The notes below the pieces were generated by a model, which saw only the letters and a program-made list of their open reading frames with translations, ran no database searches and was not told the origin of the DNA. DNA of 64,000 bases from Candidatus Sericytochromatia bacterium (lineage in GTDB: Bacteria; Cyanobacteriota; Sericytochromatia; S15B-MN24; UBA4093): positions 160,001 to 224,000 of the forward strand of contig JAKFBU010000056.1 in the NCBI GenBank assembly GCA_036676985.1, in the 5' to 3' direction. The position numbers were made by a program, and so were the translations under genes. Each line of letters starts with the position of its first letter. The first letter of the stretch is position 1. Shown in pieces: positions 1-64,000 of the stretch.

Positions 1-1
1 T

Positions 2-1285
2 CTCGGCATCACGGGCTTCGAGTCCGCGGCCCAGATCGTCGAGGAGCTGGAATCGCCCGCGTGGCGGTCGATCCAGAAGGTGTACCTCGCGATCGTCCTG
101 CTCGTCACCTTCACCTCGCCCATCACCTCCATGCTCTGCATCGTGATGCTGAGCGACGCCCAGCTCGTTACCTACAAGGACAACCTTCTCTCGGGCCTGG
201 CCTACGTACTGGGCGGCCAGCCCCTCCTGGTCCTGCTGGTCATGAACGCCATGCTGACCCTATTCGCGGCCGTCAATACGGCCTTTGCGGGGGCCACGGG
301 TCTCATGACGACGATGGGCAAGCAGGGGAACCTGCCGCCCATCGTCCTGCACCAGTGGACCAAGAAGATCCAGTCCTTCAAGGGCTACCCCTATGTGGCC
401 CTGCCCTTCATGGCGCTCTCGACCCTGATGCTGGTGGCCCTGCCGGGTGCCGTCAACCAGCTCGGCGAGGTCTACGGCATGGCCTTCCTGGGTGTCATGG
501 TGAGCTACAGCGTGGGCGTCATCCTGCTGAGGCTCTACCAGCCGCACAAGATCGCACGATCGCCCTACCTGGCAAAGTCCATCAAGCTCATCGGGAAGGA
601 CATCCCGATAGCGGCCCTTGTGGGCGGCGTGCTGCTGTTCGTCGCCTGGGGGACCCTGGTCCTGACGGCCCAGCATGCCCGGGACCTGGGCGTCCAGCTC
701 TTCCTGGCCGTCTTGCTGGTCATGGTCTTCTACCGGCTCGGCCAGGTCGAAGGCCGCATGGTCAAGATCCCCGACCTGAGGCTGGGTCTCGGCCGGTTCC
801 GCGACCAGGAGGTGCTCCCCGAGTCCCTGCCCGTCTACGTCGTCTGCACCTCGGGGGCGCATGCGGCGCGGCTCGTCACCATCATCAGTTACCTGCTCAA
901 GAAGCATGGCCCGGATCCGGTCGAGATCGTGCTCTTCCATGCGGAAGAGAAGGACGCGCATGGGGTGGTCTCCGAGGCCCTGCAGCGGCTGGTGAGCCAG
1001 CAGCTCGAGGACTTCTTCTCGGATCGCGACTTCATCCTGACCGTCAAGGTGCTCCCGGGCTCGCTCGTGGAGGTCTTGCCCGAGTACAAGAAGGTGAAGT
1101 CCATCGACACGGTCTACATCATGACCGGCCGCATCGCCGAGCGCAGCGCCAACCTGACCAACCACCTGGCCAACGAGCTCGGCTTGACGGTCATCCTGCT
1201 CGACGAGCGCGCCCTCCCCAAGGGCCCGGGCGCCTGGTTCCAGCAGTGGGTCGAAGGCTTCCGCCGCCGGAGCCGCGAGGACTGA
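2..1285 (+). CDS. APC-family amino acid permease with C-terminal soluble (USP-like) domain, 5'-truncated
   Basis: Frame is open from the window start (LGITGFESAAQIVEEL, APC-like GFES motif); multiple TM helices, then a soluble alpha/beta tail. Confidence 0.75.
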   Translation, partial: LGITGFESAAQIVEELESPAWRSIQKVYLAIVLLVTFTSPITSMLCIVMLSDAQLVTYKDNLLSGLAYVLGGQPLLVLLVMNAMLTLFAAVNTAFAGATGLMTTMGKQGNLPPIVLHQWTKKIQSFKGYPYVALPFMALSTLMLVALPGAVNQLGEVYGMAFLGVMVSYSVGVILLRLYQPHKIARSPYLAKSIKLIGKDIPIAALVGGVLLFVAWGTLVLTAQHARDLGVQLFLAVLLVMVFYRLGQVEGRMVKIPDLRLGLGRFRDQEVLPESLPVYVVCTSGAHAARLVTIISYLLKKHGPDPVEIVLFHAEEKDAHGVVSEALQRLVSQQLEDFFSDRDFILTVKVLPGSLVEVLPEYKKVKSIDTVYIMTGRIAERSANLTNHLANELGLTVILLDERALPKGPGAWFQQWVEGFRRRSRED

Positions 1286-1297
1286 TTACCTACACAC

Positions 1298-1334
1298 AGC
1301 AACCCACCCCGAGGGGTGGGTTGCTCTCTTTTTT
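1298..1334 (+). terminator. Intrinsic terminator
   Basis: AGCAACCCACCCC-GA-GGGGTGGGTTGCT hairpin followed by a T-run. Confidence 0.85.
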
Positions 1335-1376
1335 GGAACCGTTCGTCCTGAGGCTCTCGAAGGAACGAACGGTTCC

Positions 1377-2027
1377 TTATCCCACCAGCTTCCGGAAGAT
1401 CCAGTACGAGTACCCCACCGACCATCCCGTGAACGCCAGCACCGCAGCCAGGAACACCCAGAGCTGCCACTCCGGCGGCAAGAGGATGATGGCGAAGCAC
1501 AACAGCCCGAGCGCCACCATCAGCCGCCCGGCCAAGCGGTGCGTGCGGTACCACACCTCGTCGTTCGAGAGCGTCCAGGGCGTCCGGACGCCCACGAAGA
1601 AGTTGGATCGCACCGTCGGCATGTAGTTGCCGAGCACCACGAACAGCAGCCCCATGCCCACCATCAGCGACGACAACGAGATCTTTTGCCCCGGGTGCAG
1701 CGCCGCCGAGAGCGACAAATGCGTCAGCAGCACGAAGAACGCCAACAGGGTGCTCTTGATGACAGGATATATGCGCATGATGCTCTGCCAGTGAGCCGAT
1801 CGGGGATCGATCCAAGGGATCACCGTCATGAGCAGGTACAGCCCCGTGGCCACCAGCGGCCCGATGAGGGCTCCCGGGACCCTGGGCATCCATTGATCGG
1901 GCGCTCCGCCCGGCCCCCAGTGGGTCGGGATCGGGTCGGGGAGCTGCGGCCAGTAGTACGCCAGGATCGCCCAGCAGGAGGCCAGCAGCAGCAGCGGCAG
2001 GGCTTCACGTTTGAGCGTCAGACGCAT
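1377..2027 (-). CDS. sdpI: SdpI/YhfL-family immunity membrane protein (DUF1648 + SdpI)
   Basis: LPDPIPTHWG, GNYMP, NFFVGVRTPWTLSNDEVWYRTHRLAG motifs. Confidence 0.88.
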   Translation of the reverse strand: MRLTLKREALPLLLLASCWAILAYYWPQLPDPIPTHWGPGGAPDQWMPRVPGALIGPLVATGLYLLMTVIPWIDPRSAHWQSIMRIYPVIKSTLLAFFVLLTHLSLSAALHPGQKISLSSLMVGMGLLFVVLGNYMPTVRSNFFVGVRTPWTLSNDEVWYRTHRLAGRLMVALGLLCFAIILLPPEWQLWVFLAAVLAFTGWSVGYSYWIFRKLVG

Positions 2028-2295
2028 GGTCTTTTCCTTTCCAGAGGTCCAGCACGGTGGCCACGAACTCCTCGAACACCGTCATGTTCAGGTGGTAGGT
2101 GATGGTCGTCCCGTCGCGCTCGCCGTAGACGAGATCCGCCTCCTTGAGCTGGTTGAGGTGATGCGAGATCGACGGCTTCGAGATGTCGAAGTGATCGGCG
2201 ATCTCCCCGGCCGTGAGCGGGCGCTCTCGCAGCAAGGTCAGGATCTGGCGCCGGGTGGGGTCCGCGACGGCTTTGAAGACCTCGTTGAGCGGCAT
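2005..2295 (-). CDS. sdpR: ArsR-family autorepressor, SdpR-like
   Basis: VFKAVADPTRRQIL...LTAGEIADHFDISKPSISHHL; ATG at 2295 with GGAGG RBS; adjacent to sdpI. Confidence 0.85.
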   Translation of the reverse strand: MPLNEVFKAVADPTRRQILTLLRERPLTAGEIADHFDISKPSISHHLNQLKEADLVYGERDGTTITYHLNMTVFEEFVATVLDLWKGKDHASDAQT

Positions 2296-2303
2296 ACGGC
2301 CTC

Positions 2304-3125
2304 CTACATCCGGGCGATCAACTCGCTGCGCGAAAACTTCCGCACGGCGAGCTGGATGACGCCCAGCGCCAACAGCCAGAAGAGCGCCCCCACGATGAGG
2401 GCCATCGAGACCCCCAGGTACAGCACCCCCGAAGCCTGCCCGGCGATGAGGGCCACCACCAGGATCACGAGGATCCCGCCGAGCTGGTTGGCCTCCATGA
2501 AGGTGCTGACCTTGGACGAGACGAGCACCGACACGGCCATCCCCAGCGTCGCGACCGCCGGAGTCACCCAGAAGATGAGCGGCCACCACTGGGGCGTCGG
2601 GAACCAGATGCGCTGCATCAGGGGCCACGAGACGCCGTTGACGACGCCGATGTACAGGATGAAGCTCAGCCAGGAAAGCGTCAAGGCAGGCACCACCGCG
2701 GCGATCGTCTTGCCGACGAGCAGCTCCCGGTCAGTCGCCGGGGTGTAGAGCAAGGCCTCGAGGGTCTTTCGCTCCTTTTCCCCCGCGAAGGAATCGGCCC
2801 CGATGATGCTCGCGAGCATCATGGGCAGCACCAGGAACATGGGGGCCATCATGTAGCCCACCATCACCCAGACCATCAGCTGCCGAGGCGATAGGCCGGC
2901 CAGTTCGGCGGCGAGCGATTTCGGGAGGAAGCGCTGGATCGTCGCCAGAGAGTCCGCGAGCTTGGCCTCGGGCAACGGCGCGTAGCCCATCATGAAGATG
3001 AGGAAGGCCGGCAACGCCACGATGAAGATCAGGGGAACGATGACCGACGGGACGAGGACCGCCCGGTTCCGGCTCACCTCGAGCAGATCCTTGCGGGCCA
3101 CGGTTCGAACGATACGCCAGTTCAT
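2304..3125 (-). CDS. ABC-2 type exporter permease
   Basis: DSFAGEKERKTLEALLYTP motif, about 6 TM; start MNWRIV overlaps the ATPase stop. Confidence 0.85.
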   Translation of the reverse strand: MNWRIVRTVARKDLLEVSRNRAVLVPSVIVPLIFIVALPAFLIFMMGYAPLPEAKLADSLATIQRFLPKSLAAELAGLSPRQLMVWVMVGYMMAPMFLVLPMMLASIIGADSFAGEKERKTLEALLYTPATDRELLVGKTIAAVVPALTLSWLSFILYIGVVNGVSWPLMQRIWFPTPQWWPLIFWVTPAVATLGMAVSVLVSSKVSTFMEANQLGGILVILVVALIAGQASGVLYLGVSMALIVGALFWLLALGVIQLAVRKFSRSELIARM

Positions 3126-4066
3126 GCCAGCACCTCCTCGCGCTGTTGCAGGGTGAAGTAGATCTCGGAAAGCGAGGCCTCCTTGGGCATCACGCGGTGG
3201 ATGGGCGCCCCTTCGGCCACCAAGAGGGCCACGACCTCCGGGATCCGGTGCTCGGCGTCGAGCTGCACGTCGAACCGGGTATCCGCCACCCGCACCGACC
3301 GCACGCCGGTGAGGGATTCGAGCCGGCGCACCACGCGCTCGTCGCAGGGGTTCAAGACGTCCACTTCGACCGAATGGCCGGTGCCCAGGCGCTTGGCGAG
3401 CTCGGCCCGGCTGCCGACCGCGAGCAGCCGCCCCCGGTTGAAGAGCGCCACGCGATCGCACAGCCGCTCGGCCTGAGCGAGGTTGTGCGTGGCGAGAAAG
3501 ACCGTACGGCCCTCCTCGCGCGCCAGGGTGGCGATGAGATCGCTCACGGCCTCCGACGACTCCGGATCGAGGCCCGAGGTGGGCTCGTCCAGGAAGAGCA
3601 GGGCCGGGTCGTGGACGAGGGCGCGGGCGATCGCGAGCCGCTGCTTCATGCCCTTGCTGTAGGTGCCCGCCCGGTCGTCGGCGCGGTCCGAAAGACCGAG
3701 AATGGCGAGGGTCCGTTCCACCCGCTGCGCGAGCTCCGCCTCGGGCACGCCGTACATGGCGCCGAACAACAGGAGGTTCTCGCGAGCGCTCAGGCGCTCC
3801 GAGAGGGAGGGCGTCTCGGTGAGGACGCCCGTGCGGCTCCGCACCTCGGTCCCCTGGGTGGCCGGGTCGAAGCCCAGCACGCGGGCGGATCCCGACGTGG
3901 GGCTCAGGATCCCGTTGAGGAGGCGCACCGTCGTGGTCTTGCCCGCGCCGTTGGGGCCGAGCACCCCGAACACCTCACCCTCCTCCACCGTGAAGGTCAG
4001 CCCGTCGACCGCCTTGAAGGTGCCGAAGACGCGGGTCAAGCCCTGTGAATCGATGGCGAATCCCAT
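3122..4066 (-). CDS. ABC exporter ATP-binding protein
   Basis: Walker A GPNGAGKT, signature YSKGMKQR, Walker B LFLDEP. Confidence 0.95.
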   Translation of the reverse strand: MGFAIDSQGLTRVFGTFKAVDGLTFTVEEGEVFGVLGPNGAGKTTTVRLLNGILSPTSGSARVLGFDPATQGTEVRSRTGVLTETPSLSERLSARENLLLFGAMYGVPEAELAQRVERTLAILGLSDRADDRAGTYSKGMKQRLAIARALVHDPALLFLDEPTSGLDPESSEAVSDLIATLAREEGRTVFLATHNLAQAERLCDRVALFNRGRLLAVGSRAELAKRLGTGHSVEVDVLNPCDERVVRRLESLTGVRSVRVADTRFDVQLDAEHRIPEVVALLVAEGAPIHRVMPKEASLSEIYFTLQQREEVLA

Positions 4067-4076
4067 GGGTCCCTCC

Positions 4077-4946
4077 TTAGACGAGCGCGGCCGGGACGAC
4101 CCCGTCGAAGCGGCGGCGGACGACGAGCACGGCGACGATGACGGCGAGCAAGGCGAGGCCGACGAGGCCCACGGGCCCCGCGAGTAGCGGGTTCACGCTC
4201 GCCACGAGGAAGGTGGCGACGTAGGCATTGCCCTGATTGATCAGCCCGTGGGCGACGCTGACCACCCAGACGCTGCCCGAGGCGTAGAAGAGCCACGCGA
4301 GCACGGCCCCCATGAGCACGCAGAAGGCCGTCATCCAGAAGATGCCCGCGACCGGGTAGCCGGGATAGTTGTGGCCCATGGCGATGATGGGCGCGTGCCA
4401 GAGGCCCCAGATGACGCCGTGCAGGACGATGGCCTTGGCCGTGCCGAGCTCCATGAGCTTGGGCAGAAGGTAGGCCCGCCAGCCGTACTCCTCGCCGAAG
4501 TACGCGGGCAAGCCCAGGAGCGCCCCGACGATGGCCGTCTGGACGAACATGCCCACCAGGAAGGCGGGCATGGCGATCTCGACGGGCTTGCCGGTCTTCT
4601 CGGCGATCATGTCGAGGAAGGCCTGCGCCTTGTGGAACTGCGTGTCCAGCTGCAGCCAGGGGGTCGCCGCCGACAGCAGGTACGAGGCCGCGAGCCACCC
4701 GAGGATGAGCGCCGCTCCGATGACGTAGTAGCGCTTGCGGCCGAGCCCCAGCCCGCTGCCCCGAAAGCCCTCCTTGGAGACCCATTTGCGGAAGACGATG
4801 GCCACCGCCGCGGGGATCAGCATCTGGAGGCCGACCAACACCGCGAAGAGCTGCGGATTCCGGAGGCCGCCCTGCATGAAGACGACCGCGTCGAGGACGT
4901 ACGTGAGGAGGAAGACGACTCCGACGTACCAGAGGGCGTGGCGCAT
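4077..4946 (-). CDS. CPBP/Abi (CAAX protease-like) intramembrane metalloprotease
   Basis: GEEYGWRAYL, WGLWHAP and AHGLIN motifs. Confidence 0.9.
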   Translation of the reverse strand: MRHALWYVGVVFLLTYVLDAVVFMQGGLRNPQLFAVLVGLQMLIPAAVAIVFRKWVSKEGFRGSGLGLGRKRYYVIGAALILGWLAASYLLSAATPWLQLDTQFHKAQAFLDMIAEKTGKPVEIAMPAFLVGMFVQTAIVGALLGLPAYFGEEYGWRAYLLPKLMELGTAKAIVLHGVIWGLWHAPIIAMGHNYPGYPVAGIFWMTAFCVLMGAVLAWLFYASGSVWVVSVAHGLINQGNAYVATFLVASVNPLLAGPVGLVGLALLAVIVAVLVVRRRFDGVVPAALV

Positions 4947-4973
4947 ACCGGGCTCCTTTGTTTGAGTAGTGAA

Positions 4974-4995
4974 TAATTAGAACATTGACTAATTA
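4974..4995. promoter_or_regulatory. Putative operator for the SdpR-like repressor
   Basis: TAATTAG-N8-CTAATTA inverted repeat in an AT-rich patch just upstream of the operon. Confidence 0.55.
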
Positions 4996-5077
4996 GATAT
5001 TACCCTAAAAAGCATGAAACGCAACCCCCGTGAGCCCTTGACCTGTAGTCGACTGCCCGTGTGCACCGCACGGCACG

Positions 5078-5110
5078 AAAAAAGCCCGGGCCGTCGGTGA
5101 CGGCCCGGGC
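5078..5110 (-). terminator. Intrinsic terminator
   Basis: 12-bp GC stem with an A6 run on + (U-tract on -), downstream of the HEAT gene. Confidence 0.85.
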
Positions 5111-5133
5111 GCAAAGCGGAGGCTTGGCGGAGG

Positions 5134-5652
5134 CTAGAGGTCCTCGAGCAGGGTGTCGTAGGCGCTCTGGACGCCGCGCAGCGTCGCGAGGGCATGTTGG
5201 CGCATGGCCTCCACGGCGGGATCGGTGGAGGGGACCAGGGCCTCCAAGGGCTCGAGGGCACGCTGGTCACCGATGCGCGCCAGCGCCTCCAGGGCGCCGA
5301 GCTGCATGGAGGGGCTGCCCTGCAGGGCGATGAGCAGGAGCTCCACCGAGTCGTCGGAGTCGATCTTGGCGACGGCCTCGGCCGCGTAGGTCCGGAGCTC
5401 GTCGTCCTTGGACTGCAGGGCCATCAGGAGGGGCTGGAGGGCGCTCGGGTGGCCCAGGTTGCCGAGTCCGATGGCCGCGCTGCGCTTGACCTGCAGATCC
5501 TCGTCGAAGGCGAGGGTGGACATGAGGTACTCGACCACCATGGGGTTGCCGGAGAGGCCCAGCACGGTCGCCGCCTGCGAGCGGACCGCCGGGTCCTCGT
5601 CCCGCAGGTCGAAGATGATGGGATCCAGCGAGATGTCGTCGGTCGCGCTCAC
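5134..5652 (-). CDS. HEAT/PBS-lyase repeat protein
   Basis: Repeated VRxxAAxxLG units. Confidence 0.85.
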   Translation of the reverse strand: MSATDDISLDPIIFDLRDEDPAVRSQAATVLGLSGNPMVVEYLMSTLAFDEDLQVKRSAAIGLGNLGHPSALQPLLMALQSKDDELRTYAAEAVAKIDSDDSVELLLIALQGSPSMQLGALEALARIGDQRALEPLEALVPSTDPAVEAMRQHALATLRGVQSAYDTLLEDL

Positions 5653-5674
5653 CGCACCCTCCTAATCGTGCCGG

Positions 5675-6520
5675 CTAGCCGGCCTGGGACGTTTCGGGCT
5701 TGAAGATGGAGACGATCTTGAGGCCGGTCCGCTCCCTCAGCTCGGCCTCGACCTCGAGGGCCTCTTCGCGGCTCAGGTGCTTGAGGGGAACGGCGGGATA
5801 GGGCGCCTTGTCGTGGTTGCCTCGGGCCTCGATGAACCACTCCTGCGGCACCGGCCGCATGGGGGTGTTGAGCTGCACCTCGTCGGGGCCGATCTGCCTT
5901 AGAATCGTCGCGAACTCCTCGATCTCCTTGCGGTTCATGGGCATGAACATCATCTGGATGGCGAGGTAGCCCTGGTACTCGGCGCGGAACGCCAGGATCC
6001 CGTCGAGGATCGTTTGGAAGGTGACGCCTTCCACGGGGCGATCGACCATCTGGAGCGTGCGCTCGTTGGAGGCGTCCAGCTTGCAGAAGACCTTTTCGGC
6101 CTTGGCGAGGTCGCGCCGGACGGCGGGGTCGCCGAGCAGCGTGGAGTTGGTGAGCACCATGACGGGCTTGTGGGTCAGGGCGTGGATGCCGTCGATCACC
6201 TCGCCCATGTTGAGGGCGAGTGTCGGCTCACCGCTGCCGGAGAGCGTGACGATATCCGCCGACTGCCAGTCACTGGCAGCGAGGTCCGCCATGACGCGCT
6301 CGGTGGAGACGTAGACGCGCCGCTCCAGGGTGGGCACCTGGATCTTGCCCAGCTGGCAATAAACGCAGCGGAACGAGCAGATGCTCGACGTGTAGAGCAG
6401 GTCCACCCCCAGGGACATCCCGACGCGCCAAGAACGAACGGGACCGTAGACGGTCGAGACGTTCGGCTGGGCGTTTTCGGGAGTGGTCGATTGGGTCAGG
6501 ACGGTCACAGGGCACCTCAT
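5675..6520 (-). CDS. Radical SAM protein of unknown function
   Basis: CSFRCVYC motif, GSGEPTL, YGPVRSWRVGMSLGVD N-terminus. Confidence 0.88.
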   Translation of the reverse strand: MRCPVTVLTQSTTPENAQPNVSTVYGPVRSWRVGMSLGVDLLYTSSICSFRCVYCQLGKIQVPTLERRVYVSTERVMADLAASDWQSADIVTLSGSGEPTLALNMGEVIDGIHALTHKPVMVLTNSTLLGDPAVRRDLAKAEKVFCKLDASNERTLQMVDRPVEGVTFQTILDGILAFRAEYQGYLAIQMMFMPMNRKEIEEFATILRQIGPDEVQLNTPMRPVPQEWFIEARGNHDKAPYPAVPLKHLSREEALEVEAELRERTGLKIVSIFKPETSQAG

Positions 6521-6575
6521 CTACTACCATGACCAGTCTACCACCCAACGCCCGGTTTTCAAATGCGCGCCCCCC

Positions 6576-7013
6576 TCAGGGATTGCTCATCCCCTTGGTG
6601 GCGGGGACCTCGCGCAGGGGCACGAACAGGTCGTTGCCGCTCCGGAGGTAGAGCCCCGGCGGTGCCGCCTGCGCGCCGCCACCGCCTCCCGCGGAGGTCT
6701 GGCTGGGCGCGTAGACGTCCTGCCCGTCGGCGCGGCCGACCACCTTCATGCGGTCAGGATCGGCCACCACCTGGCGATCGACAGCGTTCGGCACCGGCGC
6801 CAGTTGCCTGCCTTCGTACGCGAGGACCTGGTTCTGGCCCGAGACCGGGTTGAAGTAGGTGACCGACTCCTTCTCCGGATGGGGCCACCAGAACAAGAGG
6901 GCAGGGATCAGGAGCACGATGAGCAGCAAGAAGGGCCAAAGCGGGACGACGATCTTGCCCGACCCGGCCGGTTTCTCGCTCCCACCCTCTTTCTTGACGC
7001 GCAAATCGGCCAT
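6576..7013 (-). CDS. Hypothetical single-pass membrane protein
   Basis: ATG at 7013 with GGGAGG RBS; one TM (LWPFLLLIVLLIPALLFWW). Confidence 0.6.
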   Translation of the reverse strand: MADLRVKKEGGSEKPAGSGKIVVPLWPFLLLIVLLIPALLFWWPHPEKESVTYFNPVSGQNQVLAYEGRQLAPVPNAVDRQVVADPDRMKVVGRADGQDVYAPSQTSAGGGGGAQAAPPGLYLRSGNDLFVPLREVPATKGMSNP

Positions 7014-7206
7014 GGGTGCCTCCCTTTCGCAACGCTGCCTGCGCCCACCATAACGGCCTCCGGCATGGGGATCTTCGTCCACTTGAACCAATGCCGTGAG
7101 CGGTTTTGCCCTCGCCGCATGGCTCGAATCCCGTTTGCTTGGTGTATGATATGGCTAAGTTGCCAGGTATCTGGGCCTGGCCAGTCACTCTAAGGAGTAC
7201 CGCGAG

Positions 7207-7662
7207 ATGCGCTTTACGCTGGATGAGGCCAATACCTTGCTGCCGGAGCTGGTACGTCGGCTCGAGACGGCCCATGGCGAGCTTGCCCCGGTCTACGAAG
7301 AAGTCAAGGCGGCCAACGAGGCGCTGCTCGCCGTCGAATGGAAGCTGCGCACGGCCCGCCAGGAAGGGGCTCCGCGCATCTCGATGCAGGAGCTGCAGAG
7401 CGCCTGGGACGAGGCGGCCGCCCACCTGGTCGCGACCAAGGGCATGCTCGACGAGCGCGAGGATGCCTGGATCCGGCTCTTGCAGCGCTCGGGCGTGGTG
7501 GTCCGCAACCTCAAGTCTGGCGCCATCGACTTTCCCGCCAAGGGCGGCCACCCGGAGGCCTTCTTCTGCTGGCACCAGGGTGAGCCCGCGATCGCCTACT
7601 GGCATCCGAACGGCGACGAGCACGAGACCGAGACCCGCCTGCCGCTGACCGAGCCGGCGTAG
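7207..7662 (+). CDS. DUF2203-family protein
   Basis: FTLDEANTLLP...GAIDFP...FCWHQGEPAIAYWH; AAGGAG RBS. Confidence 0.8.
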   Translation: MRFTLDEANTLLPELVRRLETAHGELAPVYEEVKAANEALLAVEWKLRTARQEGAPRISMQELQSAWDEAAAHLVATKGMLDEREDAWIRLLQRSGVVVRNLKSGAIDFPAKGGHPEAFFCWHQGEPAIAYWHPNGDEHETETRLPLTEPA

Positions 7663-7753
7663 GTCCACGACCGCCGAAAGAACTCGCGACGGCCCGAGCA
7701 TGCTCGGGCCGTCTTGCTTTGGTGGCAAGCTAGGAGCCATGCGTGCGATGGCG

Positions 7754-7785
7754 CTCCCGTCACCCTCGCGAACGCGGGGGTCCAC
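7754..7785. repeat. CGTC-type REP-like palindrome, copy 1
   Basis: CTCCCGTCACCCTCGCGAACGCGGGGGTCCAC; near-identical copy at 52712. Confidence 0.7.
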
Positions 7786-7803
7786 CGGTGCGGATTCAGG
7801 AGG

Positions 7804-8820
7804 CTACGCGTGCCGCTCCACCCGGTTCCGCCCCCCCCGCTTGGCCTTGTACAGCGCGCGATCGGCCGCATCCACCAGCTCCACCGCCCTGGCCATCTCG
7901 GCCGAGAGACTCGCAATCCCGAGGCTCGCCGTGACCTGGAGGCATCCACCCGGCAACTCCAGCGACCACTCCTCGATGGCCTTGCGCAGGCGCTCGGCGA
8001 GCACCATGGCTCCCGCGATCTCGGTATCCGGCAAGAGCACCGCGAACTCCTCGCCTCCGAAACGCCCGGCCACGTCCGAGAGGCGCAGCTGCCCCCGGAT
8101 CACGTAGCCCACCCCCCCGAGCACCTGGTCGCCGACCACGTGGCCATGGGTGTCGTTGATGTCCTTGAAGTGATCCAGGTCGACCAGGATGAGTGCCAGG
8201 GGCTGGTCATACCGCCGCGAGTGGTCCAGCTGCTCGGTCAGACGCTGTTCCAGGTAGGCCTTGGAGCCGAGTCCGGTCATGCGGTCCGTGATGGCCTGCC
8301 CCATGGCGTCCGCATAGAGGTCGTACAACCCGAGCGCCATGTCGAGCTTCTCGGAGTAGCTCGCCTCCGAGCGATGCATCAGCGCCCGCGTGTTGACCTG
8401 AAACAGGAGCTGGCCAGCGAACAAGCCGTAGGCATCCAGTGCCGCCAGGCGCTCGTCCGTGGGCGGGGACAGGAGGCGCAGGTAGACGAGGCCCACTCGT
8501 TCGCGGCCCAGCGTGAGCGGGACGGCACAGTCGAGACCAGCGTCGACGCCCGGGCCAACGACCACCTTGCGATCGAGCGACGCCTCGGCCACCAGCTCGT
8601 TGGACAGGGCGACGGGCCACACGGGCTCGCCGTTCGTGCCCAGGGAATGGGCCTGGACCAGCGTGTTGCCCAGCATGATCGAGCCCTGCGAGGCACCGCT
8701 CAGGTCGATCAGGTGCCGCAGCACGACGACCGCGGGCTCGGTGCTCTCGACCGAACGGGCCGCTTCGCGAAAGAGGTGCGCCAGCGTCCCGGCGCCGATG
8801 GGGGTTGCCTCGAGGGTCAT
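7804..8820 (-). CDS. Diguanylate cyclase (GAF-like + GGDEF)
   Basis: DLDHFKDINDTHGH, RLSD I-site, GGEEF. Confidence 0.9.
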   Translation of the reverse strand: MTLEATPIGAGTLAHLFREAARSVESTEPAVVVLRHLIDLSGASQGSIMLGNTLVQAHSLGTNGEPVWPVALSNELVAEASLDRKVVVGPGVDAGLDCAVPLTLGRERVGLVYLRLLSPPTDERLAALDAYGLFAGQLLFQVNTRALMHRSEASYSEKLDMALGLYDLYADAMGQAITDRMTGLGSKAYLEQRLTEQLDHSRRYDQPLALILVDLDHFKDINDTHGHVVGDQVLGGVGYVIRGQLRLSDVAGRFGGEEFAVLLPDTEIAGAMVLAERLRKAIEEWSLELPGGCLQVTASLGIASLSAEMARAVELVDAADRALYKAKRGGRNRVERHA

Positions 8821-8871
8821 GGGGCCTCCGCCTGTACACTCCGTCGGGATCATACCCGGACAGGCGGGCGC

Positions 8872-9987
8872 CTACCCCTCCGCCGGCTCGGCGATCGCCA
8901 GGTCTATCTCTTCGACGACCGTCGGATCCGCCTCGGTGCGCCGGGCCTCGTGCAGGGCCTCCAGCGCCTCCGGAGTCCGGATGCGGCCCAGGGCCCAGGC
9001 AGCCGAGCCACGCACCACGGGCTCGGGATCTTGGCCGAGAGCCTTGGCGAGGGGCGGCACGGTCCGGGGGTCCCGGGCGTTGCCGAGGGCGATCGCCGCG
9101 TTGCGCGCGAGGCCGTGACGCTTGGTGCGCTTGATGGCGCTGCCCTTGAACCGGGCGGAGAACTCCTCCTGCGTCAGCTCCAGGAGACCCACCAGGTCGG
9201 GGTAGACGCGATCGGTGCGGGGCACGAAGGCCGGCTCGGTCGCTTGCTCCGAGTGGCGGTTCCACGGGCACACCTCCTGGCAGAGGTCGCACCCGTACAC
9301 CCAGTCCCCGATGAGCGGGCGCAGATCGCGCGGGATCGGGCCCCGGAGCTCGATGGTCAGGTAGGAGATGCAGCGCCGCGAGTCGATGACGCCCGGCCGG
9401 ATGATGGCCCCGGTGGGGCAGACGGTCATGCACCGGGTGCAGGATCCGCAGCGGTTGGGGTGCGGCTCCTCGTTGACGGGCAGCGGCACGGCCGTGATGA
9501 TGTCGGCGAGGAAGCCGAAGGACCCGTGCTTGGTGGTGATGAGGCAGCCATTCTTCCCGATCCACCCGAGGCCCGCGGTCTCGGCGACGCTGCGCTCGAG
9601 GACGGGACCGGTGTCGGTGTAGGAGCGGGACGGGCTATCCCCGAGGGCGCTCGCGAGGCTCCGCAGCCTGCCTGGGATGAGGTCGTGATAGTCGTCGCCG
9701 AGGGCGTAGCGGGCCATGCGGCCGCGCGGCACGTCGAGGGGCTTGGGACCCAGGGGGCCCGGGTCGTAGGCCATCCAGAGGGCGAGCACGGTCGCGGCCT
9801 CGGGCACCACCTGGCGCGGGTCCATGCGGCGCTCCATGTTCTTCGCCATCCAGGCCATGTCCCCGTGGTAGCCGGCCTCGATCCAGGCCTGATAGGCGGG
9901 GCCGCCCCGGTACGGGCGCGCCGGAGCCGCGGCCACGGCCGAAAAGCCCAGGTCATGGGCGGTCGCCTCCAGCTCCTTCCAGTCCAC
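8872..9987 (-). CDS. queG: Epoxyqueuosine reductase
   Basis: RYALGDDYH, DTGPVLER, CGSCTRCMTVCPT, GCDLCQEVCPWN, C-terminal HEAT repeats. Confidence 0.93.
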   Translation of the reverse strand: MDWKELEATAHDLGFSAVAAAPARPYRGGPAYQAWIEAGYHGDMAWMAKNMERRMDPRQVVPEAATVLALWMAYDPGPLGPKPLDVPRGRMARYALGDDYHDLIPGRLRSLASALGDSPSRSYTDTGPVLERSVAETAGLGWIGKNGCLITTKHGSFGFLADIITAVPLPVNEEPHPNRCGSCTRCMTVCPTGAIIRPGVIDSRRCISYLTIELRGPIPRDLRPLIGDWVYGCDLCQEVCPWNRHSEQATEPAFVPRTDRVYPDLVGLLELTQEEFSARFKGSAIKRTKRHGLARNAAIALGNARDPRTVPPLAKALGQDPEPVVRGSAAWALGRIRTPEALEALHEARRTEADPTVVEEIDLAIAEPAEG

Positions 9988-9988
9988 C

Positions 9989-12706
9989 TCAGCTCTCCTT
10001 CGAACGGTACCGGCTCAGGGTCGCGCGCATGGCCGCGGGCTCCTGGGCCACCTCCAGGCCCGGGATGCGCGCGGCCTGGCGGTGCAGGGCGATGATCGCG
10101 TCCGCCACCACCGCGAGATGCTCCTTCCCGTACACCCTACGCGGAACGGTGAGGCGAAGCAACTCGACGCCGCGCCGATGGCCGTCGCGGATGAAGGGGC
10201 TCTTGACCATCATGCCGCGTACGCCGGCCTCCAGGTAGAGCGCAGCCGCCAGCGCGTGGCCCGGATGCCCGTCTCGGCCCACATGGGGCAAGAAGGCTTC
10301 CGCATCGAGGAACACGCCATGCCCCCCGATCGGCCGCACGACCGGGATCCCCGCCTTAGTGAGGCGTGCTCCCAGCGCCTGGACCTGCTCGATGCGGTGC
10401 GCGACGTAGGCCTCGTCCAGCATCTCCCGGGCTCCGCACGCCATGGCGACCAGATCCCGGTGCGCGAGGCCGCCCGAGAGGGGGTAGCCCTCGATGCGCT
10501 CGGCGACGCTCCAGGCCTTCCGGAAGACCTCGGCCTCCCGGGTCGCGAGGAAGCCGCCGATGTTGACCAGCAGGTCCTTTTTGCCGCTGATGGTGACGCC
10601 ATGCGCGCAGGCGCACTGCGCTTGGAGGAGCTCGGCGATGGACCGGGACGCGAACCCGGGCTCCTGGGCCCGGATGAACCAGGCGTTCTCGACCGCCCGG
10701 GTGGCGTCCAGGTAGACCGGCAGGCCGTGGCGGTCGGCGATCGCCCGGACGTCTCGCAGGTTCTGCAGCCGCACCGGCTGCCCGCCCGAGGCGTTGACCG
10801 TCACGGCGACGTTCAGGTAGGCGATCCGGTCGGCGCCGTGCTCCGCGATGGCTCGCTCGAGGCGCGCGAGGTCCACGTCGCCCTTGAAGGGGGTGGAGTC
10901 CTCCGGATGCAGGGCGGCCTCGACCGTCACGTCCACGAAGCTGCCGCCGCAGCGCTGGATGTGGCCCAGGGTCGTGATGAAGGATTGGTTGCCGACGACG
11001 ATCGGGCGCTCCCGCGTGACGAGGGCCTCGGACAAGAGGGCCTCGGCGCCGCGGCCTTGGTGGGCCGGCAAGACGAACGGGTAGCCGTAGGCCTCGGTGA
11101 CGGCCGCCTGGAAGTGATCGTAGGCATCCGAGCCCCGGTAGGCCTCATCGGCCCGCCACATCTCCGCCCAGGCCTCGTCGCTCATGGCATTGGTGCCGCT
11201 GTCGGTGAAGAGGTCGATGGCCACGGCGTCCGCGCTGATGAGGTACATGTTGAAGCCCGCCGCCGAGAGGGCCGCCATGCGCTGCTCGCGCGTGGCCACC
11301 GGGTCCTCCTCGACGACCTTGGCGCGGTGGGGCACGAGGACGGGCGCCTGCGTCTCCTCGAGGGGCGAGAGTTCGGGCCATCGGGGAGCCGCGAAGAGCG
11401 GGCTGCCCGGCGGGTCGGAGGCGGGCCCGGCCGCCTGGAGCCCGACCAGGCGATCGCGCTGGTCCCAGAGGTGCACGACGGCCTCGGCCGCCCAGTCGAC
11501 CTGACTCACCTCGTAAGCCCGGGCGGGCCAGGCGAGTCGGACGAGCTGCCGGTCGTGCCCGGCCTTTTCGCTCACCCGCATCACCGCAGCTCGCACGCCC
11601 GCAAGGGCGTAGAGGGTGGCAGTGACGGTCGCCCCGCGGTTCGGGCCCAGGTCCGGGAACCGCTCGAGGTCCAGGTAGACGGCATGTCCGCCCGTCGGCT
11701 CGACGAGCGGAACGCCGGCCTCGCGCAGGCGGTTCGCGAGGCGCTGGAGGTGGGCCGCGCGCGCCTGGAGCGGCGGCTCGCTGAACGCCTCGTGCAGGCC
11801 GACGCTCAGGGCTTCCATGTCGCGCCCCGCCATCCCGCCGTAGAAGGGCATCCCCTCGAAGATGACGCACCAGTTGCGCAAGCGCTCGAAGGCGGCGTGG
11901 TCATGGGTGGCGATGAGCCCCCCGATGTTCGCGAGCCCCAGCTTCTTGCCGCTCAGGTAGAGATAGTCGGCCCAGCTCGCCATCTCCCGGGCGATGGCCC
12001 GGATGTCGTTGCCCTCGCACCCGGGATCGAAGCGGTGGACGAAGTAGGCATCCTCGTGCAGGCGACTGGCGTCCAGCACCACGGGGATGCTGCGCTCGCG
12101 CGCCCATTCGCTGACGGCGCGCAGGTTCGTGAGACTGATGGGCTGTCCGCCGATGGGCTCGCAGGTGGCCGAGATCCACACGACGGCCGGCCGTAGCGTG
12201 CCGCCCTCGAGCATGGCCTCGTCCATGCGGTTCAGGTCGAGGTTTCCCTTGAAGGGGGCAGAGGTCCTGAAGCACCACGCCTCGGGATGCCCGACCTCCA
12301 CGAGGGTGGCCCCGGAGTGGGCGATGAGGCGTCGGGTGGTAGCCGAGAGGGCGTTGCAGAGGACCACGCGGCTCGGATCCAGCAGGTGGTGCGTTAGCAG
12401 GTTCTCGGCCCCGCGTCCCTGGTGGGCCGGGATGACGAAGGGCATCCCGAAGCACTCCATGACGGCGCGCTCGAGGGCCTGGAAGCTGCGGGATCCCGCG
12501 TAGGCCTCGTCGCCGCGCATCATGGCGGCCCACTGGCGATCGCTCATGGCAGCCTGTCCCGAGTCCGTGAGGAGGTCGAGGTAAACGGCCTCGGCCGGCA
12601 ATCGTGCGACGTTGAACCCCGCCTGCCGCAGTCGCTCCAGCCGCTCGTCGGGCGGCGGCAGGTGGAGGGTGCGGACGATCTTGTTGCGATACGGGGGGTA
12701 GGGCAT
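9989..12706 (-). CDS. Double-length tryptophanase/tyrosine phenol-lyase family protein (two fused PLP beta-eliminating lyase domains)
   Basis: Two copies each of DLxTDSG, DEAY, HQGRGAE, GGQP, SGKK and GGH motifs in one 905-aa frame; GAGGAGG RBS before ATG 12706. Confidence 0.85.
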   Translation of the reverse strand: MPYPPYRNKIVRTLHLPPPDERLERLRQAGFNVARLPAEAVYLDLLTDSGQAAMSDRQWAAMMRGDEAYAGSRSFQALERAVMECFGMPFVIPAHQGRGAENLLTHHLLDPSRVVLCNALSATTRRLIAHSGATLVEVGHPEAWCFRTSAPFKGNLDLNRMDEAMLEGGTLRPAVVWISATCEPIGGQPISLTNLRAVSEWARERSIPVVLDASRLHEDAYFVHRFDPGCEGNDIRAIAREMASWADYLYLSGKKLGLANIGGLIATHDHAAFERLRNWCVIFEGMPFYGGMAGRDMEALSVGLHEAFSEPPLQARAAHLQRLANRLREAGVPLVEPTGGHAVYLDLERFPDLGPNRGATVTATLYALAGVRAAVMRVSEKAGHDRQLVRLAWPARAYEVSQVDWAAEAVVHLWDQRDRLVGLQAAGPASDPPGSPLFAAPRWPELSPLEETQAPVLVPHRAKVVEEDPVATREQRMAALSAAGFNMYLISADAVAIDLFTDSGTNAMSDEAWAEMWRADEAYRGSDAYDHFQAAVTEAYGYPFVLPAHQGRGAEALLSEALVTRERPIVVGNQSFITTLGHIQRCGGSFVDVTVEAALHPEDSTPFKGDVDLARLERAIAEHGADRIAYLNVAVTVNASGGQPVRLQNLRDVRAIADRHGLPVYLDATRAVENAWFIRAQEPGFASRSIAELLQAQCACAHGVTISGKKDLLVNIGGFLATREAEVFRKAWSVAERIEGYPLSGGLAHRDLVAMACGAREMLDEAYVAHRIEQVQALGARLTKAGIPVVRPIGGHGVFLDAEAFLPHVGRDGHPGHALAAALYLEAGVRGMMVKSPFIRDGHRRGVELLRLTVPRRVYGKEHLAVVADAIIALHRQAARIPGLEVAQEPAAMRATLSRYRSKES

Positions 12707-12727
12707 GGCGCGCCTCCTCGGACGGTC

Positions 12728-12761
12728 CATTATACGCTCGCTTGCCGGGCGGCGTATAATG
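12728..12761. promoter_or_regulatory. Symmetric divergent promoter with two back-to-back TATAAT boxes
   Basis: CATTATACGC-N14-GCGTATAATG perfect inverted repeat. Confidence 0.6.
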
Positions 12762-12796
12762 CCGGGACCGACCAGCCCCACGCACCAGGAGAGCCC

Positions 12797-13540
12797 ATGA
12801 AACTATCCGGACACACCGCCCTCGTCACCGGCGCCAGCCACGGGATCGGGCGCGCGATCGCCCTCGCCTTCGCCGCCGAGGGCGCCGACGTCGCCGTCAA
12901 CTACGGCCAAGACGCCGACGCCGCCCAGGCCGTCGTCGCCGAGATCCGGACCCTCGGCCGCCGGGCGATCGCCGTCCAGGCGGACGTCTCGGACCCCGAC
13001 GCCGTCCGGGACATGGTCCGGACCGTCGAGCAGGAGCTCGGCCCCATCGACCGGCTCGTCAACAACGCGGGCATCGTCCTGCGCGCCAAGCTCTTCGACA
13101 TCTCGCCCGACATGTGGGACCGCGTCATGGAAGTGAACGCCAAGGGCGTCTTCCTGGTCTCCCAGGAGGTCGCCCGAGGCATGATGGCCCGCGCCGGGGG
13201 CGTCATCGTCAACATCGCGTCCATGCGCGGCGTCGAGGGCTCCGAGAGCTCCATGCACTACGCGGCGTCCAAGGCCGCCGTCATCTCGCTCACCAAGTGC
13301 TTCGCCAAAGAGCTCGCCCCCAAGGTGCGCGTCAACGCCATCGCCCCGGGCTACGTCTCCACCCGCATCCAGGAGGAGCTCACGCCCGAGAAGCGGCACG
13401 CCATCGAGGAGGCGACCCCCCTGAAGCGGTTCGGCCGCCCGGAGGACATCGCCCGGACGGCCGTTTACTTCGCTTGTGAGGATTCGGCCTACGTCACCGG
13501 GCAGACGCTGCTCGTGGACGGCGGCCGGGTGATGATCTAG
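12797..13540 (+). CDS. SDR-family oxidoreductase (FabG-like)
   Basis: TGASHGIG, NNAG, YAASK. Confidence 0.92.
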   Translation: MKLSGHTALVTGASHGIGRAIALAFAAEGADVAVNYGQDADAAQAVVAEIRTLGRRAIAVQADVSDPDAVRDMVRTVEQELGPIDRLVNNAGIVLRAKLFDISPDMWDRVMEVNAKGVFLVSQEVARGMMARAGGVIVNIASMRGVEGSESSMHYAASKAAVISLTKCFAKELAPKVRVNAIAPGYVSTRIQEELTPEKRHAIEEATPLKRFGRPEDIARTAVYFACEDSAYVTGQTLLVDGGRVMI

Positions 13541-14709
13541 CCCAGGTAGTCGTAGATCGCCTGGATGACCACCTTGGCGCCGACGGGCAGGCCGCGCTCG
13601 TCGATGTCGAAGGACGGGTGGTGGTGCGGGTTGTCCAGCCCCTGATCCGGGTTGGCCGTGCCGATGAAGAAGTAGCAGCCGGGCACTTCCTGAAGGAAGT
13701 AGGCCATGTCCTCGCCGCCCATGCTGGGCTCGCACTCGACGACGTGGTCCTCGCCGACCACCTTGGCGGCCGCCTGGCGCACGACCTCGGTCATGCCGGG
13801 ATCGTTGACCGTCGCCGGGTAGGTACGGTGGTAGTCGAGGCGGTAGGTGGCGCCCATGGCCTGGGTGATGCCCGCGATCACGTCCTCGATGCGCTTGGGC
13901 AGCATGTCACCGACGACGGCCGAGAACGAGCGCACCGTCCCCGAGAGCTCGACGGTCTGGGCGATGATGTTGTGGCGATCGCCGCCCCGGATCTTGCCGA
14001 GCGTCACCACCGCCGAGTCGAGCGGCGAGACGTTGCGCGACACGATGGTCTGCAGGGCCGTGATCACCTGGCCGGTCACGGCGATCGCGTCCACCGACAG
14101 GTGCGGCATGGCCCCGTGACCGCCCTTGCCCTCGATGTAGAGGTCGAACTGGTCCGTGTTCGCCATGATGGGCCCCGGGCGCACGCCTATCTTACCGACG
14201 GGCAGGTTGTTCCACACGTGGAAGCCGATGGCCGCGTCGACCTTCGGGTTCTCGAGCACCCCGGCCTCGATCATGGGCAGCGCCCCACCCGGGCCCTCTT
14301 CGGCCGGCTGGAAGATGAGCTTGACCGTGCCCGCAAGCTCCGACTGGCGATCGGCGAGCACCCGGGCCACGCCGAGCAGGATGGCCATGTGCGCGTCGTG
14401 GCCGCAGGCATGCATCTTGCCGTCGTGCTGCGAGCGATACGCGTGCGTCGAGAGCTCCTGCACGGGCAGGGCGTCGATGTCCGCGCGGACCAAGAGGGTC
14501 TTGCCGGGCTTCCCACCCCGCAGGTAAGCGACCACGCCGGTGCCGACCATCGTCTCCACCTCCAGGCCGTAGCCCTTCAGGAGCTCGACCAGGCGTCCGG
14601 CCGTGCGCACCTCTTCGAAGCCGAGCTCCGGGTGCATGTGGAAGTCACGTCGGTTGGCCACGATCTCGGGGGCGATCGCATCCACCTCCTGGAAGAGCAG
14701 CGAAGACAT
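13537..14709 (-). CDS. M20D amidohydrolase
   Basis: HPELGFEE, RADIDALP, MHACGHD, QPAEE, GEDM. Confidence 0.92.
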   Translation of the reverse strand: MSSLLFQEVDAIAPEIVANRRDFHMHPELGFEEVRTAGRLVELLKGYGLEVETMVGTGVVAYLRGGKPGKTLLVRADIDALPVQELSTHAYRSQHDGKMHACGHDAHMAILLGVARVLADRQSELAGTVKLIFQPAEEGPGGALPMIEAGVLENPKVDAAIGFHVWNNLPVGKIGVRPGPIMANTDQFDLYIEGKGGHGAMPHLSVDAIAVTGQVITALQTIVSRNVSPLDSAVVTLGKIRGGDRHNIIAQTVELSGTVRSFSAVVGDMLPKRIEDVIAGITQAMGATYRLDYHRTYPATVNDPGMTEVVRQAAAKVVGEDHVVECEPSMGGEDMAYFLQEVPGCYFFIGTANPDQGLDNPHHHPSFDIDERGLPVGAKVVIQAIYDYLG

Positions 14710-14901
14710 TTGGACTACCTCCTGGCAGGTCGAGAGGACGGGGATTTTTCAATCGAAGGATAGCATTTCGGACGCCAGGTTGTATAATTGACCTTAACCT
14801 CCGCTTGGTTCAGGGCTATCCCAGCGACAACGGGGAAATGTCCTCCGGGCGGCGCCATCCTCACATTCATACCAACGACTCAGTAGAAGGGATCAAACCC
14901 G

Positions 14902-15135
14902 ATGGCAGATAAGAACGATAAGTTCCCGGACAACGTCCCCGGCAAGTACTACGTCGACACCACTTGCATCGTCTGCGGCGCCTGCGAGGCCGCAGCCCCC
15001 GACAACTTCAAGCTGTCGGACGACGGCAGCCACGACGTGGTCTACAAGCAGCCCACGAGTGAAGAAGAAGACCAGATGTGCCGCGAGGCCATGGAAGGCT
15101 GCCCCGTCGGCTCGATCGGCGACGACGGCGAGTAA
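14902..15135 (+). CDS. Small ferredoxin
   Basis: CIVCGAC...CP motif, acidic 77 aa; TATAAT upstream near 14783. Confidence 0.88.
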   Translation: MADKNDKFPDNVPGKYYVDTTCIVCGACEAAAPDNFKLSDDGSHDVVYKQPTSEEEDQMCREAMEGCPVGSIGDDGE

Positions 15136-15152
15136 GCCAAGACCACCGCATC

Positions 15153-15188
15153 AAAAGCGCGGCGCCCCCGGTTCCGGGGGCGCCGCGT
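15153..15188. terminator. Terminator between convergent genes
   Basis: CGCGGCGCCCCCGG-TT-CCGGGGGCGCCGCG stem with an A-run. Confidence 0.75.
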
Positions 15189-15191
15189 CGC

Positions 15192-15497
15192 TTATTCCAT
15201 GCTGTGGACGAGCTTGCCCAGCTCGTGCTGGTCGACGCCGAAGCGCCTGGCCGCTTCTGCCTTCACGTCCCCGAGCGTCAGGTCGAGATTCTCGGTGATT
15301 AGCAGGAAGGGCTTTCGGGCCAGCGCCGGATCGTCCCCGTGCCGATCCAGGATGCGCGTGTTGGCGTCCGTGAAGTGGCCGCCGTTGCGGAAGATGTCCC
15401 CTGTCAGGACGTCCAGGTAGTAGCCGGGCTGGCAGGCGATGTCGGGGAAGCTCTTGAAATCCGCGTCGTTGACCCACAGGACGTTCAGCTTCGCCAT
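15192..15497 (-). CDS. Hypothetical protein
   Basis: ATG with GGAGGAGG RBS; GC3-rich codon usage. Confidence 0.65.
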   Translation of the reverse strand: MAKLNVLWVNDADFKSFPDIACQPGYYLDVLTGDIFRNGGHFTDANTRILDRHGDDPALARKPFLLITENLDLTLGDVKAEAARRFGVDQHELGKLVHSME

Positions 15498-15581
15498 GGT
15501 GCCCTCCTCCCGCCGATGATCGCCAGTCGTGGCCATGCGATCTTAGAGAGGAATAGGCGCTGGTTACAACAAGCTAGCTTC

Positions 15582-15610
15582 AAAAAGGCCCGTCCCCGTG
15601 CGGACGGGCC
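15582..15610 (-). terminator. Intrinsic terminator with no annotated upstream gene
   Basis: AAAAA-GGCCCGTCC-CCGTGC-GGACGGGCC. Confidence 0.65.
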
Positions 15611-15799
15611 CCTGATGAGATCGACCTAGGTAAAGCTGCGGCCGTGCTTGAGGATGAAGAGAAGGCCGAGCGACATATCTTGGCGGCTGTCTTATCGGTC
15701 GATAATGCCTGACATAAACATGGTCATGTCACCGCCGGTCTGTTTGACGGCCTCGGGGACGCTCGCTAAGATACGGGGGCCCCCAACCCTGAGGCCTCG

Positions 15800-16753
15800 A
15801 TGCTACGCGACCTTTCAGTGCTTGCCACCCACGTCCTCGAAAACCCTTTTCTGCGGATCGCCGTGATCCCGCAGGCGGGAGGCAAGATCGCGAGCTGCTT
15901 CGACCTGCAAACCCGACGCGAGTGGCTCTGGACCAACTCCAGGCTTCCCGTCCAGGCGCCGATCTACGGTGCCTCCTACGTCCGGGCCCACGACTCCGGG
16001 GGCTTCGACGAATGCTTCCCGGCTGTCGCCGAAGGACCATACCCGGTGGATCCCTGGCATGGAGTCGGGATACCGGACCACGGGGAGCTTTGGGGCTTGC
16101 CCTGGGAGTGTGAGGTCGAAGGCCGCACCCTGCGAATGGGTGTCGACGGCGTGCGCTTTCCCTATCGGTTCGAGCGGGAGCTCGAGCTCGCCGAAGACGC
16201 CCCCGAGCTCCGCCTCCGCTATCGGGTCCAGAACCGCGCGCCCTTCGCCTTTCCCTTTATCTGGAGCTCGCACCCGCTACTGTCCATCCGACCGGGCATG
16301 CGCCTCTTGATTCCGGACGGCACACCCATGAAGGTCTACGGCGGGTCGGATCCGGCTGTCGGCGATCGCGGCGCCTCCTTCGAATGGCCCATGCTCGCGG
16401 GCCAGGACCTGGGCCTCCTGCCCGGGCCCGAGGCCGGCTATGCCGTCAAGATCTTCGGGGACGCGCCGGCCCGCGGCTGGGTCGGGCTGCACGACCCCGA
16501 GACGGCCACGACGCTCAGGATGGAATACGATCTCGCTGAGATCCCCCAGCTCGGCCTCTGGCTCAACATGGGCGGCTGGACTCCCTTCGAGGGAGAGCCC
16601 GCCTACTACAACCTCGGGCTCGAGCCCTGCATCGGGGCGGGCGACGACCTGGAGCTCGCCATGCGGCAGTTCGGGAGTTACGGCTGCTTGCCCGCGAAGG
16701 GCGAGCTCACCTGGAACCTGACCCTGCGCCTCGTCTCGGAGACCCTGGCATGA
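15800..16753 (+). CDS. Aldose 1-epimerase/galactose mutarotase-like protein
   Basis: GGFDECFP, PDHGELW, WSSHP, LGLEP. Confidence 0.75.
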   Translation: MLRDLSVLATHVLENPFLRIAVIPQAGGKIASCFDLQTRREWLWTNSRLPVQAPIYGASYVRAHDSGGFDECFPAVAEGPYPVDPWHGVGIPDHGELWGLPWECEVEGRTLRMGVDGVRFPYRFERELELAEDAPELRLRYRVQNRAPFAFPFIWSSHPLLSIRPGMRLLIPDGTPMKVYGGSDPAVGDRGASFEWPMLAGQDLGLLPGPEAGYAVKIFGDAPARGWVGLHDPETATTLRMEYDLAEIPQLGLWLNMGGWTPFEGEPAYYNLGLEPCIGAGDDLELAMRQFGSYGCLPAKGELTWNLTLRLVSETLA

Positions 16754-17898
16754 ACACCCTCCACCTCGCGAACGGCCGCCTGCTGGGGCCCGACGGCCTG
16801 CAGGACAATCCCGGCCTCCTGATCGAAGACGGCCGCATCGTCGCCTTCACGAGCGACGCGCCCTCCGGTGCCGAGCACCTGGATGCCGGCGGCCTCATCA
16901 TCTCGCCGGGCTTCATCGACACCCATATCCATGGCGGCCGCGAGGCCGACACCATGGATGGCACGCCGGAGTCCCTGCGCGAGATCTCGCGCCACCTGGC
17001 CGAGCACGGCGTCACCTCATGGCTGCCGACGACCGTGGCCTGTGCCCCCGAGGCCCTGGACCGCATCCTCGCGGCCGTCGAGACGGTCCGCCGCGAGGGT
17101 TCGGGCGGAGCGGCCGTCCTGGGTGCGCACCTGGAGAGCAACTTCCTCGCGCCCAAGTACAAGGGGGCCCAGCCGCCCGAGTACCTTCGCCCCATCGGCG
17201 ACCCCGAGCTCACGGCCGTGCTCGACAAGCACTCCAGGACCATCCGCCTCATGACCCTCGCCCCGGAGCTCGCTGGCGCGCACGGCTTCATCCAACAGCT
17301 GGTCTCCAAGGGCATCACCGTCTCGGTCGGCCACACCGATGCGACTTACGACCAGGTTATCGGAGCAGTGGAGGCCGGTTCCTCACGGGTGACCCACCTC
17401 TGCAACGCCCAGCGCGGCTTCCACCACCGGGAGCCCGGCGTCCTGGGTGCAGGTCTCGCCTGCGATCGCCTCTATACCGAGATCATCGCCGACCTGGAGC
17501 ACGTGCATCCCGCAGGCCTCACGATCGCCTACAAGTGCAAGGGCGCCGAGCGCCTGATGCTCGTCTCCGACGCCGTCCGGGGCTCGGGCCTGGTACCCGG
17601 CCGCTACGAGCTGGGCGGCCATCCCACCGTCATCGACGGCAAGGTGGCTCGCCTGGAGGACGGTACCATCGCGGGCAGCGTGATCACGCTGGAGCGCGCC
17701 GTGCGCAACATGGTCGAGGCGGCGGGCGTGCCGCTCGACGCCGCCCTGCGCATGGCGAGCGAAGCCCCGGCCCGCTCGCTCGGCCTCGACCAAAAGGGCA
17801 GGATCGCTCCTGGCCTCGATTCCGACCTGGTCTTGCTAACCGATACGCTCGACGTGCGGGCCACCGTGGTCATGGGCCAGGTGGTTCATCGCGCCTGA
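16750..17898 (+). CDS. nagA: N-acetylhexosamine-6-phosphate deacetylase
   Basis: PGFIDTHIHG, HLES, TLAPE, GHTDA, THLCNA, IAGS. Confidence 0.88.
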   Translation: MNTLHLANGRLLGPDGLQDNPGLLIEDGRIVAFTSDAPSGAEHLDAGGLIISPGFIDTHIHGGREADTMDGTPESLREISRHLAEHGVTSWLPTTVACAPEALDRILAAVETVRREGSGGAAVLGAHLESNFLAPKYKGAQPPEYLRPIGDPELTAVLDKHSRTIRLMTLAPELAGAHGFIQQLVSKGITVSVGHTDATYDQVIGAVEAGSSRVTHLCNAQRGFHHREPGVLGAGLACDRLYTEIIADLEHVHPAGLTIAYKCKGAERLMLVSDAVRGSGLVPGRYELGGHPTVIDGKVARLEDGTIAGSVITLERAVRNMVEAAGVPLDAALRMASEAPARSLGLDQKGRIAPGLDSDLVLLTDTLDVRATVVMGQVVHRA

Positions 17899-17919
17899 TC
17901 GCATTCCGAGGAGGTCCCC

Positions 17920-19110
17920 GTGGTTCAGATGCTCGACACCCAGCGGTTCCGCGTGCGCGAGGCCTTCCACGGCCGGTTCGGCACGCCCGAGTTCGTCATC
18001 CGCGCGCCCGGCCGCGTGAACCTCATCGGGGAGCACACGGATTACAACGAGGGCTTCGTCTTTCCGGTGGCCATCGATCGAGAGGTCGTCATCGCCGCCC
18101 GCCGACGCGACGACCGCACGGTCGTGCTCTACTCGAACAACTACGAGCAGCAGGACTCGTTCGATCTCGACCACATCGAGAAGGTCTCCGGCGAGGGCGC
18201 TCCCACCTGGAGCAACTACATCCGGGGCGTGGTCTCGGTCTTCCTGGAGGCGGGGCTTGCCATCGGCGGCTTCGAGGCCGCGCTCGAGGGCAACGTGCCA
18301 CAGGGCGCGGGCCTCAGCTCCAGCGCCGCGCTGGAAGTTGCGACCGGCACCCTGCTTACCAATCTCTTCGACCTTGACGTCGACGCCAAGCGCATCGCGC
18401 TCCTCGGCCAGCGCGCCGAGAACCGGTTCGTGGGCGTGCAGTGCGGCATCATGGACCAGTTCATCTCGTCGCTGGGCAAGCGGGACCACGCCCTCATGAT
18501 TGACTGTCGCTCGCTGGATTACCGTGCCGTGCCCCTGCACCTCGGTGAGAAGGGTGCCTCCATCGTCATCCTCGACTCGAAGGTCAAGCGCGGGCTCGTC
18601 GACTCCAAGTTCAACGATCGCCGCCGCGAGTGCCAGGAAGCCGTGAAGCACCTCCAGACCCTGCTCTCCCGTCCAGAACTCGCAAGCCTCCGCGACGTGA
18701 CGCCTGCCGATCTCGAGCACGTGGGCGATCGCCTCCCACAGACCATCTTCTCGCGCGCCCGGCACGTCGTCACCGAGAACGACCGGGTCCTGCAGAGCGT
18801 CAGTGCCCTGGAGGGCGGGGACCTGGAGCGGTTCGGCAGCCTGATGAACCAGTCACACGAGAGCCTCAAGATCGATTACGAGGTCTCCTGCCCGGAGCTC
18901 GATCTCCTGGTGTCGCTCGCACAGGGAATACCGGGCACCTACGGCTCACGCCTGACCGGCGCGGGCTTCGGCGGCAGCACCGTGAACCTGGTGGACAATG
19001 CGGCGCTGGAAGGCTTCGAGGCCACGGTGCTCGCGGCCTACCACGAGCAAACCGGCCTGAATGCCGGCTTCTTCGTGTGCGAGGCCGTGGACGGGGCGGG
19101 GGTTGCTTAA
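17920..19110 (+). CDS. galK: Galactokinase
   Basis: GRVNLIGEHTDYN, GAGLSSSA, CGIMDQ, GAGFGG. Confidence 0.93.
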   Translation: MVQMLDTQRFRVREAFHGRFGTPEFVIRAPGRVNLIGEHTDYNEGFVFPVAIDREVVIAARRRDDRTVVLYSNNYEQQDSFDLDHIEKVSGEGAPTWSNYIRGVVSVFLEAGLAIGGFEAALEGNVPQGAGLSSSAALEVATGTLLTNLFDLDVDAKRIALLGQRAENRFVGVQCGIMDQFISSLGKRDHALMIDCRSLDYRAVPLHLGEKGASIVILDSKVKRGLVDSKFNDRRRECQEAVKHLQTLLSRPELASLRDVTPADLEHVGDRLPQTIFSRARHVVTENDRVLQSVSALEGGDLERFGSLMNQSHESLKIDYEVSCPELDLLVSLAQGIPGTYGSRLTGAGFGGSTVNLVDNAALEGFEATVLAAYHEQTGLNAGFFVCEAVDGAGVA

Positions 19111-19137
19111 GCGGCGGCCCAGAGTTTCAGGAGAGGT

Positions 19138-19258
19138 AACGGATCTACACACCTCCCCCCCCTGCTAGGGGGGCAATGCATGGCTGGGTTTACTGCCGCT
19201 AGTCCGGGATTTACACAGGACGCCCCCCTAGCAGGGGGGGATGGGGGGTAGACCGAGT
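19138..19258. repeat. Paired-palindrome (REPIN/MITE-like) element, copy 1
   Basis: Inverted arms CCCCCCCTGCTAGGGGGG ... CCCCCCTAGCAGGGGGG around a unique spacer. Confidence 0.75.
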
Positions 19259-19272
19259 TGCCCCTCCCGTGC

Positions 19273-20529
19273 CTACGGCGTCAGCACCTCATCCGTCAGG
19301 TGAATCGCCTTGGACTGAACCTTCCACACCACATAGGTCCCGGACGTCACGTCCCCGTGGGCGTCCAGGTCCACCGGCCCCGAGGCCCCCTCGTAGTTCA
19401 CCGCCTGCCCGCTCTGCAACAGCGCGAGCCCCGCCTTGATCCCGTCCACGCCGGGCTTGACCGCCGTCCCCGACCCTGCCGACACGGCCTGGAGGTTGGC
19501 CTTGACGGCCTCGCGCGTGGCCGCCTGGCCCTTCTGCATGGCCATGGCGATGAGCATGGCCGCGTCGTACGCGTTGACCGCGTACGGCCCGGGCGGCAGG
19601 CGGAACCGTGCCTCGTAGTCCGCCGCGAACCGATCGTAGGTGGCGCCGCCGCTGTGGGGCGCCGTCCCGGTCTTGCCCTCGATCTTCGCCGCGTCCTTGA
19701 CGTTGACCACGAACGAGTCCGCCTTGAGCGCCTCGCTGAACAGCCACGGCATCTGCGGCTCCGAGCCGCTCGTGATCCAGTCGTTGTAGATCTGGCTGCC
19801 GGCTCCCGGATAAGCGATGAGGGCGATCGCGTCCGGCTTCTGGGCGAGCACGGGCGTGATCACGTCGTTGTACGACGACCGGGGCGTCGCCTCGTCGGGA
19901 TACGTCACCTGGACCGTGGTACAGCCCTCGTTGGCCTCGAAGGACTGCTTGAGGACCCCCGCCAGGCCATTGCCGTAGGTGTTGTTGACGTTGACGATGC
20001 CGAGCTTCTTGTAGCCGGCCTCGAAGGCGCGCTTGGCGATCGCCTTCCCTTGCAGGGCATCGGTCGGCACCGTCCGGAAGAAGAAGCCCTGGTGATCGAT
20101 CTTCGCCGGGTCGCTGAAGTCCGGCGAGGTCGAGCCCGGCGACACCATCACGCAGCCCTTGGGCATGGCCTCTTTCAGGAGGACCTCCTTGGTGACGCTG
20201 GACTGCACGTTGCCGATGAGGGCCACCACGCCCTGGTCGAGTAGCCTCGCCGCCTTGGGCAGGGCCTTCACGTTGTCCGACTGGTCGTCCGCCTTGAGCA
20301 GGGAGAGCTTCTTGCCGAGCACGCCGCCCGCGGCGTTGATCTGCTCGACGGCGAGCGTGGCGCCGTTGTAGACCGACTCGCCCTTCTCGGCGTTGGTGCC
20401 GGAGGCGGGGCCGATGACGCCGACCTTGATGGTCTCCTCGCCGGACGCGCCGAAGGTGCCCGGCGGCACTAGGAAGCAACCCGCCAATGAGAGGCTCGTG
20501 GCCGCGATGAGCGCGTAGAGCTGTCGCAT
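19273..20529 (-). CDS. LivJ/Peripla_BP_6-type substrate-binding lipoprotein
   Basis: Lipobox LAGC; AVEQINAAGGVLG, FFRTVPTD, NAYDAA; RBS GGAGG. Confidence 0.88.
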   Translation of the reverse strand: MRQLYALIAATSLSLAGCFLVPPGTFGASGEETIKVGVIGPASGTNAEKGESVYNGATLAVEQINAAGGVLGKKLSLLKADDQSDNVKALPKAARLLDQGVVALIGNVQSSVTKEVLLKEAMPKGCVMVSPGSTSPDFSDPAKIDHQGFFFRTVPTDALQGKAIAKRAFEAGYKKLGIVNVNNTYGNGLAGVLKQSFEANEGCTTVQVTYPDEATPRSSYNDVITPVLAQKPDAIALIAYPGAGSQIYNDWITSGSEPQMPWLFSEALKADSFVVNVKDAAKIEGKTGTAPHSGGATYDRFAADYEARFRLPPGPYAVNAYDAAMLIAMAMQKGQAATREAVKANLQAVSAGSGTAVKPGVDGIKAGLALLQSGQAVNYEGASGPVDLDAHGDVTSGTYVVWKVQSKAIHLTDEVLTP

Positions 20530-20540
20530 CCGCATCCCTC

Positions 20541-22643
20541 CTAGAAGCCCTGGCTGATCCGCAGCAAGAAGGTCCGACCGAGGCCCTGGTAGTCGACGCC
20601 ACCGTAGCCCGGCTGCGCATAGGTCGCATCGAAGACGTTGGCGACCTTGAAGCTGATGACGGCCTCCTTCTCGCCCAGGAGGTAGACGTCGCGGCTCGTC
20701 AGCGTCAGGTCCGTCACGAACGAGGGGGCGATCGCATAGGCCTCGTGACCGTTGACGGCGAAGTTCGCCTGGCTCGACGGCACCCAGTGGACGTAGCGCT
20801 CTTCGAGGAACCAATTGAGCGGCAAGGACCAGAGCCGTGCGCCGACGCCCGCGTTGACCATCCACGCCGGATAGGGCTCCGGCACGCCATCGGGATCGGG
20901 AAAGCCGCTCGCGAGCGTGGGCACGGTCGACTGCAAGGACGTGTTGAGCATGCCGTGCAGGAAGCTCCAGCGCCACTTGAGGCCCGTCTCGATGCCCGCC
21001 GAGTCCAGCTGGCCCAGGTTGACGGCGAACGGGTTGCCGTTCCGGGTGAAGAAGCTGACCTTGTCCGACACGTGCGTGTAGTAGATGCTGCTCGACAGGT
21101 CCAGGGCCCGGCTCGGCGCGTAGCTGATGGCGCCCTCGAGGGTGCTCGCGCGCTCCGGCTTGAGGTCCTCGTTGCCGAGGATGTCCCCGAACAGGAGCGG
21201 CTTGCCGTAGAGCTGAGGGGCCGACGGCGCCTTGAAGGACGTTCCGTAGAGCGCCTTGGCCGTCATGGACTCGTTGACCCGGTACACCAGGCCGAGACGC
21301 GAGCTCAGGTTGTTGCCGTAGACGTTGTGCACGTCGTTGCGGAGGTTCATCGTGACGCCGATGTCCTCGGTCGGGTAGTAGATGCCCTGGACGAAGCCGC
21401 CGAGGTTGTCGAGCTGGACCATGGCGCCGGGCTGACCGTCGGGCACCGTTTGCCCGGCGCGAGTCCCCGTGGTGAAGACGTCGAAGTAGCTGGGGAGCCG
21501 GTGAGTGGCCCGCGTCCAGTCCGCCCCGACCGTGAGCGTGTTGCGATCGTCCACCGACCACGTGAGGTCCGTGGAGACGTCCCAGCCCTCGGCGCTCAGC
21601 TTGCGCTGGATGTAGTAGTCCGTGCGGTCGATGCTGATCCGGTCGTCGGCGGTCGGCGCGCCATACGAGTAGGCGACCGCGCTCGACAGGCTGAAGGCGC
21701 TTCCCAGGGCCTGGCGGGCCTGGGTGCGCAGGTAGCGGTTGTCCTGCGAGATCCGGTTCTGATGCGTCAGGGGTTTCCAGTCCTGGAACTCGCCGCCGGC
21801 ATCCAGACGCTGGAAGGCACCGTCCACCGAGAGGTCCAGGCCATTGAGGGGGCGGAGGGCGAGCCGGCCGAAGAAGGAGCCCGGCGCGCTCAGGTCGTTG
21901 ACCGACTCGACCTTGCCTTCCTTGGTCAGAGCGGCGATGGACGGGCTCGTGCCGGGGACCTTGAGGCCGGAGCGATCGCCCCTGCCGAGCGACGCGCCCA
22001 ACGACAGGTCCATGGACGCGAGCTCCTGGGCCGTGCCGAGGGACAGCGCTCCGCTCTGCGAGGGCAAGGCGCCCCGCAGGCCCGCATTGGCCTCGAGCCG
22101 CGTGCCGTCCAGGTCCTCAGCGCGCTTGGTGACGACGTTGATGACGCCCAGGAAGGCGTCCGCGCCGTACAGGGCCGAGGCCGGACCACGGATGATCTCG
22201 ATCCGCTTGACCAGGTGAATCGGGATGAGCTCGGGTCCCAGCCAGTTGGACCCGTCCGGCCGGTAGGGAACGGGCTGGAGGTCGATCATGAGCTTGACGA
22301 TGCGGCTCCAGGAGCGCTGGCCGCTCGAGAGGCCGCGCACGCCCACGTTGGGCAAGAGCTGGTCGTCGACCACGTAGAAGCCGGGAACCGAGCGCAGCGC
22401 CTCGGCCACCGACGCATAGCCCCGCTCGCGGATCTCCTCGGCCGTGACGACCTCGACGACGGCGGGCGCCTCCTGGGTCGTCTGGTTGCGCTTGGTCGCG
22501 ATGCCGACCTGCGAGGTGTTGAACAACGCATCCAGGTCCAGCTCCTCGCCCACCTCCTGCGCATGCGCGGGGCCGCACAGCAAAGTGGCCGCGCAAAAGG
22601 CGGCCAGCGAACGGACGAACAGAGGGTGCGAGAGGTAGCTCAT
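20541..22643 (-). CDS. TonB-dependent outer-membrane receptor
   Basis: Signal peptide; plug motif RIEIIRGPASALYGADAFLGVINVVTK; LKPERA; C-terminal Phe. Confidence 0.92.
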   Translation of the reverse strand: MSYLSHPLFVRSLAAFCAATLLCGPAHAQEVGEELDLDALFNTSQVGIATKRNQTTQEAPAVVEVVTAEEIRERGYASVAEALRSVPGFYVVDDQLLPNVGVRGLSSGQRSWSRIVKLMIDLQPVPYRPDGSNWLGPELIPIHLVKRIEIIRGPASALYGADAFLGVINVVTKRAEDLDGTRLEANAGLRGALPSQSGALSLGTAQELASMDLSLGASLGRGDRSGLKVPGTSPSIAALTKEGKVESVNDLSAPGSFFGRLALRPLNGLDLSVDGAFQRLDAGGEFQDWKPLTHQNRISQDNRYLRTQARQALGSAFSLSSAVAYSYGAPTADDRISIDRTDYYIQRKLSAEGWDVSTDLTWSVDDRNTLTVGADWTRATHRLPSYFDVFTTGTRAGQTVPDGQPGAMVQLDNLGGFVQGIYYPTEDIGVTMNLRNDVHNVYGNNLSSRLGLVYRVNESMTAKALYGTSFKAPSAPQLYGKPLLFGDILGNEDLKPERASTLEGAISYAPSRALDLSSSIYYTHVSDKVSFFTRNGNPFAVNLGQLDSAGIETGLKWRWSFLHGMLNTSLQSTVPTLASGFPDPDGVPEPYPAWMVNAGVGARLWSLPLNWFLEERYVHWVPSSQANFAVNGHEAYAIAPSFVTDLTLTSRDVYLLGEKEAVISFKVANVFDATYAQPGYGGVDYQGLGRTFLLRISQGF

Positions 22644-22844
22644 GCGCGTTCCGAAGCAGGGCGACGATGCAGTTATACCCCCGGTCCATCAAACGGCACC
22701 ATGCCGACCGAGGATCATTGACGGTCTGTCGGTTTGAGCACGGGGGCCAGTGGTATAATCGCGTTAGCTTGGTCCTATCGTACGTTGCCAATGGGCTGCC
22801 GACCCAACGTCGAGCGCACCGGCCCGTTTGCAGGAAGGAGCCCT

Positions 22845-23342
22845 ATGCCGACCGCGGTTTCCTCTTACGGCGCCGAGATCACGTTCAGCCCCAAGTGGTG
22901 GAGCTACGTGAGTTCGACCCGCATCATGGTTTCGAGCTTCTGCAACGTGGCCCTGGCCAACGAGGACATCGCGGACAAGATCGCCATGACGGCCCAGGAG
23001 CTCTTGGAAAACGCGGTCAAGTACTCGGCCAACCCCGACGAGAACGTCGCCCTGCGCTTCTCCATCGACAACGACGAACGGATCTCGCTCGAGGTGACGA
23101 ACCACGCGAGCCCCGAGAGCATCGCCACCCTGCAGGATCAGCATGCCGAGATCAGCGAGGGTGACCCCTTGATGGCCTACCTCCAGAAGATGCAGCGCAT
23201 CGCCATGGATCCGGGCGCCGAGGGCAGCCAGCTCGGTCTGGCGCGCATCCGCTACGAGACCGGCAACGAGCTCCAGCTCCGGATCGACGGCGACAAGGTC
23301 ACCGTGCGGGTCGAGTTCAACCTCAACAAGGCGGCAGAGTAA
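22845..23342 (+). CDS. Stand-alone GHKL Ser/Thr kinase (SiaB/RsbW-like)
   Basis: N-box ELLENAVKYS, G2-like GSQLGLARI; AAGGAG RBS. Confidence 0.75.
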   Translation: MPTAVSSYGAEITFSPKWWSYVSSTRIMVSSFCNVALANEDIADKIAMTAQELLENAVKYSANPDENVALRFSIDNDERISLEVTNHASPESIATLQDQHAEISEGDPLMAYLQKMQRIAMDPGAEGSQLGLARIRYETGNELQLRIDGDKVTVRVEFNLNKAAE

Positions 23343-23728
23343 TGAGCAAGTTCGCAACCCTCGGCTTCAAGAACGACAAGGTCCAGATCTCCGTCGACGA
23401 GCGCGACGGCGGCATGATCATCAAGTTCAAGGGCAACATCGACGACGCCAACCCCGGCGCTTTCCTGGACCCGGCCCTGGAGGACATCCACCAGCAGGTG
23501 CTTGCGCACAAGCTGGGCGAGGTGGACGCGGACTTCACGGAGCTCTCCTTCCTCAACTCGAGCGGCATCAAGAGCCTGATCAAGTGGATCATGCGCCAGA
23601 CCGAGCTGCCCGAGGGCCAGAAGTACAAGATCAAGTTCCTCTACTCCAGCCGCATCACCTGGCAGCAGACCAGCCTCAAGGCCCTCACCTACCTGGCTCC
23701 CAAGACGGTCGTCGCCGTACCGGTATAA
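23342..23728 (+). CDS. STAS/SiaC-like phospho-acceptor protein
   Basis: DFTELSFLNSSGIKSLIKWI; TAATG coupling to the kinase. Confidence 0.72.
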   Translation: MSKFATLGFKNDKVQISVDERDGGMIIKFKGNIDDANPGAFLDPALEDIHQQVLAHKLGEVDADFTELSFLNSSGIKSLIKWIMRQTELPEGQKYKIKFLYSSRITWQQTSLKALTYLAPKTVVAVPV

Positions 23729-23731
23729 GCA

Positions 23732-25429
23732 GTGGATCAAGAAAAGGTCTTCTCCGCCCTCCAAGACTCCGCCCCCCCGGAAGGTTCGACGGGGTCGCCC
23801 GACTATGCGGCCGTCGCCAACGGGTTCAAGGCCATCAGCGAGGCCAAGACGACGGATGACATGCCGTTCGCCCTGCTGATGCAGGCCATCGGCCTCGTGG
23901 GTGCCGCGCACGGCGCCATCGTGGACCGCGAGGGCAACGTCACGGCCGCCATTCCCTTCGGCACGAGCTCCAACCTGCCCCTCAAGGATCCCGCCATCTG
24001 GGAGCGCGAGATGGGCCAGGTCCACACCCTGCCCGTGACGGGCGGCCGGGTGCACACCGCCCTGCGCTTCGCCCTCAAGGCCGACGATGACCTCGCCATG
24101 GTGCTCGCGAGCCCCTCGGGCGCCTTCATTGCCCCTGAGCGCCTCTTCGCCATCCAGCTGTTGGCAAGCTTCGCCAACAGCCGCGCGCAGTACCTGCTCG
24201 CGCGCCAGGAGGCCGACGAGGCCCAGACCCAGGCCAAGGAAGCCCACGAGCAGCAGATGGAGATGGCGCTCCGGCTCTACGACCTCTACGAAGAGGCTCA
24301 GAACCAGGCCATCACCGACGGCCTCACGGGCCTCGCCACCCACGCCTTCTTCCAGCAGCGGCTCGCCCAGGAAATGAGCGAGAGCTTCCGGTACCACCAC
24401 CCGCTCAGCTTCATCATCTTCGACCTGGACCACTTCAAGCCCATCAACGACACCTACGGCCACCAGGCGGGAGACATCGTGCTGCGCGAGTCCGCCGCCA
24501 TGCTCAAGGCCAAGGTGCGGACCTCGGACCTGGTCGCGCGCTACGGTGGCGAGGAGTTCGCCATCATCCTGCCGCAGACCACCGAGGACGACGCCTACAA
24601 CCTGGCCGAGCGCCTGCGCATCGAGCTCGAGCAGATGGAGTTCCAGGTCAACGCGGACCGTAAGCTCAAGGTAACGGCGAGCATTGGTCTGGCGAGCCGG
24701 GGCGAGAACGATGCCACCCCCAAGGAGCTCATCAAGCGCGCCGACATGGCCCTCTACGCCGCCAAGAACGGCGGCCGCAACCGGGTCGTGCGCGCCCAGG
24801 GCCCGGCCGCCGAGGCCGTGAACGCCATCGGCGCCCCCCGCAAGGGCTCGCAGGAGATGTTCCTAGCGCTCGCGCGCGCCCTGTCCGCGGCCATCGAGGC
24901 CCGCAGTCCGATGCTGCACGGCCACTCGGAGGCCGTGGGCGAGCTCGCCCTGCGCATGGGCAAGGCGCTCGGCCTCCATCCGGACAAGCAAGAGGCCCTG
25001 ATGATTGCCGGCATGCTGCACGACGTGGGCATGCTCGCCGTCCCCGAGGCCGTCATCCTCAAGCCCTCGGCCCTGAACGACGAGGAATGGGCCCAGATGA
25101 AGGCGCACCCCCAGGCGGGTGTGGCCATCCTCTCGCGCTTCAGCACGTTTGCGGGCCTGCGCGAGGCCGTGCTCTATCACCACGAGCGCTGGGACGGCAA
25201 GGGCTATCCCGAGGGCCTCAAGGGCGAAGGCATCCCCATGGGGGCGCGCATCCTCGCGGTGTGCGACGCCTATGACGCCATGATCCGCGGCGACTACGCC
25301 TACGGCATGGGCGTGCCCGAGAAGGAAGCCGCCGCGGAGATCAAGCGCTGCGCGGGCACCCAGTTCGACCCGCAGCTCGTCGACCTGTTCCTCGGCGTCC
25401 TGTCGGGCATGGGCCAGCAGGGAGCCTAG
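23732..25429 (+). CDS. GAF-like + GGDEF + HD-GYP c-di-GMP enzyme
   Basis: RTSD/GGEEF; HDVG and HHERWDGKGYPEGL. Confidence 0.92.
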   Translation: MDQEKVFSALQDSAPPEGSTGSPDYAAVANGFKAISEAKTTDDMPFALLMQAIGLVGAAHGAIVDREGNVTAAIPFGTSSNLPLKDPAIWEREMGQVHTLPVTGGRVHTALRFALKADDDLAMVLASPSGAFIAPERLFAIQLLASFANSRAQYLLARQEADEAQTQAKEAHEQQMEMALRLYDLYEEAQNQAITDGLTGLATHAFFQQRLAQEMSESFRYHHPLSFIIFDLDHFKPINDTYGHQAGDIVLRESAAMLKAKVRTSDLVARYGGEEFAIILPQTTEDDAYNLAERLRIELEQMEFQVNADRKLKVTASIGLASRGENDATPKELIKRADMALYAAKNGGRNRVVRAQGPAAEAVNAIGAPRKGSQEMFLALARALSAAIEARSPMLHGHSEAVGELALRMGKALGLHPDKQEALMIAGMLHDVGMLAVPEAVILKPSALNDEEWAQMKAHPQAGVAILSRFSTFAGLREAVLYHHERWDGKGYPEGLKGEGIPMGARILAVCDAYDAMIRGDYAYGMGVPEKEAAAEIKRCAGTQFDPQLVDLFLGVLSGMGQQGA

Positions 25430-25432
25430 GGA

Positions 25433-27982
25433 ATGGCGGGTCCCGTCGATCCCGGCATGGGCGATCGCCCGCGCCGCAAGCGCAAGAAGAAGCCGCAGCT
25501 GGGACCGAACGGCAAGCCCCTCAAGCGCAAGAAGAAGAAAACGAAGCAGGGGGGAAGCCTCGCGGCCCCCTTGCTCGCGGCGTTCGGCGCCGCCAAGCTG
25601 AACCCGGCCGAGTTCGCGGCCAAGTTCCGCACCAAGAAGGAACGAAAGACCGACGACCTGCGCGGCACGCTGATGCTCGGCTTCGCGGTGCTCGCCATCC
25701 TGCCCATGTTGGTCGCCGTGGTACTCATGACGCGGATCGCGGAGCAGGGCATCGTCGTCTCCACCGACGAGCTGGCGCGCATCAGCCGGGATACCCTCTC
25801 GGAGACCTCGGGCAAGATTGGCGAGCTCTCCAAGTACCAGATCGACAGCACGGGCGAGCAGCTCACGGACATGGGCTCCAAGGCCGTCCGTGACACGGCC
25901 CAGGCCCTCATCACCACCTCGGAGCAGCGCTTCAAGGACGCCAACCAGCAGCTCATCGAGCAGGGTGCAAAGTCCAACCAGGCCCTCTCGGAGCAGCTGG
26001 TCAAGGAGAGCAAGGACGCCACGCGCGAGCTGGCTCGCAGCCTCATCAAGGTGAGCGAGGAGTCCAACCGCGAGCTGTCCCGGTCCACGGCCAAGCAGGC
26101 CGAACAGACCATCGTGCAGCTGGCCGATCGGCTGGTCGAGCAGGCCAACCGCAACACCAGCGCCATCAGCACCTACATCGTCGCGCAGAACAAGGAATCG
26201 GCGAAGCGCCTGAGCGAGCGCATGCTCAAGGACGTCGAGCGCGAGCCCGTCGTCAACTTCAAGACGCTCGCGAGCATCTTCGCCCAGGGCATCGCGACCA
26301 ACAAGGTGGCCCCGATCCGGGACGGCTACCTCGCCGTCGTCGATCCGCGCGGCCGGGTGCTCGCGAGCACCAAGTACAAGAAGGGCACCTCCGTCCGCCA
26401 CCTGGAGATCATCCAGCGGGCGCTCGGCAAGGAGACGTCCGAGGACAGCCTCATCCGGTTCAAGGACGGCAATGACCAGTACCTGGGCGTCTTCGCCCGT
26501 CGTGACGACGGGGGGGCCGTCGTGTTCGCCTACCTCGCGGACCGCGCGAGGGTCGACACGGACCGGATGAAGGACGACGTCCAAAACACGCTCAACCAGA
26601 TGGGCAGCGACTCGTCGCGCTACGTCATCCAGAGCATGGAGGACGCTCGCCCGCTCATGCGCGCGCAGGCCACCAAGCTCTCCAAGCAGTCCATCGGCAA
26701 GATCCAGGCCACGAGCGCGGCCCTCAGCGCCAAGACCTCCAAGCGGATGCAGACGCAGGCGGACATCGTCTCGGCCCGGGCGGTCGCGCGCATGACCGAG
26801 CGCTCGGAGGCGGTGGCGGCCGAGACGGCCGAGGCCATCAAGCAGCGCTCCGAGGAGATCGCAACCCATGCCCTGGAGGCCATGCGCCCCATCGGCAAGG
26901 AGTATGCCGCCAAGGCGGAGGCCGCCATGCGGGCCGAAGCCGAGAAGGCCGTCATGGAGACCGCCGAGATCGTGCCCCAGGCGGCCGAGGCGGCGAGCCA
27001 GAAGGCCACGGCCCAGATGGCTCCCGAGGCCCGCCGCCTGGCGGACCGCGCCAAGCAGCAGATGTGGCTGGTCGCAGGCATCCTGCTGGTGCTCGAGATC
27101 ATCCTGGCCATCGTGGCGAGCCTCCTCATGTCCGGCCGCATCGCGGCCCCCATCATCACCGAACAGCAGAAGGCGCGCGAGGAGAAGGAGCGGCTCGGCC
27201 GCGAGATGGAGATCGCCTCCAAGATCCAGACCTGCTTGCTGCCGCCGGTGCCGGAGCTCAAGGACTTCGACGTGGCGGTGTCCATGGTGCCGGCCGAGGA
27301 GGTGGGCGGCGACTTTGTCGACCTGTTGCCGGACGCGGAGCCCGGGGCCTTCTGGATGGGCATCGGCGACGTGACGGGCCACGGCCTCACGCCGGGCCTC
27401 ATCATGATGATGGCGCAGAGCGTGTTCAATTCGCTGGCGCGCACGCCGGACATGACGCCCAAGGCTCTCTACGACGGCATGAACCGGGTGCTGTACCAGA
27501 ACATCAAGGACCGGCTCAAGACCTCGGATCACATGACCATGTCCATCCTCAAGCACGAGCCGGACGGGACGTTCGTGCACTGCGGCTCGCACCTGGACAT
27601 CCTGGTGTACCGGGCGGAGACGCGCGAGGTCGAGCGGCTGGTGACGGACGGTCCCTGGGTGGGGATGCTGCCCGAGTGCGAGGACTTCACGACGGAGATC
27701 ACGTTCAACCTGGGCGAGAACGACGTGTTGCTGCTGTACACGGACGGCCTCATCGAGGTTCAGAACGCGCAGCAGGAGCAGTGGGACATGGACCGCCTCT
27801 GCGAGTCCCTGGCGCGCCACGCGCACCTGGGCGCGCGCGAGATCCAGGCCAAGGTGCTGGCGGACAGCCTGCACTGGGCGAACAAGGTGCTGGACGACAT
27901 CTCCATGCTCGTCGTGAAGCGCAGCGCCATCGAGCTCACCTCGACCGTGCCCCAGGCGGACGTTGAGCCGGTCGTGGTCTAG
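25433..27982 (+). CDS. Membrane PP2C/SpoIIE phosphatase (SiaA-like) with long periplasmic stalk and Cache-like domain
   Basis: Two TMs; GGDFVD, DVTGHG, YTDGL, DD motifs. Confidence 0.9.
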   Translation: MAGPVDPGMGDRPRRKRKKKPQLGPNGKPLKRKKKKTKQGGSLAAPLLAAFGAAKLNPAEFAAKFRTKKERKTDDLRGTLMLGFAVLAILPMLVAVVLMTRIAEQGIVVSTDELARISRDTLSETSGKIGELSKYQIDSTGEQLTDMGSKAVRDTAQALITTSEQRFKDANQQLIEQGAKSNQALSEQLVKESKDATRELARSLIKVSEESNRELSRSTAKQAEQTIVQLADRLVEQANRNTSAISTYIVAQNKESAKRLSERMLKDVEREPVVNFKTLASIFAQGIATNKVAPIRDGYLAVVDPRGRVLASTKYKKGTSVRHLEIIQRALGKETSEDSLIRFKDGNDQYLGVFARRDDGGAVVFAYLADRARVDTDRMKDDVQNTLNQMGSDSSRYVIQSMEDARPLMRAQATKLSKQSIGKIQATSAALSAKTSKRMQTQADIVSARAVARMTERSEAVAAETAEAIKQRSEEIATHALEAMRPIGKEYAAKAEAAMRAEAEKAVMETAEIVPQAAEAASQKATAQMAPEARRLADRAKQQMWLVAGILLVLEIILAIVASLLMSGRIAAPIITEQQKAREEKERLGREMEIASKIQTCLLPPVPELKDFDVAVSMVPAEEVGGDFVDLLPDAEPGAFWMGIGDVTGHGLTPGLIMMMAQSVFNSLARTPDMTPKALYDGMNRVLYQNIKDRLKTSDHMTMSILKHEPDGTFVHCGSHLDILVYRAETREVERLVTDGPWVGMLPECEDFTTEITFNLGENDVLLLYTDGLIEVQNAQQEQWDMDRLCESLARHAHLGAREIQAKVLADSLHWANKVLDDISMLVVKRSAIELTSTVPQADVEPVVV

Positions 27983-28032
27983 GGCTTCTTCCGCCTTTTC
28001 TTGATATAGAGCGGCTTTCTACCTTATTTGGC

Positions 28033-28170
28033 AACGGATCTCCCCCCCCATCCCCCCCTGCTAGGGGGGGCATGGCCGGTCGTAGGTCGCGATGGGCCGG
28101 GCCTCCATGCCTGCGCAGCAGGCAAAAAGAAAGCCCCCCCTAGCAGGGGGGGTGGGGGGGTAGAACGAGT
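28033..28170. repeat. Paired-palindrome element, copy 2
   Basis: Same arms and flanks (AACGGATCT ... GGTAGA(A/C)CGAGT) as copy 1, different spacer. Confidence 0.75.
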
Positions 28171-28175
28171 CGGCC

Positions 28176-29369
28176 CTAGATGTAGTAATCCACCAACTCG
28201 AGCAAGCTCGTAAACGGCCAGTCATACCACGGGCGGGTGAACGGCTCCGTGATGGGCGTCGAGATCGCCCAGTCCGTCTCGAACAGCCGCCCGTTCAGCT
28301 CCTGCAAGAGCGCCGGCTCGCGAACCGCCACGCCCAGCTCCTGGTTGATGTTCAGGGCCCGCGCATCTCCGTTGGCCGAGCCCACCAGCGCCCAGGCCCC
28401 GTCCACCGCGAAGTACTTCACGTGGTTGTACCGCTGCGTGTACGAACGGATCTCCGCTCCCGCCTTCATCAGGGCATTCGCCGAGGTCGAATTCAATCGC
28501 TTGAAGATCGGGCTGCCGTTCGCCCCCGGCACCAGGATCCGCACCGCCACGCTGTTCTTCCGCGCGTCGAGCAGCGCCTTCAAGAGGCCGTCATCCGACA
28601 GGTACGGCGATTCCACCTCCACCTTCCGCGTCGCCGAGCGAATGGCGGCGTACAAGGCTTCCCGGATCTCGAAGCGCTGCTCGGCCGGGCTCGTCACGAG
28701 CACCTGGTCCGGGCTGTCCTTCACCGGTCCTTCGGGCAACTGGAAGGGAGCACCGCCCGCGACCTTCCAGTCGTAGGCGAACTCGCGGTGCAGGTCGCGC
28801 GCGATCTCGTCGTCATTGAACTCCACGAGCATGTCGTGCCGATCGTGCCGGAACTCGTCCGTGAGGTTCATGCCGCCGGTCAGGCCGCGCGTCCCATCGG
28901 CGAGGTACAGCTTGCGGTGCGTGATGTTGACGCCCCGACCGATGGAGTGCCAGTCGTAGACCCGTGCGTCCACGCCGCGCTCCTTGAGATAGGCCACGAC
29001 TCCCCGCTTGGAGTTGGCCTCGAAGTAATTGCCGATCTGGTCGATGAGGACGCGGACCTTGATGCCTTCCTTGGATCGCGCGACCAGCAGGTCGCAGAGC
29101 TCGCGGCCCGACTTGTCGTGCCAGAAGTTGAAGGTCTCGATGTAGATGGAGTGCTTGGCCTCGCGGACCACGCGCGCGATGGCCGCGTAGTTCGCATCAC
29201 CGTCCAGGGTCAGCCTGGGGATGTCCGCTTCGACGACATGCGAGCCAGAGGAGGTGGGAGAAAATGGCGTGGTCCCACGGCGCTCCGCCTGCAGGGGCGA
29301 CAGTCCGCACCCGACCAAGCTCAGCGACAAGGTCGCCAACAGCGCCCATCGTGTGGCCATTCCTAGCAT
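28176..29369 (-). CDS. Phospholipase D/cardiolipin synthase-like lipoprotein
   Basis: Two HKD motifs (HRKLYLAD, HVKYFAVD); lipobox LVGC. Confidence 0.85.
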   Translation of the reverse strand: MLGMATRWALLATLSLSLVGCGLSPLQAERRGTTPFSPTSSGSHVVEADIPRLTLDGDANYAAIARVVREAKHSIYIETFNFWHDKSGRELCDLLVARSKEGIKVRVLIDQIGNYFEANSKRGVVAYLKERGVDARVYDWHSIGRGVNITHRKLYLADGTRGLTGGMNLTDEFRHDRHDMLVEFNDDEIARDLHREFAYDWKVAGGAPFQLPEGPVKDSPDQVLVTSPAEQRFEIREALYAAIRSATRKVEVESPYLSDDGLLKALLDARKNSVAVRILVPGANGSPIFKRLNSTSANALMKAGAEIRSYTQRYNHVKYFAVDGAWALVGSANGDARALNINQELGVAVREPALLQELNGRLFETDWAISTPITEPFTRPWYDWPFTSLLELVDYYI

Positions 29370-29459
29370 CCACGTCCTCCTGCCATGACCTTTAACAGCT
29401 TCTTATCGAAGTGCTAATGACGTTATCGCAGGTGAGCGCGAAATCTTGCGCCGCCGAGA

Positions 29460-30779
29460 TTAGCCGATGGGATCCGGGACCTCTGCGGCGGGCACCGTAT
29501 GCTTCAGGCCCTCGAGGATGAAGAGGTCCAACTGATCCGTCTTGCCCCGGATGGCCACGTCGCGCACCGGGCGAACGATCACGCGATCCTTGATCTCCAG
29601 GTAGGTCTCGGCGCTGAGTAGGATGTCCACCCCGTGATCCTTGGTCAGGCTTTCGATGCGGCTCGCCGTGTTGACCGCGTCGCCGATGGCCGTGTAGTCA
29701 AGGCGCTGATCGGTCCCGATATTGCCGATCACGGCCTCACCCGTATGGATGCCGATGCCGATCCGCAGGGGCGCCTCTCCGGTGGCCGCACGCTCCCGGT
29801 TCAGGGCGTCGAGCTCCTGGCGCATGCGAAAGGCGGCCTGGACCGCACGCCAGGCGTGGTCCTCCTGGGGCACCGGCGCCCCGAAGACCGCCATCATGCC
29901 GTCGCCGATGTACTTATCGAGCGTGCCCTCGTAGGAGAAAAGCGCGCCCACCATTCGTGAGAAGTAGGCGTTCAGCAGCGAGACGACATGCTCGGGAGGC
30001 ATCTGCTCGGACATGCTCGTGAAGCCCCTGATGTCCGAGAAGAGAAGCGTGACGCGCCGCCGCTTGCCCCCGACCCGGGTGAGGTCCTCCTGGAGGATCG
30101 TGTCGGCCACCTGCTGAGAGACATAGCGCGAAAGCACGCCGCGCACGCGCAGGGCCTCGGTCTGCATGCTGGCGGCCTCGCCGATGAGTTCGCGCGTCTT
30201 GGCCACCATCAACAGAGAGCCGCCCGTCGTGCCCAGCACGAGCATCAGCAGCAGCACGAGGATCGGGACCAGGAAGGCCTCATGGTGAATCGCCGTATCG
30301 ATCCACATGACCTCCGCCACCACCGCCAGGCAGCACAGCCCGCTCACGATCGCCTGGCGCGTGGACAAGCGAAGACCGTTCAGGCCGTTGAGGACGAAGG
30401 CGAAGATCAGGCTCATGTCGCTCCGCGCGAGGGTCTTGTTGCTCTCGGAATCAAAGCCCCAGATGGAATGTGCGTACAGGAAGGAGGCCATGAGGGCGAA
30501 GTCCAGGACGATGGCCACATAACCCAGGGGCCGGGCCGGGAAGGGTGTCCGGATGAGCCACGCGAGGACGAGCGCTCCCACCAGGACCAGGGAGAGGGCC
30601 GTGACGTCGAACCAGATGCTGCCCTCGAAGCCGTAGGTGGCGATCCGCACGGGCATCAGGACGAAGAGCGCGATCGCGAGCAGGGTGATCCGGACCAGGC
30701 CGATGCGCTTCTCGGCGGCGCGGATTTCGCGCTCCGTCAGGACCTCAACGATGTTCTCGGGCTGGGGGGTCGTGGCCAT
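29460..30779 (-). CDS. Membrane class III adenylate cyclase
   Basis: FSDIRGFT, DKYIGDG, GDAVNTASR; about 5-6 TM. Confidence 0.9.
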   Translation of the reverse strand: MATTPQPENIVEVLTEREIRAAEKRIGLVRITLLAIALFVLMPVRIATYGFEGSIWFDVTALSLVLVGALVLAWLIRTPFPARPLGYVAIVLDFALMASFLYAHSIWGFDSESNKTLARSDMSLIFAFVLNGLNGLRLSTRQAIVSGLCCLAVVAEVMWIDTAIHHEAFLVPILVLLLMLVLGTTGGSLLMVAKTRELIGEAASMQTEALRVRGVLSRYVSQQVADTILQEDLTRVGGKRRRVTLLFSDIRGFTSMSEQMPPEHVVSLLNAYFSRMVGALFSYEGTLDKYIGDGMMAVFGAPVPQEDHAWRAVQAAFRMRQELDALNRERAATGEAPLRIGIGIHTGEAVIGNIGTDQRLDYTAIGDAVNTASRIESLTKDHGVDILLSAETYLEIKDRVIVRPVRDVAIRGKTDQLDLFILEGLKHTVPAAEVPDPIG

Positions 30780-30964
30780 GGCGCCTCCGTCGGTGGACGA
30801 GGCTCTTCCGCCTCGTCTGGCCTATGCTAGCGCACCCTTGCCGGCTTCGCAATCGGCCGCGGAATCGGCGGTTATGGTTGCCTTAAATTTCACCCCGAGC
30901 CGTCAGGCAGCCCCCACTCCCCCGGATAACACCTCAGTAACGCCTTCAAGGGGGGAGTCAAGGC

Positions 30965-31831
30965 ATGCCGATCACCGGGATCATGGATACGTTCCGCGCG
31001 CAGCGCCTACCGCAGCCGTCGCCGACCGCTCCGGCGCTCGAGCCCATGTCCGCGACCATGGCGGGCGATCGCCTCGAGATCCGCCGCTCGCTCGTCAACC
31101 CGGGTACGCAGACCCAGCCCACCCTCGACGCCGCCATCGCGAAGCTGGAAGGCATCGAGCAGGACCTCGTCGCCAAGGGCGACAACCGCGCGGTCTTCGT
31201 GAGCACCTACCTCATGCAGACGAAGGCCACGGCCCAGGCGCTCCAGGAGCCCGGCCGCTTCGAGGACCCGGCGTTCATGAACGGGCTGGCGCTTCGCTTC
31301 GTGCAGTACTTCCTGGATGCCTACGACAACTACGAGGCCGGCCGGCGCGACCAGGTCCCGGCCCCCTGGCTCAAGGCCTTCGACCTCGCCACGGCCAAGA
31401 AGACGCTCGTGATGGAGGACCTGGTCCTCGGCATCAACGCCCACATCAACTACGACCTGCCCCGCGCCTTGGTGGTCGTGGGCGCCAACACGCCCGCGCA
31501 CGAGCGCGACTTCAGCAACTACAACCAGCTCCTTTCCGAGAACATCCAGCCTGTCAAGGACGCCATCGTCGATCGCTACGCCAAAGAGGCCTTCAGCGTG
31601 AACCTGCTGGGCCTGGCCGACAAGGTCACCTTGAAGCTCGACGATCTGGTGGCGGATCAGACCTTCGCGATCATGCGCAACCGCGCCTGGGAGCAGAGCC
31701 GCCGCATCGCCGCCGGAGACAGCAAGGCGCTCACCGAGACCACCGAGGACGCCATGACGGTGGTCAAGGCCATCGAGCTCGAGTCCAAGGCCCCGTTCCA
31801 CGGCTACCTGGCGCGCGCCCGCGTCTTCTAG
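30965..31831 (+). CDS. DUF5995-family protein
   Basis: LGINAHINYDLP motif. Confidence 0.75.
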   Translation: MPITGIMDTFRAQRLPQPSPTAPALEPMSATMAGDRLEIRRSLVNPGTQTQPTLDAAIAKLEGIEQDLVAKGDNRAVFVSTYLMQTKATAQALQEPGRFEDPAFMNGLALRFVQYFLDAYDNYEAGRRDQVPAPWLKAFDLATAKKTLVMEDLVLGINAHINYDLPRALVVVGANTPAHERDFSNYNQLLSENIQPVKDAIVDRYAKEAFSVNLLGLADKVTLKLDDLVADQTFAIMRNRAWEQSRRIAAGDSKALTETTEDAMTVVKAIELESKAPFHGYLARARVF

Positions 31832-31874
31832 GAGCCGTCGAGCGGGTATAACCTCCAGGTAGGGAGTTTCACTA

Positions 31875-33062
31875 ATGTCCATCGACAAGCTCGGATCCGG
31901 AAGCCTCAACCGACTGCTCGGCCCCGCCCCCGCCGCCGAAAGCGTGCAGGCAGGCGGCGGCACGGAAGCCTCCACCGCGGTGCCGCTCGGCGACATCTCG
32001 ACTGTCAGCCCCCAGGCCCGCGCCGAGGCCCGGACCTCCCCCTACGACTACATCGCGGCCCTGCCCGCGGGCTATCAGCCGCCGCCGCGTGCCAACCGGG
32101 ACATTGAGGTCTTCCAGGCCCAGGGCATCCAAGAAGTCCGCGGCGATCAGGCGGCCGGAGTCGAGCCCGTCGGAGTTTCAGCAGCCGAACCCGTCGTCGT
32201 ACAGCCCCCTGCGCCTCCTCCGGTCGTGCCCCCATCCCCCGCTCCGCCGCCGGTCGTGACGCCTCCCGTCGCCGCCCCGACGCCGGTGACGCCGAGCCCC
32301 GTGGGGCCCCTCACCGTGCCCGAACCGCCTCCCGCTCCGCCCGCTGCGGCTCCCGCCCCCGTGACGCCGAGCCCGCTCGGGACACTTCAGACGCCCGCAC
32401 CGGCCCCCGAACCCGCGCCGGCTCCCGAGCCAGCCCCGGAACCCGAGCAAAAGCCCCTGGGACGCCGCCTGCGCTTCACGTCGGTGGCCGACCCGCACGT
32501 TACCACAGCCGACGGACGCAAGTTCGACAACTCCAAGACCGGGGACTTCGTCCTGGCACGATCCCGGTCGGGCGACCTGTCGGTGCAGGTCCACCAGGAC
32601 AAGATCCCGAACGACTCGGGCATCTGGCAGACCCGGGCCGCCATCAAGACCCACGGGGACGTCATCCGCTTCGACGCCGCCACCCGGCGCCTCGAGCTCA
32701 ATGGCGAGGTCATCCCCTTCGAGCCGGGCCAGAAGGTGCCGCTGCCGAGCGGCGGCTACCTCGAGATGAGCAAGGACGTGCTCGAAAACGGCACGCCCTT
32801 CCATCGGCTGCGCGTCCATACCAAGGAGGGCGACGACCTCTACATGCTCCAGTTCGAGCGCAAGGGTGGCGGCCGCTACCTGGATCTTTCAGGCTCCCTC
32901 GCGCCCACCCGCGAGAGCGGGGAGGTCAAGGGCTCGGCGGGCACCTTTGACGGCGATGGCAAGGCCGAAAACGACTTGCGGAGCCGCACGGGCGAGATCA
33001 TGCAAGACCTGGCGGCCTTCCTGGAGGACTGGCGCGTGCGGTCGGAAGAGAGCCTTTTCTAG
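31875..33062 (+). CDS. Pro-rich protein with C-terminal von Willebrand D-like domain
   Basis: DPHVTTADGRKFD...GDFVLA; long Pro/Ala linker. Confidence 0.7.
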   Translation: MSIDKLGSGSLNRLLGPAPAAESVQAGGGTEASTAVPLGDISTVSPQARAEARTSPYDYIAALPAGYQPPPRANRDIEVFQAQGIQEVRGDQAAGVEPVGVSAAEPVVVQPPAPPPVVPPSPAPPPVVTPPVAAPTPVTPSPVGPLTVPEPPPAPPAAAPAPVTPSPLGTLQTPAPAPEPAPAPEPAPEPEQKPLGRRLRFTSVADPHVTTADGRKFDNSKTGDFVLARSRSGDLSVQVHQDKIPNDSGIWQTRAAIKTHGDVIRFDAATRRLELNGEVIPFEPGQKVPLPSGGYLEMSKDVLENGTPFHRLRVHTKEGDDLYMLQFERKGGGRYLDLSGSLAPTRESGEVKGSAGTFDGDGKAENDLRSRTGEIMQDLAAFLEDWRVRSEESLF

Positions 33063-33070
33063 CGGGCCCC

Positions 33071-33097
33071 TCAAGTCTGCCCGCTCGGGGCCGATGA
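33071..33097 (+). promoter_or_regulatory. Sigma28 (FliA)-type promoter
   Basis: TCAA-N15-GCCGATGA. Confidence 0.6.
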
Positions 33098-33142
33098 TGG
33101 GGATGGGAGCACTGACCCGGCAACGGTTCGAAGGAGGGCAAC

Positions 33143-33403
33143 ATGCTCGGAGCCTTGGCCAATTGCACAGTTTGCGAGAAGGTCTTCACCGACTACACTG
33201 CCCGGGGGCTTTGCCCGACCTGCTTCGGCCAGAAGATCTTCGGAAAGCCTAGCGCAGAGCCCCCCAGGCAGGAAGCCGAGGCCATCCGCGCCAGCCAGAT
33301 TGGCATCAACTCGCCCGACCACAGCCTGCGGTGCGAAGTCTATGCCCAGAAGGGCCGGGCACACGGCTCGACCACCCGCCGCGGCGCCGCCAACTTCTGG
33401 TAA
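33143..33403 (+). CDS. Small zinc-ribbon protein resembling the N-terminus of flagellar YvyF-type proteins
   Basis: LANCTVCEKVF...LCPTC; AAGGAGG RBS. Confidence 0.6.
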   Translation: MLGALANCTVCEKVFTDYTARGLCPTCFGQKIFGKPSAEPPRQEAEAIRASQIGINSPDHSLRCEVYAQKGRAHGSTTRRGAANFW

Positions 33404-33418
33404 ACCACGCCTTCAACC

Positions 33419-33460
33419 GGGACCCGCTTCTCATACGAGAGGCGGGTCCCTTGTTCGTTT
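33419..33460 (+). terminator. Intrinsic terminator
   Basis: GGGACCCGCTTCTC/GAGAGGCGGGTCCC stem followed by a T-rich tail. Confidence 0.7.
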
Positions 33461-33522
33461 GGTGACTTTGACCAACGATCCGTGACACTCTGTTGCAAAG
33501 GAATTGTAGGGGGAGGTGAGCC

Positions 33523-33870
33523 ATGCGCGAGGCGATGACCATCGACCAGCTCTTCACGGTGATGGGAGAAGATGACGCCCTCACCATGCTGGCGTTGGCG
33601 GACGGCAACACCATGGGGGTGCTCTTTACAAGCGTGGACCGGGCCCGCGATTTCGTAGAGGCTTACGACCTGGCGCCGGCGGACATCGTCGAACTCGTCA
33701 CCCCGGAGGAGCTGGTGGGGATCGCCGCCTCCTACGACTCGATCGACGTCCACGAGGCCGTCCTCGACCCATCCTGCGACGGGGGGCTGCGCGAGGAGCT
33801 GGTCCTCAACCTCTTGGACGTGCTCTCGGTGGACGAGGCCAACAGCACGAAGCCTCACTTCTACGACTAG
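33523..33870 (+). CDS. Hypothetical acidic protein
   Basis: GGAGG RBS; GC3-rich codon usage. Confidence 0.65.
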   Translation: MREAMTIDQLFTVMGEDDALTMLALADGNTMGVLFTSVDRARDFVEAYDLAPADIVELVTPEELVGIAASYDSIDVHEAVLDPSCDGGLREELVLNLLDVLSVDEANSTKPHFYD

Positions 33871-33930
33871 CACCCCCCGACGTGGCGAGCCCGGGGCGAC
33901 CGATGGTCGCCCCGGGCTCGCGTCTTGGGC

Positions 33931-34881
33931 TTAGCCCTCGGAGGAGATGGCTTCGCGCAGGACCTCTTCCAGGCGTTCCGCCTCATGCCGGGCGGTGGCC
34001 TCATCGTCTTGATCGGCGGCCGCCATGGCGAGCCCCAGGTGTGCCAGCGCATCCTTGGGATCCCGGGCGAGCACGCCTTCCAGCTCGCGGGCCGCGTCCG
34101 CCGGACGTCCGGAGCGGCCATAGAGCCAGGCCAGGTTCTGTCGCGCCTCCGGCCACTCGGGCCTCCGGCGCAGGGCCTCCTCGAAGCAGGCGATCGCCTC
34201 CTCGTCACGCTTGAGCTCGGCGAGCGCGACGCCGCGGCCGTACGGCACCAGGGGCTGACCCGGGTGACGGCCCTCGAGCGCGTCGTAGTGGGCGAGGGCC
34301 TCCTCGGCCCGACCATTCAAGGCGAGCTCGTTGGCCAGGTTCAGGCGGACGGTGTCGTCGTCGGGAACATGGCGCAGGGCCGTCTCGAAGGCGGCGATCG
34401 CCTCCGCACCCGCCCCGCTCCGGCTCAGGAGCAAGCCCAGGTAGTTGTGGGCGGGCGGAAAGTCGGGAGCCCTCCGGATGGTCTCTTGAAAGGCCTTGAG
34501 GGCCGCCTCTTCCTGACCAAGCCGGAAACGCGCCTCGCCCAGCAGGAACCAGCCGGCCGGGCTGTCGGGCGCCAGGCGTGCAAGCTCCTGGTACTGGGCG
34601 GCGGCGGCGGCCGTGTCACCCGACTGGTCGAGCTGCTGACCGAGCGCATGTCGGAGCTTCGCGCTCGCGGGGTTGAGCTGGATGGCCTCCTGGTAGGCCA
34701 TGATGGCCCCGCGGGTGTCACCCTTGAGCGCCAGCGCGGAGGCCAGGAGCATGGGGCCGTTGGGGTTGTCGGGCATGGCCTGGCGCGCCGCCCGGAAGTG
34801 GGCGATGGCGGCGTCGAGGTCCCCGGCCTCGGCCGCGGCGTTGCCTTGCTGGACGAAGCGGGTGAAGTCGATGATGGACAA
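33931..34881 (-). CDS. Tetratricopeptide repeat protein
   Basis: About 8-9 tandem 34-aa TPR units. Confidence 0.88.
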   Translation of the reverse strand: MSIIDFTRFVQQGNAAAEAGDLDAAIAHFRAARQAMPDNPNGPMLLASALALKGDTRGAIMAYQEAIQLNPASAKLRHALGQQLDQSGDTAAAAAQYQELARLAPDSPAGWFLLGEARFRLGQEEAALKAFQETIRRAPDFPPAHNYLGLLLSRSGAGAEAIAAFETALRHVPDDDTVRLNLANELALNGRAEEALAHYDALEGRHPGQPLVPYGRGVALAELKRDEEAIACFEEALRRRPEWPEARQNLAWLYGRSGRPADAARELEGVLARDPKDALAHLGLAMAAADQDDEATARHEAERLEEVLREAISSEG

Positions 34882-34884
34882 GCG

Positions 34885-36915
34885 TTACTCCTCGACGGCC
34901 TCCAGGCCGCCCTGCGCCGCATTGAGCGGCAATCCCAGGGACATGGCGCCGACGACCTTCCCCATGCGGGAGGCCTCGGCCTCGTAAAGCGCTGCGAGCT
35001 GCAGGTACTCGGCATCCCCCGTGACCTTGGCGAGTTGCTTCGCCTCGGCCGCGAGCGCCCGGGCCTCGGTGCCCATGGCCCGGTAGAGCTGGGCCGCGTG
35101 CTCGCCCGTCGCAGACAGGGCCTTGCCGGCACGCTCGCCGAGGGCGGCCGCCCGGCTGCCGAAGGCGGACGCCTGATCGAGGACGGCCTTGGGCAGCTTG
35201 CCGACGCCGCGGGCCGCGGCCTTGCCGGCCTGCAGGCCGACGTTGCCGAGGGCCTTGGCCGTTTCCACGGCCACCGTGCCGATGTCGGCAGCCCGAGCGA
35301 GGACGCCGTTCTGCTGGAAGGCCTCGGAGGCGAAGCCCGCCCGCTGGCGCAGGGCATTGGCCATGCCGCGCAGGCCCTTGTCCGCCTTGGCGACCTTCTC
35401 GGTGGCGGTGGTGAGCGCCTCGGCATCCTTAAGCAGGGTCTTCATCCGCGCGGCGGCCTCGGGCCCCTTGAGGGCGGAGACCTCCTGAAGCTGCTTGGCG
35501 AGCTTCTCGGCCTGGAGGGCCAGGGTGTCAGCTTCCTTGAGCTGGGCCGCGGGAATCTTGCCGCCCGACTGACGCAGGCTCTGGCGCAGGGCCCGGCCGA
35601 GATCCGCCACCGAGTCGCCCATCATCTGGAGCCCGGCGCCCACGTCGAGGACGGCCTTGCCGACGCTCGTGGCCTTGAAGGCCTCGACGGCCTTGGCGAT
35701 GCGGCCCACGTCACCCGCGGTATCCGCCGCCTTGGCGACCTTGGCCACGTCACCCGCTGCATCGGCGGCCTTGGCCACCTTGCTGGCATCGGCCGCGGCG
35801 TCCGCCGCCTTAACGACCTTGCTCACGTCGCCCGCCGCATCCGCGGCCTTGGCGACCTTGGCCACGTCACCTGCGGCATCAGCGGCCTTGGCCACCTTGG
35901 CCACGTCGGACGCGACGTCGGCGACCTTCGCCACGTCGGCGGCCACATCCGCGGCCTTGACGCCCTTGGCGACCGCATTGGCCTCGCCGGCGCCGATCAG
36001 GAAGCTGCCCACGTCCACCACCAGGCGACCGGGGATCTCGCCCCACTTGCCTTCCTTGATGGCGTCCTGGTAGCCGCCCGTGATGCCGTTCCACAGGCCC
36101 TTGAGGTACTGTCCTTCCTCCTGGATGATCTCCGACGGGCCCTTGCCCTGGAGGAGCTGGTGGCCAACGTGCAGGAGGTTGGGGGGGCTGAAGGGAATGT
36201 GCGCCGCGAGGCCCCAGAGGCCCTTGAGCGTCTGGATGGGATGTGCGATCACGTTGAAGAGGCCGCCCACCATGTCGCCGACGGCCTTGAGGGTGCCGCC
36301 CGTGACCTGCGACTGGAACTTGAAGAGTCCGCCCAGCACCGGGATCTTTCCGACGGTGTTGGCAACCAGGTCCTCACCCTTGTCGATGAGGCGATCCCAC
36401 CAGCTCTTCTTCTTTTCCGTCTCCTTGGGCTTGGCCTGCTCGGCCGCGGCCGGGGCCTCGGTGGGGGCCTCGGCAGCCGGCGCCTCGGCTGTAGGAGCGG
36501 GCGTCTGAGGCTGCTGGGCCTGCGCCTCCTGCACGCGGCGCGTGACCTCCTCGAGGTCCACCGCCTGGTACTGCGCGATCTCGTTTTGCGCCTGCTGACT
36601 CACCTGGGCCGTGTCCGGCGCGGGCTTGGGAGGCTCCACCACCGGCTGGGCGGGGGCCTGCGTCTGGACGGGGGCCTCGGGCTGGGCCGGAGCGGCAGGA
36701 GCCGCCGGCGTCTGGGCCTTCGGAGCCTCCTGGGGCTGCGCGGCGGGCTGAGTTGCGGGCTTCTCGGCCTCGGCCTCGGCCACCTTGAGGGTCTTGCCCG
36801 CGATGATGAGGTTGGGGTTCTCGATGCCGTTGTCGTCCGCGAGCTTCTTGACGGTCGTGTTGAAGCGCTTCGCCAGGGCCCCGAGGGTATCCCCCGACTT
36901 GATCGTGTAATCCAT
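34885..36915 (-). CDS. LysM-domain protein with hydrophobic core and 13-aa tandem repeats
   Basis: YTIKSGDTLGALAKRF...NPNLIIAGKTLKV; GGAGG RBS. Confidence 0.8.
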   Translation of the reverse strand: MDYTIKSGDTLGALAKRFNTTVKKLADDNGIENPNLIIAGKTLKVAEAEAEKPATQPAAQPQEAPKAQTPAAPAAPAQPEAPVQTQAPAQPVVEPPKPAPDTAQVSQQAQNEIAQYQAVDLEEVTRRVQEAQAQQPQTPAPTAEAPAAEAPTEAPAAAEQAKPKETEKKKSWWDRLIDKGEDLVANTVGKIPVLGGLFKFQSQVTGGTLKAVGDMVGGLFNVIAHPIQTLKGLWGLAAHIPFSPPNLLHVGHQLLQGKGPSEIIQEEGQYLKGLWNGITGGYQDAIKEGKWGEIPGRLVVDVGSFLIGAGEANAVAKGVKAADVAADVAKVADVASDVAKVAKAADAAGDVAKVAKAADAAGDVSKVVKAADAAADASKVAKAADAAGDVAKVAKAADTAGDVGRIAKAVEAFKATSVGKAVLDVGAGLQMMGDSVADLGRALRQSLRQSGGKIPAAQLKEADTLALQAEKLAKQLQEVSALKGPEAAARMKTLLKDAEALTTATEKVAKADKGLRGMANALRQRAGFASEAFQQNGVLARAADIGTVAVETAKALGNVGLQAGKAAARGVGKLPKAVLDQASAFGSRAAALGERAGKALSATGEHAAQLYRAMGTEARALAAEAKQLAKVTGDAEYLQLAALYEAEASRMGKVVGAMSLGLPLNAAQGGLEAVEE
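35690..35960 (-). repeat. Coding tandem repeat, 39 bp (DVAKVAKAADAAG), about 6-7 copies
   Basis: Directly visible degenerate repeats. Confidence 0.85.
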
Positions 36916-37026
36916 GCGGCGTTCCTCCTGTCACGAAGCGTTCAAATCCTCATTAATTATAGGTTGCAGGCTTCGAAGCTTTTTTAAAGACCCATTAAAT
37001 GTTCGATCGCATTGCGTTCAAATGCC

Positions 37027-37057
37027 AAAAAGGACCGCCCCCGGTTGGGGGCGGTCC
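37027..37057 (-). terminator. Intrinsic terminator
   Basis: AAAAA-GGACCGCCCCC-GGTT-GGGGGCGGTCC. Confidence 0.85.
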
Positions 37058-37069
37058 GTACCTTTGGGC

Positions 37070-37657
37070 TTACTTGGCGGCCGGGGCCGCGCTCGGGGAG
37101 GCCACGGGTGAGGCCGTGGACACGGGCGGAGCCGTGACCAGGCGCATCCAGCCATCGACCTTCCAGGAGCTGACCTGGTAGACGCCCTTGTCCTGGCTGG
37201 TCTGGACGTAGTACGCCGACGCGTCCAGGGGGGTCTTGGAGCCGACGGTGACGGAGAAGCGCTCGGGCTTCTTGTCGTCCCCCAGGGCGAGCCTGAGGGT
37301 CGGCTTGTCCAGGCCGTACTCCTTGGGGTCCTGGACCTTGTCGTCGACCTTGCGGTCGGCGGTCAGGGCCGCGAGGTTGCCGTACGCGCCGTCCCAGTTG
37401 AAGGTCTCGAGCGAGTGGGTCGCCTGGGGGGCGTAGCGCCACCCCTCGGCGTCCGACTTGCGGACGTACTCCGCCTTCTTGCCCGAGGCGTCCTCGAGCA
37501 CCAGGCGGTTGACGGACTTGTCGTCCTTCACGTCCCAGACCTTGACCTCCTGCGTCTCGAACGCAGGGGGGGCGTCCTTCTTGGCCTCGACGAAGTAGGC
37601 GTACGCCCCCAGGCCGAGACCGATCGCGACGAGGGCCGCGGTGCCTTTCCAGTTCAT
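37070..37657 (-). CDS. DUF4340-family protein
   Basis: N-terminal TM, EYGLDKP, VGSKTP; typical position after gldG-like genes. Confidence 0.75.
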   Translation of the reverse strand: MNWKGTAALVAIGLGLGAYAYFVEAKKDAPPAFETQEVKVWDVKDDKSVNRLVLEDASGKKAEYVRKSDAEGWRYAPQATHSLETFNWDGAYGNLAALTADRKVDDKVQDPKEYGLDKPTLRLALGDDKKPERFSVTVGSKTPLDASAYYVQTSQDKGVYQVSSWKVDGWMRLVTAPPVSTASPVASPSAAPAAK

Positions 37658-39228
37658 CAGGACCGCCTCCTCCGCCACCAGACGAACCCGCCCGCGAACA
37701 GCATGGCCGCCGGAGCGCCCGCCACCGTCGCCAGGAAGATGGTGTTCTGCTGCTGGTTGGTCAGGAACAGCTGCTTGGGAGCGTTGTCCTTGGCCGGGAT
37801 GGAGACCAGGTTGTCCTGCTCCGCCAGCCAGTTGACGCTGTTGACGAAGAAATCGCCGTTGCCCGCGCCCGAGTAGAAGCCGTTCGCGACGAACTGCGCG
37901 TTACCCACGGCCAACAGGCGGCTGGCCTTGACCGAGCCGGAGGCCGTGGTGGTCGCGGCCACCGCGAGCTTCACGGGGCCCTTCTTGTCGACGGCCGCGT
38001 TGAAGTCCGCGCTGCGGTCCTTGAGGTTGCGCTTGCTGAAGCTCATGTCGCTCGCCTCGGCGAGGCTCGTGACCGTCACTCCGCTGGGCGCCGTGCCCAA
38101 GGTCAGGGAGCGCGCCGCCGGGTAGATGGTCGGACGCAGGCCCTGGGTGATGGCGTGGGACGGGTAGGTCTGGACCACGGGCACCGCCGCATCCCCGAAG
38201 AGGTTGGCGCGCGGATCGACCACCAGGTCATTCTCCGCCGTGATGCCGTACTCCGAAAGGAGCTTCTCGAGGCCCGAGTTGGCGCCGGGAGCGAGCATCG
38301 CGTAGAGCTTGCCGCCCTTCTTGACGAACTCCTCGACCGTCTTGAGCTCCTGCGGCATGAGGGCCTGGCGGGGACCCGCCACCACCAGCACGTCGCAGTC
38401 CGCGGGGATCGTGTTCTTGGTCTCGAACAGGCTGAGCTTCTGGACCTTGTAGTTCTGCTTCTCCAGCGACTGCTTGGCCTGGCTCATGCCTTCCTGCTGG
38501 AAGCCGTCCATGTCGAGCTCGCCGTGGCCCGTGAGGAAGTAGACGTTGAGCTGCTTGGTCTGGGTCGCCTTGAGGATGGCGGCCGTGATCTCCTGCTCGG
38601 TGACGCCCTGGGCCTCGGTCAGCTTGCCGGCGTTCTCGACCATGAGGACGTTGGCGCGCTGCGACGCGGTCGGGTGCGACTCGAAGAAGAGCTTGACCTT
38701 GCCGGGCTCGCGGTCCGGATCGATCATCTCGAGCTTGAGCTTGTCGGTGACGTAGCCGTACTCGGCCATCAGGTCCTTGAGCTGGCGGCCCTGCTGGTCG
38801 CCGTTGCGGACGAAGGCCGTGAGCTTGAGCTCGTCCTTCAGGCCCTTGACGATCTGCTTGGACTGCGGCGACAGCGAGAACTGCTGGTTGCTCGTCAGGT
38901 CCGCCCGGTGGTGGTACCGGGTGCCGAACCAGTTGAGGAGCCCGATGATGGCGAGCACCGCGATGGTGAGCACCAGCGAGTTGGCGCCGTTCTGGGTGGT
39001 GCGCCGGCCCGCCATGTCCTTGAGGAAGTCCTTGTTCTGGACGCCCGAGCCGATGACGAAGAGGGCGATCGCGACGAAGCCGCCGTACCGCAGGCCCGTC
39101 ACCACGCTGAAGGGGACCTTGGGGAAGAAGTTGGCGATGATCAAGGCGCCGGCCAAAAAGGCGATCGCCAGGATCCCGATGATGGTGATGCCCCAGTCGA
39201 GGGCCTTGTTCTTTTGATTCGTCGACAT
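37657..39228 (-). CDS. GldG-family ABC auxiliary protein
   Basis: DLTSNQQFSLS, YFLTGHGE, NSVNWL. Confidence 0.85.
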   Translation of the reverse strand: MSTNQKNKALDWGITIIGILAIAFLAGALIIANFFPKVPFSVVTGLRYGGFVAIALFVIGSGVQNKDFLKDMAGRRTTQNGANSLVLTIAVLAIIGLLNWFGTRYHHRADLTSNQQFSLSPQSKQIVKGLKDELKLTAFVRNGDQQGRQLKDLMAEYGYVTDKLKLEMIDPDREPGKVKLFFESHPTASQRANVLMVENAGKLTEAQGVTEQEITAAILKATQTKQLNVYFLTGHGELDMDGFQQEGMSQAKQSLEKQNYKVQKLSLFETKNTIPADCDVLVVAGPRQALMPQELKTVEEFVKKGGKLYAMLAPGANSGLEKLLSEYGITAENDLVVDPRANLFGDAAVPVVQTYPSHAITQGLRPTIYPAARSLTLGTAPSGVTVTSLAEASDMSFSKRNLKDRSADFNAAVDKKGPVKLAVAATTTASGSVKASRLLAVGNAQFVANGFYSGAGNGDFFVNSVNWLAEQDNLVSIPAKDNAPKQLFLTNQQQNTIFLATVAGAPAAMLFAGGFVWWRRRRS

Positions 39229-39229
39229 G

Positions 39230-39940
39230 CTACCTCCAGCGATAGACCTCTACCGACCGGATGGTCAGGAAGAGGCACGCCACGATGAAGGACACGTAGA
39301 ACACCAGATCCGTGGTGTCGATGATCCCGCGCCCGAGATTCTGCTGGTGGCTGATGACCGAGACGTACTCGAGCACCGAGCCGGCCTGCTGACCCACCAC
39401 GCTGCTGCTGGCGGGCAGAAGCCAAATGACCAGGCTGATGGCAAACGTCGAGATGGCCGCGATGACCTGGTTGTTGGTCCACGACGAGGCCATGAGGCCC
39501 ACGGCGAGGAACGAGGCGCCGAGGAAGAACACCCCGACGTACCCCGTCACGATCGGCATCCAGTCCGGCTTGCCCACCCAGGCGAGGATGGCCGGGAAGA
39601 TGGCCGTCAGCGCCAGGAGGAAGACCAGATAGAGACAGGCGGCGAGGTACTTGCCCACCACGATGTCCACGTCGCGCACCGGCGCGGTCATGAGCAGTTC
39701 GACCGTGCCGCGCGAGCGCTCCTCGGCCAAGAGACGCATGGTCAGGGCCGGCGTGATGAGCAGGAAGACCACCGCGAGGTTCTCGAAGAGCCCGCGCATG
39801 CTCGCCTCGCGCGAGCCGAAGAGGATGAGCGAGAACAGGTAGCCGCTCACCAAGAGGAACAACGCGCCGACCACGTAGGCCAGCGGCGAAACGAAGTACG
39901 AGCGCAACTCGCGCCCGGCGATCGCCCAGAGCTTACCCAT
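39230..39940 (-). CDS. GldF-like ABC permease
   Basis: RELRSYFVSPLAY, MRLLAEERSRGTVELL. Confidence 0.85.
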   Translation of the reverse strand: MGKLWAIAGRELRSYFVSPLAYVVGALFLLVSGYLFSLILFGSREASMRGLFENLAVVFLLITPALTMRLLAEERSRGTVELLMTAPVRDVDIVVGKYLAACLYLVFLLALTAIFPAILAWVGKPDWMPIVTGYVGVFFLGASFLAVGLMASSWTNNQVIAAISTFAISLVIWLLPASSSVVGQQAGSVLEYVSVISHQQNLGRGIIDTTDLVFYVSFIVACLFLTIRSVEVYRWR

Positions 39941-40910
39941 GGATGGCCATCTCCTCCTTTTGCTCGCTGGTCGCAGCGTCGGTGGTCGTCAGCTTGAGGA
40001 AGATCTCCTCCAGCGAGAGGCCGACCGACTTGAGCTCGACCAGACCCCAGCCCGCGCCGACGATCTCGGCGGCGACCCGCTCGCGCAGGTCGACGTCGCT
40101 GCCGGTGTCCAGCGTGACGGCGACGAGCTCGCCGTCGCCCCGGGCCACCACGTCCAGCTTGTTGACGCCGTGCAGGGTGCCGAGCCGCTCGGTGACGGCA
40201 TCCTGGGGACCGCGGACCTCGGCGAGGATCCGGCGGCTGCCGCGCAGCTGGCTCTCGAGCTCCTGGGGCGCGCCCTCGGCGACCACCTTGCCGCCGTTGA
40301 TGATGAGCACGCGGCTGCAGGTGTTCTGGACCTCGGGCAGGATGTGGGTGCTCAGGATGACCGTGTGGTCATTGGCGAAGCCCCGGATCAGCTGGCGGAT
40401 CTGGATGATCTGCTTGGGGTCGAGGCCGTTGGTCGGCTCGTCCAGGACGATGACGGGCGGGTTGTGGATCAGGGCCTGAGCCAGACCCACACGCTGCTGG
40501 AAGCCCTTGGAAAGGTGTCCGATGAGCTTGTTCGGGACCTCGGTGAGCCAGCACTTCTCGAGGGCGATCGCGACCGCCTCCTTGACCTTGCGGCCCTCGA
40601 CGCCGCGCAGGCGGGCGACGAAGGCGAGGTAGTCGGTGACGCTCATCTCGGGGTACAGCGGCGGATTCTCCGGCATGTATCCCATCAGCGACTTGGCCTT
40701 GAGCGAGTCGGTGGCCATGTCGTGCCCGCCAATGGTCACCTTGCCGCTCGAGGGCGTCAGGTAACCGGTGAGCATCTTCATCGTGGTCGATTTGCCGGCG
40801 CCGTTGGGTCCCAAGAAGCCCAGGATCTCGCCCTTTTGGACGTGAAACGAGACGTCTTGGACCACGAGGCGATCGGCGTACCGCTTGGTTAAGTTTTCGA
40901 CGACGATCAT
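39933..40910 (-). CDS. GldA-like ABC ATPase
   Basis: GPNGAGKS, LSKGFQQR, LDEP, STHILPEV. Confidence 0.92.
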   Translation of the reverse strand: MIVVENLTKRYADRLVVQDVSFHVQKGEILGFLGPNGAGKSTTMKMLTGYLTPSSGKVTIGGHDMATDSLKAKSLMGYMPENPPLYPEMSVTDYLAFVARLRGVEGRKVKEAVAIALEKCWLTEVPNKLIGHLSKGFQQRVGLAQALIHNPPVIVLDEPTNGLDPKQIIQIRQLIRGFANDHTVILSTHILPEVQNTCSRVLIINGGKVVAEGAPQELESQLRGSRRILAEVRGPQDAVTERLGTLHGVNKLDVVARGDGELVAVTLDTGSDVDLRERVAAEIVGAGWGLVELKSVGLSLEEIFLKLTTTDAATSEQKEEMAIHG

Positions 40911-41317
40911 GTCGAAGCTGTCCTCCATCGGTGCGTGATCGGCCGGGGCACCCCCTTGGGTGCACCAGATTGCGTTGGACCGTCTGTGCGGGGAAAAAGT
41001 CCCGCGACCTCTATGCCCACTGCATGGTAGGCGGCAAGCAAGTGCCACGAGGCGAAAGTTGCGTCATCCTACCATACCGGTCATAGCCCCGCCACGTCAG
41101 GAGCCCAACAGCGGCCACTGGCATTGGACCTTAACCGCACCTTGAAAGTTCCCTTAAAAACCCTTGATCTTTTTGACCGATGCGCCGGGGCGCCGAGACG
41201 TTCTCTAGGCAAATCGGCGAGGGTGGCACCCGGCCCCCGAAAGGCAAGCCCGCCGCTGGCGGGCCCGATAATCCGGTAGGCCCGACCGGGCCCACGCATC
41301 GATTGAGAGGATCCCGC

Positions 41318-41668
41318 ATGCTGACGATAAACGCCGCGGCTCAGCCCGTCTCCACGCCCCGTTCGGCCGCCCAGGCTCCCGGACCGTCCACCGTCTCCGC
41401 CTTCCGCGCGGACTCCCTGCAGCTCTCGCGTCGGACGCCGCCACCCGAGGTGCGTCCCACGTCCCTCGGTCCCGGCGCCAAGATCGCCCTGCTCGCCGCA
41501 CCCGTCGTCGCGGGCGCGGGCATCGGCTTTGCCGTGGGCGGCCCCCTCGGGGCCCTCGCGGGCGCCGGCATCGGCGCCCTGGTCTCGGTGGTCGGACTCT
41601 GGTGGGCCATGACCGACAAGCCCTGGGGAAACAAGCCTGACGTTCCGCCCGACCCGCCCCAGCCCTAG
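41318..41668 (+). CDS. Small glycine-zipper membrane protein
   Basis: GAGIGFAVGGPLGALAGAGIG; GAGG RBS. Confidence 0.65.
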   Translation: MLTINAAAQPVSTPRSAAQAPGPSTVSAFRADSLQLSRRTPPPEVRPTSLGPGAKIALLAAPVVAGAGIGFAVGGPLGALAGAGIGALVSVVGLWWAMTDKPWGNKPDVPPDPPQP

Positions 41669-41681
41669 GTCTCCAAACCAA

Positions 41682-41714
41682 ACGACCCGCCGGATCTTCG
41701 GTCCGGCGGGTCGT
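41682..41714. terminator. Terminator between convergent genes
   Basis: 13-bp stem ACGACCCGCCGGA/TCCGGCGGGTCGT. Confidence 0.75.
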
Positions 41715-41725
41715 CGTCTTGGTCC

Positions 41726-43150
41726 CTACAGGCTGGCGGGGAAGGTCGTCGTGAGCGCCTTGCGCACGTTCACGCGCCCGTAGCCGTATTTGGTGTCCTT
41801 GCCGGGTGCTCCCAGGTCGTCCGCGGTGGCGGCCAGGTGCGCCTTGACCGCGTCGTAGAAGGCGGCGTCTTTTCGCTGGTAGGTCGGGTCATTTCTGGCG
41901 ATCACGAGCGCCGCCAGGCCCGAGACGTACGGACAGGCCATGGAGGTCCCGCTCATGGTCGCATAGCCACCCTGATCCAGGGGGAAGGTGGACATGATGC
42001 TGCCGCCCGGGGCCGAAACGTCGATGCGATCGCCCCGGTTGGAGTAGCCCGAGAGCCACTCCCAGATGCGATCGCCCAGCTGGTAGGGGCTCGTGGACGA
42101 GACGGCGACGCAGTACGCCGAGTTGGCGGGAGCGGCGACCTCGCCGCCCTCGTTGCCCGCGGCCACCACCACGAGCACCCCGCGCTTTCGCGCCTCGGTG
42201 AAGGCGTGGTCGTAGAGGGGGCTGCGCCCATGGTAGGCGTAACCCAGGCTCATGCTGATGACCCGGGTGCGCAGATCCTCCTGGCCTGCGGGCAGCTCGG
42301 CGCGGTAGCCGTCGTCGTCCTGTCCGTCGTCGTCCGCGTCCAAGCCGAGCGCGTAGCTGAAGGCCCTCAGGATGTCGAAGTCCGTGCCGCCCTCTTCGCC
42401 GAGGACCTTGAGGGGCATCAGCTTGACGTCCCAGGCCACGCCCGCGACGCCCATGTCGTTGTGGCCGGTCGCCCCGATGATCCCCGCCACGTGCGTGCCG
42501 TGACCGTCCATGTCGGGCGCCCCGGTGAGGTACGGAACCTCCTCGCTGGGCGTGGCCGTGAAGTCGCGGGGCAACACGACCCGCCCGGCGAACTCCGGGT
42601 GGGTCACGTCGAGCCCGGTGTCCAGGACGGCCACGATGAGCTTGCTCGCATCGACGACCCGCGCGGGATCCGTGCTCTTCCAGAGATCGAGGGCCTCGGT
42701 CTGGCGATGGGACCACTGCCGGTCGACGTAAACATCGTCGGGGGCGACGTAGCTCGTAGACTTGCGGTGCTTCCAGTTGAGCGAGATCGTCCCGACACCC
42801 TTGCGGACCCGGAGGGTCTCGTAGGCCCCCGAAAGGCCCATGCCCTGAGGCAGCTTCACCCGGACGATCCGGCTCCCCAGGGCGAGCTGGCCCGTCCGCT
42901 CGAAGCCCGCCAGGACCTGATCCCGGTCGGCCTCGTCCGAAAGCTGGATCAACAGCTCATTCGGCCGGTAGCTGCCGGCCGGCACGGTCGCTCCGCCCGT
43001 GAGGGACGCGGGCACGGCCTGCTCGGCGGCGGGTTGGTTCGTCACGCTGATGCCGAAACCGGTCGGGGTGCCGGCGGGCACCTGCTGACAGCCCATGGCC
43101 AGTCCCAGCGCGAGGGCTCCCGTGATCATCGAAAGTCGGCGGTTCATCAC
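41726..43150 (-). CDS. S8 subtilisin-like serine protease lipoprotein
   Basis: VLDTG, HGTHVAG, AAGN, GTSMA; lipobox AMGC. Confidence 0.93.
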   Translation of the reverse strand: MMNRRLSMITGALALGLAMGCQQVPAGTPTGFGISVTNQPAAEQAVPASLTGGATVPAGSYRPNELLIQLSDEADRDQVLAGFERTGQLALGSRIVRVKLPQGMGLSGAYETLRVRKGVGTISLNWKHRKSTSYVAPDDVYVDRQWSHRQTEALDLWKSTDPARVVDASKLIVAVLDTGLDVTHPEFAGRVVLPRDFTATPSEEVPYLTGAPDMDGHGTHVAGIIGATGHNDMGVAGVAWDVKLMPLKVLGEEGGTDFDILRAFSYALGLDADDDGQDDDGYRAELPAGQEDLRTRVISMSLGYAYHGRSPLYDHAFTEARKRGVLVVVAAGNEGGEVAAPANSAYCVAVSSTSPYQLGDRIWEWLSGYSNRGDRIDVSAPGGSIMSTFPLDQGGYATMSGTSMACPYVSGLAALVIARNDPTYQRKDAAFYDAVKAHLAATADDLGAPGKDTKYGYGRVNVRKALTTTFPASL

Positions 43151-43156
43151 GTCCTC

Positions 43157-44305
43157 CTAAGGCCGGAACACGTCCATGGACCGCAGCTGGCGGTTCTGGG
43201 CGTCGTAGCCCCCCATGGCGTAAAGTCGCTCCCCGAGGGCCGAGAGCGCCAGGTGGACGCGTGGCAAGGGCATGGGCGCCTTGAGCGTCCATGCGTTGGT
43301 CGCGGGATCGTACTCCTCGACCGAGTCCAGGACCTTGCCGGTGCTGTCCACGCCGCCCGCGACATACCACTTGCCGTTCAGGACGGCCGAGCCGAAGGAG
43401 TGGCGCGGGACGTTGAGGGAAGCGAGCGGGGTCCCGCCGGGCGTCGCCGTGCCCCACTCTCCGGCGGAGTAGCAGACCATGCTGGAGGTCGCGATGGCCG
43501 TACCGCTGGTCGGCAGGACACTGTAACCGCCCACCGCATAGATCCGCTGGTCGAGGACGGCCGCCCCGAGTCCCGCCCGCGGACTGGGCAGGTCCGGCTT
43601 GAGGTAGAGCTCCTCGCTCAGGGTGGAGAAGGCGTAGACATCCGCGGCAGGGACCGGATCGCCGCCCCCCGGCGGCGCCATCAGGCCGCCGACGAGGTAG
43701 AGGACGCCGTTCAGGTTCACCGCGCCGTTCGCCATCCGGGCGAACTTGGCATCCTGGTAGTAGGGGGACCATAGGTCCAGCCACGTGGCGGCTTCGGGAT
43801 CGTAGATGTCCAGCAAGGGCTGGAGGCGGTTCGAGGTCCCGCCCACGTAGAAGAGTCGACCGCTCGCCACGATGGCGGAGCCGAAGTAGCGGGTCCGGTT
43901 CGGGGCGTAGGACCCGTACTCGGGGCTTGCCGTCGTGCCGAGGGGCTGGAGCTGCCAGTCATCCGTTTGCGGGTCGTAGAGCTCCATGGTCGCTTCTCCG
44001 TCACCCCCGATGACGTAGAGGCGGCCGTTCAAGGCGCCGGCCGAAAGGCCCACCCGCTCGTGTGCCATGGGGCTGCCGACCGTCCAGGAGTTGGCGGGCA
44101 TGCCCGCGTGAGCCACGTTGAGCGCCATCAAGTTCGCCGCAGCGGGGGTGGTACTGCCCGTTGCGGCCGCGCTGCCCGTTGCGACCGAGCTGCCCGGCGC
44201 GGGCGTTGCGCCCGTGGCCCCCGGAAGGTTCGCGATGCCCGGACAGCCGGCCAAGAGGCCGACACTTGCGACGAGGGCGCCCCGGAAGAGGTGTGAATGC
44301 TTCAT
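43157..44305 (-). CDS. Kelch-repeat lipoprotein
   Basis: Six LYxxGG...YDP..W blades; lipobox LAGC. Confidence 0.88.
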   Translation of the reverse strand: MKHSHLFRGALVASVGLLAGCPGIANLPGATGATPAPGSSVATGSAAATGSTTPAAANLMALNVAHAGMPANSWTVGSPMAHERVGLSAGALNGRLYVIGGDGEATMELYDPQTDDWQLQPLGTTASPEYGSYAPNRTRYFGSAIVASGRLFYVGGTSNRLQPLLDIYDPEAATWLDLWSPYYQDAKFARMANGAVNLNGVLYLVGGLMAPPGGGDPVPAADVYAFSTLSEELYLKPDLPSPRAGLGAAVLDQRIYAVGGYSVLPTSGTAIATSSMVCYSAGEWGTATPGGTPLASLNVPRHSFGSAVLNGKWYVAGGVDSTGKVLDSVEEYDPATNAWTLKAPMPLPRVHLALSALGERLYAMGGYDAQNRQLRSMDVFRP

Positions 44306-44317
44306 GGCCGCGACCTC

Positions 44318-46069
44318 CTAAAACGCCAGCGTCTCGACGGACGCGCGCAGGGACACGTCGTCGTAGGCGAAGTAGCCGTCATTGCCGCCGGCGATGACGA
44401 GCTTGCCGTTCAGCTCGCCGACGGCCGCGTGGCCGCGGGCCTCCTTCAGCATGGGCCGCACGCTCCAGGTGTCGGTGGCGACGTCGTAGACCTCGACATT
44501 GGCGAGCGCCTGCCCGGAGGCATTGATGCCACCCATGACGTAGACCTTGCCGTCCTTGACCCACGAGAAGGCGCCGTGACGGGCGGTGGGCATGGGCGCG
44601 AGCTCCCGCATGGTCGCCTTCACCGGATCGTAAACCTCTACTCGGTGCATGAGCGTGTCGTCGCCGTGGGCCCCGCCGAAGACGTAGAGCTTGCCGCCGA
44701 CCGCCGCCACGGTGGTGCCGTAGCGGGCGAAGCGCAGTTGCGGCTCAGCCTCATCCGCGCCGAACTCCTGCCACTCGGTGGCGCTGCCGTCGAGGGGGAG
44801 CTTGTAGATGGACCAGTCGGCGACCGAGCCGGCCATGCCGGAGGTCATGTAGAGGCTGTCGCCGATGCAGGCCGCCGCTCCCACGTAGGTCCGGTACTTG
44901 ATCTCGGGCAGGTTGGTGGACCAGGTGCCGGTGGTCGCGTCGTAGACCTGTACCAGCTTCGACGCCCCCAGGGGTGCGAAGCCGCCCATGACGTAGAGCT
45001 TGTTGCCGTTGACGGTGTAGGCCGAATGCGAGACGGGCGTGGGCATGGCCGACCTGGTGGCCCAGGTCGTGCCGTCGAAGACGAGCACGCTGTCGGTGGA
45101 GGCATTGGATCCGACGTTCGGCAGCGAGCCGCCGGCCACCATCAGGACGCGCTTGCCGTCCACCGTGAGGACGCCCGAGGCCGCGCCGCCGCGCGGCTGC
45201 GGAAGCGACTGGGCCAAGACCTGAGCCGTGGAAAAGTTCAGCTCGACCTGCTGGTTGGATGCGAGATCGACGCTGATGGGGCCCACCCGAAGGCTGCCCG
45301 CTCTCCCGTAGAGCTGCCAGGTGCCCGGCTTGACGGGCTGTACGTTCAAGGTCCCGTTGCCGAGGCCCGACTGCTTGGGCGAGACGGGGTCGTTGACCCA
45401 GACGCTCGCCTGGAGGTTCTCGGGCAGGCCCGAGACCTTGACCGTCAAGGCCGTCGGACTTTGGACCAGGGCCGTGGTCGTGACGTCCAGCTGAGAGAGC
45501 TGGCCTCCGTTCTGAAGGAGGCGCTCGGCGATCGCCGCCCCGTCGATCAGGCCGAAGTGCGGCACCCGCTGCGCCTGCTTGATCGCGTCGATCGTGCGCT
45601 GGACCTGGAAGGCGTCGAGCGTCCTCGCGAGGTCCGATCCGGCCTGCTGCAAGGCCTCGAAGACATCCCCACCGACGCTCGAGGCGAGCGACACGACGGC
45701 CAGATTCGAGCCCTCGCCCAGCGTGAGCGCTGTCCGGAGGCGCCCGCCCGGGATGGGCTGGCCGGCCTCGTCCAGTGTCTCGAGGGTAACGACGCGGTTG
45801 GGCCCCATGGGCACGCCCGAGAGGGTGATCGACGTCGTCTCGCCGCTAATGGGGGCGACCTGGACCAGGGGGGACGCCATGCCGGGTCCGGTGACCGACA
45901 CCCGCGCCGTGGCGCCGGGCATCAGATACTGAAGCTGACGCTGGCTCGGGTACAGCCCGGCCATCGAGAGCTGCAAGGTCGTGGTCTTGAGGGTGGCGGG
46001 AGCGGGCGCGAGGGCGCAACCGGCCACCACGAGGCCGGCAGCGAGGAACACCTTGAGGAACTGCGGCAT
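44318..46069 (-). CDS. Lipoprotein with N-terminal beta-rich domains and C-terminal Kelch propeller
   Basis: Lipobox VAGC; Kelch blades. Confidence 0.85.
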   Translation of the reverse strand: MPQFLKVFLAAGLVVAGCALAPAPATLKTTTLQLSMAGLYPSQRQLQYLMPGATARVSVTGPGMASPLVQVAPISGETTSITLSGVPMGPNRVVTLETLDEAGQPIPGGRLRTALTLGEGSNLAVVSLASSVGGDVFEALQQAGSDLARTLDAFQVQRTIDAIKQAQRVPHFGLIDGAAIAERLLQNGGQLSQLDVTTTALVQSPTALTVKVSGLPENLQASVWVNDPVSPKQSGLGNGTLNVQPVKPGTWQLYGRAGSLRVGPISVDLASNQQVELNFSTAQVLAQSLPQPRGGAASGVLTVDGKRVLMVAGGSLPNVGSNASTDSVLVFDGTTWATRSAMPTPVSHSAYTVNGNKLYVMGGFAPLGASKLVQVYDATTGTWSTNLPEIKYRTYVGAAACIGDSLYMTSGMAGSVADWSIYKLPLDGSATEWQEFGADEAEPQLRFARYGTTVAAVGGKLYVFGGAHGDDTLMHRVEVYDPVKATMRELAPMPTARHGAFSWVKDGKVYVMGGINASGQALANVEVYDVATDTWSVRPMLKEARGHAAVGELNGKLVIAGGNDGYFAYDDVSLRASVETLAF

Positions 46070-46215
46070 TGGCACGTCTCCGCTGAAGCGCATGCGAGCG
46101 AGGGCTATATCATCATATCCCATGCTTGTCATTTCTTCACAAAACTCCGGGTCAGCATGCCAGAACGCAACGCGCCAGCCCAAGCGGGCTGGCGCGTTGC
46201 GACGTGATGAAAGAG

Positions 46216-46398
46216 CTAGAGGCCGTACCTGGAAGGCAACAGGTCGGGGGCCGAGACCCCCACGGTGGTGCCGACGAGCTCGTTGCGAGCCGCCCAGCCC
46301 CAGGGGTGCAGGGGCTCTGCAACCTTGACCTGCACCTCGGCCTCCAGGTAGACCGACAGGGCGGCGGCGATGGCCGCGACTTGTTTCTCGGTGGCCAT
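46216..46398 (-). CDS. Acyl-CoA carboxylase epsilon-like small subunit
   Basis: MATEKQVAAIAAAL...WGWAAR immediately after the beta subunit. Confidence 0.65.
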   Translation of the reverse strand: MATEKQVAAIAAALSVYLEAEVQVKVAEPLHPWGWAARNELVGTTVGVSAPDLLPSRYGL

Positions 46399-46400
46399 GG

Positions 46401-47969
46401 CTACAGCGGGATGTTGCCGTGCTTGCGGCGCGGGCGCTCGACGCGCTTGTTGCGCAGCATCTGCAGGGCGTCGATGAGGCGGGGCCGGGTCTCGGCCGGG
46501 TCGATCACGTCGTCGAGGAAGCCGCGCTCGGCCGCCACGTAGGGGTTGGCGAAGCGCTGGCGGTACTCGGTGATGAGCTCGTCGCGACGGCTCGGGTCCG
46601 CCGCGAGCTCCCGGCGGTACAGGAGGTTGATGGCCCCCTCGGCGCCCATGACCGCGATTTCGGCCGAGGGCCAGGCGAAGTTGACGTCCGTGCGCACGTG
46701 CTTGGAGCCGAGCACGTCGTAGGCCCCACCGTAAGCCTTGCGGGTGATGACCGTGAGCTTGGGGACCGTCGCCTCGCAGTAGGCGTAGAGGAGCTTGGCC
46801 CCGTGACGGATGATGCCGCCGTACTCCTGGTTCTTGCCGGGGAAGTAGCCGGGCACGTCCTCGAAGGTGACGATGGGGATGTTGAAGGCGTCGCAGAAGC
46901 GCACGAAGCGCGCGCCCTTGACCGAGGCGTTGATGTCGAGCGTGCCCGCCATCTGGCTCGGCTGGTTCGCCACGATGCCCACCGTCTGCCCGCCCAGGCG
47001 CGCGAAGGTGGTGATGAGGTTGGGGGCGAAGTGCGGCTGGATCTCGAACAGCTCGCCGTCGTCGACCACCAGGCCGATAAGCTCCTTCATGTCGTAGGGC
47101 TTGTTGGGGGCGTCCGGGATGATGTCGCGCAGGCGCTGCTCGGTGCGGTTGGCCGGGTCCGCCGTCGGGTGGATGGGCGCCTCCTCCAGGTTGTTGGAGG
47201 GCAGGAACGAGAGCAGGTACCGGATGTGCTCCAGGCACTCATCCTCGTTCGGGTACATGAGGTGCGCCACGCCCGAGGTACGGTTGTGGACGCCCGCGCC
47301 GCCCAGGTCCTCCTGCGTGATCTCCTCGCCAGTCACCGTCTTCACGATGTCCGGACCCGTGATGAACATGTAGCTGGTGTCCTGGACCATGGCGATGAAG
47401 TCCGTCATGGCGGGCGAGTAGACGGCCCCGCCCGCGCACGGGCCCATGATGACCGAGATCTGCGGAATGACGCCCGAGGCCTGGACGTTGCGGTAGAAGA
47501 TTTCCGCGTAGCCCGCCAGGCTCTCGACGCCCTCCTGGATGCGGGCGCCGCCCGAGTCGTTGAGGCCGATGACCGGAGCCCCCGTCTTGAGGGCCAGGTC
47601 CATGATCTTGCAGATCTTCTCGGCGTAGACCTCGCCCAGGCTGCCGCCCCAGACCGTGAAGTCCTGGCTGAAGACGTAGACGAGACGGCCGTCGATCTTG
47701 CCGTAGCCCGTCACGACGCCGTCGCCGGGGACCTTCTTCTCCTCCATGCCGAAGTTGTAGCAGCGGTGGGTCCGAAAGCGGTCCGTCTCGACGAAGGTGC
47801 CCGGATCCAGGAGCAGCTCGAGGCGCTCGCGCGCCGTCAGCTTGCCGCGCTCATGCTGCTTCTCGACGGCAGCGGGACCGCCGCCCTGCCGGGAAGCCTC
47901 CTGGCGCTCCTTGAGCTCCTCGAGCTTCTGGTCCATGGTCGGGTCGGTCGGCCTGGTCAGTTCCTTCAC
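46401..47969 (-). CDS. Acyl-CoA carboxyltransferase beta subunit (PccB/MmdA family)
   Basis: [45 protein letters not shown]. Confidence 0.93.
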
Positions 47970-48015
47970 TTCTCCGTCCTTCTGGGCCCTCGTCGCAAAG
48001 GGCCGAATCGTCTCG

Positions 48016-49056
48016 CTAGCCCCGCGAAACCTGCTCGATCATCTCGCGCAGGGCCGGGTTCTTCCGCACCAGATCGATGGCCATATCGGCATGCCCCTCT
48101 GCATAGCCGTTGCCCACCAGGAGCTCGACGTCCTGGCCCACGCTCTCGGCCCCGAGGGCCGCGGCCTGGAACGAGGTCGCCATGCTGAAGAAGTAGACCT
48201 GGCCGTGGTTGCGGCAGGCGAGGATGCTCGCCATCTCGGTGTTGGGGATGTTGACGCAGTTGATGACGAGGTCGGCGTACTTGCCGTCCGTCAGCTCGCC
48301 CACCTGCTCGTAGGTCCCCACCGGGTCGAGGGCGTTGCCCAAGACGACCTCGACGGCCTGCGGCATGGTCTTAAGGAAGTCGGCCTGCTCCTGGGTCGGC
48401 ACGACGCCGATGACCTGGCCCTCGGGACCCACCTGGCTGGCGGCCACCCACGAGCAGAGGAGGCCGCTCTTGCCAGCAGCGCCCAGGATCACGACCCGCA
48501 TGCCCGGCTTGACCAGGCGTGCGGTCTGGGCCGGTGCGCCGCAGACGTCCAGCACGGACATGGCGAGCTTCTCAGGCAGGTCCGTCGGGATCCGGGCGTA
48601 GAGGCTGCGCTCGAAGAGGAACGCACGGCCCGTGACGCGCACCTGGTGAGCGCTCCAGTCGATGCTGCCCACCTCGTCCAGGTGCAGGGGCGTGGTCGTG
48701 AGCGAGACCAGGGTGACGATGCGATCGCCGACCGAAAGGTCCGTGCGCTCCGAGCCCACGGCCGCCACGCGGCCGATGAGCACGCCGCCCGAGCCCGTGA
48801 CGGGGTTATGCATCTTGCCGCGCTCGGAGATGATGGCCATGAGGCGATCGCGCATCTTGGCGTCGTCGCGGCCCACCTCCTGGGCGAGCTGGGTGAAGGA
48901 GGCCGAGTCCACGTTGAGGGCCTCGACGTCGATCTGGACCTCGGTCTCCCGCACGGGCAGGGACACGTCCAGGCGCTCGGCGGCGTAGGGCAGCGCACCC
49001 GCGGGGCGGATCACGCGGTGGGTGCCGAAGGGGTTGGTCTTGAGAGTAGTGGTCAT
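48016..49056 (-). CDS. kdd: L-erythro-3,5-diaminohexanoate dehydrogenase
   Basis: [44 protein letters not shown]. Confidence 0.9.
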
Positions 49057-49892
49057 GCACGGCTCCTGATGGGCATGTTGAGCAGCTCGCGGGCCTGGTC
49101 GGGGGTCGCCACCGGGCGGTTCAGCTCCGCGGCGATGCGCGCCATGCGCGCGACCAGCTGGGCGTTGGACTCGGCGAGCTCGCCCTTGCGGTAGTAGAGG
49201 TTGTCCTCGAAGCCTACGCGCACGTGGCCGCCCATGGCCATGCCGATGGTCCCGAGGGTGAGTTCGGAGGCGCCGATGCCCGCGACCGTCCAAGTGGCGT
49301 CGGGGGGCAGGAGCTCGATCATGTGCATCAGGGCCTTGGGGGTGCCGGGCGAGGCGCCGGGCACGCCGAGCACGAAGTCGAAGTGTAGCGGGCCCTTCAG
49401 GATCCCCTTCTTGAGGAGCCTAAGGGCGCTGTGGATCATGCCGGGCTCGAAGATCTCGAGCTCGGGCTTGATGCCGCGCTGGGTGAACTCGGTGGCGAAG
49501 GTCTCGATGAGGCTCGGGGGGTTCCAGAAGACCTCGTCGCCGAAGTTGACGGTGCCCATGGTGAGGGACGCCATCTCGGGCGGGGTCTTGAGCTCGCGCA
49601 CGGGGCGGAGGCGGTCGTCGACCGTCGCCGTGACCGCACCGCCGGTCGAGATCTGGATGATCGGATCGACCTCGGCCTGGATGAGGCGGATCACCTCCGC
49701 GAAGATCGCGGGGTCCTGGCTCGGCGTGCCGTCCGTCTCGCGGACGTGCAGGTGCACGATGGCGGCACCCGCCTTCACAGCGCCGATGGCCTCGCGGGCG
49801 ATCTCGGCGGGGGAATAAGGGAAACTGGGGTGCTGGTCGCGGGTGACCTCGGCACCGACCGGACAACAGGTCAGAATGACGGGAGTGGCCAT
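49053..49892 (-). CDS. kce: 3-keto-5-aminohexanoate cleavage enzyme
   Basis: GAE, HLHVR, STGG, GTVNFG, RVGFEDN. Confidence 0.9.
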   Translation of the reverse strand: MATPVILTCCPVGAEVTRDQHPSFPYSPAEIAREAIGAVKAGAAIVHLHVRETDGTPSQDPAIFAEVIRLIQAEVDPIIQISTGGAVTATVDDRLRPVRELKTPPEMASLTMGTVNFGDEVFWNPPSLIETFATEFTQRGIKPELEIFEPGMIHSALRLLKKGILKGPLHFDFVLGVPGASPGTPKALMHMIELLPPDATWTVAGIGASELTLGTIGMAMGGHVRVGFEDNLYYRKGELAESNAQLVARMARIAAELNRPVATPDQARELLNMPIRSRA

Positions 49893-49986
49893 AGAAATAG
49901 CTCCTTTGCTTCAACCATTCTGCCGGATTCGCCCCGTCGCGTCCAGGGAGGGCCGGGATTGGCGCCAGGGCGATGATGATTAGGAT

Positions 49987-50018
49987 GAGCCAACATTAGA
50001 AAGCTCTAATGTTGGCTC
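49987..50018. promoter_or_regulatory. Perfect 14-bp inverted repeat in the kce/pilin divergent region
   Basis: GAGCCAACATTAGA-AAGC-TCTAATGTTGGCTC. Confidence 0.5.
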
Positions 50019-50085
50019 GTTAGAGGTTTTTCAAGATCCCAAGGGTATGATCGCCTGGTATATGCCGAGACACCAGGAGCTCTAC

Positions 50086-50667
50086 ATGGCCAAACGCGCA
50101 TCCAGCAAGGGATTCACGCTCATCGAGGTCTCCCTCGCAATCGTCATCGGCGTCGTGGTGCTCGCCGGAGCGATCGCCATGTATAACCAGGTCCGCGAGA
50201 GCGCGGCGACCGGTAAGATGAAGGAAAAGGTCATGGCGGCCGCCATGATCATCGAGGAGATCACGGTCCAGACCGGCAGCTACCCGAACCCCACGGTGGT
50301 CGAGGATCAGAACCGGGTCATCGTCAAATTCAAGACCGCTCGGCCGGACGATTGCCTCATGAGCCCCTGGGGTGGCCAGGTCGCGCCCGACGCTCGGCCC
50401 TCCAACGGCATCTTGCCTTACTGGATGCAGCCCGTCGCGATGACGGCCATCGGCGGGGAGACCCAGCTCGCGGCCGACGGGGCCCAGAACCTTTCCGGGG
50501 CCATCCAGTACTTCGCCTTGGGGACGGGCACGACCATGGTGCCAACCGCCACCGCTTCTTACTGGGACAAGACCAAGCGGAATTACGTCACCTACAAAGG
50601 CTACGTCATCTCGGGCGTCAACCAGAACAACATGGACGGCTGGGGCGTCTACGGACCCAAGCCCTAA
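50086..50667 (+). CDS. Type IV pilin/pseudopilin-like protein
   Basis: KG|FTLIE prepilin site followed by a hydrophobic helix; AGGAG RBS. Confidence 0.88.
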   Translation: MAKRASSKGFTLIEVSLAIVIGVVVLAGAIAMYNQVRESAATGKMKEKVMAAAMIIEEITVQTGSYPNPTVVEDQNRVIVKFKTARPDDCLMSPWGGQVAPDARPSNGILPYWMQPVAMTAIGGETQLAADGAQNLSGAIQYFALGTGTTMVPTATASYWDKTKRNYVTYKGYVISGVNQNNMDGWGVYGPKP

Positions 50668-51449
50668 TGCGCGCACCCTGGGTATCGGCCCTTCTCACGA
50701 CCCTGCTCGTCACCTTGGCGGGCTGTAACGGTGCCGCCGAGGAGCCGCGCCGCACCGCCTCCGCCCTCGCCCCCCAGGCGGATGCCTGGGACTTGTCCGA
50801 CTCGTTCGACGGCTTCCAGTCGACACTCTGGAGGCTGAGCGACGGCTACACCAATGGGCCCAGCTTCCATCTGGGCTGGCGCGCCGATCGAGCGCGCTTC
50901 GAAGACGGCCGCATGACGCTGCGCATCGACGACGAGCCCTGCCCCACCGGCTGCTCCGGCAAGCCGTTCTCTGGAGCCGAGTTGCAGAGCGTGCGCTCCT
51001 TCGGATATGGCCGTCTCGAAGGCCGCATGAAGGCCGCCAGGGGCGTCGGCATCGTGGCCTCCCTCTTCTTCTACGACCGTGAGAGCCAGGACGAGATCGA
51101 CGTCGAGATCCTGGGCAAGGCCCCCGACGTCCTCCAGACCAACTACTACGTCGGCGGCAAGGAAGGGCGGGCGGCCACCATGAGCCTCGGCTTCGACGCC
51201 TCGGAGGGGTTCCACACCTACGCCATCGACTGGAGTCCCGAGGCCATCCGCTGGTACGTCGACGACCGGCTGGTCCGCATCGAGAACGGCACGCGCGAAT
51301 CCTTGCCGAGCCACCCCTCGTCCATCATGGCGAACTTCTGGCCCGGCAACGGTGGCGGGACCGAGGCCTGGCTCGGCGGCCCCTTCGAGTACCCCGGATC
51401 ACCCGTTACAGCCCATTATGACTGGATCCGCTACCGAAAGGCCTCCTAG
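50667..51449 (+). CDS. GH16 beta-glucanase (lichenase-like) lipoprotein
   Basis: EIDVE catalytic motif, FHTYAIDW; lipobox LAGC. Confidence 0.88.
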   Translation: MRAPWVSALLTTLLVTLAGCNGAAEEPRRTASALAPQADAWDLSDSFDGFQSTLWRLSDGYTNGPSFHLGWRADRARFEDGRMTLRIDDEPCPTGCSGKPFSGAELQSVRSFGYGRLEGRMKAARGVGIVASLFFYDRESQDEIDVEILGKAPDVLQTNYYVGGKEGRAATMSLGFDASEGFHTYAIDWSPEAIRWYVDDRLVRIENGTRESLPSHPSSIMANFWPGNGGGTEAWLGGPFEYPGSPVTAHYDWIRYRKAS

Positions 51450-51557
51450 CGAGCCCCCGCACTTCACCGAGTCCGAACGAAGATTTAATCACCCACCAAT
51501 CCTTTTAACGTCGGAGATGGAGGGCTCTGCGGAACAATGATCTGGTAGGAGTCCCGC

Positions 51558-52679
51558 ATGAGCAGCATCCAGGAACCCAACTCGACTTCCGCCGCCGTCC
51601 CCGCGCGGCGGACGCCCACCGAACCGACCGTCGCCCCGGCGAAAGTCGAGCCGTCGGCACCTGCAGCCGCTCAGGACAGCCTGCAGGCCAACAATCGCCC
51701 CGACGCCCCCACTGCCCCCGGAGACCTGGTGGCCAAGATCAAGGCCATGCAAGAGCCGACGCCGCCAGCGGCTCCCCCTCCCACGGAGATCCGTTCCGTT
51801 CCGGTCTCGCAGCGTGTCCGGCGTCGCATCGTGCCCGAGGGCATGCCCGATCGCCCGAGCGACTTCGTGGCCCCCATCCTCAACCTCGCCATCAGCTTTC
51901 TGAGCAACCCGCGCTTTGCCGTCAGGCGGATCCAGGGTGCCATCACCCGCAGCTTCCAGGTCATGCAGGGGGCGGGACACGTCCGCGAGGTCGTTCAGGA
52001 CTTCAACCTGGCCCGGCAGCAGGGCAAGGGCCTCCATTTCGTGCGCGGGCAGTTCCGCTTCCTGAAGTGGCGCTCCACCGCCAAGGCCCGGCAGGCCATT
52101 CGGCTCGCCAAGGCCCACAAGGGCCGGAACCTCCTGCGCCTCCTCTCGCGGCGCAATGCGGCCGACATCGCCCGCAACAAGGGCGTCATCGGCTTCTTCC
52201 GAGATGCCCGGGCGGCGGGCGCCGGCCCACTGCGCTCGCTGTGGCGCGGCTTCACGCGGACGGTCGAGACGGGCGGGCAGATGCCTTCGGTCGCCAAGCA
52301 GGCGGCAGAGATGGGCGGTCGCTGGGGCAAGGCGCTCACCTGGACGGGCCGGATCGGGCGCATCGCGCCCCTGCTCAACGTGCCGCTCGCCATCTTCGAC
52401 GTCCGGGAGGCCTGGAAAGCCTTGCGCCACCCGGACGCCACCGTCCAGGACAAGGTCTCGAAGACGGGCCAGGCTGCCCTCACCTCGGCGGCGGCGGGTC
52501 TTGCCGTCGCGGGCTTCGTCACGCCCCCGCCCCTCAACGCGGCCCTGCTCACGGCGGCGGGCGTCGCGGGCATCGGCTCGACCCTCTGGGGCATCGCGAC
52601 CAGCGAGATCGCGCATGACGCCTTGAAGAAGGTGGGCGGGTTCTTCGGGGGCCTGGGACGCCGCCTGGGGCTCGGCTAG
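51558..52679 (+). CDS. Hypothetical protein with basic core and hydrophobic C-terminal helices
   Basis: AGGAG RBS; GC3-rich codon usage. Confidence 0.65.
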   Translation: MSSIQEPNSTSAAVPARRTPTEPTVAPAKVEPSAPAAAQDSLQANNRPDAPTAPGDLVAKIKAMQEPTPPAAPPPTEIRSVPVSQRVRRRIVPEGMPDRPSDFVAPILNLAISFLSNPRFAVRRIQGAITRSFQVMQGAGHVREVVQDFNLARQQGKGLHFVRGQFRFLKWRSTAKARQAIRLAKAHKGRNLLRLLSRRNAADIARNKGVIGFFRDARAAGAGPLRSLWRGFTRTVETGGQMPSVAKQAAEMGGRWGKALTWTGRIGRIAPLLNVPLAIFDVREAWKALRHPDATVQDKVSKTGQAALTSAAAGLAVAGFVTPPPLNAALLTAAGVAGIGSTLWGIATSEIAHDALKKVGGFFGGLGRRLGLG

Positions 52680-52711
52680 TCGTTCGTCTGGTCAATTACC
52701 GCGTGTAGGCA

Positions 52712-52743
52712 CTCCCGTCACCCTCGCGCAAGCGGGGGTCCAC
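52712..52743. repeat. CGTC-type REP-like palindrome, copy 2
   Basis: CTCCCGTCACCCTCGCGCAAGCGGGGGTCCAC. Confidence 0.7.
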
Positions 52744-52771
52744 TGCCGGGTCCTCCGAAGAATAGAGAACG

Positions 52772-52808
52772 AAAAGCGCCCAGCGGTCGTTCAGACCACT
52801 GGGCGCTT
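52772..52808 (-). terminator. Terminator of the kamB-kamD-kamE operon
   Basis: AAAAGCGCCCAG...CTGGGCGCTT stem. Confidence 0.7.
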
Positions 52809-52824
52809 CGAAGATTTGCGGGCC

Positions 52825-53607
52825 CTAGAGCACCGCGTCGCGGCGGCGCATGAGCTCCTGCACCACGAAGGCCGCCACGTCCTCGGCGTACGAGCCGACG
52901 CCGAAGCCGGCGTCGAAGCCGAGCTCCGTGGCCAGGTCGTGCGTGATGCGCGGACCGCCCACCGAGACCACGAAGCGGTTGCGCACCCCTTCGGCCTCGA
53001 GGATCTCGACCAGGTTCGTGAGGGTCATGATATGGAGGTTCTTCTGCGTGACCACCTGGCTGACCAGGATGGCGTCGGCGTTCAGCTCGATGGCCTTGGC
53101 CACCAGGACCTCGTTGGGGACCTGGGCACCCATGTTGAGGGCGTTGATCATCTTGTAGCGCTCGAGGCCGTAGTGGCCGTTGTAGCCCTTCATGTTCATG
53201 ATCGCGTCGATGCCCACCGTATGGGCGTCGGTGCCGGTGCAGGCCCCGATGATCGTGAGCTTGCGGCCGAACTCCTTGTCGATAAGGGCGTCGATGGCTT
53301 CCATGTCCATCGCCTCGTAGTCGCTCTTGGGCACGTGGATGGTCGTGAAGTCGACGCCGCGCACCACCGAGGCGTACATGATGAAGAAGCTCATGGTCGA
53401 GCCCACCGCCTCCATCGACACCACCGAGGGGTCCTGCATGCCCATCTGGAGCACCATGCGCTTGGCGGCCTCGTGGGCCTCGGGACCCGCCGGCACCGGC
53501 AGGGTGAAGCTCAGCTGGATCTTGCCGTCGTCGAGCGTGTCGCCGTAGGGCTTGAGGTTCTTGAGGTTGGGTTCCTTGGGATAGGTAGTGGTCGTCATCA
53601 TTGTCAC
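52825..53607 (-). CDS. kamE: Lysine 5,6-aminomutase beta subunit (B12-binding)
   Basis: KPYGDTLDDG, DAHTVGIDAIMNMKGY. Confidence 0.93.
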   Translation of the reverse strand: MTMMTTTTYPKEPNLKNLKPYGDTLDDGKIQLSFTLPVPAGPEAHEAAKRMVLQMGMQDPSVVSMEAVGSTMSFFIMYASVVRGVDFTTIHVPKSDYEAMDMEAIDALIDKEFGRKLTIIGACTGTDAHTVGIDAIMNMKGYNGHYGLERYKMINALNMGAQVPNEVLVAKAIELNADAILVSQVVTQKNLHIMTLTNLVEILEAEGVRNRFVVSVGGPRITHDLATELGFDAGFGVGSYAEDVAAFVVQELMRRRDAVL

Positions 53608-53608
53608 C

Positions 53609-55174
53609 TTAGACCTTCGCCATGCTCACGCCGTTGAGGGCTTCGAGGCGCGTCATGAAGGGGTTGAAGTAGTTGCCGGCGCGCTCGAACACGCCCGAGA
53701 GGCCCTTGCCGCCGTCCGGAGCCCGCTTGACGTCGGCGAACTCGCCCTTGCCGATGGCCGGGACGAGGCCTTCCTTGGCCACCTTCTCGAGCAGCTCCAC
53801 CGACTGGTCGAGCACGAGCCGGGCGCGGGTCGCGACCATGCCGTCTTCCTTCCAGTCCAGGTCCGCGCCCATGTTGCGGGCGTAGTTGAAGACGTAGTCC
53901 GCGTTCTTGAGCGCCAGGTGGCGGTCCGAGGCGAAGGGCGTGTGGATGGCCTCGGTCATGATGCCCAAGAGGTGGATCTCCTGGTTCGTCAGGACCGAGA
54001 CCAGGTTGAAGAGGGCGTTGTGGGCGTAGGCCTGGAAGATGTCGCCCGTGATGTGCTTGGTGGGCGGCATGTACTTGAGCGGGGCCTCGGGGAAGACCTG
54101 CCGCACCAGCTGGGCCATGGCGATCTCGTAGGAGAGGCCGTCCGGCGTGCGGGGGTTCATCTCGAAGGCGTGGCCGAGGCCCATGAGATTCGGGGTCATG
54201 CCGGCCGCCAGCGCGAACCGCTCGTTGATGAACTGGCTCGCGAGCACCGTGTGGCCCTGCTCGAAGGCGTCGGCGGTCGTGAGGTAGTTGTCCTCGCCGG
54301 TGTTGATGATGATGCGGCTCGCCGCGTTGACCAGGCGCGAGAAGTACTGGTCGCAGAGCGTGCGGAAGATGTTGATGTCCCTGAAGAGGATGCCGTACAT
54401 GGCGTCGTTGAGGAGCATGTCGAGGCCGTGCTGGGCGGCGAGCACCGAGATCTCCGGCATGCAGAGACCCGAGGCGTAGTTCGTCAGCATGATGTAGCGG
54501 CCCTGCTCCTCGCCGACCTCGTCGAGGGCCTCGCGCATCAGCTTGAAGTTGGCGCCCGTGGCGTAGGTGCCGCCCGTACCCTCGGTGGTCGTGCCGTAGG
54601 GCACGAAGTCGATGAGCGACTGGCCCGTCGAGCGGATGACGGCAATGATGTCCGCGCCCGCGCGGGCGGCGGCGACCGCCTGGGGCACGTCCTCGAAGAT
54701 GTTGCCCGTCGCGACGATCAGGTACTTCCAGGGCTTGGGGCCCATGCCGAGGCGGCCGCGGCGGTTGAGCTCGCGATCGCGCCGCTGAGCGAGCAGCTCG
54801 TCCAGGATCACCTTGGCGCGGGAGTCCGTCCACTCCTCGACTTCTTGAGGAGCGATGGGGGCCGTGAAGTCGACCTCGCCCTTGGCGATCGCCTCGGCCG
54901 CAGCCTGGGGAGCCAGGCCCGTCTGCAGGCAGGCGAAGCCGAGCCAGTAGCAGGCGCCACGCTCCAGGAGGCCGCGCTCGCGCAGGGCGTCGACCGCGCG
55001 GTTGGGCCAGGGCACCTCGTCCGCGTCGACGCCGTCCACGCCGAACAGGCGCAGGGCGGCTCGCTCCGTGCTCACCGTCGAGTGGGTGGCGAAGTAGTCG
55101 AGCATCGGCTTGACGATGGACTGGGCGAGGTCGCGCGCGTAGGCGACTTTCTGCGTGTCGATGGAGATGTGCAC
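53609..55174 (-). CDS. kamD: Lysine 5,6-aminomutase alpha subunit
   Basis: IVATGNI, AVIRSTGQSL, NYASGLCMPE, KYMPPTK. Confidence 0.93.
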   Translation of the reverse strand: MHISIDTQKVAYARDLAQSIVKPMLDYFATHSTVSTERAALRLFGVDGVDADEVPWPNRAVDALRERGLLERGACYWLGFACLQTGLAPQAAAEAIAKGEVDFTAPIAPQEVEEWTDSRAKVILDELLAQRRDRELNRRGRLGMGPKPWKYLIVATGNIFEDVPQAVAAARAGADIIAVIRSTGQSLIDFVPYGTTTEGTGGTYATGANFKLMREALDEVGEEQGRYIMLTNYASGLCMPEISVLAAQHGLDMLLNDAMYGILFRDINIFRTLCDQYFSRLVNAASRIIINTGEDNYLTTADAFEQGHTVLASQFINERFALAAGMTPNLMGLGHAFEMNPRTPDGLSYEIAMAQLVRQVFPEAPLKYMPPTKHITGDIFQAYAHNALFNLVSVLTNQEIHLLGIMTEAIHTPFASDRHLALKNADYVFNYARNMGADLDWKEDGMVATRARLVLDQSVELLEKVAKEGLVPAIGKGEFADVKRAPDGGKGLSGVFERAGNYFNPFMTRLEALNGVSMAKV

Positions 55175-55186
55175 CGGTGGACCCCC

Positions 55187-56197
55187 TTAGGTGGATAAAC
55201 GACCTTGGTTATGCACCACGTCGAGAACGGGTATCGGATTCAGGCGCTCGCGCATCATGGCGAGGAACGAGTCGGGTTCGACCGCGGCCCCGAAGGGGCT
55301 GGTCGGGTTGACGGTAACGGCGACCAGCCGGATGGGCCGGGCGGCGTGGAAGCGCACGCCCCGCCCGAGGAGGCGGTCGAACGTCTCGGGCTGCACCAGC
55401 AGGTGGGTCCCGTCGGGGACCACCACGTCCAGCTCCTTTTGCTCCCGCTTGAGGAGCTGCTTGGCCACGCCCTCGGTCAAGGCGCCCTGCAGCACCAGGC
55501 ACCGGGCGTCCTCGGGCATCCAGCGGACGAGCTCGTCACCCTGCTCGAGGACCGTCGAGCCCTGCCAGGGCAGGAAGTCGCCCGCGAGCGTGAGCACGCC
55601 CGTCTCTTCCGGCAGGCCCGCGTAAGGCGCGGCCTCCAGGCTGAGGAAGCGGGTCTGCGCGACCGTGTGGGCCACCACCTCGGCGGGATCGTCACTCAAG
55701 GAGAGCCCCGTGGCGAGCACGACCCCGTCCGCGACGGCACCGGAAGCGGACGCCCGGCGATCTATGGCGCCGTCCACGAAGACCTGACGCGCGCCGTGCT
55801 GGCGCAGGATCCGGACGAGGGCGACCGTGTCCTGGACCGTCACCGGACCCGCCACCTCAACCTGCCCCGGCCCGAGCACTTCGTAAATGCCTACTGGGCC
55901 GATGGCGGTCCGGAAGGGGGTCTTGGCGACCTCGCGCAGGCGGGCCTGCGAGCGCTTGGCCGAGGTCGCGGCGGTCGCCACGAGCGTGCCCGGCGGCGGG
56001 GTGATGCGCGGCTTGGGGCGGTCGGTGACGACGTCGATGTCCTCGCCGTCGCGCCCGACCGACGTCAGGCCCATGCGGACGCCCTGCGCCTCGTAGCGGT
56101 CGATGAGGTGGTTGAGGCACGTCGTCTTGCCGACGTTCTTGGCCGTACCCACGATGGACAGCGTCGCATGGGGGCGGCAGAGATCGAACAGGGTCAT
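55187..56197 (-). CDS. kamB: KamB/OraS-type aminomutase reactivase-associated subunit
   Basis: GTAKNVGKTT, TSVGRDGE, DGAIDR, VNPTSP; directly upstream of kamD. Confidence 0.75.
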   Translation of the reverse strand: MTLFDLCRPHATLSIVGTAKNVGKTTCLNHLIDRYEAQGVRMGLTSVGRDGEDIDVVTDRPKPRITPPPGTLVATAATSAKRSQARLREVAKTPFRTAIGPVGIYEVLGPGQVEVAGPVTVQDTVALVRILRQHGARQVFVDGAIDRRASASGAVADGVVLATGLSLSDDPAEVVAHTVAQTRFLSLEAAPYAGLPEETGVLTLAGDFLPWQGSTVLEQGDELVRWMPEDARCLVLQGALTEGVAKQLLKREQKELDVVVPDGTHLLVQPETFDRLLGRGVRFHAARPIRLVAVTVNPTSPFGAAVEPDSFLAMMRERLNPIPVLDVVHNQGRLST

Positions 56198-56291
56198 GGG
56201 TCCCACTTCCTAACGGATGAGTCCATGGATCGTATCATGGCGCGGCGGGTTCTGCAGGGGCTCTTAACGGCTGTTTACGGGGAGCGACAGC

Positions 56292-56320
56292 TTGCGGCGA
56301 GCGTCAATTCGGGATAAACT
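56292..56320 (+). promoter_or_regulatory. Sigma70-type promoter of kamA
   Basis: TTGCGG-N17-TAAACT. Confidence 0.5.
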
Positions 56321-56514
56321 GGATGATCCAAACGGCCGTCTGCGATGCGCGGGCCGTGACACCCACGATTGGAACCGACGATGGACTACACCGAAGCCTC
56401 GCGGCTTTCGTTCGACCCGGCCTTCGGGCACGGCGACACTCCCCACTACGGCCTCTGATTGACGGCGCGGATCCTTCCGTTCGCCCGTCCCTAGCCGTTT
56501 ACAAGGAGATTGCC

Positions 56515-57903
56515 ATGCAGGCCACCGATCCGTCCGTCGCCCCCTACACCGAAGAGACCATCCAGCACCTCAAGCCGCCCGCGCCCCCCTCGGCCTTCGA
56601 GCACAAGAACCTGGTACAGGGCGAGTTCTGGCGCCGCATCCCGGCCTACAAGGACGTGGACGAGGAGACCTTCCTCAACCACATCTGGCAGGGCAAGAAC
56701 TCGATCACGACCCCGGACAAGCTGCTCGAGACCATCCAGGAGCTCGCCCCCGCGCAGTTCATCGAGGACGCGCGCCTCGGCTTCGCCAAGGCCCCCATGG
56801 CCGTGCGCGTCTCGCCCTACATGATCGCCAACATCGACTGGAACGATCCGTACAACGATCCGATCCGGACCCAGTTCCTGCCCGTGGCGACGCGCATGCT
56901 GCCCGACCACCCCATGCTCACGCTCGACTCGCTGCATGAGCAGGAGGATGCCCCCACCCCGGGCCTGACGCACCGCTATCACGACAAGGCGCTGTTCCTG
57001 CCCCTGGACATCTGCCCGGTCTACTGCCGCTTCTGCACCCGCTCCTACGCCGTCGGCCTCGACACCGAGACCGTCGAGAAGGTCCAGCTCTCGCCCTCGC
57101 CCAGCCGCTGGGCCAAGGCCTTCAAGTACATCTCGGAGCGCCCCGAGCTCGAGGACATCGTGATCTCGGGCGGCGACACCTACCAGCTCGCCGCCAAGAA
57201 CCTGCGCCTCATCGGTGAGACCCTGCTCAAGATGGACAACATCCGGCGCATCCGCTTCGCCACCAAGGGCCCGGCGGTCATGCCCATGAAGATCCTGAGC
57301 GACAACGACTGGTTCAACGCGATCGCCGACGTCGCCGACATGGGCCGTAAGATGGGCAAGGAGGTCGTCCTCCACACCCACTTCAACAACCCCAACGAGA
57401 TCACCTGGATCACCGAGAAGGCCATGCGCCGGTTCTTCGAGCGCGGCGTCTACGTCCGCAACCAGTCGGTGCTCCAGCGCGGCGTCAACGACCGCAAGGA
57501 GACCATGCAGCTCCTGGTCAAGCGCCTCGGCCACGTGAACGTGCACCCCTACTACGTCTACCAGCACGACATGGTCAAGGGAACCGAGGACCTGCGCACG
57601 ACGCTCCAGACCGCCCTCGACATCGAGAAGTGGGTGCGCGGCACCACGGCCGGCTTCAACACGCCGACCTTCGTCTGCGACGCGCCCGGCGGCGGCGGCA
57701 AGCGTGACGCCCACTCCTTCGAGTACTACGATCGCGAGAACGGCATCGCCGTCTACACCGCCCCCAGCGTCAAGCAGGACCAGTCCTTCCTGTACTTCGA
57801 TCCCGTCGATCAGCTGGGTCCCGAGGCGCAGGCTCGCTGGGCGAACCCGGCGGAGCGCGAGGCGATGATCGCCGAGGCCAAGCGCAAGGCCGGCGTTCGC
57901 TAG
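56515..57903 (+). CDS. kamA: Lysine 2,3-aminomutase (radical SAM/PLP)
   Basis: THRYHDKAL, CPVYCRFCTR, SGGD, DAPGGGGK; AAGGAG RBS; pathway context. Confidence 0.9.
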   Translation: MQATDPSVAPYTEETIQHLKPPAPPSAFEHKNLVQGEFWRRIPAYKDVDEETFLNHIWQGKNSITTPDKLLETIQELAPAQFIEDARLGFAKAPMAVRVSPYMIANIDWNDPYNDPIRTQFLPVATRMLPDHPMLTLDSLHEQEDAPTPGLTHRYHDKALFLPLDICPVYCRFCTRSYAVGLDTETVEKVQLSPSPSRWAKAFKYISERPELEDIVISGGDTYQLAAKNLRLIGETLLKMDNIRRIRFATKGPAVMPMKILSDNDWFNAIADVADMGRKMGKEVVLHTHFNNPNEITWITEKAMRRFFERGVYVRNQSVLQRGVNDRKETMQLLVKRLGHVNVHPYYVYQHDMVKGTEDLRTTLQTALDIEKWVRGTTAGFNTPTFVCDAPGGGGKRDAHSFEYYDRENGIAVYTAPSVKQDQSFLYFDPVDQLGPEAQARWANPAEREAMIAEAKRKAGVR

Positions 57904-57913
57904 GACATGACGA

Positions 57914-57939
57914 CGGGGCCCGCCTTTCGGCGGGCCCCG
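57914..57939. terminator. Terminator between convergent genes
   Basis: CGGGGCCCGCC-TTTC-GGCGGGCCCCG. Confidence 0.75.
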
Positions 57940-57952
57940 AGTCGTTTCTCCC

Positions 57953-58240
57953 TTACCAGATGATGTTGACGGGCGGTTTGGCCTGAGGAGCCTTGGTCTG
58001 GACGCGCTTGCCCTGCAGCGCCGCCATGATTCGCGCCTGATCGAAGCCGACAATGGGCTCGCCGTCGATCATGGTGACCGGCGTCCCCCGGAAGCCGCGG
58101 CTCAGGAACTCCTGCCGCGCCTGGGGATCGCGCGTCACGTCCTTGACCGTGTAGCTCACCCCCATGCGGGTCAAGAGGTCCTTGACCATGCGGCATGGCG
58201 GGCATCCTTCCATCGAGTAGACGATGACCTCGTTCGCCAT
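57953..58240 (-). CDS. Glutaredoxin/NrdH-like protein
   Basis: CPPC, GTPV, IVGFD. Confidence 0.85.
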   Translation of the reverse strand: MANEVIVYSMEGCPPCRMVKDLLTRMGVSYTVKDVTRDPQARQEFLSRGFRGTPVTMIDGEPIVGFDQARIMAALQGKRVQTKAPQAKPPVNIIW

Positions 58241-58314
58241 TGGGACACCTCCGCGTGAAAAAACCCTCCACCGGCTAGATCCTAGCTCCAGTGAAGGGTT
58301 GCGGCATCGGGTGC

Positions 58315-59241
58315 CTAGCCGTTGGGGCGCATCCGGCGGAACTCGAAGGCCGGCTGGCCGCTACGAGCGGGGGGCTGCTGTCCCTCGAGCACGATCCCGG
58401 GCTGGGCCGCGGGCGGGGTGGGACGCTGACCCGCGGGAGGCACGGGGCGCTGCGCCGTCGGCGGGGTCGGGCGCCAGACCTGGGGCGCGCCCAGCACGGG
58501 CGAGGTCGCCGGAGGCGTCGGGCGCTGGGGGGTGACCGGCGGCAGGTCCTTGGGACCGCCCTCGGTGGGGTCGTAGGGGTGCTGCGCGTCGAGCTGGTTG
58601 GCCTCGCCGGTGACAGTGGCGATGGTCTCCATGCGGGCGTGGTTGGTGAGGGCCGCCGAGCCGCCGCGGATGGCGCCCGCAAGGGCGATGAGGACGACGG
58701 AGGTCAAGGCGACGCCGAGGGCGCCCAGGGTGATGGGCTGCGCCATGGTGGCGAGCACGGCGCCGAAGCCCTTGGTGATGAGGCCGAGCGGCTTGGCGAA
58801 GGCGAGCAGGGTCGCGCCGCCCGCGAGGGTGAGGGCGCCGGCGCCGACGATGTTGCCGAGGGTGGTCTTCGCGAGCTGGCTGATGGTCGCGAACGCATCC
58901 CCGAGGCTGGCCTTGGCGCCCTCGACGACGCCCTCGACAAAGCTCGTGCGCTCGTTCTCGAAGGCGACGAGCTTGGCGCGCTTGCCGTTGACCTCGATGG
59001 TCGGCTCCTTGGCGGTGCCGCGGAAGCCGAAGTCGAGCCGATCGCCGTAGACGATGATGCGCTGGGTCTTGCCCTGCTCGTCCTTGACGTTGATGTAGTA
59101 CTCGTCGAGCCCATTCTCCTTGGTCGTGCCCACGGCCGTGTGCACCGGCATGTCCTTGCGGACGTGGGCGATGCCCTGGTAGTTGACAGCCTTGCCGTTG
59201 ATGCGGATGACGTCGTTGCCGTGACCCGAGATGACTGGCAT
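58315..59241 (-). CDS. Hypothetical membrane protein with Pro-rich C-terminus
   Basis: AAGGAG RBS; two hydrophobic helices. Confidence 0.65.
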   Translation of the reverse strand: MPVISGHGNDVIRINGKAVNYQGIAHVRKDMPVHTAVGTTKENGLDEYYINVKDEQGKTQRIIVYGDRLDFGFRGTAKEPTIEVNGKRAKLVAFENERTSFVEGVVEGAKASLGDAFATISQLAKTTLGNIVGAGALTLAGGATLLAFAKPLGLITKGFGAVLATMAQPITLGALGVALTSVVLIALAGAIRGGSAALTNHARMETIATVTGEANQLDAQHPYDPTEGGPKDLPPVTPQRPTPPATSPVLGAPQVWRPTPPTAQRPVPPAGQRPTPPAAQPGIVLEGQQPPARSGQPAFEFRRMRPNG

Positions 59242-59403
59242 GAGGTGGTCTCTCCTTGAAGGGTGGGGCTCCATTTAAGAGCTTATTACTCTTACCTTTA
59301 TATAGTCTTAACCTTCGCGAAAGTTGCGTGATCGAGGGGAGAAATCTGAACTTATTCTCCGGGAGGCTTGTGATGTCACGGTTTTGCGGACCTCAGTTGG
59401 AAT

Positions 59404-59540
59404 AAGGAGGACCCCCCTCTAGAGGGGGGGAAGGGTCATGGGTGGGTGGAAAGCAAGGCTACTCCTTAGGATCTTGGCTCTAACAACCCCTCCCAAGAGC
59501 TTCCCCCCCTCTAGAGGGGGGGCTAGGGGGGGTCCTCCTT
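59404..59540. repeat. Paired-palindrome element, variant copy 3
   Basis: AAGGAGGACCCCCCTCTAGAGGGGGGG ... CCCCCCCTCTAGAGGGGGGG...GGTCCTCCTT. Confidence 0.7.
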
Positions 59541-59554
59541 GTTCTTCCCCACGC

Positions 59555-59588
59555 AAAAAGCCCGCCTGGGTTACACCAGGCGGGCTTT
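59555..59588 (-). terminator. Intrinsic terminator
   Basis: AAAAAGCCCGCCTGG...CCAGGCGGGCTTT. Confidence 0.8.
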
Positions 59589-59601
59589 AGACTTGTCCGT
59601 C

Positions 59602-60402
59602 TTAGAAGAGGTAACCCAGCAGCTCGATCAGCAGACCACCCGAGGTCACCTCGCCGGTGTTGGCGTCCACCACGACCGACGGCTTGTTGCGCTCGTCCAG
59701 GAACACCCACTGCGGCCCGACGATGTACGGGTTGAGCATCAGGACCTTCACCGTGCCGCGGGTCGGGTTGGTGTAGGCGTGGTACTGGGCCCGGTTGTAC
59801 GCCTCGCGCCCGCTGACGGGGTAGATGTCGCGCGGCTCCTGCAGGAAGGTCGCAATCAGCTTGCCCGCGTACTGGACGACCAGCCCCGTGGTCTCGTACT
59901 GCCCGCGACGGTTGCCCCAGAAGCCGTAGTCGATGGTGAGCATGCGCTTCTTCTGCGCCGAGTAGTACACGTGGCGCGAGTTGCCGAACCACGAGATCGT
60001 CTTGTAGCCCCAGCCCAGCCACAGCTGCTTGGCGTCCGACGCCCACTCGCGGGCGGCCGCATCGGCCTTCACCTGCGTCTTCTCCGGGGTCGTCTGCACC
60101 CCGAAGCCGCCCTCGTCGAGGACGTCCAGGTTCTCGAGGTCCGTCACGACCGGGCCGTGCGCGGCGATCGCCTTGGCCATCGCGAGCGCCTCGGCACGGC
60201 GATCCTGAGCGGCGGGCGCCGCGGCCACGGGCACCAGGCGGGCGGCATCGACGTCGGCAGGGGCATCCGCCAGGGCCTTCACGGGCTGAGCGGCGACCGG
60301 GGCCTTGGCCGCGGGGGCCACGGCGGCAATCGTATGGGGAGTCTGGACGCCACAGCCGGCGACGAGCGCGCTGAGGGCCATCCACGTCACGAACTTCTTC
60401 AC
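59602..60402 (-). CDS. Hypothetical lipoprotein
   Basis: MKKFVTWMALSALVAGC lipobox; AGGAG RBS; TATAAT upstream. Confidence 0.75.
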   Translation of the reverse strand: MKKFVTWMALSALVAGCGVQTPHTIAAVAPAAKAPVAAQPVKALADAPADVDAARLVPVAAAPAAQDRRAEALAMAKAIAAHGPVVTDLENLDVLDEGGFGVQTTPEKTQVKADAAAREWASDAKQLWLGWGYKTISWFGNSRHVYYSAQKKRMLTIDYGFWGNRRGQYETTGLVVQYAGKLIATFLQEPRDIYPVSGREAYNRAQYHAYTNPTRGTVKVLMLNPYIVGPQWVFLDERNKPSVVVDANTGEVTSGGLLIELLGYLF

Positions 60403-60607
60403 GGAGGTGCTCCTAGGGAAAGGTGAGGGGTCGGAGGCTTCCTTTAAGATTATATAAAAGAACCTTTAAAACTTGCTTACCTTTCGATAACCTTTTTTGC
60501 CGAAATCCGCCCCGGGCGCTCGGCAAGGGTTGCCAAGGCCCTGCAACCAGGCTAACGTGAGGAGGAGTCGCGCCGTCCAGGCGTTTGCAGCACAGAGAGG
60601 AGCGATC

Positions 60608-61357
60608 ATGCCGACCCGGATCCGGGAACAGCGCCAGGATGACGTCGTCACCCTCGTCCTCGACGGCGAGCATGGCCTCAACGTTCTCGATCGCAGCACG
60701 CTCGTCGAGCTGCACCAGGTGCTCGAGCGGCTCACCGAAAGCCACGGCATCGCGGCCCTCATCCTGACGGGCGAGGGCACCCGCGCCTTCAGCGCCGGCG
60801 CCAACCTCAACGAGCTGGCCGAGCTGAACGCCACCACGGCCCTCGGCTTCTCCCACCTGGGCCAGACCATCACGGGGCTCCTCGCCGACTTCCCGGCGCC
60901 CGTCATCGCCGCCGTCAACGGCCTCTGCTACGGCGGCGGCCTGGAGCTCGCCGTCGCCTGCGACTTCCGGATCGCGGCCCCGCATGCGCGCTTCGCCTAC
61001 CCCGCGAGCAAGCTCGGGATCCTGCCCGGCTTCGGCGGCACCCAGCGCTGCCCCCTGCTCATCGGCGGCTCGCGCACCAAGGAGCTCATGTTCCTCGGCC
61101 GAGTGGTGGACGCCGCCACGGCCCTGCACTGGGGCCTCCTCAACGAGGTCGCCCCGGACGCCCTCGGCGAGGCCATGCGCTGGGCCCGCGAGCTGGTCGA
61201 GCGCGACGCCTACGCCATCCGCCAGGTCAAGGAGACCATCGGCATGACCGAGCGCGCGGACTTCTTCTTCGAGCAGGAGGCCTTCGCCAACTGCTTCCGG
61301 CAGCCGGGCATCCAGGAGCGGCTGCGCAACTGGCAGGCCTCCACCTCCGACCGCTAA
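60608..61357 (+). CDS. Enoyl-CoA hydratase/isomerase family protein
   Basis: AFSAGAN, AAVNG, GGGLELAVACD, PGFGGTQR. Confidence 0.88.
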   Translation: MPTRIREQRQDDVVTLVLDGEHGLNVLDRSTLVELHQVLERLTESHGIAALILTGEGTRAFSAGANLNELAELNATTALGFSHLGQTITGLLADFPAPVIAAVNGLCYGGGLELAVACDFRIAAPHARFAYPASKLGILPGFGGTQRCPLLIGGSRTKELMFLGRVVDAATALHWGLLNEVAPDALGEAMRWARELVERDAYAIRQVKETIGMTERADFFFEQEAFANCFRQPGIQERLRNWQASTSDR

Positions 61358-61361
61358 CTCC

Positions 61362-61655
61362 ATGGAGCTCGAGGACCTCACCCGCCGCATGCACGCCTTC
61401 GTCGAGTCGAAGGGCTTCTACGCGCCGGACAGCAAGCACCCCCAGACGCCCGAGAACCTCGCCAAGTCCCTCATGATCGAGGCGGCCGAGGTGCTCGAGC
61501 TGTACCAGTGGGGAGAGACGCCCGATCCGCAGGCGCTCGGCTCCGAACTCGCGGACGTCTTCCTCTACCTGCTCCAGCTGGCCGATCTGTCGGGCGTCGA
61601 CCTCGCCCGGGCCACCCTCGCCAAGCTCGACGTCAACCGCGATCGCGAGTGGTAA
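61362..61655 (+). CDS. MazG-like nucleotide pyrophosphohydrolase
   Basis: EAAEVLE...ELADV. Confidence 0.8.
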   Translation: MELEDLTRRMHAFVESKGFYAPDSKHPQTPENLAKSLMIEAAEVLELYQWGETPDPQALGSELADVFLYLLQLADLSGVDLARATLAKLDVNRDREW

Positions 61656-61790
61656 GCGCCTGCCCGCCCGGGCCTGGCGCTAATGGCGCGCCGTGCTAGA
61701 ATATTAAAGGCGAATTAACCCCCGTATCGCCCATCATTGCTGGTTTTTACGAGCCTGCACGGCTCGATGTTGAACAACGAGGTTCATCCG

Positions 61791-63002
61791 ATGGAACGCA
61801 CCGTCATCGTGAGCACCGCACGCACTCCCTTCGGGAAGCTGAGCGGGGCCCTCTCCTCCTTCACGGCCCCCGAGCTGGGCGCCCTGGTCATCCGCGAGGC
61901 CCTCTCGCGCGCGGGCGTTGCCCCCGAGACCGTCGACAACGTCCTGATGGGCATCGTGCTCCAGGCCGGTGTGGGTCAGATCCCCTCGCGCCAGGCGGCC
62001 ATGAAGGCCGGCGTCCCCGCGCACGTCGCCTCCCTGACCCTCAACAAGGTCTGCGCCTCGGGCATGCGCGCTGTCACCCTCGCCGATCAGCTCGCGCGGG
62101 TCGAGGACGGCGAGATCTTCGTGGCGGGCGGCATGGAGAGCATGACCAACGCCCCCTACATGCTCAAGAAGGCGCGCGGCGGCTACCGCATGGGCAATGG
62201 CGAGATCCTGGACGGCATGATGTACGACGGCCTCACCTGCGCGTTCCACAACGTCGCCATGGGCGTGCACGGCGACACCACCGCCGCCGAGTTCGGCCAG
62301 AGCCGCGAGGAGATGGACGAGTGGGCCGCGCGCAGCCACCGCCTCGCCCACGAGGCGACCGAGGCGGGCCGCATGGCCGCCGAGATCCTCCCCCTCGAGG
62401 TGACGGTCGGCCGCAACAAGCCGCCCGTCACCGTGAGCCGGGACGAGAGCATCCGCCCCGACTCGAACCTGGAGGCCCTCTCCAAGCTCCGCCCCGCCTT
62501 CACCAAGGACGGCGTCATCACCGCGGGCAACGCCCCCGGCATCAGCGACGGAGCGGCGGCGCTCGTCGTCATGACCGAGCGCAAGGCCCATGAGCTCGGT
62601 CTCAAGCCGCTCGCCGCCATCGTCGGTCACGCCAAGGTCGGCGAGGAGCCCCGCTACCTCTCGACGGTGCCCGGCCTCGCCATCCAGAAGGCCCTCGCCA
62701 AGGCCGGCCTCACGGTCGACCAGCTGGATCTCCTCGAGATCAACGAGGCCTTCGCGGCCGTGACCCTGCGCTCGACCGAGCTGCTGGCCAACGGCGACGC
62801 AGGCCTCAAGGCCGCTCTGCGCGAGCGCACCAACGTCAACGGCGGCGCCATCGCGCTCGGCCATCCCATCGGCGCCTCGGGCGCGCGCATCGTCGCGAGC
62901 CTCGCCCACGAGCTCAACCGCCGCGGCGGGCGCTACGGCGTCGCCGCCATCTGCTCGGGTGCCGCCCAGGGCGACGCCGTCATTCTGGAACGAATCTCCT
63001 AG
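61791..63002 (+). CDS. Acetyl-CoA C-acetyltransferase (thiolase)
   Basis: NKVCASG, NEAF, GHPIGASG, ICSG. Confidence 0.93.
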   Translation: MERTVIVSTARTPFGKLSGALSSFTAPELGALVIREALSRAGVAPETVDNVLMGIVLQAGVGQIPSRQAAMKAGVPAHVASLTLNKVCASGMRAVTLADQLARVEDGEIFVAGGMESMTNAPYMLKKARGGYRMGNGEILDGMMYDGLTCAFHNVAMGVHGDTTAAEFGQSREEMDEWAARSHRLAHEATEAGRMAAEILPLEVTVGRNKPPVTVSRDESIRPDSNLEALSKLRPAFTKDGVITAGNAPGISDGAAALVVMTERKAHELGLKPLAAIVGHAKVGEEPRYLSTVPGLAIQKALAKAGLTVDQLDLLEINEAFAAVTLRSTELLANGDAGLKAALRERTNVNGGAIALGHPIGASGARIVASLAHELNRRGGRYGVAAICSGAAQGDAVILERIS

Positions 63003-63026
63003 TCTGAGAGAAAGGACATTTCCTCG

Positions 63027-63908
63027 ATGAATATCAACGTGGTGGCCGTCCTCGGCGGCGGTCAGATGGGATCGGGCATCGCCCAGGTCTTCGCCCAGAA
63101 GGGCTACCGGACGCTCGTGTACGACGTGGTGCCTTCCTCCCTGGAGAAGTCGCGCAAGGGCATCGACAAGAACCTGTCGCGCATGGTCGAGAAGGGCAAG
63201 CTGACCGAGGACGAGAAGAACACGGTCATGGCCCAGCTCACCTGGACGGCGAACCTGGCGGACCTCGCCGAGGCGGATCTCGTCATCGAGGCCATCGTCG
63301 AGAAGCTCGAGACCAAGCTCCAGACCTGGAAGCAGGTCGACGAGCTGTGCCGGCCCGACGCCATCTTCGCCTCCAACACGTCGAGCCTGCCCATCACCCA
63401 GCTCGCCAACGGCGTGAGCCGCCCCGAGCGGTTCATCGGCATGCACTTCATGAACCCGGTGCCCGTCATGCAGCTGGTCGAGATCATCCGCGGCTTCGTG
63501 ACCTCGGACGAGGTCTACCAGACCGTGTTCGAGACGGCCAAGGCCCTCGGCAAGACGCCCGTCACCGTCAACGACGCGCCCGGCTTCATCTCCAACCGCA
63601 TCCTCATGCCCATGATCAACGAGGCCATCTTCTGCCTGGGCGAGGGCATCGCCACCAAGGAAGACATCGACACGGTCATGAAGCTCGGGATGAACCATCC
63701 CATGGGCCCCCTGACGCTCGCCGACTTCATCGGCCTCGACACCTGCCTCTTCATCATGGAAGTCCTCTACAACGACTTCTCGGACTCCAAGTACCGGCCG
63801 GCGCCCCTCCTGCGCAAGATGGTCCAGGCGGGCCTCTTGGGCCGCAAGACGGGCCGCGGCTTCTATGACTACACCGAGACGGCCCAGAAGACCGTCGCCG
63901 TCAAGTAG
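63027..63908 (+). CDS. hbd: 3-hydroxybutyryl-CoA dehydrogenase
   Basis: [27 protein letters not shown]. Confidence 0.93.
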
Positions 63909-63917
63909 GAGACCCCC

Positions 63918-64000
63918 ATGGAGCTGGAGCTTTCCGAACAGCAACGCGCCCTCCAGGAGATGGTGCAGACCTTCGCGACCCGCGAGATCCTGCCCCACAC
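63918..64000 (+). CDS. Acyl-CoA dehydrogenase, N-terminal fragment (runs off the window)
   Basis: MELELSEQQRALQEMVQTFATREILPH, typical ACAD N-terminus; AGGAG RBS. Confidence 0.7.
   Translation, partial: MELELSEQQRALQEMVQTFATREILPH

Follow-up and report, generated by a model that had tools for sequence, protein, structure and literature searches.

The locus raises the question of why a bacterial sensor phosphatase should hold its sensor module at the end of two helices of 168 residues each, and where in the envelope that module would be placed. The sensor domains of bacterial membrane receptors are normally assumed to lie directly on the periplasmic side of the inner membrane. The DNA comes from Candidatus Sericytochromatia bacterium (GCA_036676985.1, JAKFBU010000056.1, positions 160,001-224,000 of the forward strand), a non-photosynthetic relative of the cyanobacteria, and the whole stretch of 64,000 nt is called the window in the following.

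The phosphatase and its sensor module

Read from the N-terminus the protein consists of a membrane helix (TM1), a helix of 168 residues, a Cache/PDC-like module of ~105 residues, a second helix of 168 residues, TM2 and a SpoIIE/PP2C phosphatase (Table 1). The N-terminal tail is variable and is shorter or absent in 8 of 13 aligned homologs. Because the Lys/Arg-rich tail and the cytoplasmic PP2C domain fix the topology, the sensor, which hydropathy places between TM1 and TM2, is assigned to the extracytoplasmic side.

Table 1. Features of the phosphatase gene and its neighbours, in positions of the window
Feature	Position	Strand	Basis or remark
Lipoprotein type I periplasmic binding protein (Peripla_BP_6)	19273..20535	-	directly downstream of receptor
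TonB-dependent receptor	20541..22643	-	Pfam Plug 9.2e-18, barrel 3.6e-31; divergent from operon
HATPase_c_2-type kinase-like protein (slr1658 superfamily)	22734..23342	+	Pfam, NCBIfam below cut-off
STAS-like small protein (slr1659 superfamily)	23342..23728	+	Pfam STAS, NCBIfam, both below cut-off
GGDEF + HD-GYP protein	23732..25429	+	Pfam GGDEF 1e-49, HD_5 3.2e-38; NCBIfam GGDEF domain
Phosphatase ORF, 849 aa	25433..27982	+	translation
Cytoplasmic N-terminal tail, residues 1-79	25433..25669	+	Lys/Arg-rich (translation); pLDDT <50
TM1, ~residues 80-101	25670..25735	+	hydropathy windows >1.8 at residues 76-104
Stalk arm 1, residues 102-269 (168 residues), outward helix	25736..26239	+	period 3.75; AlphaFold2 single helix
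Tip sensor, residues 270-375, single Cache/PDC-like alpha/beta module	26240..26557	+	VIA-align, Foldseek
Stalk arm 2, residues 376-543 (168 residues), Ala-rich, returning helix	26558..27061	+	period 3.75
TM2, ~residues 544-570	27062..27142	+	hydropathy; model helix 540-565
Cytoplasmic linker helix, residues 571-603, into phosphatase	27143..27241	+	model helix 572-600
PP2C/SpoIIE domain, C-terminal tail and stop codon	27242..27982	+	Pfam SpoIIE

The catalytic part is readily assigned. Pfam SpoIIE (PF07228) matches residues 637-830 (E 8.2e-34, 117.7 bits against a cut-off of 25), and VIA-align superimposes the modelled PP2C fold on the RsbU-like 3ke6_B (Z 22.7, rmsd 2.4 Å over 213 aa) and, as the second-best structural match, on the PP2C domain of SiaA (6k4e_B, Z 22.0 over 239 aa); Foldseek matches the domain at E 4e-11. 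Five aspartates (D627, D646, D771, D821 and D822), candidates for the PP2C metal-binding residues, are invariant in 14 sequences. The alignment to SiaA begins at residue 581 of the model, and the linker helix is strongly conserved, with many invariant residues in 582-599. The ORF is without a HAMP domain, and Pfam gave no MCPsignal match in it.

That a Cache-like sensor sits at the tip had been proposed from the letters of the DNA, and comparison of the AlphaFold2 model with solved structures supports it. The tip aligns with the dCache domain 9hvj_A (Z 11.0, rmsd 2.4 Å over 102 aa; model residues 64-166, which are residues 271-373 of the protein), and about a dozen further dCache and sCache matches have Z 8-9.8 and rmsd 2.4-3.4 Å. 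Foldseek gives WalK, dCache and PAS matches with E from 1e-5 to 1e-3 and a probability of 0.99-1.0 for WalK and dCache. The predicted secondary structure follows the PDC order, i.e., helix, two strands, helix and three strands, with the long helices on both sides. The tip misses the Pfam Cache threshold (dCache_1 13.3 bits against 45, E 0.06), and the Atlas feature search gave sCache leads at values <0.9 only. It is the most conserved part of the periplasmic region; the invariant residues of the alignment cluster there and include the polar N275, S312, T313, R356, Y367 and D375.

The family is tiny and, among the sequences searched, confined to Sericytochromatia. Six true relatives were found among 1.84 billion representatives and 14 by a word-index search; 11 loci are in genome_contigs and three in metagenome_contigs. 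A HEAT-repeat match (P0021) was discarded as a composition artefact. All true relatives carry SpoIIE/PP2C fused to the sensor, and among them no other output domain was found joined to it.

The operon, the receptor cassette and what the tip may report

The genes upstream of the phosphatase look like the remaining parts of a partner switch. The kinase-like protein scores 25 bits with Pfam HATPase_c_2 (cut-off 27.4), also matches DUF6272, and reaches 65.3 bits with the NCBIfam slr1658 superfamily, below cut-off; judged from homologs of 161-166 aa, its true start is probably at ~22845. The STAS-like protein has a Pfam STAS E-value of 0.0029 (17.8 bits against 22.6) and 51.9 bits against 100 for the NCBIfam slr1659 superfamily, and its orthologue in another locus (L019) exceeds the Pfam cut-off. 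It is the likely phospho-substrate of the phosphatase. The GGDEF-HD-GYP gene lies directly upstream of the phosphatase in the same operon; its product is likely to be the output, acting in c-di-GMP turnover, and with 163.1 bits it stays below the cut-off of 290 of the SiaD equivalog model. The gene order is conserved in seven further loci, and a second branch of the family has a protein with an MCP signalling domain in place of the GGDEF-HD-GYP protein.

Divergent from this operon is the receptor gene. Pfam gives Plug and barrel only, with no STN signalling domain, and ~30 residues separate the signal peptide from a TonB-box-like stretch. Only four TonB-dependent receptor genes are present in the 4.68 Mb of the genome. 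The lipoprotein binding protein encoded beside the receptor had escaped the sequence-only reading. It is 54.5% identical over 387 aa to the binding protein of another locus (L017; tblastn), its NCBIfam LivJ-like match is below cut-off, and its signal peptide ends in the lipobox LAGC, the cysteine of which is invariant in 7/7 orthologues. No ABC permease or ATPase genes lie beside the binding-protein gene, and no FecR-like anti-sigma or ECF sigma genes were found among the proteins scanned around the operon.

A link between the stalked sensor and a TonB-dependent receptor had been suspected, and as a genomic association it holds up. An orthologous receptor, lipoprotein binding protein or both adjoin the phosphatase gene in 8 of 15 loci, in divergent, convergent and same-strand arrangements, the last including the order receptor, binding protein, phosphatase. 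The other seven loci have neither gene in the sequence covered, and in at least four of them the contig ends within or close to the gene. The three genomes with a cassette-free phosphatase locus have a receptor-then-binding-protein cassette elsewhere. Across 27 genomes of the order, 8 of the 10 with the phosphatase also have the binding protein (E <= 1e-60) and none of the 17 without it does, counts which overstate independence because the compared genomes are kin. Prediction of a complex between the mature binding protein and a tip construct that keeps three pentadecads on each side (A4 residues 124-354) gave a score of 0.00 (mark 0.32), which is neutral on binding.

The reading that we favour, with a probability of about one half, is that the protein serves a partner switch as its sensor phosphatase and that the tip, placed near the outer membrane, reports a solute imported by the receptor. 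The two 168-residue helices would form a hairpin of the unbroken 15/4 right-handed type, ~25 nm long, with the Cache/PDC-like module at its far end in the outer-membrane-proximal periplasm. There the tip would monitor the solute brought in by the dedicated receptor, either free or bound to the lipoprotein. A conformational change in the tip would pass along the two continuous helices to TM1 and TM2 and on to the conserved linker helix, which would set the activity of the presumably dimeric PP2C domains. The slr1658-like kinase would phosphorylate the slr1659/STAS-like protein and the phosphatase would remove the phosphate; the unphosphorylated STAS protein would then switch partner and control the GGDEF-HD-GYP enzyme or, in the other branch, the MCP-signalling-domain protein. 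The direction of regulation in this scheme is the one we infer.

The stalk may instead be a plain spacer that lifts an ordinary small-molecule Cache sensor past the peptidoglycan, with receptor and binding protein as co-regulated targets or members of a shared regulon and not the source of the signal. In its favour, Cache modules usually bind small ligands directly, polar residues of the tip are invariant, seven of the 15 loci show no cassette in the sequence covered, and the divergent arrangement in the window would also fit co-regulation. However, the co-occurrence is strict within the order, the linkage has outlasted several rearrangements, including the one with all three genes on one strand, and the binding protein has no adjoining transporter genes of its own. 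We consider the spacer unlikely.

Periodicity, predicted shape and length of the arms

A 15/4 periodicity gives right-handed coiled coils, and an alpha-helix rises ~0.15 nm per residue. The ten 15-mers (residues 118-267) and nine 15-mers (409-543) reported earlier are present in the translation in the register claimed, but these limits are too narrow; the periodicity covers 168 residues, or 11.2 pentadecads, in each arm. In shuffle tests the BLOSUM62 self-similarity of arm 1 (103-267) has z = 8.1 at lag 15 and 7.1 at lag 30, and that of arm 2 (394-543) has z = 5.3 and 4.5. The hydrophobicity Fourier spectra of both arms peak at a period of 3.75, i.e., 15/4, with a power of 261.8 in arm 1 and 121.6 in arm 2 (99th percentiles of the shuffle maxima, 89.4 and 87.6); the middle (268-393) and the cytoplasmic part (575-849) gave no such signal in these tests. 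When hydrophobicity is averaged over 12 members of the family, 3.75 is again the best period (power 218.7 and 157.8), and the heptad and hendecad periods of 3.5 and 3.67 give a power of only 0.1-1.7. By this periodicity the phosphatase ranks first among the 4661 ORFs of its own genome. Four to five positions per 15 residues form the core in strict phase, and most repeats of arm 2 carry a Met at a core position.

Two possible origins of the repeats were considered and discarded: recent expansion at the DNA level, as no 45-nt tandem repeat was found in the gene, and duplication of one arm from the other, as hhalign gave a probability of 5.7% and hence no detectable homology between them. The periodicity is therefore structural and not the result of recent duplication.

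As to shape, AlphaFold2 draws TM1 and arm 1 as one uninterrupted helix (77-269) and arm 2 as an unbroken helix 376-525, with continuous helices in both jobs. It should be noted that pLDDT in the arms is 65-72 and pTM 0.34-0.36, that the alignments were shallow (12-14 rows), and that AlphaFold2 is prone to draw long helices from such alignments. In VIA-align the full model matches the chemoreceptor hairpin of T. maritima (2ch7_A) over 303 of 309 residues (model 118-525, Z 11.7), HAMP-Tsr (3zx6_B) over 267 and the Rad50 coiled coil over 280 residues, where Z 10-12 for long helical hairpins is VIA-align's own "common arrangement" range. Searched by sequence against solved structures, the periplasmic part gave only chance matches to designed armadillo repeats (E ~1). 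The model and the hairpin matches thus agree with the earlier picture of an antiparallel two-helix stalk around a small alpha/beta module. A long stalk of ~22 nm had been proposed; the length is predicted to be long, but with our boundaries it comes to ~25 nm (168 residues at 0.15 nm) if the helix is extended. Equal arms separate the two membrane helices from the tip. In vivo the stalk would, on the model, be an extended antiparallel hairpin, it may form a dimer, and its tip would reach the outer-membrane zone of the periplasm.

The modest confidence and the shallow alignments leave room for a different fold, in which the arms turn back into a bundle of ~12 nm, in the manner of the double four-helix-bundle sensors; the Cache module would then stay near the inner membrane and the periplasm would not be spanned. 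In its favour, arm 2 has Pro486 in 92% of 12 sequences, Gly488 in 83% and a frequent Pro at 407 and 531, and an antiparallel height-matched signal between the arms was not found (hydrophobicity r = -0.11, conservation r = 0.09, both within shift controls). Against it, the 3.75 phase stays within ~30 degrees when each arm is read in ten windows of 30 residues, and the power drops in none of them, and therefore there is no room for a turn in either arm. In arm 1 no position has Gly or Pro at a frequency of >=60% in the 12 sequences, and both the continuous helices in the two jobs and the hairpin matches over ~300 residues speak for an extended stalk. We regard the compact bundle as decidedly unlikely.

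All 12 homologs compared, which are 25-63% identical, keep a periplasmic region of 445-450 aa. The differences include a 3-residue insert in the tip and, in one lineage, a 1-residue deletion in arm 2, which is the only arm indel and not a multiple of 15; among these homologs arm 1 has no indels, and neither arm has gained or lost a 15-residue unit. Constancy of this kind, which apart from the tip insert persists down to 27% identity, fits an envelope ruler or mechanosensor. A rigid stalk would then reach across the periplasm and set the tip against the outer membrane or peptidoglycan, and changes in envelope width or load would bend or compress the stalk and so set the phosphatase activity. 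Periplasmic widths in model bacteria are of the same order as ~25 nm. In E. coli, Rcs signalling is reported to depend on the distance between inner and outer membrane (PMC5736177). However, two paired arms must stay in register, and this explains the invariant length equally well without a ruler function. The tip has a conserved ligand-sensor fold, the specific gene association with receptor and solute-binding protein speaks for a chemical signal, and a Pfam search of the phosphatase detected no peptidoglycan- or outer-membrane-binding domain; we give the ruler only a small chance.

That the 15-mers are lipid- or polymer-binding helices of the LEA/apolipoprotein type, lying along membrane or peptidoglycan and not forming a coiled coil, is very improbable: the stalk has a polar composition, with much Ala, Ser, Thr, Gln and Glu and a hydrophobic stripe that is narrow, and a phasin and an antifreeze hairpin are among the helical VIA-align matches, but the equal arms enclose a folded domain and have two membrane helices as anchors, the core positions keep strict phase, and no Pfam repeat family matches the stalk.

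Significance and comparison with known systems

The stalked sensor and the receptor cassette together suggest a new way of signalling inwards from the outer membrane. The favoured reading, if true, would mean that bacteria can sense ligands on the outer-membrane side of the peptidoglycan, and it would add a second answer, by a different mechanism, to the problem that the FecA-FecR systems solve. It would also offer a clean natural model for conformational signalling over ~25 nm along a non-heptad coiled coil, for which the invariant length and the perfect 15/4 register make the protein suited to matched repeat-deletion work, and a probable input for the poorly understood partner-switch proteins of the slr1658/slr1659 type in the cyanobacterial lineage. 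A bolder version is less likely than not. Here receptor and lipoprotein binding protein would pass information on an imported solute to a Cache module held right under the outer membrane on a rigid ~25 nm antiparallel pentadecad coiled-coil stalk, which would act as a mechanical wire to a PP2C switch with c-di-GMP or chemotaxis-like output, a trans-envelope route not described before. It would amount to "cell-surface signalling" that involves neither FecR nor ECF sigma factors, and the stalk would be a natural length-locked right-handed hairpin serving as a signal conductor. Searches on pentadecad periplasmic coiled coils, on TonB-dependent systems with partner switches or PP2C, and on periplasm-spanning Cache sensors found no description of such an architecture in the parts of the papers available.

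In domain order the closest relatives are the RsbU-type phosphatases, which likewise have a periplasmic Cache/PAS-like sensor between two membrane helices, a PP2C domain and a kinase/STAS partner switch. RsbU of Chlamydia trachomatis is said, in work of Soules et al. from 2020 that PMC11619594 cites, to be a membrane-bound sensor phosphatase with a periplasmic Cache-like domain. RsbU-type sensors sit next to the membrane, whereas here ~168 helical residues are inserted on either side of the module.

The operon resembles siaABCD of Pseudomonas aeruginosa (PMC7647112, PMC8457831, PMC7278518), with PP2C phosphatase and diguanylate cyclase together with a putative kinase and a putative STAS-like phosphoprotein; the SiaABC(D) partner switch is reported to control a diguanylate cyclase (PMC7647112). 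It differs in that the cyclase adds HD-GYP and that kinase and STAS protein fall, below cut-off, in the slr1658/slr1659 superfamilies. A coiled-coil linker combined with PP2C dimerisation is presented as a general transduction mechanism in a further paper (PMC12143880). Nothing in SiaA corresponds to the stalked sensor, and the phosphatase here lacks HAMP.

The best match in shape is the MCP signalling hairpin (2ch7, 3zx6), to which the model is alike as a very long antiparallel hairpin of fixed length that would carry signals axially. The MCP hairpin is heptad-based and cytoplasmic and has a kinase-control tip; the stalk is pentadecad-based (3.75, no 3.5) and periplasmic and ends in a sensor domain.

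FecA-FecR-FecI is a TonB-dependent cell-surface signalling system that works by proteolysis of an anti-sigma factor. Here, too, gene linkage connects a TonB-dependent receptor with an inner-membrane protein, the periplasmic part of which would have to reach it for information on the imported substrate to get to the cytoplasm, but this receptor is without STN, there is no FecR-like or ECF sigma gene in the operon, and the output would be Ser/Thr dephosphorylation and c-di-GMP. LuxP-LuxQ, TorT-TorS and MBP-Tar are sensors that depend on binding proteins, and they share with our locus a transporter-free periplasmic binding protein encoded beside a membrane sensor; in the present case the binding protein, a lipoprotein, comes together with an outer-membrane receptor, the sensor is on a stalk and the interaction is putative. 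Pentadecads occur in the stalks of trimeric autotransporters and in the tetramerisation domain of VASP, where the assemblies are trimeric or tetrameric, parallel, and short to moderately long. The 15-residue repeat and the hydrophobic period of 3.75 are the same, whereas the phosphatase is predicted to form an intramolecular antiparallel pair with 11.2 repeats per arm, in a signalling protein.

The phosphatase and its periodic arms

The phosphatase consists of a first membrane helix (TM1), arm 1, a tip, arm 2, a second membrane helix (TM2), a linker helix and a PP2C domain. Lys and Arg are very abundant in its N-terminal 75 residues and the PP2C phosphatase is C-terminal; the 440 residues between TM1 and TM2 therefore lie outside the cytoplasm. 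The Lys/Arg-rich tail (window 25433-25669, ~75 residues) is found in the closest relatives only and is absent or short in the others.

Features of the phosphatase, its operon and the divergent receptor genes
Feature	Window	Strand	Residues	Remarks
Type I periplasmic binding protein (LivJ-like), lipoprotein	20535 down to 19273	-		directly after receptor, same strand
TonB-dependent receptor	22643 down to 20541	-		divergent from phosphatase operon
HATPase_c_2-type kinase-like gene	22734-23342, probable start near 22845	+		slr1658 superfamily (NCBIfam), below cut-off
STAS-like gene	23342-23728	+		slr1659 superfamily (NCBIfam), below cut-off
GGDEF plus HD-GYP gene	23732-25429	+		upstream of phosphatase
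Phosphatase gene	25433..27982	+	849 residues	single gene holding the whole finding
TM1			about 80-101	hydropathy
Arm 1	25736-26239	+	102-269	168 residues, 11.2 pentadecads, without stutter
Arm 2	26558-27061	+	376-543	168 residues, 11.2 pentadecads, without stutter
TM2			about 544-570	hydropathy
SpoIIE-type PP2C phosphatase			637-830	C-terminal part, Pfam E 8.2e-34

When the sequence is written in rows of 15, the repeats which the sequence-only reading had described are found, and in the same register: a small residue (Ser, Gly, Ala or Asn) opens most rows of arm 1 and Met opens most rows of arm 2. The 15-residue pattern is more than chance. BLOSUM62 self-similarity, calculated by lag and compared with 500 shuffles, lies 8.1 SD above the shuffles at lag 15 and 7.1 SD at lag 30 in arm 1 (103-267), and 5.3 and 4.5 SD above them in arm 2 (394-543). 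The hydrophobicity spectra peak at a period of 3.75, the 15/4 periodicity of a 15-residue repeat (pentadecad), with a power of 261.8 in arm 1 and 121.6 in arm 2 against 89.4 and 87.6 at the 99th percentile of the shuffle maxima. The same tests gave no comparable periodicity in the middle segment or the cytoplasmic part of the phosphatase. Averaging hydrophobicity over 12 family members puts the best period at exactly 3.75 in both arms (power 218.7 in arm 1 and 157.8 in arm 2), the power at periods of 3.5 and 3.67 being only 0.1-1.7. Across ten 30-residue windows per arm the 3.75 wave keeps its phase to within about 30 degrees and at no point loses its power; because period and phase hold throughout, each arm is delimited as one segment without stutter.

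The strongest 3.75 signal of the genome is that of the phosphatase (181 versus 133 at the 99.9th percentile of 4661 ORFs of at least 150 aa with GC3 > 0.75), and its periplasmic domain is present there in one copy. Two ORFs of the same genome, on contigs C53 (from 19496, +) and C38 (from 202645, +), have an 11-residue (3.67) hydrophobic periodicity with powers of 160 and 193 and are long hendecad-type repeat proteins.

The arm repeat is an old structural periodicity and not a recent expansion: no 45-nt tandem repeat is found in the DNA coding for the arms, and homology between arm 1 and arm 2 is undetectable with hhalign. Read from N to C, the two arms have correlated conservation profiles (r = 0.57 versus a shift-control maximum of 0.42), and r is 0.09 at equal height; equal-height correlation of hydrophobicity or conservation gave no signal for antiparallel pairing of the arms. 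Some single positions are strongly conserved. Asn212 (92%; window 26066-26068), at a core position of arm 1 occupied by Ile, Leu, Val or Phe in other repeats, could form a buried polar layer, and Pro486 (92%) and Gly488 (83%) in the middle of arm 2 (window 26888-26896), about 57 residues above TM2, could be a hinge.

With the periplasmic part as query, a full HMMER search of 1.84 billion representative proteins gave 7 matches, one of which is a HEAT-repeat artefact and not a relative, and a word-index search gave 14. All true relatives have the PP2C domain. Of the whole genomes sampled, 11 of 401 from the phylum encode the periplasmic domain, as do 11 of 47 from the class; the named records are Candidatus Sericytochromatia MAGs. 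Twelve homologs (25-63% identity) have a periplasmic part of 445-450 residues, and the only internal length differences are a 3-residue insert in the tip and, in one lineage, a 1-residue deletion in arm 2 adjoining the position of Pro515 in the other sequences. Gain or loss of 15-residue units, matched on both arms, had been put forward as a check on the repeat; no such event occurs among the 12 homologs, where the sole arm indel is this single residue and not a multiple of 15.

Predicted shape of stalk and tip

The whole phosphatase was modelled with AlphaFold2 from 14 aligned sequences (mean pLDDT 62.8). The model predicts a single helix from 77 to 269 and another from 376 to 525 (arms pLDDT 65-72), and between them a small alpha/beta unit with a pLDDT of about 80, made of helices 276-288 and 325-331 and strands 298-303, 308-312, 341-345, 348-356 and 362-368; C-terminal to arm 2 follow the second membrane helix, the linker helix (572-600) and the PP2C fold. 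The elements are the same in a second model of residues 208-468 (mean pLDDT 72.8). In a structure search the full model aligns, after the PP2C matches, with the cytoplasmic hairpin of a Thermotoga chemoreceptor (2ch7_A; 303 of 309 residues, model 118-525, Z 11.7), a HAMP-Tsr fusion (267 residues) and the Rad50 coiled coil (280 residues), where a Z of this size for long helices means a common arrangement only, as the search tool warns. That arrangement, an extended antiparallel hairpin, is however the very thing in question, and the structural reading has its support from prediction only. With 168 residues at 0.15 nm the stalk would be about 25 nm long, and the tip adds about 3 nm; the periplasmic domain (102-543) would be expected to form a dimer. 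In predicted structure the antiparallel stalk proposed from the sequence has continuous helices and hairpin-like structural matches.

The tip had been taken for a Cache-like sensor, and by fold it agrees with this. In the structural alignment of the model, the tip (residues 271-373) resembles dCache and sCache ligand-binding domains in their membrane-distal modules, best that of 9hvj_A (Z 11.0 and an rmsd of 2.4 A for 102 residues), followed by 6mni, 7k5n, 7psg, 8bmv, 3lif, 4exo, 4k08 and CitA (2j80) with Z 8.0-9.8 and rmsd 2.5-3.4 A; Foldseek places the WalK extracellular domain and dCache domains on top (E 1.4e-5 to about 1e-3). By sequence it does not agree: dCache_1 scores 13.3 bits against a Pfam threshold of 45, and the label Cache/PDC-like therefore refers to the fold of the tip alone. 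No other part of the periplasmic region is so well conserved, and the invariant polar residues of the tip, N275, S312, T313, R356, Y367 and D375, would suit a ligand pocket.

Receptor cassette and operon partners

The binding protein next to the receptor is 54.5% identical to that of locus L017, and its signal peptide ends with the lipobox LAGC, the Cys of which is invariant in 7 of 7 orthologues. A plain ORF list conceals its gene in a wrong frame, as part of a longer ORF with an incorrect start. In none of the loci examined does the gene have an ABC permease or ATPase gene as a neighbour. In all six readable orthologous receptors an acidic motif (about E-L-D-L-D/E-x-L-F) is present at the N-terminus (window 22500-22560, -), immediately before a TonB-box-like stretch.

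Linkage was counted in 15 loci, the window and L025-L038. In eight of them an orthologue of the receptor, of the binding protein or of both is near the phosphatase, and the arrangements vary: divergent in the window, L036 and L025 (a receptor fragment at the contig end); receptor, binding protein and phosphatase on one strand in L029 and L031; two binding proteins, receptor, phosphatase, MCP-signal protein, kinase and STAS in L033; receptor, phosphatase and binding protein in L038; convergent in L030. This variety argues for selection on linkage to the phosphatase. The other seven loci show neither gene in the sequence covered, and in at least four of them the contig stops within the gene or nearby; the three genomes with a clearly cassette-free phosphatase locus carry a receptor-then-binding-protein cassette elsewhere. 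The two genes form a recurring cassette in Sericytochromatia, and also occur apart from the phosphatase, in L040, L041 and L044. With only 4 receptor genes in the 4.68-Mb genome of the window, adjacency by chance has a probability of about 1%. Within the order (27 genomes) the binding protein (E <= 1e-60) is found in 8 of 10 genomes with the phosphatase and 0 of 17 without it, counts which are not independent since the genomes are kin. In one of the two exceptions (G025) a truncated binding-protein gene adjoins the phosphatase at a contig end. Six more genomes of the wider class, which belong to a single genus, have a less similar binding protein (33-37% identity) and no phosphatase.

PP2C sensor phosphatases remove the phosphate from STAS-type proteins which have been phosphorylated by a HATPase-type kinase; in the STAS-like protein of the window the Ser of an NSSG motif may be the site. 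The kinase-like, STAS-like and GGDEF plus HD-GYP genes lie 5' of the phosphatase gene in the same orientation, and their ends overlap or almost touch. As called, the kinase-like ORF has 202 aa and a TTG start and is about 37 residues longer (window 22734-22844) than its homologs of 161-166 aa. Translation probably begins instead at the Met at about 22845, and the operon and the receptor gene then diverge from a common intergenic region of about 200 bp. The closest structures to the PP2C domain are the RsbU-like domain of Rv1364c (Z 22.7) and SiaA (Z 22.0), and the linker helix between TM2 and PP2C is highly conserved. The literature describes a PP2C/kinase/STAS switch controlling a diguanylate cyclase in P. 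aeruginosa SiaABCD (PMC7647112), and proposes coiled-coil linkers dimerising PP2C domains as a general transduction device (PMC12143880). The output side is well precedented.

On a distant family branch, in L033 (11245-12435; the same as L018, 4433-5623), a soluble MCP-signalling-domain protein replaces the GGDEF-HD-GYP protein and sits between the phosphatase and the kinase/STAS pair: a stalked input as in the window, wired to another output. Downstream in the window (28176-30779, -) are a PLD-family protein that bears a signal peptide and an adenylate/guanylate cyclase of the multi-pass membrane type, and the neighbourhood is rich in second-messenger genes.

Proposed mechanism and known systems

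The model proposes that the stalk positions the Cache-like module on the periplasmic side of the outer membrane and close to it, where the tip would sense a solute imported by the linked receptor, either directly or complexed with the lipoprotein binding protein, and the two continuous helices would transmit the change to the membrane and then to the linker helix. A connection of the sensor with the TonB receptor at the outer membrane had been suggested from the sequence; the receptor link has gained comparative support (8 of 15 loci; 8 of 10 genomes versus 0 of 17), while the physical reach of the tip, like the identity of its ligand, is what we infer.

The stalk might instead serve just as a spacer, not physically linked to the receptor; this is unlikely but has to be reckoned with. 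A compact bundle made by the arms folding back is distinctly unlikely and is disfavoured because the 3.75 phase is unbroken and the family alignment has no Gly or Pro at a frequency of 60% or more in arm 1. That the stalk is an envelope ruler or mechanosensor would fit the invariant periplasmic length, and has a parallel in Rcs signalling, which depends on periplasm size (PMC5736177); the data do not require it and we hold it to be improbable. Repeats bound to a surface as amphipathic helices are the least credible explanation and highly improbable.

The proposed trans-envelope sensor shares parts with several known systems. RsbU of Chlamydia and SiaA are built on the same plan, TM - Cache-like - TM - PP2C, and go with a kinase/STAS pair, but the GGDEF-HD-GYP protein of the window operon is not a SiaD equivalog. 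Chemoreceptors have long hairpins of fixed length, as proposed here, whereas the phosphatase stalk is not heptad-based; pentadecad coiled coils are known from adhesin stalks. FecA-FecR is an example of receptor-coupled trans-envelope signalling, but the receptor linked to the phosphatase has no STN domain, and no FecR or ECF sigma gene was found among the proteins scanned around the operon. In the literature covered, outside subscription journals, we found neither a periplasmic Cache sensor on a stalk nor a PP2C partner switch tied to a receptor. None of RsbU/SiaA, chemoreceptors, adhesin stalks and FecA-FecR unites all features of the phosphatase system, and the novelty lies in the input side of the mechanism, not in the output side.
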